Source: a virus. Taken from it: 5,555 nucleotides of DNA. The translations under genes were made by a program, and so were the position numbers. The DNA lies in IMG/VR virus record IMGVR_UViG_3300045988_012393, positions 1 through 5,555 of that record, one strand, 5' to 3'. A model generated the notes under the pieces. It was given only the letters and a program-made list of their open reading frames with translations, was not told the origin of the DNA and did not search any database. This document shows positions 1-5,555 of the stretch, one piece after another (within the stretch, counting starts at the first letter, position 1; each line of letters begins with the position of its first letter).

Positions 1-33
1 AAGAAGATGAGCAAAGCCAAAGGCGTATTTTGA
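1..33 (+). CDS. VP4: 3' end of the replication-initiator gene (last 10 codons KKMSKAKGVF plus TGA), a duplicate of 5479-5511
   Basis: Identical to the end of the 4492-5511 ORF and in the same frame, with TGA at 31-33. It is a partial copy present only because of the wrap-around. Confidence 0.85.
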   Translation, partial: KKMSKAKGVF

Positions 34-77
34 CACTTTGGTGTCACTCAGCCAAGTAACTATCAAGTATAGACTTG
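1..77. repeat. Terminal redundancy: exact copy of 5479-5555 (wrap-around of a circular genome)
   Basis: Base-by-base comparison: aagaagatgagcaaagccaaaggcgtattttgacactttggtgtcactcagccaagtaactatcaagtatagacttg occurs at both window ends. This implies a 5,478-nt circle. Confidence 0.97.
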
Positions 78-95
78 GCTGAGTGTTTTTTATTT
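45..95 (+). terminator. Rho-independent-type terminator downstream of Rep
   Basis: An 11-bp perfect stem pairs 47-57 (ctcagccaagt) with 73-83 (acttggctgag), extendable by a46-t84 and c45-g85. An inner 4-bp stem pairs 60-63 with 69-72 after a 2-nt bulge, leaving a 5-nt loop. The structure is followed by a T-run at 86-91 and ttt at 93-95. A separate 6-bp hairpin (31-36/41-46) contains the Rep stop codon. Confidence 0.75.
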
Positions 96-102
96 CATAT
101 TG

Positions 103-143
103 ACATATGCACGCGCGCACGTAATCGCGCACACGCGCACATG
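103..143. repeat. Two alternating purine/pyrimidine (CG/CA-type) tracts with Z-DNA-forming potential
   Basis: 103-123 (acatatgcacgcgcgcacgta, 21 nt) and 126-143 (cgcgcacacgcgcacatg, 18 nt) alternate R/Y strictly and are separated by 2 nt. CGCGCAC occurs three times (114-120, 126-132, 134-140). Confidence 0.8.
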
Positions 144-185
144 ATATTATTATTATTTTTATTATTTGTTGTAGTCGTAGTAGTA
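144..185. repeat. Pure A/T run followed by trinucleotide-periodic tracts (TTA/TTT then GTA/GTC); putative DNA-unwinding element
   Basis: 144-167 contains only A and T (24 nt), read as tta tta tta ttt tta tta ttt. 171-185 reads gta gtc gta gta gta. The DUE role is inferred only from position next to the iterons and DnaA boxes. Confidence 0.45.
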
Positions 186-190
186 GGGAG

Positions 191-205
191 TGTTGAAATG
201 TTGAA
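191..205 (+). repeat. Iteron pair 1: TGTTGAA at 191-197 and 199-205
   Basis: Direct tandem copies 8 nt apart. The same 7-mer recurs in pairs at 276-290 and 340-355. Confidence 0.8.
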
Positions 206-261
206 TACTATGAATTTTTATCCTTGGAACGATATTTTTTGGATTATTTTAATGTTGATAC

Positions 262-294
262 TTTTGTGGATAACTTGTTGAATTGTTGAAAGTG
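262..294 (+). repeat. Copy A of an imperfect ~33-nt direct repeat (DnaA box plus iteron pair 2 at 276-282 and 284-290)
   Basis: ttttgtggaTaacTtgttgaa-Ttgttgaaagtg aligns with 326-359, with about 4 mismatches and 1 indel. Confidence 0.85.
265..273 (-). promoter_or_regulatory. Perfect consensus DnaA box (TTATCCACA on the minus strand)
   Basis: The + strand reads tgtggataa at 265-273, the exact reverse complement of the 9-mer DnaA box consensus TTATCCACA. Confidence 0.5.
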
Positions 295-302
295 TAGCAA
301 TA

Positions 303-322
303 TGCACAAAACCATTTGTGCA
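303..322. other. 8-bp perfect hairpin/palindrome centred between the two 33-nt repeats
   Basis: tgcacaaa (303-310), loop acca, tttgtgca (315-322). Its core ACAAAACCATTT (306-317) recurs exactly at 552-563. Confidence 0.7.
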
Positions 323-325
323 ACT

Positions 326-359
326 TTTTGTGGAAAACCTGTTGAAAGTGTTGAAAGCG
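326..359 (+). repeat. Copy B of the imperfect ~33-nt direct repeat (DnaA-like box plus iteron pair 3 at 340-346 and 349-355)
   Basis: ttttgtggaAaacCtgttgaaaGtgttgaaagcg. TGTTGAAAG is perfectly tandem at 340-348 and 349-357, followed by a degenerate third unit cgttaaaaa. Confidence 0.85.
329..337 (-). promoter_or_regulatory. DnaA-box-like site (TTTTCCACA, fits the relaxed TTWTNCACA consensus)
   Basis: The + strand reads tgtggaaaa at 329-337, at the equivalent position in repeat copy B. Confidence 0.4.
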
Positions 360-408
360 TTAAAAACTGTGATTAAAGGCAGTCCGGCGAGCGAACCAAA
401 AAAGTCAC

Positions 409-463
409 GCCATGCTCTTCGTACGGCGCACCGCGCCTACCGCATGACATTCAAATGCATGGC
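409..463 (+). other. GC-rich structured element (outer 7-bp helix enclosing an 8-bp bulged hairpin); candidate ssDNA initiation signal or small structured RNA
   Basis: gccatgc (409-415) pairs with gcatggc (457-463). Inside, gta-c-ggcgc (421-429), loop acc, gcgcc-tac (433-440). An alternative helix pairs 404-410 with 442-448 (6 of 7). This is a GC island inside an otherwise AT-rich spacer. Confidence 0.4.
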
Positions 464-489
464 ACAGCTAAACTTTTTTCAAAAACCTC

Positions 490-518
490 TTGACAAACCC
501 TCTTTTTTATGATACAAA
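490..518 (+). promoter_or_regulatory. Candidate sigma70-type promoter for the gene array
   Basis: A perfect TTGACA lies at 490-495, followed by a 17-nt spacer and TACAAA at 513-518, preceded by TG at 510-511 (extended -10 form TGaTACAAA). It sits about 80 nt upstream of the first SD. The -10 lacks the final T. Confidence 0.4.
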
Positions 519-597
519 AAGAATAGTTAAACAGCACAGAAGTGCTATTTTACAAAACCATTTATACAAAATAACTTTTAGAAAGAGGTGAACCGCT

Positions 598-720
598 CTG
601 ACTCTCAAAGAAATTGACGCGCTGTTTAACAACATCCGCAAGATCTTGGCCATGCTGGACAAGATTTATCACATGTTGGAGGAAAAGGACAACAGATTCC
701 AGACCTTCAACGGAGACTGA
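598..720 (+). CDS. Hypothetical 40-aa helical peptide with a non-canonical CTG start
   Basis: The strongest SD in the window (aaagaggtga, 582-591) has CTG at 598 as the only near-cognate codon at correct spacing. The frame reads (M)TLKEIDALFNNIRKILAMLDKIYHMLEEKDNRFQTFNGD, with TGA at 718-720 abutting the next gene's SD. The sequence looks protein-like, unlike the overlapping 614 frame. Confidence 0.35.
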   Translation: MTLKEIDALFNNIRKILAMLDKIYHMLEEKDNRFQTFNGD

Positions 721-730
721 GAGGCTGAAA

Positions 731-952
731 ATGAAAACATGCAACGTAAGAGACCAGACCGATACGAACCTAATGAAGGAATTGACCCAAACCTACAAGG
801 GAATCGAGAGCGCATACAAGCTGCTACGACAGGCCGAAAAGTACGACGACGCAAAATTTTACCTTGACATGATATTCCGCAAAAAAGCAAAAGCAACAGA
901 AATCGAAGTGGAAATCCTCAGAAGGGAGGTCAACCATGGGAAAGAGGAGTAA
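731..952 (+). CDS. Hypothetical protein, 73 aa (no family recognised)
   Basis: ATG at 731 is preceded by GAGG (721-724) at 6-nt spacing. The product is charged and helical-looking: MKTCNVRDQTDTNLMKELTQTYKGIESAYKLLRQAEKYDDAKFYLDMIFRKKAKATEIEVEILRREVNHGKEE. The TTG-614 extension of this ORF looks non-coding. Confidence 0.55.
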   Translation: MKTCNVRDQTDTNLMKELTQTYKGIESAYKLLRQAEKYDDAKFYLDMIFRKKAKATEIEVEILRREVNHGKEE

Positions 953-1055
953 AGTCCGCAAATCCAAGGACGCAAAAATTTACAACAAGACCGCACGAAA
1001 AACCAAGGCCATCAACCTTGGGAGCGGCGCAATGAGAGGGGGAATCCGCCTGTGA
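936..1055 (+). CDS. Small highly basic DNA-binding/packaging protein (phiX174 J / gokushovirus ORF8-VP8 analogue), 39 aa
   Basis: GGGAGG (924-929) lies 6 nt before ATG 936. The product MGKRSKVRKSKDAKIYNKTARKTKAINLGSGAMRGGIRL has 13 K/R in 39 aa. The C-terminal MRGGIRL resembles the ...MRGGIRF ending I recall for chlamydiaphage ORF8. It overlaps the upstream ORF by 17 nt. Confidence 0.75.
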   Translation: MGKRSKVRKSKDAKIYNKTARKTKAINLGSGAMRGGIRL

Positions 1056-1150
1056 GCGCTGTATTCGCAAGCATGACAATGGCATTTCTCGCAGCGGGGT
1101 TCTACCTCGTCATTAACGCAATCAACATCATCAAAGACTGGTTCAAATAA
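1052..1150 (+). CDS. Hypothetical 32-aa hydrophobic (single transmembrane-like) peptide
   Basis: GTG 1052 overlaps the upstream stop as GTGA (1052-1055), and a purine-rich gagaggggga lies at 1034-1043. The product is (M)SAVFASMTMAFLAAGFYLVINAINIIKDWFK. Its stop at 1148-1150 overlaps the SD of the next gene. An alternative ATG at 1073 gives 25 aa. Confidence 0.45.
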   Translation: MSAVFASMTMAFLAAGFYLVINAINIIKDWFK

Positions 1151-1160
1151 GGAGAAAAAC

Positions 1161-1397
1161 ATGAACGTATACGGAATTTTCGATAGCTGTGTGATGGGCT
1201 ACATCACCATCTTCACCGAACGAGAAGACAAAGTGGCGGAGCGAAATTTTAAGATTGCGCTCACCGACGAACACAACATGATGAGCAAGACGCCGAGCGA
1301 CTACCGGCTGGTCAGACTGGCGAAATTCGACGAAAAGACCGGCCTGTTCGAAAACGAAAAGGAGAACATCTTTGATGGCATATCGCTCAGTAAGTAA
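1161..1397 (+). CDS. VP5: VP5-like small non-structural protein (microvirus ORF5 family), 78 aa
   Basis: AAGGAG (1149-1154) lies 6 nt before the ATG. The pattern YGIFDS...Y...F......A.R.F......N.M.K.P.DY.L..L..FDE.TG matches the conserved small gokushovirus protein as I remember it. Confidence 0.7.
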   Translation: MNVYGIFDSCVMGYITIFTEREDKVAERNFKIALTDEHNMMSKTPSDYRLVRLAKFDEKTGLFENEKENIFDGISLSK

Positions 1398-1860
1398 CTG
1401 GCGGCAGACCGCCACAGCAAAGCCGACCGAGGCCGGGGAAAGCGTAAGGCGCACGTACCTCTGGGAACGCAATGAAAAAGGCGAAAAGGTGCTGAGACTC
1501 GACCAGACCATTGACCAGCAAGCCGAGATAGACAGCTACCTCGAAGAAACCAAACTGGAAAACATCATCCGACGATCAAGCATCGACCCGGACATTGCAG
1601 CACGCATCAGGCCAGACATCGGTGGCGGCATCCAAGACTTTACCGAAGCACCGCAGAATCTGGCCGAACTCCAGAACATCATGATCCGAGCAGAGCAAAT
1701 CTGGGACGAGGTGCCGAAAGAAATCAAGCTCAAGTTTGACAACGACGTGGACAAATTCATCTCAAGTTTTGGAACTGTCGAATGGGCCAAAAATCTGGGC
1801 ATCTACCAAGAAAAACAGGTCGAAACCGAAGCAACTGAGGCAACGGAGGCCAAAGAATGA
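1375..1860 (+). CDS. VP3: VP3-like internal scaffolding protein, 161 aa from ATG 1375 (TTG 1372 is an alternative start)
   Basis: AAGGAG (1359-1364) lies upstream. The C-terminal block FTEAPQNLAELQNIMIRAEQIWDEVPKEIKLKFDNDVDKFISSF and the central ...EIDSYLEETKLENIIRR... fit the gokushovirus VP3 scaffold pattern. The stop overlaps the VP1 start as ATGA. Confidence 0.8.
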   Translation: MAYRSVSNWRQTATAKPTEAGESVRRTYLWERNEKGEKVLRLDQTIDQQAEIDSYLEETKLENIIRRSSIDPDIAARIRPDIGGGIQDFTEAPQNLAELQNIMIRAEQIWDEVPKEIKLKFDNDVDKFISSFGTVEWAKNLGIYQEKQVETEATEATEAKE

Positions 1861-3557
1861 ACAGAAACAAAGACGCAGGATTCAATCAGGTACCGCGCCT
1901 GGACATCACGCGAAGTCGATTCAAGCGGAGACAGGACGTCAAATTAACGCTGAACGCAGGACAGCTTATCCCGTTTTACGTGGACGAAGTACTTCCGGGC
2001 GACACCTTCAGCATTGACCAAGCGGCAATTATCCGCATGACGACGCCTATTTTCCCGGTTATGGATAACTGTCACATGGACATTTATTATTTTAATGTCC
2101 CATGTCGAATCCTTTGGAAAAACTTCAAACGGTTTATGGGCGAAAACGATACGGGGCCGTGGGCACAGACTCAGGAATACACCATTCCACAGGTCAAAGT
2201 AACCGGCACCGCAGAAAAGCCGGCACCTTATGAGGGCAGCATCCTTGACTACATGGGCATTCCAACCAAGGTAAGCAAGGGAGCAGACACGGCGTTCACC
2301 GTCAACGCACTGCCCATGCGAGCATATGCTATGATATGGCAGGAGTGGTTCAGAGACCAAAACGTGGATAATCCGGCCATCAACAGCGATGCAGACGCGA
2401 CCGTAAACTATACGGATGATGAAACCAAAGGCATGGACGCAGCAACACCGGATTTGGAATATATTCTTCAGAACGCATACACAGGCGGCAGACCTTTGCC
2501 GGTCAACAAATACCACGACTACTTTACATCAGCGCTGCCGAATCCGCAAAAAGCAGGACAGCCGGTTACAATTCCGCTAGGCGGAAATGCTAGCATTAAA
2601 CCATATGAAAACAACCTTAAAACGTTAAACCCGGATGACATTTTCTTCAGACAAAACAGCAGCAGCGCATCAAACCCATACCCGAAATCGGGTATCCAAT
2701 ATGAAGAAAACATTGGAACCTACACAATATCGGGTCCAACACAACCAACCGGTAGTGATGTAACAACCCATTATCTCATGGCAGACCTTAGCAGCGTAAA
2801 CGCAACGACCATCAACCAACTCCGACAGGCGTTTCAGGTTCAGAAATATTACGAAGAGCTGGCACGAGGCGGCAGCCGCTACCGTGAGATGATCTACTCG
2901 CTTTTCCACACCAAGATAAGCGATAAAACCGTACAGATTCCGGAGTATCTGGGCGGTACGCGTATCACCATCAATATGAGTCAGGTCATCCAGACCAGCG
3001 GCACAACCGCCGAAAGTCCGCAGGGCAACACCGCAGCCGTAAGCGTTACGCCGTACAACGGCAGTATGTTCACGAAGAGCTTTGAAGAGCACGGCTTTGT
3101 TATCGGAGTGTGCTGCATCAGGCATGACCACACGTATCAACAGGGACTCGAAAGGATGTGGAGTCGGAAAACCAATCTGGATTTCTATTACCCGGTCTTC
3201 GCAAATCTGGGAGAGCAAGCAATTTTGAAAAAGGAATTGTATCTGACCGGCACGGAATCCGACGAACAGGCGTTCGGGTATCAGGAGGCGTGGGCAGAAT
3301 ACCGAATGAAGCCGAACAGAATCAGCGGAAAATTCCGGAGCAACGCAACGGGAACGCTGGACAGTTGGCACTACGGCGACAACTACACGACGACGCCAAG
3401 CCTAAGTCAAGCATGGATGAAAGAGGGAGACTCCGAAATTCAGAGGACTCTGGCAGTGGACAACGAACCTCAGTTTATCATGGACACCATCATCGACAAC
3501 ACCAGCGTCAGACCGATGCCCATGTACAGCATTCCGGGACTCGTTGACCATCACTAA
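1857..3557 (+). CDS. VP1: Major capsid protein VP1 (Microviridae F-type jelly roll), 566 aa
   Basis: GGAGG (1845-1849) lies 7 nt upstream. The signature blocks are present: RSRFKRRQDVKLTLNAGQLIPFYVDEVLPGDTF, PIFPVMDN, DYFTSALPNPQK, TINQLRQAFQVQKYYEELARGGSRYREMIYSLF and IPEYLGG. Confidence 0.97.
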   Translation: MNRNKDAGFNQVPRLDITRSRFKRRQDVKLTLNAGQLIPFYVDEVLPGDTFSIDQAAIIRMTTPIFPVMDNCHMDIYYFNVPCRILWKNFKRFMGENDTGPWAQTQEYTIPQVKVTGTAEKPAPYEGSILDYMGIPTKVSKGADTAFTVNALPMRAYAMIWQEWFRDQNVDNPAINSDADATVNYTDDETKGMDAATPDLEYILQNAYTGGRPLPVNKYHDYFTSALPNPQKAGQPVTIPLGGNASIKPYENNLKTLNPDDIFFRQNSSSASNPYPKSGIQYEENIGTYTISGPTQPTGSDVTTHYLMADLSSVNATTINQLRQAFQVQKYYEELARGGSRYREMIYSLFHTKISDKTVQIPEYLGGTRITINMSQVIQTSGTTAESPQGNTAAVSVTPYNGSMFTKSFEEHGFVIGVCCIRHDHTYQQGLERMWSRKTNLDFYYPVFANLGEQAILKKELYLTGTESDEQAFGYQEAWAEYRMKPNRISGKFRSNATGTLDSWHYGDNYTTTPSLSQAWMKEGDSEIQRTLAVDNEPQFIMDTIIDNTSVRPMPMYSIPGLVDHH

Positions 3558-3572
3558 ATGACCATCACTAAA
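3545..3572 (+). repeat. Perfect 14-nt tandem duplication (tgaccatcactaaa x2) spanning the VP1 stop codon
   Basis: 3545-3558 equals 3559-3572. The first copy encodes the last VP1 codons (DHH) plus TAA at 3555-3557. Confidence 0.95.
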
Positions 3573-3585
3573 CAAGAAAGGGGGA

Positions 3586-3613
3586 AGCCCGGGCAAAACC
3601 CCGGGCTAATTTT
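3586..3613 (+). terminator. GC-rich hairpin plus short T-run between VP1 and VP2 (weak terminator/attenuator or translational element)
   Basis: agcccggg (3586-3593), loop caaaac, cccgggct (3600-3607), then aattt directly before ATG 3614. Confidence 0.45.
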
Positions 3614-4486
3614 ATGGGAATACTAGCCACATTCGGACTACCTCTCTTAAAAGCAGCAATACCAAGTCTTGTGGGAGCAGCAGCAAACAAGCTCTTTGGT
3701 ACAAGCGGAAGCTACGGACAGCAGGGGCAAGCTAACAGTCAAAGCAGCGGTTCGAGCTGGTCTCAAGGCACAAGCGACAGTTGGAGCACAAGCAGCAGCG
3801 GCACAAACGACGCTGTAAACAAAAGCATCGCAGCACTTGCAAACCAGCTAAGCCAAGGCAGCATGGCCGGACAGCAAAAATACAATCGAAATTCCATGCT
3901 CATGCAAATGGGCTACAACACGTTCGCTGCAATTCAGCAAGGCGTATACAATCACATCGAGCAGCAAACAGCAATGAGCTACAACACCGCAGAAGCCGCA
4001 AAAAACAGAGCATGGCAAGAGCAAATGAGTAACACGTCTTACCAAAGAGCAGTTGAGGACATGCGAAAAGCTGGCATCAACCCTATCTTAGCATACACAC
4101 AGGGCGGAGCAAGCACACCGAGCGGAGCGCAGGGAACAATCGGAAGCGCAAGTATGGGCATGGCATCCAGTAGCGCGCTGGGAGCAACGGCATTGCCAGG
4201 CATCAAACAGGACGGCAGCTGGAGCAGTCACAGTGAGGCATGGAGTCACGCAGAAAACGCAGCACAGAGCATCCAGCAAGCAATCATGTCGAGCAGCTCA
4301 AGCCCTGTCAGACTCAGGGGAGAAATGGAACGCATTGCAGAAACAGCAGTAGATGGAGCAATAAACCTTAAAGAAAAACTTGCAGCACTGCCGGTATCGG
4401 ACAAGGAAAGACGGAGAACCGCAGAAAACCTTGAAAGAGGACGGCGGCAAACAATCGGAATGGGAACAACCGGAAATTATTGGTAA
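3614..4486 (+). CDS. VP2: Minor capsid / DNA pilot protein VP2, 290 aa
   Basis: The N-terminus is hydrophobic and a Ser/Gly/Gln-rich stretch follows. The conserved core [27 protein letters not shown] is typical of gokushovirus VP2 pilot proteins. The gene sits directly after VP1. Confidence 0.93.
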
Positions 4487-4491
4487 CAAAA

Positions 4492-5511
4492 ATGGGATGC
4501 AACAAGCCGTTAATTCGGTTTTACGTACCTCACGACAGAGAGGCAAGTGGAAGAGTGTATTCACTTGCCTCTTTTAACGAGATACACAAGACCAAAATGA
4601 CATACGAAAACTTAATATACCGCAAAGATGTAATGTTGATACCATGCGGACAGTGTACAGGGTGCAGGCTCCGAAAACGAAAAGACTGGGCCACGCGGAT
4701 GGAGCTAGAAGCATACGGATACGACAAAGAAAGTGTCTGGTTTATCACACTAACATACGACGATGACCATGTACCAACGCAAGACACAAAAACAGGCGAA
4801 ATCTACAAAGGCGGCGTAAACGTCTGGAAAGGCGGCTCAGAGCGTCCAAGAACAACGCAAACACTAAGCGTAGAGGATACACAGCTCTTTATTAAAAGAC
4901 TAAGGAAGGCCGTCAGAGAGCCTCTAAGATACTTTTTAGCAGGAGAGTACGGGGACAACACGGCAAGGCCACACTACCACATGATACTGTATGGGTGGCA
5001 TCCGAACGACTTAAAGCCAATCCACAAGTTATCGAGACATGGACACTACACAAGTGATAAACTGGTCAAAATCTGGGGACAAGGTACAGTTGACATAGCA
5101 CAAGCAACACCAGAAACCTATAATTATGTTGCAGGTTATGTGACCAAAAAGCTATACGGCAACGACAAAAAGCGTTACCAAAAAATGGGTTTAATACCAC
5201 CATTTTGCACAATGAGCCGAAAGCCGGGACTCGGAGACAAATGGTTTCAAAACCATCAAGATCGACTCTGGCAGCAGGGATACATACAGCTTACCAACGG
5301 CAAGAGAGCAGCCATACCGGAATACTACTGGCGAAAACTGGAAGCGGAAAACCCTGAAAAAGCATGGAGAATCAAACAGTATCGGCAGGAAAAAGCCATT
5401 GCGTCCCTAATCGAAAGAAACGCGGAAACAGATAAATCATACGCAGAGCAGCTAAAGGACAAGGAAGCATCCATGTCCAAGAAGATGAGCAAAGCCAAAG
5501 GCGTATTTTGA
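4492..5511 (+). CDS. VP4: Replication initiation protein VP4 (HUH rolling-circle endonuclease, phiX174 A-like), 339 aa from ATG 4492
   Basis: The protein starts MGCNKPL and has a CxxCxxC cluster (PCGQCTGCRLRKRKDW). The three RCR motifs are present: motif 1 FITLTYDD, motif 2 PHYHMILYG (HUH), and motif 3 YVAGYVTKK (YxxxY, two catalytic tyrosines). The track's TTG 4480 start is less likely. The ATG lies 5 nt after the VP2 stop with no clear SD. Confidence 0.96.
   Translation: MGCNKPLIRFYVPHDREASGRVYSLASFNEIHKTKMTYENLIYRKDVMLIPCGQCTGCRLRKRKDWATRMELEAYGYDKESVWFITLTYDDDHVPTQDTKTGEIYKGGVNVWKGGSERPRTTQTLSVEDTQLFIKRLRKAVREPLRYFLAGEYGDNTARPHYHMILYGWHPNDLKPIHKLSRHGHYTSDKLVKIWGQGTVDIAQATPETYNYVAGYVTKKLYGNDKKRYQKMGLIPPFCTMSRKPGLGDKWFQNHQDRLWQQGYIQLTNGKRAAIPEYYWRKLEAENPEKAWRIKQYRQEKAIASLIERNAETDKSYAEQLKDKEASMSKKMSKAKGVF
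4539..4572 (+). other. 11-bp perfect inverted repeat (hairpin, 12-nt loop) inside the 5' end of the Rep gene
   Basis: agaggcaagtg (4539-4549) pairs with cacttgcctct (4562-4572). The loop is gaagagtgtatt, and ttt follows at 4573-4575. Confidence 0.85.
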
Positions 5512-5555
5512 CACTTTGGTGTCACTCAGCCAAGTAACTATCAAGTATAGACTTG
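5479..5555. repeat. Second copy of the 77-nt terminal redundancy (Rep 3' end, stop-codon hairpin, first part of the terminator)
   Basis: Identical to 1-77. Confidence 0.97.

Follow-up and report, generated by a model that had tools for sequence, protein, structure and literature searches.

The window, meaning the whole 5,555-nt stretch of viral DNA that was analysed, contained a circular gokushovirus genome of 5478 nt, with window positions 1–77 being the same as 5479–5555. The Rep product matched the Pfam family REP_ORF2-G2P (4.4e-17). This HUH Rep was the sole initiator gene of the genome, and Pfam detected no plasmid-type initiator gene. The gap between Rep and the next gene (34–597) was non-coding and measured 564 nt, or 10.3% of the genome; the part at 96–597 accounted for 9.2%, in line with the roughly 9% given in the original prediction. 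The first plausible downstream gene started at CTG 598. Rfam gave no family match at E up to 1. The features of the region were as follows.

1–33 (+): 3' end of the Rep/VP4 gene (4492–5511 in the ORF list, wrapping the circle; stop TGA at 31–33)
45–93 (+): terminator-like hairpin of Rep, with 13-bp perfect arms (45–57/73–85) followed by a T run
105–140: alternating purine/pyrimidine (CG/CA) tract with a direct repeat (109–125/129–145, 82%)
144–167: pure A/T run of 24 nt, read from the sequence as a candidate DNA-unwinding element (DUE)
162–176 (+): phage-specific extension where the DUE and the trios meet, reading TTATTTGTTGTAGTC in the window and T(A)A(C)TTGTTGTAGnn in the consensus of the family
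166–186 (+): trinucleotide array in one register, TTG TTG TAG TCG TAG TAG TAG
187–190: G-rich spacer GGAG, 4 bp, between the trios and the first box
191–207 (+): box pair 1, TGTTGAAAT (191–199) and TGTTGAATA (199–207), phased at 8 bp
253–292 (+): box cluster 2, TGTTGATAC (253–261), TGTGGATAA (265–273), TGTTGAATT (276–284) and TGTTGAAAG (284–292)
303–322: small palindrome between the box clusters, TGCACAAA acca TTTGTGCA
329–366 (+): box cluster 3, TGTGGAAAA (329–337), TGTTGAAAG (340–348), TGTTGAAAG (349–357) and a degenerate CGTTAAAAA (358–366)
372–455 (+): GC-rich conserved element with stems 409–415/442–448 and 425–429/433–437
490–518 (+): promoter-like site, TTGACA (490–495), 14 nt, TG-a-TACAAA (510–518)
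524–597 (+): leader block invariant in the alignment, with TTTACA (549–554) and the RBS AGAGGTG (584–590)

The ten 9-mers of the form TGT(G/T)GAwww were all on the same strand and are DnaA-box variants. TGTKGAWWW had 6 matches in the window, five of them at 191–337 and all of those on the + strand, against 1.18 expected for the whole 5.5 kb, and 0 of 200 shuffles reached 6. The E. coli consensus TTATCCACA at ≤1 mismatch also gave an observed total of 6, which was likewise reached in 0 of 200 shuffles. A perfect box of the E. coli type was located at 265–273 and a single-mismatch box at 329–337. In most relatives the perfect box TGTGGATAA reads TGTTGAAAA, which makes it a member of one common 9-mer family; the degenerate box at 358–366 also reads TGTTGAAAA in relatives. 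The iterons and DnaA boxes that had been described as two classes of repeat thus collapsed into one family of DnaA-box variants phased at 8–11 bp. Box pair 1 showed the phasing of TGTGGAAATGTGGAAAA in bacterial origins, and the block TTGTTGAAwTGTTGAA in cluster 2 was invariant in the alignment. The perfect box was not accepted as a sign of an enterobacterial host, because it is a variant that one clade has of the TGTTGAAAA family. The idea of an enterobacterial prophage or XerCD-dif site was also dropped, since megablast against 5,426 complete E. coli genomes found nothing.

The origins of P1 (oriR), pSC101, F and RK2 use their own iteron-binding initiator and iterons of 17–22 bp that are distinct from DnaA boxes. 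Like these plasmid and plasmid-prophage origins, the phage region combines DnaA boxes with an adjoining A/T-rich opening region, and its replicon is small and extrachromosomal, but its only initiator is the HUH Rep and its repeats are the boxes themselves. With no distinct 17–22-bp iterons and no iteron initiator, it did not qualify as an iteron-type plasmid origin, and the plasmid-iteron half of the original analogy fails for want of a plasmid-type initiator gene. A plasmid origin was also rejected, with no match in PLSDB.

A basal unwinding system (BUS) consists of a box pair, a spacer of ≤16 bp that includes about 4 GC-rich bp, and an A/T-rich region; its DnaA-trios are at least three NAN trinucleotides, with 3'-GAT-5' preferred nearest the box (PMC8287927). 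For the box pair we required ≤2 mismatches in the better box and ≤4 in the other, relative to the species' own box motif. Measured against the Oscillospirales dialect (TGTTGAAAA/TGTGGAAAA), the box at 191–199 had 1 mismatch and that at 199–207 had 2, which met the criterion. Relative to the E. coli consensus, the proximal pair showed 3+3 mismatches in the window, above the limit of 2 for the better box, and 1+3 in relatives, within the limits; in most relatives the first box is TGTGGAAAA, which is 1 mismatch from the E. coli box. The distance from box to first trio was required to be ≤16 bp (peak 10–13) with a GC-rich gap of about 4 bp, and the 12 nt from the distal box 199–207 to the first trio at 184–186, GGAG included, satisfied this. 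The trio criterion (at least three consecutive, central A) was met by the box-proximal TAG x3 at 178–186, beyond which lie TCG and then TAG at 172–174, also counted as a DnaA-trio. The A/T run at 144–167 met the criterion for an unwinding region. A location in a chromosomal origin, typically dnaA–dnaN, was lacking: the element belongs to a phage, where it is flanked by Rep and the structural genes, and it is a BUS-type element, not a chromosomal oriC. The trios were invariant in phages and bacteria with near-maximal information content. This array, lying between box pair 1 and the A/T run, had gone unnoticed in the original prediction though it is the most conserved part.

The core pattern GTAGTAGTAG-N2-8-GTKGAAA-N-GTKGAA was found in at least 120 bacterial contigs, compared with about 0.5 expected by a uniform-composition estimate. 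Among the matches listed, 114 of 120 had dnaA and/or dnaN as neighbours of the core, and the arrangement was fixed: dnaA was on the box side in 99 of 100, and dnaN on the A/T side in 105 of 106 (median 108 nt). Pfam confirmed the dnaA/dnaN neighbourhood in six loci. This result indicates that the composite is the basal unwinding system of a chromosomal origin. The phage core and the bacterial BUS (B. subtilis incC type) showed the same elements, order, spacing and polarity, and the 29–32-nt composite was identical to that placed between dnaA and dnaN in those 114 of the 120 matches listed. The A/T-rich tract beyond the trios also occupied the same position in the phages and in the bacterial dnaA–dnaN origins. 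The earlier proposal that the region resembles an origin of oriC type (DUE plus DnaA boxes), and not a described microvirus rolling-circle origin, is supported by this identity of the core. The phage module, that is, the BUS with its box clusters, differed from the bacterial BUS in being carried on a 5.5-kb single-stranded-DNA genome without dnaA or dnaN, in adding the T(A)A(C)TTGTTG extension, and in varying with respect to the phage genes, next to which it was found in either orientation and at two positions. The first pattern used also matched 38 large viral contigs, but these carried low-complexity (TTG/TAG)n repeats without boxes and were discarded as chance matches. The possibility that two contigs, L071 and L107, were binned microviruses was also rejected, as no microvirus genes were found in them.

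Element maps showed that the whole module (~200 nt) is colinear with Oscillospirales origins, of which the phage modules are miniatures. The best extended match was with the R. flavefaciens origin, at ~74% over ~200 nt (phage L014 against L137). The phages carried on average 6.8 T-type and 1.6 G-type boxes on one strand, with a mean of 0.01–0.09 opposite-strand boxes per module. Only Oscillospirales origins matched both the TGTTGAA dialect and the overall layout. The dnaA–dnaN origins of Ruminococcus flavefaciens, Oscillospiraceae and Ruthenibacterium share with the phage module same-strand box clusters dominated by TGTTGAA, a spacer of ~50 nt after the first pair and a small palindrome between clusters; the palindrome at the place of 303–322 differs in sequence in other phages and in host origins. 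The host origins differ in being longer, in having a few opposite-strand boxes, in lacking TTGTTG, and in having (TAG)4-5 that directly abuts the A/T run. From the box dialect, the likely host clade is inferred to be Oscillospirales (Ruminococcaceae/Oscillospiraceae; Ruminococcus-like).

The count of only 8 C at 141–300 proved exact (T 75, A 44, G 33, C 8), and the coding part was A/C/G-rich and T-poor, unlike this T-rich stretch, so the composition flip noted earlier is real. It arises secondarily from the A/T run together with G/T-rich boxes that all lie on one strand, and it was reversed in the ~17% of genomes with an inverted module. Alternatively, the T-rich, C-poor stretch could encode a small hydrophobic membrane peptide (ORF 141–281 or 198–281), with the repeats incidental. 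T-rich codons do give hydrophobic residues, and five close genomes retain ORF 198–281, MLNTMNFYPWNDIFWIILMLILLWITC, the changes in it being conservative. However, no ORF of ≥25 aa was present in L003, L004, L005, L013 and L018; other lineages had unrelated peptides in other frames, and hand translation of the L003 alignment row gave an in-frame stop. Bacteria have the same core in non-coding dnaA–dnaN spacers, and the module is inverted in 17% of genomes. The module contained no conserved ORF and no Pfam match and is non-coding. As a general explanation of the T-rich stretch, coding was ruled out by the ORF comparison and Pfam, and we give the peptide hardly any credence.

Conservation in relatives had been named beforehand as the refuting test. 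It was run, and the module survived it. At the DNA level, the window matched distant gokushoviruses in the module alone. The module was conserved across gokushovirus clades with an invariant core in 21 aligned genomes, and it was present in 62 of 67 near-complete capsid relatives. Two apparent absences (L352 and L333) could not serve as natural deletion comparators, as these contigs were broken inside the module repeats. Distant gokushoviruses without the module do exist, such as the circular L374, which indicates that it is not essential to the subfamily. The colinear similarity to the R. flavefaciens origin could also mean that a piece of host origin was gained by recombination and is a non-functional passenger, or that the contigs are assembly chimeras, as assemblers break inside repeats. 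Set against this, well over 100 independent genomes, sampled in several studies and countries, carried the module, and in closed circles its place was fixed; its core does not vary although the genes have diverged as far as 41% identity in the capsid, and the phage-only extension is missing from all bacterial copies. A passenger or chimera is therefore close to untenable in our assessment.

The BUS and box clusters inverted as a unit, with same-to-inverted counts of 80:19, 93:16 and 108:21; the orientation was that of the window in ~83% and inverted in ~17%. The terminator and the GC-rich element were never inverted. The Rep terminator-like hairpin was always gene-sense in relatives (50 same, 0 inverted), and the GC-rich element showed a ratio of 61:0 and was missing from genomes with an inverted module. 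Inversion as a unit between fixed neighbours fits a cassette that acts on duplex DNA.

The outer elements behaved differently from the module. The purine/pyrimidine tract occurred in only part of the alignment, with other hairpins instead in L010/L011/L017 and L015/L016; it stayed beside the terminator in L018, whose module is inverted, and its folding was no better than that of shuffles (z = 1.05). At the position of 372–455, other lineages carried different GC-rich cassettes. The GC-rich folded element exists and is conserved, as had been proposed, but in the window its ssDNA fold was no better than shuffles (z = 0.15); its 12 stem pairs were nearly invariant, with 2 compensatory pairs in one lineage (minimal covariation). 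The proposed promoter was not called by a consensus scan, but its hexamers were kept in 6 of the 9 relatives that share the segment. The purine/pyrimidine tract, GC-rich element and promoter had been placed in one origin layout with the boxes. This arrangement did not hold: they are lineage-specific, stay with the gene backbone and lie outside the invertible module. The GC-rich element resembles the single-strand origins (sso) of rolling-circle plasmids in its strand specificity (61:0), its GC-rich stems and its interchangeable cassettes at one position, but it has no sequence match to a curated family, minimal covariation and an unexceptional fold. The element at 372–455 is a separate, strand-locked cassette and, by inference, a candidate complementary-strand origin.

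The module itself could be the complementary-strand (ssDNA to dsDNA) origin, with the incoming single strand as the substrate of DnaA, as in the ABC primosome. A hairpin that holds a DnaA box allows DnaA to load helicase on phage ssDNA (PMC6127211). In the window, the arms 262–272 and 301–311 (inverted repeat I9) are 91% complementary and include the perfect box, and the ABC primosome A site likewise involves DnaA in a replicon that passes through a single-stranded stage. The A site, however, needs a box in a hairpin stem and has a single box and no trios, whereas the phage module has ten direct boxes, trios and a DUE in either orientation. As all boxes point in one direction, they cannot pair with one another; I9 is imperfect and pairs in the closest subclade only, and the A-site criterion of a box held in an ssDNA hairpin was not met. 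The 17% inverted modules would put the complement in the virion, and this role would better suit the strand-locked GC-rich cassette. We consider this function of the module very unlikely.

At the boundary of DUE and trios, the extension offers a concrete new motif, found in the phages only. Within T(A)A(C)TTGTTGTAG, the sequence TTGTTGTAG was present in 101 of 105 unique phage cores and 0 of 118 bacterial cores; the extension was invariant in the 21-genome alignment and missing from BUS-less relatives. Its phage specificity and near invariance would also suit a rolling-circle (+ strand) origin in which T(A)A(C)TTG/TTG is the nick site of the Rep (VP4), DnaA at most melts the DNA, and the likeness to oriC is secondary. 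HUH endonucleases need a single-stranded substrate, and the motif abuts an easily melted A/T-rich tract. In phiX174, also a member of the Microviridae, the viral-strand origin CAACTTG^ATATTAATAAC lies inside gene A; the family consensus of the extension also has the hexamer AACTTG, which in phiX174 stands immediately 5' of the nick, and in both cases the hexamer is next to an A/T-rich tract. The similarity is limited to this hexamer, and the window itself has ATTTG. The 30-nt phiX174 origin CAACTTGATATTAATAACACTATAGACCAC, located inside the Rep gene there, was not present, and AACTTG alone was shared, in relatives. The gokushovirus motif is intergenic with the A/T tract on the opposite side, and the phiX174 origin has no annotated DnaA elements. 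The motif is invariant across Reps of ~35% identity, which fits a host-factor constraint at least equally well. The string also occurs at the box–box junction 271–279, and in the ~17% of genomes with an inverted module the opposite strand, as judged by the genes, would be packaged. AACTTGTTG was rejected as a universal gokushovirus Rep site because it was not found in BUS-less relatives. A Rep origin at this motif is, in our judgement, quite unlikely.

The analysis demonstrated the identity of the composite with bona fide origins, the match to the Oscillospirales dialect, the conservation and the orientation independence of the cassette. Our preferred reading, which we hold to be probable while leaving real room for doubt, is that ~141–366 is a phage-borne copy of the BUS with flanking DnaA-box clusters, predicted to act, once the replicative form is double-stranded, as an opening site that depends on DnaA. 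The sequence evidence suggests that the phage recruits the host initiator DnaA, although binding, opening and the replication outcome are all inferred, with sequence as the sole basis. Host DnaA would bind the ten same-strand boxes on the double-stranded replicative form, and ATP-DnaA would then oligomerise from the pair at 191–207 across GGAG and, on the + strand, along the TAG trios from 186 towards ~166. The oligomer is expected to stretch and open the adjacent 24-nt A/T run at 144–167, and the opened region may be used to start or license phage DNA replication by the host machinery. Exactly where the melted region would end, T(A)A(C)TTGTTG could mark a phage-specific step, either Rep nicking or helicase entry. 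Whether the module fires replication, exposes a Rep nick site or sequesters DnaA has not been shown.

The last of these outcomes can also stand without any phage origin. Boxes on the multicopy replicative form may titrate DnaA as a sink or decoy, and so block or retime host initiation or alter DnaA-regulated transcription. Ten same-strand boxes per 5.5-kb genome would suit this role, either orientation of the module is compatible with it, and DnaA-box clusters outside the origin are known to modulate initiation in B. subtilis (PMC3245932). But conservation is highest in the trios, the GC spacer, the A/T run and the phage-only TTGTTG extension, none of which a pure sink needs, and the geometry is that of an exact unwinding module, more than a box cluster. 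We regard titration alone as unlikely, while keeping it under consideration.

The DnaA-dependent opening site that we prefer is unexpected in this family. To our knowledge, no cultured member of the Microviridae needs DnaA, and since microviruses already encode a rolling-circle Rep, a second initiation system was not anticipated. DnaA-dependent initiation, tightly limited per cell cycle, also seems a poor fit for lytic amplification. Oscillospirales are Gram-positive, and we know of no cultured microvirus that infects Gram-positive hosts such as these. A large gut gokushovirus lineage with two replication systems, namely Rep rolling circle and a host-type origin fired by DnaA, is possible, though we lean against it; in Oscillospirales hosts the double-stranded replicative form would then either replicate or be maintained in the manner of a plasmid, as a minichromosome, and would compete with the host's oriC for DnaA. 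In the open-access literature gokushovirus was never paired with DnaA, nor Microviridae with 'DnaA box', which does not prove absence; among the matches listed there for DnaA-trio with bacteriophage, no phage origin was evident from the titles. We found no earlier description of a phage-borne module in the searchable open-access literature.

If the reading with two replication systems is true, a DnaA-trio origin would be described on a virus for the first time, and Gokushovirinae would for the first time be tied to Gram-positive Clostridia by sequence. Gut gokushoviruses are among the most abundant phages of the human and livestock gut. If functional, the module would provide a host-prediction handle for the uncultured ones, with the origin dialect pointing to Oscillospirales, and a naturally minimised, portable origin (~200 bp) for gut Clostridia in which genetic work is difficult. 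It would also represent a natural experiment on the indispensable features of the BUS, in which trios, spacer and box phasing are invariant and orientation and context are free. A functional module would revise the textbook account of Microviridae replication, in which the host primosome and the phage Rep act and DnaA is uninvolved.

The window was one gokushovirus genome, circular and 5478 nt long, and its end repeated positions 1-77. All genes were on the + strand. The nearest GenBank records (~87% identity), named 'Gokushovirus WZ-2015a' and 'Microviridae sp.', were genomes from the faeces of humans, monkeys, and pigs. The distance from the Rep stop to the next plausible gene was 564 nt (10.3% of the genome). 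The apparent start of that gene, CTG 598, lay 7 nt behind the RBS AGAGGTG (584-590). The features are as follows.

Features of the genome and of its non-coding gap
1857-3557, + strand, capsid F
3614-4486, + strand, pilot protein
4492-5511, + strand, HUH rolling-circle Rep (VP4), wrapping round to its stop at 31-33
+ strand, Chp2-type scaffold, ORF5, and several small proteins
105-140, alternating purine/pyrimidine (Pu/Py) tract
144-167, pure A/T run of 24 nt
372-455, GC-rich conserved element, always in gene sense (61:0), with stems 409-415/442-448 (7-bp) and 425-429/433-437 (5-bp)
within the gap, TTGACA hexamer (promoter-like)

The original prediction had listed the Pu/Py tract, A/T run, repeated 9-mers, GC-rich segment, and TTGACA hexamer accurately, and its count of 8 C in 141-300 was exact on recount. 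Its GC-rich folded element was GC-rich as described, but the window copy folded no better than shuffled sequence; the same was true of the Pu/Py tract. For the proposed promoter, a consensus scan gave no call, although the hexamers were kept in 6/9 relatives. The Rfam search found no family. TGTKGAWWW gave 6 matches in the window against 1.18 expected over its whole length (0/200 shuffles reached 6), and five of these were within 191-337 on one strand. Enrichment was also seen for TTATCCACA at ≤1 mismatch.

The region was conserved in 42 GenBank records, as the check proposed with the prediction required, and in about ten distant genomes it was the sole DNA-level match to the window. A MAFFT alignment of the region from 21 genomes merged the supposed 'iterons' and 'DnaA boxes' into one 9-mer family, TGT(G/T)GAAAA(C), the reverse complement of the DnaA-box-like TTTTC(C/A)ACA. 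Ten same-strand copies were present (a pair at 191-207, followed by two groups of four at 253-292 and 329-366), and the window's perfect box, TGTGGATAA, was TGTTGAAAA in most relatives. The alignment was most invariant at TTGTTGTAGnnGTAGTAGTAGG, which is flanked by the A/T run and the first box pair.

This arrangement resembles the basal unwinding system (BUS) of bacterial chromosomal origins, in which a DnaA-box pair is followed by a spacer of ≤16 bp including ~4 GC-rich bp, at least three central-A trinucleotides (3'-GAT-5', i.e. 5'-TAG-3'), and an unwinding region beyond (PMC8287927). The window showed TAG TAG TAG (178-186), GGAG, and two boxes in 8-bp phase, and on the other side of the trios lay the A/T run. 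One bacterial genome per species was scanned with GTAGTAGTAG-N2-8-GTKGAAA-N-GTKGAA, giving at least 120 matches against ~0.5 expected (uniform-composition estimate). Their common architecture was A/T-rich, (TAG)3-5, GGSC, TGTGGAAATGTGGAAAA. DnaA and DnaN were encoded on either side in 6/6 loci examined (Pfam), and tblastn placed dnaA and/or dnaN within the fetched stretch in 114/120 loci listed. The geometry was fixed among these, with dnaA on the box side (99/100) and dnaN on the A/T side (105/106, median 108 nt). Since the bacterial matches adjoin dnaA and dnaN in this way, the phage core and the canonical origin-opening module are, by sequence, one and the same composite, and this bears out the predicted oriC-type likeness. 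Among the bacterial loci, (TAG)3 with spacer and 8-bp-phased box pair (29-32 nt) marked the dnaA-dnaN origin; the taxa were Pyrinomonadaceae/Blastocatellia, Selenomonas, Oscillospirales, some Chloroflexota, and Thermosynechococcus.

In a capsid-defined sample of 67 near-complete genomes, the strict BUS pattern was found in 55 and a loose pattern in 3; 4 more were missed only through one TAG being TAA or an overstrict pattern. Two seeming absences (80-87% capsid identity) were contigs with ends inside repeats. Phage genome L352 stops at window 158 and resumes at 354, and L333 is likewise broken inside the box repeats. As metagenomic assemblies break there, absence of the module is unreliable for incomplete contigs. 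The truly BUS-less genomes, including the closed circle L374, were all distant (≤51% capsid identity).

Element maps showed the phage modules as colinear miniatures of Oscillospiraceae/Ruminococcaceae origins. Both have a first pair, a ~50-nt spacer, and two same-strand TGTTGAAA clusters with a small palindrome between them. The best extended match was between phage L014 and the R. flavefaciens dnaA-dnaN region (L137; ~74% over ~200 nt). Phage modules averaged 6.8 T-type (TGTTGAA) and 1.6 G-type (TGTGGAA) boxes, and practically all of these lay on the same strand. A phage-like profile was found only in Oscillospirales (T-type/G-type: L136 12/2, L137 10/3, L061 7/0, L133 6/2, L111 and L071 4/1); Acidobacteriota, Selenomonas, and all other taxa had G-type boxes. 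TGTTGAAAA is apparently the Oscillospirales dialect of the DnaA box. From the box dialect we infer Oscillospirales hosts, without a demonstrated host link.

The core was oriented as in the window in 80 microvirus contigs and inverted in 19. BLAST of sub-modules showed the BUS and box clusters inverting together (93:16 and 108:21), while neither the Rep terminator (50:0) nor the GC-rich element was ever inverted. In one clade the inverted module was 70-90 nt upstream of VP4; in another it stayed downstream but flipped, with the Pu/Py tract remaining beside the terminator and so marking one boundary of the invertible cassette. Such freedom of orientation relative to the genes speaks against both a coding function and one bound to the packaged strand; most simply, an element of this kind acts on duplex DNA. 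These inversions, together with the boxes being all direct, also speak against a role like that of the ABC primosome, acting on the incoming single strand.

Outside the cassette, the Pu/Py tract occurred in only part of the family, with ordinary hairpins in its place elsewhere; its alternating CG/CA character (105-140; ~4740-4790 in phage L018) was kept across genomes and its sequence was not. The core of the GC-rich element was nearly invariant, with compensatory changes in one lineage only (2 pairs), and other lineages had different GC-rich cassettes at the same position. Interchangeable GC-rich cassettes under a strict strand lock resemble the single-strand origins of rolling-circle plasmids. 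The analogy makes the element, which is distinct from the DnaA module, a candidate origin for the complementary strand, an untested idea. Block 524-583, the most conserved of a nine-genome 462-600 alignment, contains TTTACA (549-554); the real promoter or leader may lie there. A 27-aa hydrophobic ORF (198-281, MLNTMNFYPWNDIFWIILMLILLWITC) overlaps the spacer and box cluster 2; it showed conservative changes and was kept only in the closest subclade, where a micro-peptide cannot be excluded.

Viral contigs were scanned with the host-type pattern, so the sample was unbiased for flanks. Matches fell almost only in contigs of 5-6 kb. Two larger 'viral' contigs, L262 (IMG/VR, 23.6 kb; 2050-2081) and L261 (3675-3706), carried BUS cores, one T-type and the other Acidobacteria-type; both contigs are probably pieces of cellular origins that were catalogued as viral. 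Immediately next to the trios, on their DUE side, 101/105 unique phage sequences had T(A)A(C)TTGTTGTAG, versus 0/118 bacterial ones. This extension keeps the trinucleotide register (TTG TTG TAG nnG TAG TAG TAG) and ends at the start of the A/T run; the string was not found in BUS-less relatives. It shares the hexamer AACTTG with the phiX174 nick site (CAACTTG^ATATT), a sequence overlap that is only a lead and is weakened by the window itself reading ATTTG, by a second occurrence of the string at a box-box junction, and by its absence from BUS-less relatives. The phage-specific string AACTTGTTG recurs at the invariant box-box junction, window 271-279 (GAAAAC-TTGTTGAAwTGTTGAAAG in relatives, alignment columns 296-318), so the DUE-side copy might derive from a degenerate box.

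Searches of the open-access literature found no work that connects gokushoviruses to DnaA or Microviridae to a 'DnaA box', and for DnaA-trios with bacteriophages no phage origin was described, judged by title, among the matches listed. PLSDB plasmids and E. coli genomes gave no match. Elements of this kind are known, but carriage of one by a single-stranded-DNA phage, as a conserved and invertible cassette that includes a phage-specific extension, appears undescribed.

The main outcome of the boxes could be DnaA sequestration, but constraint is strongest on the trios, spacer, A/T run, and extension, and this conservation pattern speaks against a pure sink. The best-supported reading, held with moderate confidence, is origin opening: host DnaA would bind the boxes on the replicative form, oligomerise from the proximal pair onto the + strand TAG trios, and open the A/T run. 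Such opening could lead to helicase loading and theta-type replication, or to replicative-form maintenance, or it could expose the phage-only motif in single-stranded form as a site for nicking by Rep.

Follow-up and report, generated by a model that had tools for sequence, protein, structure and literature searches.

The major finding was a non-coding cassette (143-367) in the genome of a gokushovirus that is laid out like the unwinding region of a Firmicute chromosomal origin. It is proposed to be a self-contained, host-factor-dependent element modelled on such an origin, at which host DnaA would open the replicative form, and we place the probability of this reading at about 0.6. The anatomy of the cassette was observed directly, as were the degree to which it is conserved, its lack of dependence on orientation and a statistical match with chromosomal unwinding modules, and DnaA is considered to be the best candidate for the binding protein. 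Two DnaA boxes that had been flagged in an earlier note on this DNA appear to belong to a functional and strongly conserved element. The flagged boxes themselves vary and have an accessory part; it is the box-trio core (143-207) that provides the decisive evidence.

Genome and probable host

The window (the whole stretch of 5,555 nucleotides that was analyzed) represents the circular genome of a gokushovirus, 5478 nt in length, with the two ends of the window overlapping by 77 nt, and all of its genes are carried on the + strand. The nearest GenBank records were the gut "Gokushovirus WZ-2015a" genomes, at 88% identity.

Several signals point to a Firmicute host. Shine-Dalgarno sites are strong in the window, a promoter (TTGACA-17-TRTG-TACAAA) is present at 490-518, and Clostridiales have been predicted from CRISPR spacers as the hosts of gut gokushoviruses (PMC10159846). 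In a scan of 185,579 species genomes, box arrays of the cassette type were found in non-coding DNA only in Ruminiclostridium, Hydrogeniiclostridium and Ruminococcus, that is, in three Oscillospirales chromosomes; 25 of the 30 bacterial-genome matches, together with a match in a 148-kb viral contig (L068), were chance matches inside genes. The box-rich non-coding region of Ruminiclostridium (L129) does not adjoin dnaA and is therefore no guide to the appearance of the host origin. Two microvirus contigs binned into Prevotella and Bacteroides MAGs were deemed weak evidence on the host and are contradicted by the Shine-Dalgarno and promoter usage of the phage. Scans for sigma-70 promoters and terminators gave no enrichment, no RNA family was matched in Rfam at E <= 1, and no tRNA or tmRNA was found by the corresponding scan.

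Anatomy and conservation of the cassette

The features of the window are collected in Table 1.

Table 1. Coordinates of the cassette, its component parts and the surrounding genes
Feature	Position	Strand	Sequence or remark
VP4 (Rep)	end at 31	+	
Non-coding region	32-600		cassette between VP4 and small ORFs
GC-rich alternating purine/pyrimidine tract	107-142		GCACGCGCGCACG ... CGCGCACACGCGCAC; left flank of cassette
Whole cassette	143-367		225 bases, non-coding; conserved in gut gokushoviruses
AT-rich block, DNA-unwinding-element-like	143-171	+	GATATTATTATTATTTTTATTATTTGTTG; abuts trio run
DnaA-trio-like run	172-186	+	TAG TCG TAG TAG TAG; 3'-GAT-5' trios; at least 90% conserved across cassettes
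G-rich spacer	187-190	+	GGAG; 4 nt
Two trio-proximal tandem boxes	191-199, 199-207	+	TGTTGAAAT, TGTTGAATA; starts 8 nt apart
Variable spacer	208-252	+	poorly conserved, several sequence types
First distal array	253-292	+	TGTTGATAC 253-261, TGTGGATAA 265-273, TGTTGAATT 276-284, TGTTGAAAG 284-292
8-bp hairpin between arrays	303-322	+	TGCACAAA-ACCA-TTTGTGCA
Second distal array	329-366	+	TGTGGAAAA 329-337, TGTTGAAAG 340-348, TGTTGAAAG 349-357, degenerate CGTTAAAAA 358-366
Small ORFs	about 600 to 1400	+	
VP3	1372-1860	+	
VP1	1857-3557	+	
VP2	3614-4486	+	

The AT-rich block proved particularly unstable. Whether 20, 30 or 40 nt were considered, the duplex of lowest stability in the genome was located at 144-173, where the 30-mer has a dG of -27.0 compared to a genome mean of -40.5 (sd 3.4), about 4 sd below. 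In relatives, the 3' end of this block is a conserved TATA(T)AACTTGTTG. The complement of the trio run, CTACTACTACGACTA, contains TnnT repeats similar to a DnaD recognition element. The spacer that follows the trios was GGAG, GCAA, AGGC or GGGC among the cassettes, and the two trio-proximal boxes read TGTGGAAAA / AGTTGAAAA in many relatives. About eleven TGT(T/G)GAA repeats, all in the same direction, were found between 191 and 366. The 3' arm of the hairpin between the two distal arrays overlaps a conserved box-like 9-mer, TGTGCAAC (317-325). The hairpin found at this site in relatives is a different one (TTCGTCA-AAA-TGACGAA), and no convincing covariation was observed for the internal hairpin, its variable pair showing all four combinations.

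The whole cassette was found in 163 gokushovirus genomes by two pattern scans of IMG/VR, with GenBank records added. Its consensus is TATA(T)AACTTGTTG, (TAG)5, a 4-nt G-rich spacer, two boxes, a variable 45 nt, four boxes, the hairpin, TGTGCAAC and four further boxes. The segment 251-367 is 80-86% identical in many gokushoviruses without other DNA-level similarity to the window, and the second distal array, at 80-86% identity without any other DNA-level match, is the most conserved stretch. Overall, the cassette is about 80% identical across clades with VP1 and VP4 identities of 41% and 36%, respectively. The window's own variant, with the perfect box, also occurs in genomes whose VP1 is about 50% identical, and it was therefore deduced that the cassette has been exchanged between lineages. 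Both the identity of about 80% despite such divergent VP4 and VP1 and the exchange between lineages make a host factor likelier than the phage Rep as the protein that acts on it. The smallest relative (KT264799, 5179 nt) has kept the AT-rich block, the trios, the spacer and the two boxes, while the distal arrays are absent. A search for plasmid relatives of the cassette found none.

The folding of the cassette as a single strand was no better than that of shuffles for either strand (z = -0.09 and +0.41), and the same was true of the downstream block 366-490. A non-coding RNA or a structured single strand was ruled out by this shuffle-like folding of both segments.

The two flagged boxes

The earlier note had reported a perfect and a near-perfect DnaA box within a duplicated unit, and this was confirmed by direct reading. 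The perfect box TGTGGATAA at 265-273 is the exact complement of TTATCCACA, and TGTGGAAAA at 329-337 is the complement of TTTTCCACA. The duplicated unit is 21 nt in length, with copies at 262-282 and 326-346 that are 90% identical and 64 nt apart. A comparison to shuffled controls showed near-consensus boxes to be over-represented. For TTATCCACA with at most one mismatch, 6 were observed in the whole window against 1.11 expected, and 0 of 200 shuffles reached 6; for TTWTNCACA, 4 were observed against 0.53 expected, and 1 of 200 shuffles reached 4.

The flagged boxes are G-variants of a far more frequent repeat, TGTTGAA(A), which starts at 191, 199, 253, 276, 284, 340 and 349 and in degenerate form at 358, always on one strand. 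A census of the relatives gave TGTTGAAAA in 97, TGTGGATAA in 30 and TGTGGAAAA in 11 at the position of the perfect box, and TGTGGAAAA in 65 and TGTTGAAAA in 62 at the position of the near-perfect box. The perfect box is confined to a single lineage, TGTTGAAAA being present in most relatives; as an underlying rule, G and T can replace each other at box position 4. Conservation of the perfect box among relatives, named in the note as a check, was thus not found, and both flagged boxes are missing from the smallest relative together with the distal arrays.

Match to chromosomal unwinding modules

The basal unwinding system, described for B. subtilis and other bacteria, is made up of a pair of DnaA boxes, DnaA-trios (3'-GAT-5') separated from them by a short G/C spacer, and an AT-rich region (PMC8287927). 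The trio of C. difficile corresponds to the complement of TAGTAGTAATAGTAGTAGGTG (PMC7561715), and DnaD recognizes TnnT repeats on the strand opposite the trios (PMC10201434). The cassette was compared to 80 Firmicute dnaA loci from metagenomes, a set obtained with B. subtilis DnaA as the query and made up mostly of Bacilli rather than of confirmed hosts. One of these loci (L380) encodes a DnaA 100% identical to the B. subtilis query. Its layout is AT-rich / TAGTAGAAGTAATAGTAG / GGCC / TGTGGATT|TGTGGATAA, and that of the window is AT-rich / TAGTCGTAGTAGTAG / GGAG / TGTTGAAA|TGTTGAATA. The same order, strand, 4-nt spacer and 8-nt box offset were observed in 19 further Firmicute dnaA-dnaN regions, and the spacer was a G/C-rich 4-mer (GGCC, GGGC, GTGC or TGCC) in 18 of the 20 chromosomal modules. 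The trio run TAGTCGTAGTAGTAG is identical in the dnaA-dnaN regions of four loci (L408, L411, L416 and L420), the last of which reads TAGTCGTAGTAGTAG / GGGC / CCTGAATA|TGTGGATAA. Another locus (L448) reads TAGTCGTAGTCGTAGTAG / TGCC / TGTGAAAA|TGTGGAAAA, and in L405 (GGGC / TGTTAATA|TGTTAGTAA) the boxes are as degenerate as those of the window.

This likeness was quantified with an HMM built from the 20 chromosomal dnaA-dnaN modules only. In an nhmmer search, this profile matched the window at 161-204 on the + strand with E = 2.1e-6 and a score of 20.4, compared to best scores of 6.1 for 300 shuffles of the whole window and 4.9 for 300 shuffles of the non-coding region. The relatives KT264799 and MG945423 scored 19.4 and 18.3, respectively, and no match was obtained for the cultured gokushoviruses Chp2, phiMH2K and SpV4.

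The system is defined by at least three consecutive NAN trios of consensus 3'-GAT-5' (5'-TAG-3' on the strand shown), and a published rule places a box of at most 2 mismatches to TTATCCACA within 16 bp of the trios (PMC8287927). The window contains such a run, and the three trios nearest the boxes are all TAG. Its adjoining boxes exceed the mismatch limit, as both TGTTGAAAT and TGTTGAATA differ from the perfect box at 3 positions and from TGTGNAWAA at 2; by a rough tally, about 43% of cassette variants fall within the limit, having TGTGGAAAA (1 mismatch) at this site. The G/C-rich spacer, the tandem second box, the TGTGGATAA orientation of boxes 3' of the TAG strand and the AT-rich unwinding element beyond the trios were all present. 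The chromosomal site beside dnaA and dnaN was not, the cassette being located in a 5478-nt phage genome, and no dnaA gene was found in the phage loci L001-L379.

The same boxes might instead act as a DnaA sink or sensor, where the cassette binds DnaA but is not used as an origin. With about ten boxes on each of hundreds of replicative-form copies, DnaA would be titrated in the manner of datA or the B. subtilis clusters, so that host initiation is stalled or phage gene expression is set by DnaA-ATP levels. The many same-direction boxes of mixed affinity and the occurrence of the cassette in either orientation would suit this, as would the box-rich Ruminiclostridium region away from dnaA and the control of initiation by B. 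subtilis DnaA-box clusters outside oriC (PMC3245932). We consider it unlikely because titration would require no trios and no G-rich spacer, and the genome's least stable AT block would not have to be placed exactly as in an unwinding module. In the minimal relative, moreover, it is the unwinding core that survives and the box arrays that are lost, the reverse of what would be retained in a sink.

Identity of the binding protein

Among 1079 boxes from 122 unique cassettes, position 4 was T in 930, G in 147, A in 2 and C in 0. T is therefore found in 86% of the cassette boxes at a position where the canonical G (C at position 6 of TTATCCACA) is almost invariant. A T-dominated array is unusual, and it is the main weakness of the DnaA reading. 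Also counting against DnaA, the boxes all run in the same direction and the starts of several are only 8-9 nt apart.

These features could be explained if the TGTTGAA repeats were sites for another protein, such as the VP4 Rep, a small phage protein, a response regulator or Spo0A, and the likeness to oriC were coincidental. Repeats in direct orientation at intervals of 8-12 nt typify the sites of response regulators and the Rep-binding loci of rolling-circle plasmids, which agrees with the repeats of the cassette, and the AACTTG just 5' of the trios resembles the nick-site core of phiX174. This explanation was nevertheless judged quite improbable. The CGAA core of the Spo0A box was observed in 0 of the 1079 boxes, and a Spo0A 0A-box array (TGNCGAA core) was ruled out because no box has C at position 4. 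The match to the chromosomal profile is beyond chance, and T is the specific variant that true DnaA arrays tolerate.

The tolerance for T is seen in the following data. In IMG/VR viral contigs, position 4 of the box located 2 nt after a canonical TGTGGATAA was G in 141, T in 7 and A or C in 0, and for boxes within 45 nt of a canonical box it was G in 368, T in 9 and A or C in 0, compared to a background of T 36, A 34, C 17 and G 13. In the 80 Firmicute oriC regions, the counts were G 427, T 89, C 39 and A 25. Within the cassettes, the trio-proximal box is enriched in G, at about 43% compared to 14% overall by a rough tally. A pattern used in the search for Clostridial origins, TGTNNAWAA, also accepts T (supplement of PMC7561715).

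Orientation of the cassette and the Rep-type hairpin

Of 160 genomes, 128 have the cassette oriented with the genes and 32 have it oriented against them. In one clade it is inverted between VP2 and VP4. In two genomes (L042 and L082), comparison with close relatives shows an inversion confined to the cassette, and the breakpoints on both sides lie exactly at the flanking GCGCAC/GTGCGC GC-rich tracts. Flips were seen only in this pair, in L005 and L006, and in the clade of opposite orientation, with none between near-identical genomes. A site-specific invertible element is unsupported, the junctions being short GC-rich inverted repeats only.

The stem of a separate hairpin at 45-85, just after VP4, shows covariation, and its loop, CTATCAAG(T/A)A, is conserved. 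This hairpin has a constant orientation throughout the window's group of genomes, L042 and L082 included. Since the cassette flips while this hairpin stays fixed, the cassette was concluded not to be the Rep origin and to be additional to whatever VP4 uses. A rolling-circle Rep origin is expected to have a fixed orientation and iterons that covary with Rep, whereas the cassette flips and its repeats remain constant while VP4 identity spans 36% to 100%. The inversions and the unchanged repeats rule out Rep iterons or a nick site inside the cassette, and the constancy of the repeats, together with the flipping of the cassette relative to the rep gene beside a fixed hairpin, also argues against other proteins as the ligand of the repeats.

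The single-strand initiation site (ABC primosome) raised in the earlier note, where the folded packaged strand would present a double-stranded box and DnaA would load helicase and primase, is very improbable: a perfect box is present, the arms 262-272 and 301-311 can pair at 10 of 11 positions and such sites are known on plasmids, but the boxes are all direct repeats without an inverted partner, no box is double-stranded in a stable hairpin on a fixed strand, the folding is like that of shuffles, most relatives lack both the perfect box and the pairing it might form, and the cassette is found either way round with respect to the genes and the putative Rep hairpin. The two orientations, the lack of a stable fold and the same-direction boxes argue for the double-stranded replicative form as the substrate. 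Of the three roles that the note had offered, the one favored by the evidence is action on the double-stranded replicative form, and complementary-strand synthesis is disfavored. Its proposal that the phage recruits DnaA stands as the best explanation, on evidence far stronger than two 9-mers, by way of an oriC-type module, rather than through the perfect box or an ABC primosome as originally written.

Proposed mechanism and significance

DnaA binding, DNA unwinding, helicase loading and the replicative outcome are what we infer from the layout. Host DnaA-ATP would bind the tandem boxes at 191-207, assisted by about nine further boxes of low or high affinity that include the two flagged ones. 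DnaA would then oligomerize from the boxes onto the TAG-trio strand (172-186) and open the adjoining AT-rich block (143-171). The complementary strand would present its TnnT repeats to DnaD, and the replicative helicase would be loaded. The predicted outcome is a DnaA-gated, theta-type replication of the replicative form, for amplification or for plasmid-like maintenance. A possible variant is that the region beside the Rep-type hairpin is opened.

Microviruses replicate by a Rep-driven rolling circle, and to our knowledge no need for DnaA has been described for them. A further and more tentative suggestion, which we regard as possible but doubtful, is that Clostridial gut gokushoviruses carry a portable mini-oriC by which the double-stranded form would become a DnaA-controlled, cell-cycle-coupled episome beside the Rep-driven rolling circle.

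The oriC-like cassette is a feature unreported for these ssDNA phages in the searchable literature. No paper linking Microviridae with DnaA boxes, DnaA-trios or oriC was found in the literature searched, and a full-text search for the repeat motif returned primer sequences only. Microviruses rank among the most abundant human gut phages, and they accounted for 52% of mean relative abundance in an infant-gut study (PMC10159846); replication and persistence of the gut lineages are barely understood. If the cassette is indeed a DnaA-dependent opening module, it would give the family a second mode of replication, tied to the initiation potential of the host. It would also provide a testable mechanism for the plasmid-like carrier state described in other gokushoviruses (PMC7062461). 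On the more tentative mini-oriC suggestion, there would be a molecular basis for long-term, non-integrated persistence of microviruses in the gut, and the basal unwinding system would be capturable and exchangeable between phages as a module of 60-225 nt in either orientation. The more than 160 natural box-trio variants, including a core-only deletion and inversions, constitute a data set on the requirements of the unwinding system.

Comparison with known systems

The rolling-circle origin of the phiX174 type has a 30-nt ori with the nick at CAACTTG^ATA. The likeness to it consists of the shared phage family, the ACTTG motifs in the cassette (AACTTGTTG in relatives) and the ACTTG motif in the loop of hairpin 45-85 (complement TACTTGATAG); a hairpin loop TCTACTTGATC is present in Chp2. 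The cassette differs from such an origin in that it flips, while the hairpin does not.

P1 oriR, pSC101, F, RK2 and the ABC primosome site are mobile replicons that recruit the host initiator via DnaA boxes. In the first four, unlike the cassette, the DnaA boxes are paired with iterons for the replicon's own Rep, and we know of no description of trios in helper origins of this type. The ABC site requires a box inside a hairpin, which is not so in the cassette.

Modules on dsDNA-phage contigs in IMG/VR (L166, L209, L212, L225/L248, L236 and L246) share (TAG)n, the G/C spacer and TGTGGAWAA, which are followed by arrays spaced 11 nt with the variants TGTTGATAA, TGTTAAAAA and TGTGCAAAA; one of them (L166) adjoins a gene for a DnaB-type helicase. 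As these loci were found by a pattern requiring a trio and one box, only their additional boxes count as independent evidence. They differ from the cassette in that canonical boxes dominate and the genomes are those of large tailed phages.

The cassette also resembles Firmicute origins. The order and strand are those of B. subtilis incC (boxes 6/7, DnaA-trios and the AT-rich 27-mer) and of C. difficile oriC2, and the TAG-type trios including the TCG variant, the 4-nt G/C spacer, the 8-nt box offset and the AT-rich block beyond the trios are likewise shared. The cassette differs from them in being located in a 5.5-kb ssDNA phage away from dnaA, in having boxes that are mostly TGTTGAAA rather than TGTGGATAA, in having accessory boxes that all point one way, and in being mobile and found in either orientation. 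It is concluded that the cassette probably resembles the basal unwinding system in its working but is no chromosomal origin.

Cassettes and box-like sequences beyond the oriC-like region

Of the cassette, the smallest relative, KT264799.1 (5179 nt), has only the AT-rich block and AACTTGTTG, then (TAG)5, GGAG and a pair of boxes. This locus, which lacks the distal box arrays, is a naturally occurring minimal form. Related modules were also found in dsDNA phage contigs from IMG/VR (Table), in the order (TAG)n, G/C spacer, TGTGGAWAA and then clusters of DnaA boxes; the search pattern required the trio and one box, so that only the additional boxes are independent evidence. At one of these loci, L166, the module adjoins a gene for a DnaB-type helicase. 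Many phage replication regions may contain unwinding modules of this oriC-like kind.

The extended box of the phage cassette, TGT(G/T)GAAAAC, also forms arrays in bacterial chromosomes. The array in a Ruminiclostridium metagenome-assembled genome (MAG) comprises about 12 boxes in both orientations. Its neighbours are a DAHP synthase gene under T-box control on one side and an 88-amino-acid ORF on the other; dnaA was not near this array. At a second bacterial locus, L152, a 27-nt stretch is identical to sequence at the cassette's 3' end.

Within the window, five further DnaA-box-like 9-mers lie in VP1 and VP4 coding sequence and add to the over-representation of DnaA boxes. Four of the five have one mismatch to TTATCCACA, and one of these four also fits TTWTNCACA, which is the only fit for the 9-mer at 5203-5211.

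Positions of the features described in this part

Feature	Position	Location or context
Hairpin (13 bp)	45-85	Window, shortly 3' of VP4 stop codon
T-run	86-92	Window, adjoins hairpin
GC-rich tract	107-142	Window, cassette flank
Repeat, ACAAAACCATTTGTGCAA	306-323	Window
Repeat, ACAAAACCATTTATACAA	552-569	Window, near first ribosome-binding site
Second conserved non-coding block	372-497	Window
Promoter	490-518	Window, upstream of small ORFs
Possible ORF (40 codons)	598-720	Window
DnaA-box-like 9-mers	2029-2037, 2060-2068, 2363-2371, 2902-2910, 5203-5211	Window, VP1 and VP4
Minimal cassette	440-505	L460 (KT264799.1)
TGT(G/T)GAAAAC arrays	2300-2980	L129 (Ruminiclostridium MAG)
	1215-1250	L152, bacterial chromosome
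	7800-7871	L154, bacterial chromosome
(TAG)n/TGTGGAWAA modules		L166, L209, L212, L225/L248, L233, L236, L246, L191/L203 (IMG/VR)
Intergenic hairpin	about 2900-2945	L465 (Chlamydia phage Chp2)

Other non-coding elements and host signals

In the GC-rich tract (GCACGCGCGCACG / CGCGCACACGCGCAC) purines alternate with pyrimidines, a pattern usually linked with Z-DNA. Most relatives have tracts of this kind, of greater length, flanking the cassette, and in the two relatives in which the cassette alone is flipped (L042 and L082) the inversion breakpoints coincide with them.

The second conserved block is about 80% identical in MG945135 and KT264798, genomes that are otherwise unalignable; no Rfam model matched it, and its fold was not significant (z = -0.49). 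The repeat copies at 306-323 and 552-569 are 89% identical, the second lying 246 nt downstream of the first. Because the promoter is of Gram-positive type (TTGACA - 17 nt - TRTG - TACAAA) and the Shine-Dalgarno sites are strong, these signals point to a Firmicute host; related phage contigs were present in two MAG bins, Prevotella and Bacteroides. The possible ORF, which the mechanical ORF list did not include, follows a good ribosome-binding site, AAAGAGG; at the distance where a start is expected there is no ATG, GTG or TTG, and CTG stands at 598.

Hairpin 3' of VP4

Among relatives, the hairpin stem shows covariation and the loop, CTATCAAG(T/A)A, is kept. The complement of the loop, TACTTGATAG, includes the phiX174 nick-site core, ACTTG^ATA. 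The hairpin may be the VP4 origin, and it bears on which of the two strands is packaged; it may also be no more than the VP4 terminator. Chp2 also has an intergenic hairpin, with the loop TCTACTTGATC on the coding strand; the nick-site-like motif in the window's group is on the non-coding strand.

Follow-up and report, generated by a model that had tools for sequence, protein, structure and literature searches.

Bacteriophage phiX174, of the microvirid subfamily Bullavirinae, provides the closest described system for termination around a replication gene. Four leaky Rho-independent terminators follow genes J, F, G, and H of this phage, leaving successively less mRNA and stabilizing the upstream transcripts (PMC3335065). 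The last of these, T_H, stands immediately ahead of gene A, and the 3′ side of its stem overlaps the gene A ribosome-binding site (bioRxiv 10.64898/2026.07.25.740675). A search of the literature on gokushovirus origins, stem-loops, hairpins, and terminators found no description of terminators or of an origin. Gokushovirinae are among the most abundant ssDNA phages of animal guts, yet the gene regulation and cis-acting elements of this subfamily are, to our knowledge, almost undescribed. Here, we describe a hairpin followed by a T-run inside the replication gene of a gokushovirus. On balance, we consider it probable that the two form a leaky Rho-independent (intrinsic) terminator, or attenuator, in the + sense transcript, as a counterpart of T_H. 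Such a terminator would most likely keep replication-protein levels low rather than act as a replication origin.

The window analyzed is the whole 5,555-nt stretch of DNA from IMG/VR record IMGVR_UViG_3300045988_012393 (positions 1 to 5,555), which represents a circular gokushovirus genome of 5,478 nt belonging to a small gut phage. The gene and junction concerned are as follows.

4492 to 5511, + strand: VP4 (Rep) ORF, from the ATG at 4492 to the stop at 5511, 339 aa

4484 to 4494, + strand: VP2 stop/VP4 start junction (TAA at 4484-4486, ATG at 4492-4494), with a gap of 5 nt

The VP4 length equals that annotated for GenBank relatives, VP4 homologues carry Pfam domain PF23343, and the HUH motif PHYHMILY and the motif YVAGYVTKK are present. 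In all clades examined, the distance from the VP2 stop to the VP4 ATG is -4 to +15 nt; because the two genes abut or overlap, there is no intergenic room for a terminator at this junction. We considered whether Rep begins at ATG 4597 instead, in which case the hairpin would be intergenic, and rejected this start: codons 1 to 35 are conserved as protein while changing freely at synonymous sites, distant VP4s share the CxxP N-terminal motif, and Met36 is not conserved.

The hairpin itself comprises four parts.

4537 to 4551, + strand: 5′ arm (perfect core 4539-4549), codons Arg16-Glu-Ala-Ser-Gly20, with compensatory changes at 4542, 4545, 4548, and 4551

4552 to 4559, + strand: RNA-form loop AGAGTGTA, varying at 4552, 4553, 4554, and 4557 among close relatives

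4560 to 4574, + strand: 3′ arm (perfect core 4562-4572), codons Tyr23(3rd)-Ser-Leu-Ala-Ser-Phe28

4572 to 4575, + strand: T-run TTTT at the 3′ foot of the stem

A preliminary description of this DNA had reported a perfect 11-bp stem with a 12-nt spacer, an A-T pair past a G-T mismatch, and a following ttt, all of which the sequence bears out. The arms AGAGGCAAGTG (4539-4549) and CACTTGCCTCT (4562-4572) are 100% complementary, and the 12 nt separating them, GAAGAGTGTATT, make up the loop of the perfect DNA stem (4550-4561). The stem is extended by G4538.T4573 and then A4537-T4574, with T4573-4575 next. Folded as RNA, the region forms a 15-bp helix (4537-4551/4560-4574) with G.U pairs at 4538/4573 and 4550/4561 and an 8-nt loop at 4552-4559. 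Its ΔG is -26.8 kcal/mol, with a z-score of -5.7 for 4520-4590, and none of 200 shuffles was equally stable; DNA parameters give a ΔG of -12.9 and a z-score of -4.8. Among local + strand folds of the genome, the hairpin ranks second in stability. It occupies VP4 codons 16 to 28, 45 to 83 nt into the Rep ORF, and starts 51 nt past the VP2 stop.

On one account, the hairpin has no function: the inverted repeat would have arisen by chance, or codon bias together with the conserved peptide SGRVYSLASF would have produced it as a side effect. The protein does explain some of the conservation seen in the nucleotides, as the peptide SG(R/Q)VY(S/T/G)L is kept across clades. However, a perfect stem of at least 11 bp with a loop of 3 to 20 nt arose in only 4 of 400 dinucleotide-preserving shuffles of the 5,478-nt genome (1%), in agreement with the chance expectation of a few percent estimated earlier. 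When the protein was held fixed and codons were redrawn from the genome's own usage, 0 of 2,000 synonymous-codon shuffles folded equally well; for six representatives of other clades, the figure was 0 to 40 of 2,000. Rare codons are also in use: TCT is the rarest Ser codon of the genome (3 of 103), yet it is invariant in the 3′ arm. As judged from sequence, the hairpin is not a by-product of the protein.

Comparison with relatives gave the most direct evidence for the structure. Across the close clade (55 distinct relatives), 98.4% of stem cells are paired, and four stem pairs have changed on both sides (24 cells). None of 500 shuffles reached either the observed pairing or the covariation score, and control positions obtained by sliding the stem were only 42 to 64% paired. 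All four covarying pairs, 4542/4569 (GC/AU/GU), 4545/4566, 4548/4563, and 4551/4560, join a third codon position to a third codon position and are synonymous. On a VP4 tree from which the hairpin region was left out, parsimony requires at least 9 and 5 changes at 4542 and 4569, respectively, and at least 12 and 5 at 4548 and 4563. The preliminary description had proposed conservation of both arms with compensatory, including synonymous, changes as a check and loss of the stem in relatives as grounds for refutation; the check succeeded, and the refutation fails. Compensatory synonymous changes from multiple independent events, together with the amino acid replacements that re-establish pairing in other clades, speak against a functionless repeat. 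We regard that reading as already refuted by the covariation, with next to no probability left to it.

Beyond the close clade, a hairpin is found at the same protein position in five sister clades (57 to 61% Rep identity), in which the 5′ arm or the register differs. In the far clade (~58% Rep identity), the partner of 4562-4574 is 4545-4557 and not 4537-4551 (window numbering), giving 13 bp that are 94.8% paired, a value reached by 0 of 500 shuffles. Covariation in this clade includes an Ala-to-Ser change paired with CGG to AGG. Clades L168 to L171 have stems of 10 to 14 bp with different sequence, ending at T5 to T7. The region of the 3′ arm is thus common to all clades, while its 5′ partner shifts. 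With respect to sampling, P0003 (70% identity) has no recorded contig, and an IMG/VR scan with it yielded contigs already sampled together with 26 additional far-clade loci (L142 to L167), which were later included. The intermediate clades are represented by single contigs for P0005, P0006, P0007, and P0015, and the IMG/VR scan with P0005 gave no matches. Among more distant gokushoviruses (30 to 40% Rep identity, L172 to L177), no consistent element was found at the VP2-VP4 junction, which weighs against the terminator reading. The two genes are separated by 110 to 470 nt in the five genomes having this junction, and in Chp2 (L172), VP3 and ORF8 lie ahead of ORF4. Chp2 and Sigmofec have strong hairpin-plus-T sites immediately ahead of Rep, and the other four distant genomes lack a convincing site. 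We make no claim for the generality of the element across gokushoviruses.

Whether the selected molecule is RNA or DNA was approached through the wobble pairs and the strand. G.U pairs are common and variable, occurring at 4539/4572 in 18 sequences and at 4542/4569 in 7, and A.C never occurs at these two pairs. Pair 4551/4560 covaries above a fixed G.U. At pair 4548/4563, the intermediate state tolerated is C.A (10 sequences) and never U.G, which is not what a pure RNA model predicts and counts against a terminator. Relative to synonymous shuffles, allowing G.U gave a larger + strand z-score than forbidding it did in 6 of 8 representatives, and the + strand z-score was larger than that of the minus strand in 8 of 8. 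On the comparative evidence presented here, the structure exists and is under nucleotide-level selection on the + strand.

These data also bear on a role in single-stranded DNA, in which the hairpin would be the site where a PriA primosome, a primase, or RNA polymerase enters for complementary-strand synthesis and might also serve as a terminator, in the manner of phiX174 T_F/ori(-). The fold obtained with DNA parameters agrees with such a role, as does the finding that the hairpin is still an outlier against synonymous shuffles when G.U is forbidden. Should the virion carry the coding strand, as it does in phiX174, viral ssDNA would have the mRNA sequence and strand-specific selection could not separate RNA from DNA; a DNA-level role would then be inseparable by sequence alone, a further point against the terminator. 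A precedent exists in phiX174, whose T_F overlaps the PriA-binding ori(-) hairpin (bioRxiv 10.64898/2026.07.25.740675). However, many helix positions would be G.T, which is weak in DNA, with 4551/4560 covarying above a G.T, and the RNA-type z-scores are consistently larger. The known minus-strand origins of G4, M13, and phiX174 are longer or multi-hairpin structures, and we know of no minus-strand origin that needs an adjacent T-run. We therefore consider a role in ssDNA to be distinctly unlikely.

The T-run is T4 in the close clade and T5 to T7 in four sister clades. T4572 is invariant and never C, though C would form a G-C pair with G4539 in 19 sequences; as such, this pair is never G-C. The Phe codon is TTT in 51 of 55 relatives, compared with a genome-wide TTT:TTC ratio of 22:22. 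Of 31 distinct far-clade sequences, 6 have an interrupted T-run (Phe to Tyr, TAT, in 5 and TTC in 1), so the stem is kept more strictly than the tail. In the sequences compared here, the 3′ end of the hairpin is anchored to the T-run in six clades.

For an intrinsic terminator, one would expect a stable, G+C-containing stem of ~5 to 15 bp with a short loop in the transcript sense, and the 15-bp helix on the coding strand is of this kind. The hairpin also lies where such terminators do, past the point at which a transcription unit or gene ends, yet inside the next ORF. A consensus terminator scan, which asks for 5 or more T among the 8 bases that follow a stem, did not list the window hairpin because its transcript continues with UUUU and then AAC, and T makes up just 4 of these 8 bases. 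The homologous hairpin was the top-listed match in L171 and L170, part of the L168 stem was flagged, and the L169 homologue was not listed. The three leading + strand matches in L170 were those after VP1, at the VP2-VP4 hairpin, and after VP4; a fourth, weaker + match was intergenic. An in-house terminator finder, which is permissive (21 sites in the window), was used only for ranking and a positional histogram. An unbiased scan of 63 + 38 = 101 genomes placed conserved terminator-like hairpins at only these three positions, the two others being represented in the window as follows.

3586 to 3607, + strand: post-VP1 element, a GC-rich 8-bp hairpin then AATTTT, past the VP1 stop (3557) and ahead of the VP2 start (3614)

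45 to 85, + strand: post-VP4 element, a 13-bp hairpin then TTTTTT, 12 nt past the VP4 stop

A terminator-like site is present at the post-VP1 position in 49 of 49 main-clade genomes and in most far-clade genomes. An Rfam 15 scan of the whole window, on both strands at E ≤ 1, returned no matches.

The structural and covariation data lend equal support to a post-transcriptional RNA element that causes little or no termination. Such an element could be a barrier to 3′-5′ exonucleases after cleavage, a brake on ribosomes entering VP4, or a binding site for a protein (e.g., Rep, in autoregulation), and it would lower or time Rep synthesis. The greater strictness of the stem relative to the T-run and a window U-tract of only 4 nt fit this alternative, as does the stabilization of upstream mRNA by the phiX174 terminator hairpins (PMC3335065). 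On the other hand, the hairpin lies 45 nt past the AUG, too far downstream for occluding initiation. Elongating ribosomes unwind stems of this sort, which counts against a brake. In addition, all six clades keep the 3′ arm anchored to a T-run as its 5′ partner shifts, and T4572 is invariant; neither pure stability nor a brake would call for this. We judge a purely post-transcriptional role to be unlikely. Programmed frameshifting was also considered and rejected, as the T-run is 3′ of the hairpin and not 5′.

The reading we favor is the one that the preliminary description had offered second, namely, an RNA element that attenuates transcription and keeps Rep low. It is favored by the compensatory synonymous changes, the tolerance of G.U on the + strand, the T-run at the 3′ foot, and the position just past the VP2 stop. 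In the proposed mechanism, transcription through the structural block (VP5-VP3-VP1-VP2) would continue into VP4, and ~50 to 90 nt past the VP2 stop the nascent RNA would form a helix of 13 to 15 bp followed by U4 (U5 to U7 in sister clades). A fraction of polymerases would release at the U-tract, leaving full-length Rep mRNA a minority species, and the same 3′ hairpin would shield the upstream capsid and pilot message from 3′ exonucleases. Because VP2 and VP4 abut or overlap, a terminator could not be placed intergenically and would instead be written into Rep codons 16 to 28, through third positions and rare codons. Termination at the hairpin, at whatever efficiency, is inferred from sequence. 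The short U-tract of the window and the broken far-clade tails argue against a terminator, as does the prediction that a stop within the ORF would give truncated, non-stop Rep messages.

Termination might further be gated by translation. Translation of VP4 would then depend entirely on ribosomes reinitiating at the VP2 stop/VP4 start (TAA-N0-5-ATG or ATGA). A reinitiated ribosome trailing the polymerase would cover the 5′ arm (codons 16 to 20) during transcription of the U-tract, masking it and allowing read-through; without reinitiation, an uncoupled polymerase would stop within 90 nt. Completion of Rep mRNA would thereby be tied to each successful VP2-to-VP4 reinitiation, giving a dosage device that lies wholly in coding sequence, with the hairpin perhaps reused in ssDNA. 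No alternative antiterminator pairing for the Rep hairpin was found, and we offer this extended version only tentatively, as a rather improbable one.

The headline proposal of the preliminary description, a plus-strand rolling-circle origin nicked in the hairpin loop, is not supported. Under this proposal, VP4, an HUH endonuclease, would nick the extruded loop inside its own gene, as in phiX174 gene A. The conserved hairpin in a rolling-circle genome and the Tyr codon TA(C/T) in all loops are consistent with it. A parallel is that phiX174 ori(+) lies in gene A, where synonymous changes are detrimental; however, a phiX174-type origin is a conserved 30-nt sequence and not a hairpin (bioRxiv 10.64898/2026.07.25.740675). 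The loop has no conserved motif: four of its positions vary in the close clade, three of them synonymous sites, and the close-clade loops (AGAGTGTA, CGAGTGTA, CAAGTATA, CGTGTATA, and other variants) are conserved no further than the Arg-Val-Tyr codons constrain them. The TATT that had been taken as a weak echo of the phiX174 and CRESS nick core is TACT in 52 of 55 distinct relatives. As RNA, loops differ in sequence and size (4 to 8 nt) between clades whose Reps are 57 to 61% identical; sister-clade loops are 4 to 5 nt long on shifted stems, with TATT in the far clade and GTACA, TTAC, and similar sequences in four single representatives. The conserved nick motif expected of an HUH-Rep origin is thus absent from the Rep hairpin in the close clade and five other clades, and the stem register shifts between clades. 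Iterons are likewise expected of such origins, and no direct repeats were found in 4400-4720. Nor does the loop motif recur elsewhere in the genome more often than expected by chance. We consider an origin at the Rep hairpin to be highly improbable.

A far better candidate for the origin is the post-VP4 hairpin at 45-85, which displays the signature expected of one: its stem covaries, whereas the loop, TATCAAGTA, is invariant across all six clades. The reverse complement of this loop contains CTTGATA, a heptamer that forms part of the pC194 origin and also agrees with the phiX174 origin reconstructed from codons Q107 to D115; the nick at such origins falls at CTTG^ATA. Hairpin 45-85 may be a terminator, an origin, or both. 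A conserved intergenic module at ~161-207 (TAACTTGTTGTAG...) was also considered as an origin on account of AACTTG, as in phiX174. In L072 and L078/L166, its orientation with respect to the genes is reversed, which speaks against a strand-specific origin.

If the favored interpretation is correct, this clade sets Rep dosage by means of a terminator embedded in the Rep ORF, and synonymous recoding or codon optimization of VP4 would alter Rep expression. The clade is large, with protein clusters of >1,300 and >2,500 member sequences among the matches. The element also provides a clean natural case of joint protein and RNA constraint, in which third positions pair with third positions and replacements re-register the stem in other clades. 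For annotation, the lesson is that a conserved hairpin in a rolling-circle replicon is not always the origin; the comparison instead yields a testable origin candidate elsewhere, hairpin 45-85.

Among known systems, the origin hairpins of HUH Reps (CRESS-DNA viruses and pMV158-type plasmids) and the 30-nt ori(+) of phiX174 are comparable in that the Rep hairpin is a stem-loop in a rolling-circle replicon and, as in phiX174, lies inside the Rep gene. It differs from them in lacking a conserved loop nick motif and iterons and in its shifting register, whereas hairpin 45-85 appears to have the properties of such origins. The intragenic or leader intrinsic attenuators of bacteria and phages that are sensitive to translation share with the Rep hairpin a stem and U-tract soon after a start codon. 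In both, formation of the hairpin would depend on a ribosome over the 5′ arm and would set the level of the downstream product. In contrast to leader attenuators, the "leader" here is a real protein N terminus and not a dispensable peptide, and gating by the ribosome is suggested by geometry only.

The closest likeness is to phiX174 T_H and, with it, to T_J, T_F, and T_G. Gokushovirinae are a different subfamily, there is no sequence similarity, and the terminator described here is predicted from sequence, as is its leakiness. A hairpin placed after structural genes lowers mRNA levels along the operon and protects the message upstream of it in phiX174, and would do so here; T_H, the last before Rep gene A, is already partly merged with the start of that gene. 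Unlike T_H, the element described here lies inside the Rep ORF, at codons 16 to 28, and would be subject to both protein and RNA constraint. No Rep promoter lies between the predicted terminator and the Rep start, so that Rep would be expressible only by read-through.

The window begins and ends with the same 77 nt (1-77 = 5479-5555), indicating that it represents a complete genome, circular and 5478 nt long; owing to this redundancy, the VP4 stop is present twice, as is the initial portion of the hairpin that follows it. The window is 84-88% identical to the GenBank entry "Gokushovirus WZ-2015a" and to Microviridae of human, monkey, and pig feces. The VP4 start (ATG at 4492) fits the 339-aa VP4 annotated in relatives, and VP4 is followed by ∼560 nt of noncoding DNA and by some small ORFs. 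The relevant features are as follows.

1161-1397: VP5
1372-1860: VP3
1857-3557: VP1
3614-4486: VP2
4492-5511: VP4/Rep
4537-4551/4560-4574: hairpin inside VP4 (full RNA helix)
45-57/73-85, within 38-95: post-VP4 hairpin, 12 nt after the VP4 stop, repeated at 5515-5555

Within VP4 codons 16-28 (R-E-A-S-G-R-V-Y-S-L-A-S-F), positions 4539-4549 are perfectly complementary to 4562-4572 across a 12-nt spacer, bearing out the perfect 11-bp stem and 12-nt loop of the preliminary description. As RNA, the helix comprises 15 bp, with two G.U pairs and an 8-nt loop, and folds with a dG of -26.8 kcal/mol (z, -5.7); the corresponding DNA fold has a dG of -12.9 (z, -4.8). Among 50-nt plus-strand folds across the whole genome, this hairpin is second in stability. 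The third (window 1018-1067, -20.4 kcal/mol) runs over the end of a small ORF (937-1054) and lacks a clear T-run. Perfect stems of ≥11 bp with loops of 3-20 nt arose in 4/400 dinucleotide-shuffled genomes, in line with the earlier estimate that such a stem is unlikely by chance, at a few percent per genome. When the protein was kept and codons were redrawn from genome usage, none of 2,000 synonymous versions folded as well. The reading frame places third codon positions opposite third codon positions; TCT is invariant at 4570-4572, although it accounts for 3/103 Ser codons genome-wide, and the GCC and GAG codons in the hairpin are likewise minority codons of the genome.

Seven GenBank genomes together with 59 IMG/VR contigs, at VP4 identities of 85-97%, represented the close relatives and gave 55 distinct full-length VP4 sequences. 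In this set, standard pairs occupied 98.4% of cells in the 15-bp structure, and both sides had changed at four pairs (24 cells). Neither the pairing nor the covariation was equaled in any of 500 column shuffles, and as a control, shifting the 3' partner by 1-3 columns lowered pairing to 42-64%. The preliminary description had proposed looking in relatives for compensatory arm changes, including synonymous ones; at all four covarying pairs, the changes proved to be synonymous.

Pair states at the four covarying positions among close relatives
4542/4569: G-C 30, A-U 13, G.U 7, A.C never
4545/4566: G-C 47, A-U 2, A.C 1
4548/4563: U-A 34, C-G 6, C.A 10
4551/4560: G-C 47, A-U 3

On a neighbor-joining tree of VP4 with the hairpin left out, the two sides of 4542/4569 required at least 9 and at least 5 changes, and those of 4548/4563 at least 12 and at least 5, so the covarying pairs reflect many independent events. 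The VP4 hairpin is real and under selection.

Several observations bear on the form in which the hairpin acts. G.U pairs are frequent in the stems of close relatives and alternate there with Watson-Crick pairs; above a fixed G.U, pair 4551/4560 covaries. The plus-strand fold was a stronger outlier than the minus-strand fold in 8/8 representatives, and in 6/8 the plus-strand outlier was stronger with G.U allowed than forbidden, a pattern that favors coding-sense RNA. A weak point for RNA is that the tolerated intermediate at 4548/4563 is C.A and not U.G. If the coding strand is packaged, as in phiX174, viral single-stranded DNA would equal the mRNA in sequence, and in phiX174 ori(-) function overlaps the terminator T_F (bioRxiv 10.64898/2026.07.25.740675); given the gain in outlier strength when G.U is allowed, we nevertheless consider a role in viral single-stranded DNA improbable.

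The comparison was extended to six clades: the main clade of close relatives, a far clade (∼58% Rep identity, 31 distinct sequences), and four clades with one contig each (L168-L171, 57-61% identity). In the far clade, the 3' arm region is unchanged (window-equivalent 4562-4574) and its 5' partner differs (equivalent 4545-4557), forming a 13-bp helix with a TATT loop that is 94.8% paired, a level reached by 0/500 shuffles (slid controls, 40-52%). Here, covariation accompanies amino acid changes: Ala>Ser (GCC>TCC) occurs together with CGG>AGG, and Arg>Gln (CGG>CAG>CAA) converts G.U to Watson-Crick pairs. Each single-contig clade has a 10-14-bp hairpin over the SG(R/Q)VY(S/G/T)L codons, with differing stem sequences and loops of 4-5 nt, and the synonymous-shuffle test was significant in every clade representative (0-40/2000). 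Distant gokushoviruses (L172-L177, 30-40% Rep identity) showed no consistent equivalent, but Chp2 and one rodent virus have strong hairpin-plus-T sites immediately upstream of Rep. In Chp2 (Chlamydia phage 2, AJ270057), the strongest such site in the fetched part (∼1290-1345; dG, -19; tail TTTTTGG) extends over the start annotated for ORF4, with the conserved CxxP N-terminal motif (MICAYP) following 21 codons later. This arrangement suggests that the ORF4 start is misannotated and that a putative terminator lies directly before Rep.

In all six clades, the helix directly abuts a T-run (with flanks, TCTTTTAA in the main clade, CGCTTTTCT in the far clade, and ACTTTTTTTAAAG, CGTTTTTTTAAAG, GCGTTTTTGT, and GCTTTTTTCAAAG in L168, L169, L170, and L171, respectively). 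T4572 is never C, including in 19 sequences with a partner G, where G-C would be the stronger pair, and Phe28 is TTT in 51/55 sequences versus a genome-wide TTT:TTC ratio of 22:22; both fit a need for U. Two features fit a terminator less well: the main-clade U-tract is short, and 6/31 far-clade sequences have an interrupted T-run. One contig (IMGVR_UViG_3300022758_000056, ∼3001-3100) lacks one T of the run (TCTTTAAT), shifting the VP4 frame at codon 28; an error in sequencing, a genome that is defective, or slippage on the T's could each explain this. Judged from sequence, a shifting 5' arm combined with a 3' end fixed at the T-run is the geometry of an intrinsic terminator and not of a protein-recognized loop.

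The main reading in the preliminary description, a rolling-circle origin at the VP4 hairpin, is highly improbable. HUH Reps recognize a specific single-stranded motif common to related Reps, whereas this loop changes at four positions in the close clade (three of them synonymous sites), is replaced in sister clades by 4-5-nt loops of other sequence, and belongs to a stem whose register shifts between clades. The supposed TATT echo is TACT in 52/55 sequences. A direct-repeat search of 4400-4720 found no iterons, and the loop motif recurs in the genome no more often than chance would predict.

Instead, the best candidate for a rolling-circle origin in this genome is the post-VP4 hairpin, a lead and not a demonstration. 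Its stem covaries (e.g., CAGCCAAGTA/TACTTGGCTG, CCGCCAAGTA/TACTTGGCGG, AGCCCAGTACC/GGTACTGGGCT, and AGGCCAGTACC/GGTACTGGCCT) around a loop, TATCAAGTA, that is invariant in all six clades, each of which also has (G)GTGTCA preceding the hairpin; TATCAAGT is found on the plus strand in 107/124 loci. The main clade has a good T-run after this hairpin, the far clade a poor one. The reverse complement of the loop contains CTTGATA, a heptamer also found inside the pC194 origin sequence and matching phiX174 ori(+) as reconstructed here from gene A codons Q107-D115; the nick presumably falls at CTTG^ATA. Puzzlingly, the CTTGATA core lies on the noncoding strand.

Other noncoding elements were also observed. 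A module at ∼161-207, (A)TAACTTGTTGTAG-NN-GTAGTAGTAGG-..-TGTTGAAA-GTTGAA, shows 85-95% conservation between clades with Rep identities of only 57% and occurs, almost always unannotated, in 24 GenBank gokushoviruses. In loci L072 and L078/L166, it is inverted relative to all genes, which argues against a strand-specific origin there. Three intergenic tandem pairs of TGTTGAA(A/T) (191-205, 275-290, and 338-355) look like iterons or repeated -35-type TTGAAA boxes, and 251-367 is matched at 83-86% by GenBank relatives without other DNA similarity. The region of the earlier "130-165 candidate" holds a G+C-rich imperfect palindrome at 107-145 (CATATGCACGCGCGCACG TAAT CGCGCACACGCGCACATG), just before an AT-rich run. 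All of its mismatches are transitions, so the minus strand folds far more stably than the plus strand; the minus-strand form, at -31 kcal/mol, outranks every other local fold on both strands.

When 63 main-clade and 38 far-clade genomes were scanned without bias for stable hairpin-plus-T sites, only three positions recurred, given here relative to the VP4 start.

-950 to -800: site after VP1
+50 to +99: the VP4 hairpin (63/63 main-clade and 34/38 far-clade genomes)
+1050 to +1150: site after the VP4 stop

In the window, the stretch from VP1 to VP2 holds a GC-rich 8-bp hairpin (AGCCCGGG/CCCGGGCT) at 3586-3607, with AATTTT after it; a terminator-like site occurs at this relative position in essentially all genomes of the main and far clades. 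In a consensus terminator scan, the VP4-hairpin homologue was the top-listed match in L171 and L170, and the leading three plus-strand matches in L170 were exactly the three recurrent positions. Part of the L168 stem was listed, the L169 homologue was missed, and the VP4 hairpin was not listed in the window because T makes up only 4/8 bases after the stem. In every clade, the distance from the VP2 stop to the VP4 ATG is -4 to +15 nt (TAAATG, ATGA, or similar), so a post-VP2 terminator has room only inside VP4.

On balance, the VP4 hairpin is probably a leaky Rho-independent terminator, or attenuator, that limits Rep. Of the earlier proposals, an RNA attenuator keeping Rep low is the best supported, by structure, selection, strand, T-run anchor, and position; termination itself is what we infer from these, and an RNA role without termination is rather unlikely. 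As an attenuator, the hairpin would end a share of structural-gene transcripts ∼90 nt past VP2, leaving full-length Rep mRNA scarce and giving the terminated VP1-VP2 message a protective 3' hairpin. From its geometry, a ribosome that reinitiates at the VP4 AUG and follows behind the polymerase could cover the 5' arm and permit read-through. The closest precedent is the set of phiX174 terminators T_J, T_F, T_G, and T_H, which are leaky, lower mRNA levels stepwise, and stabilize upstream transcripts (PMC3335065); T_H lies directly ahead of gene A, close enough for its 3' stem to overlap the ribosome-binding site of that gene (bioRxiv 10.64898/2026.07.25.740675). Read in this way, the VP4 hairpin would be an intrinsic terminator encoded in the N-terminal codons of the very gene it limits.
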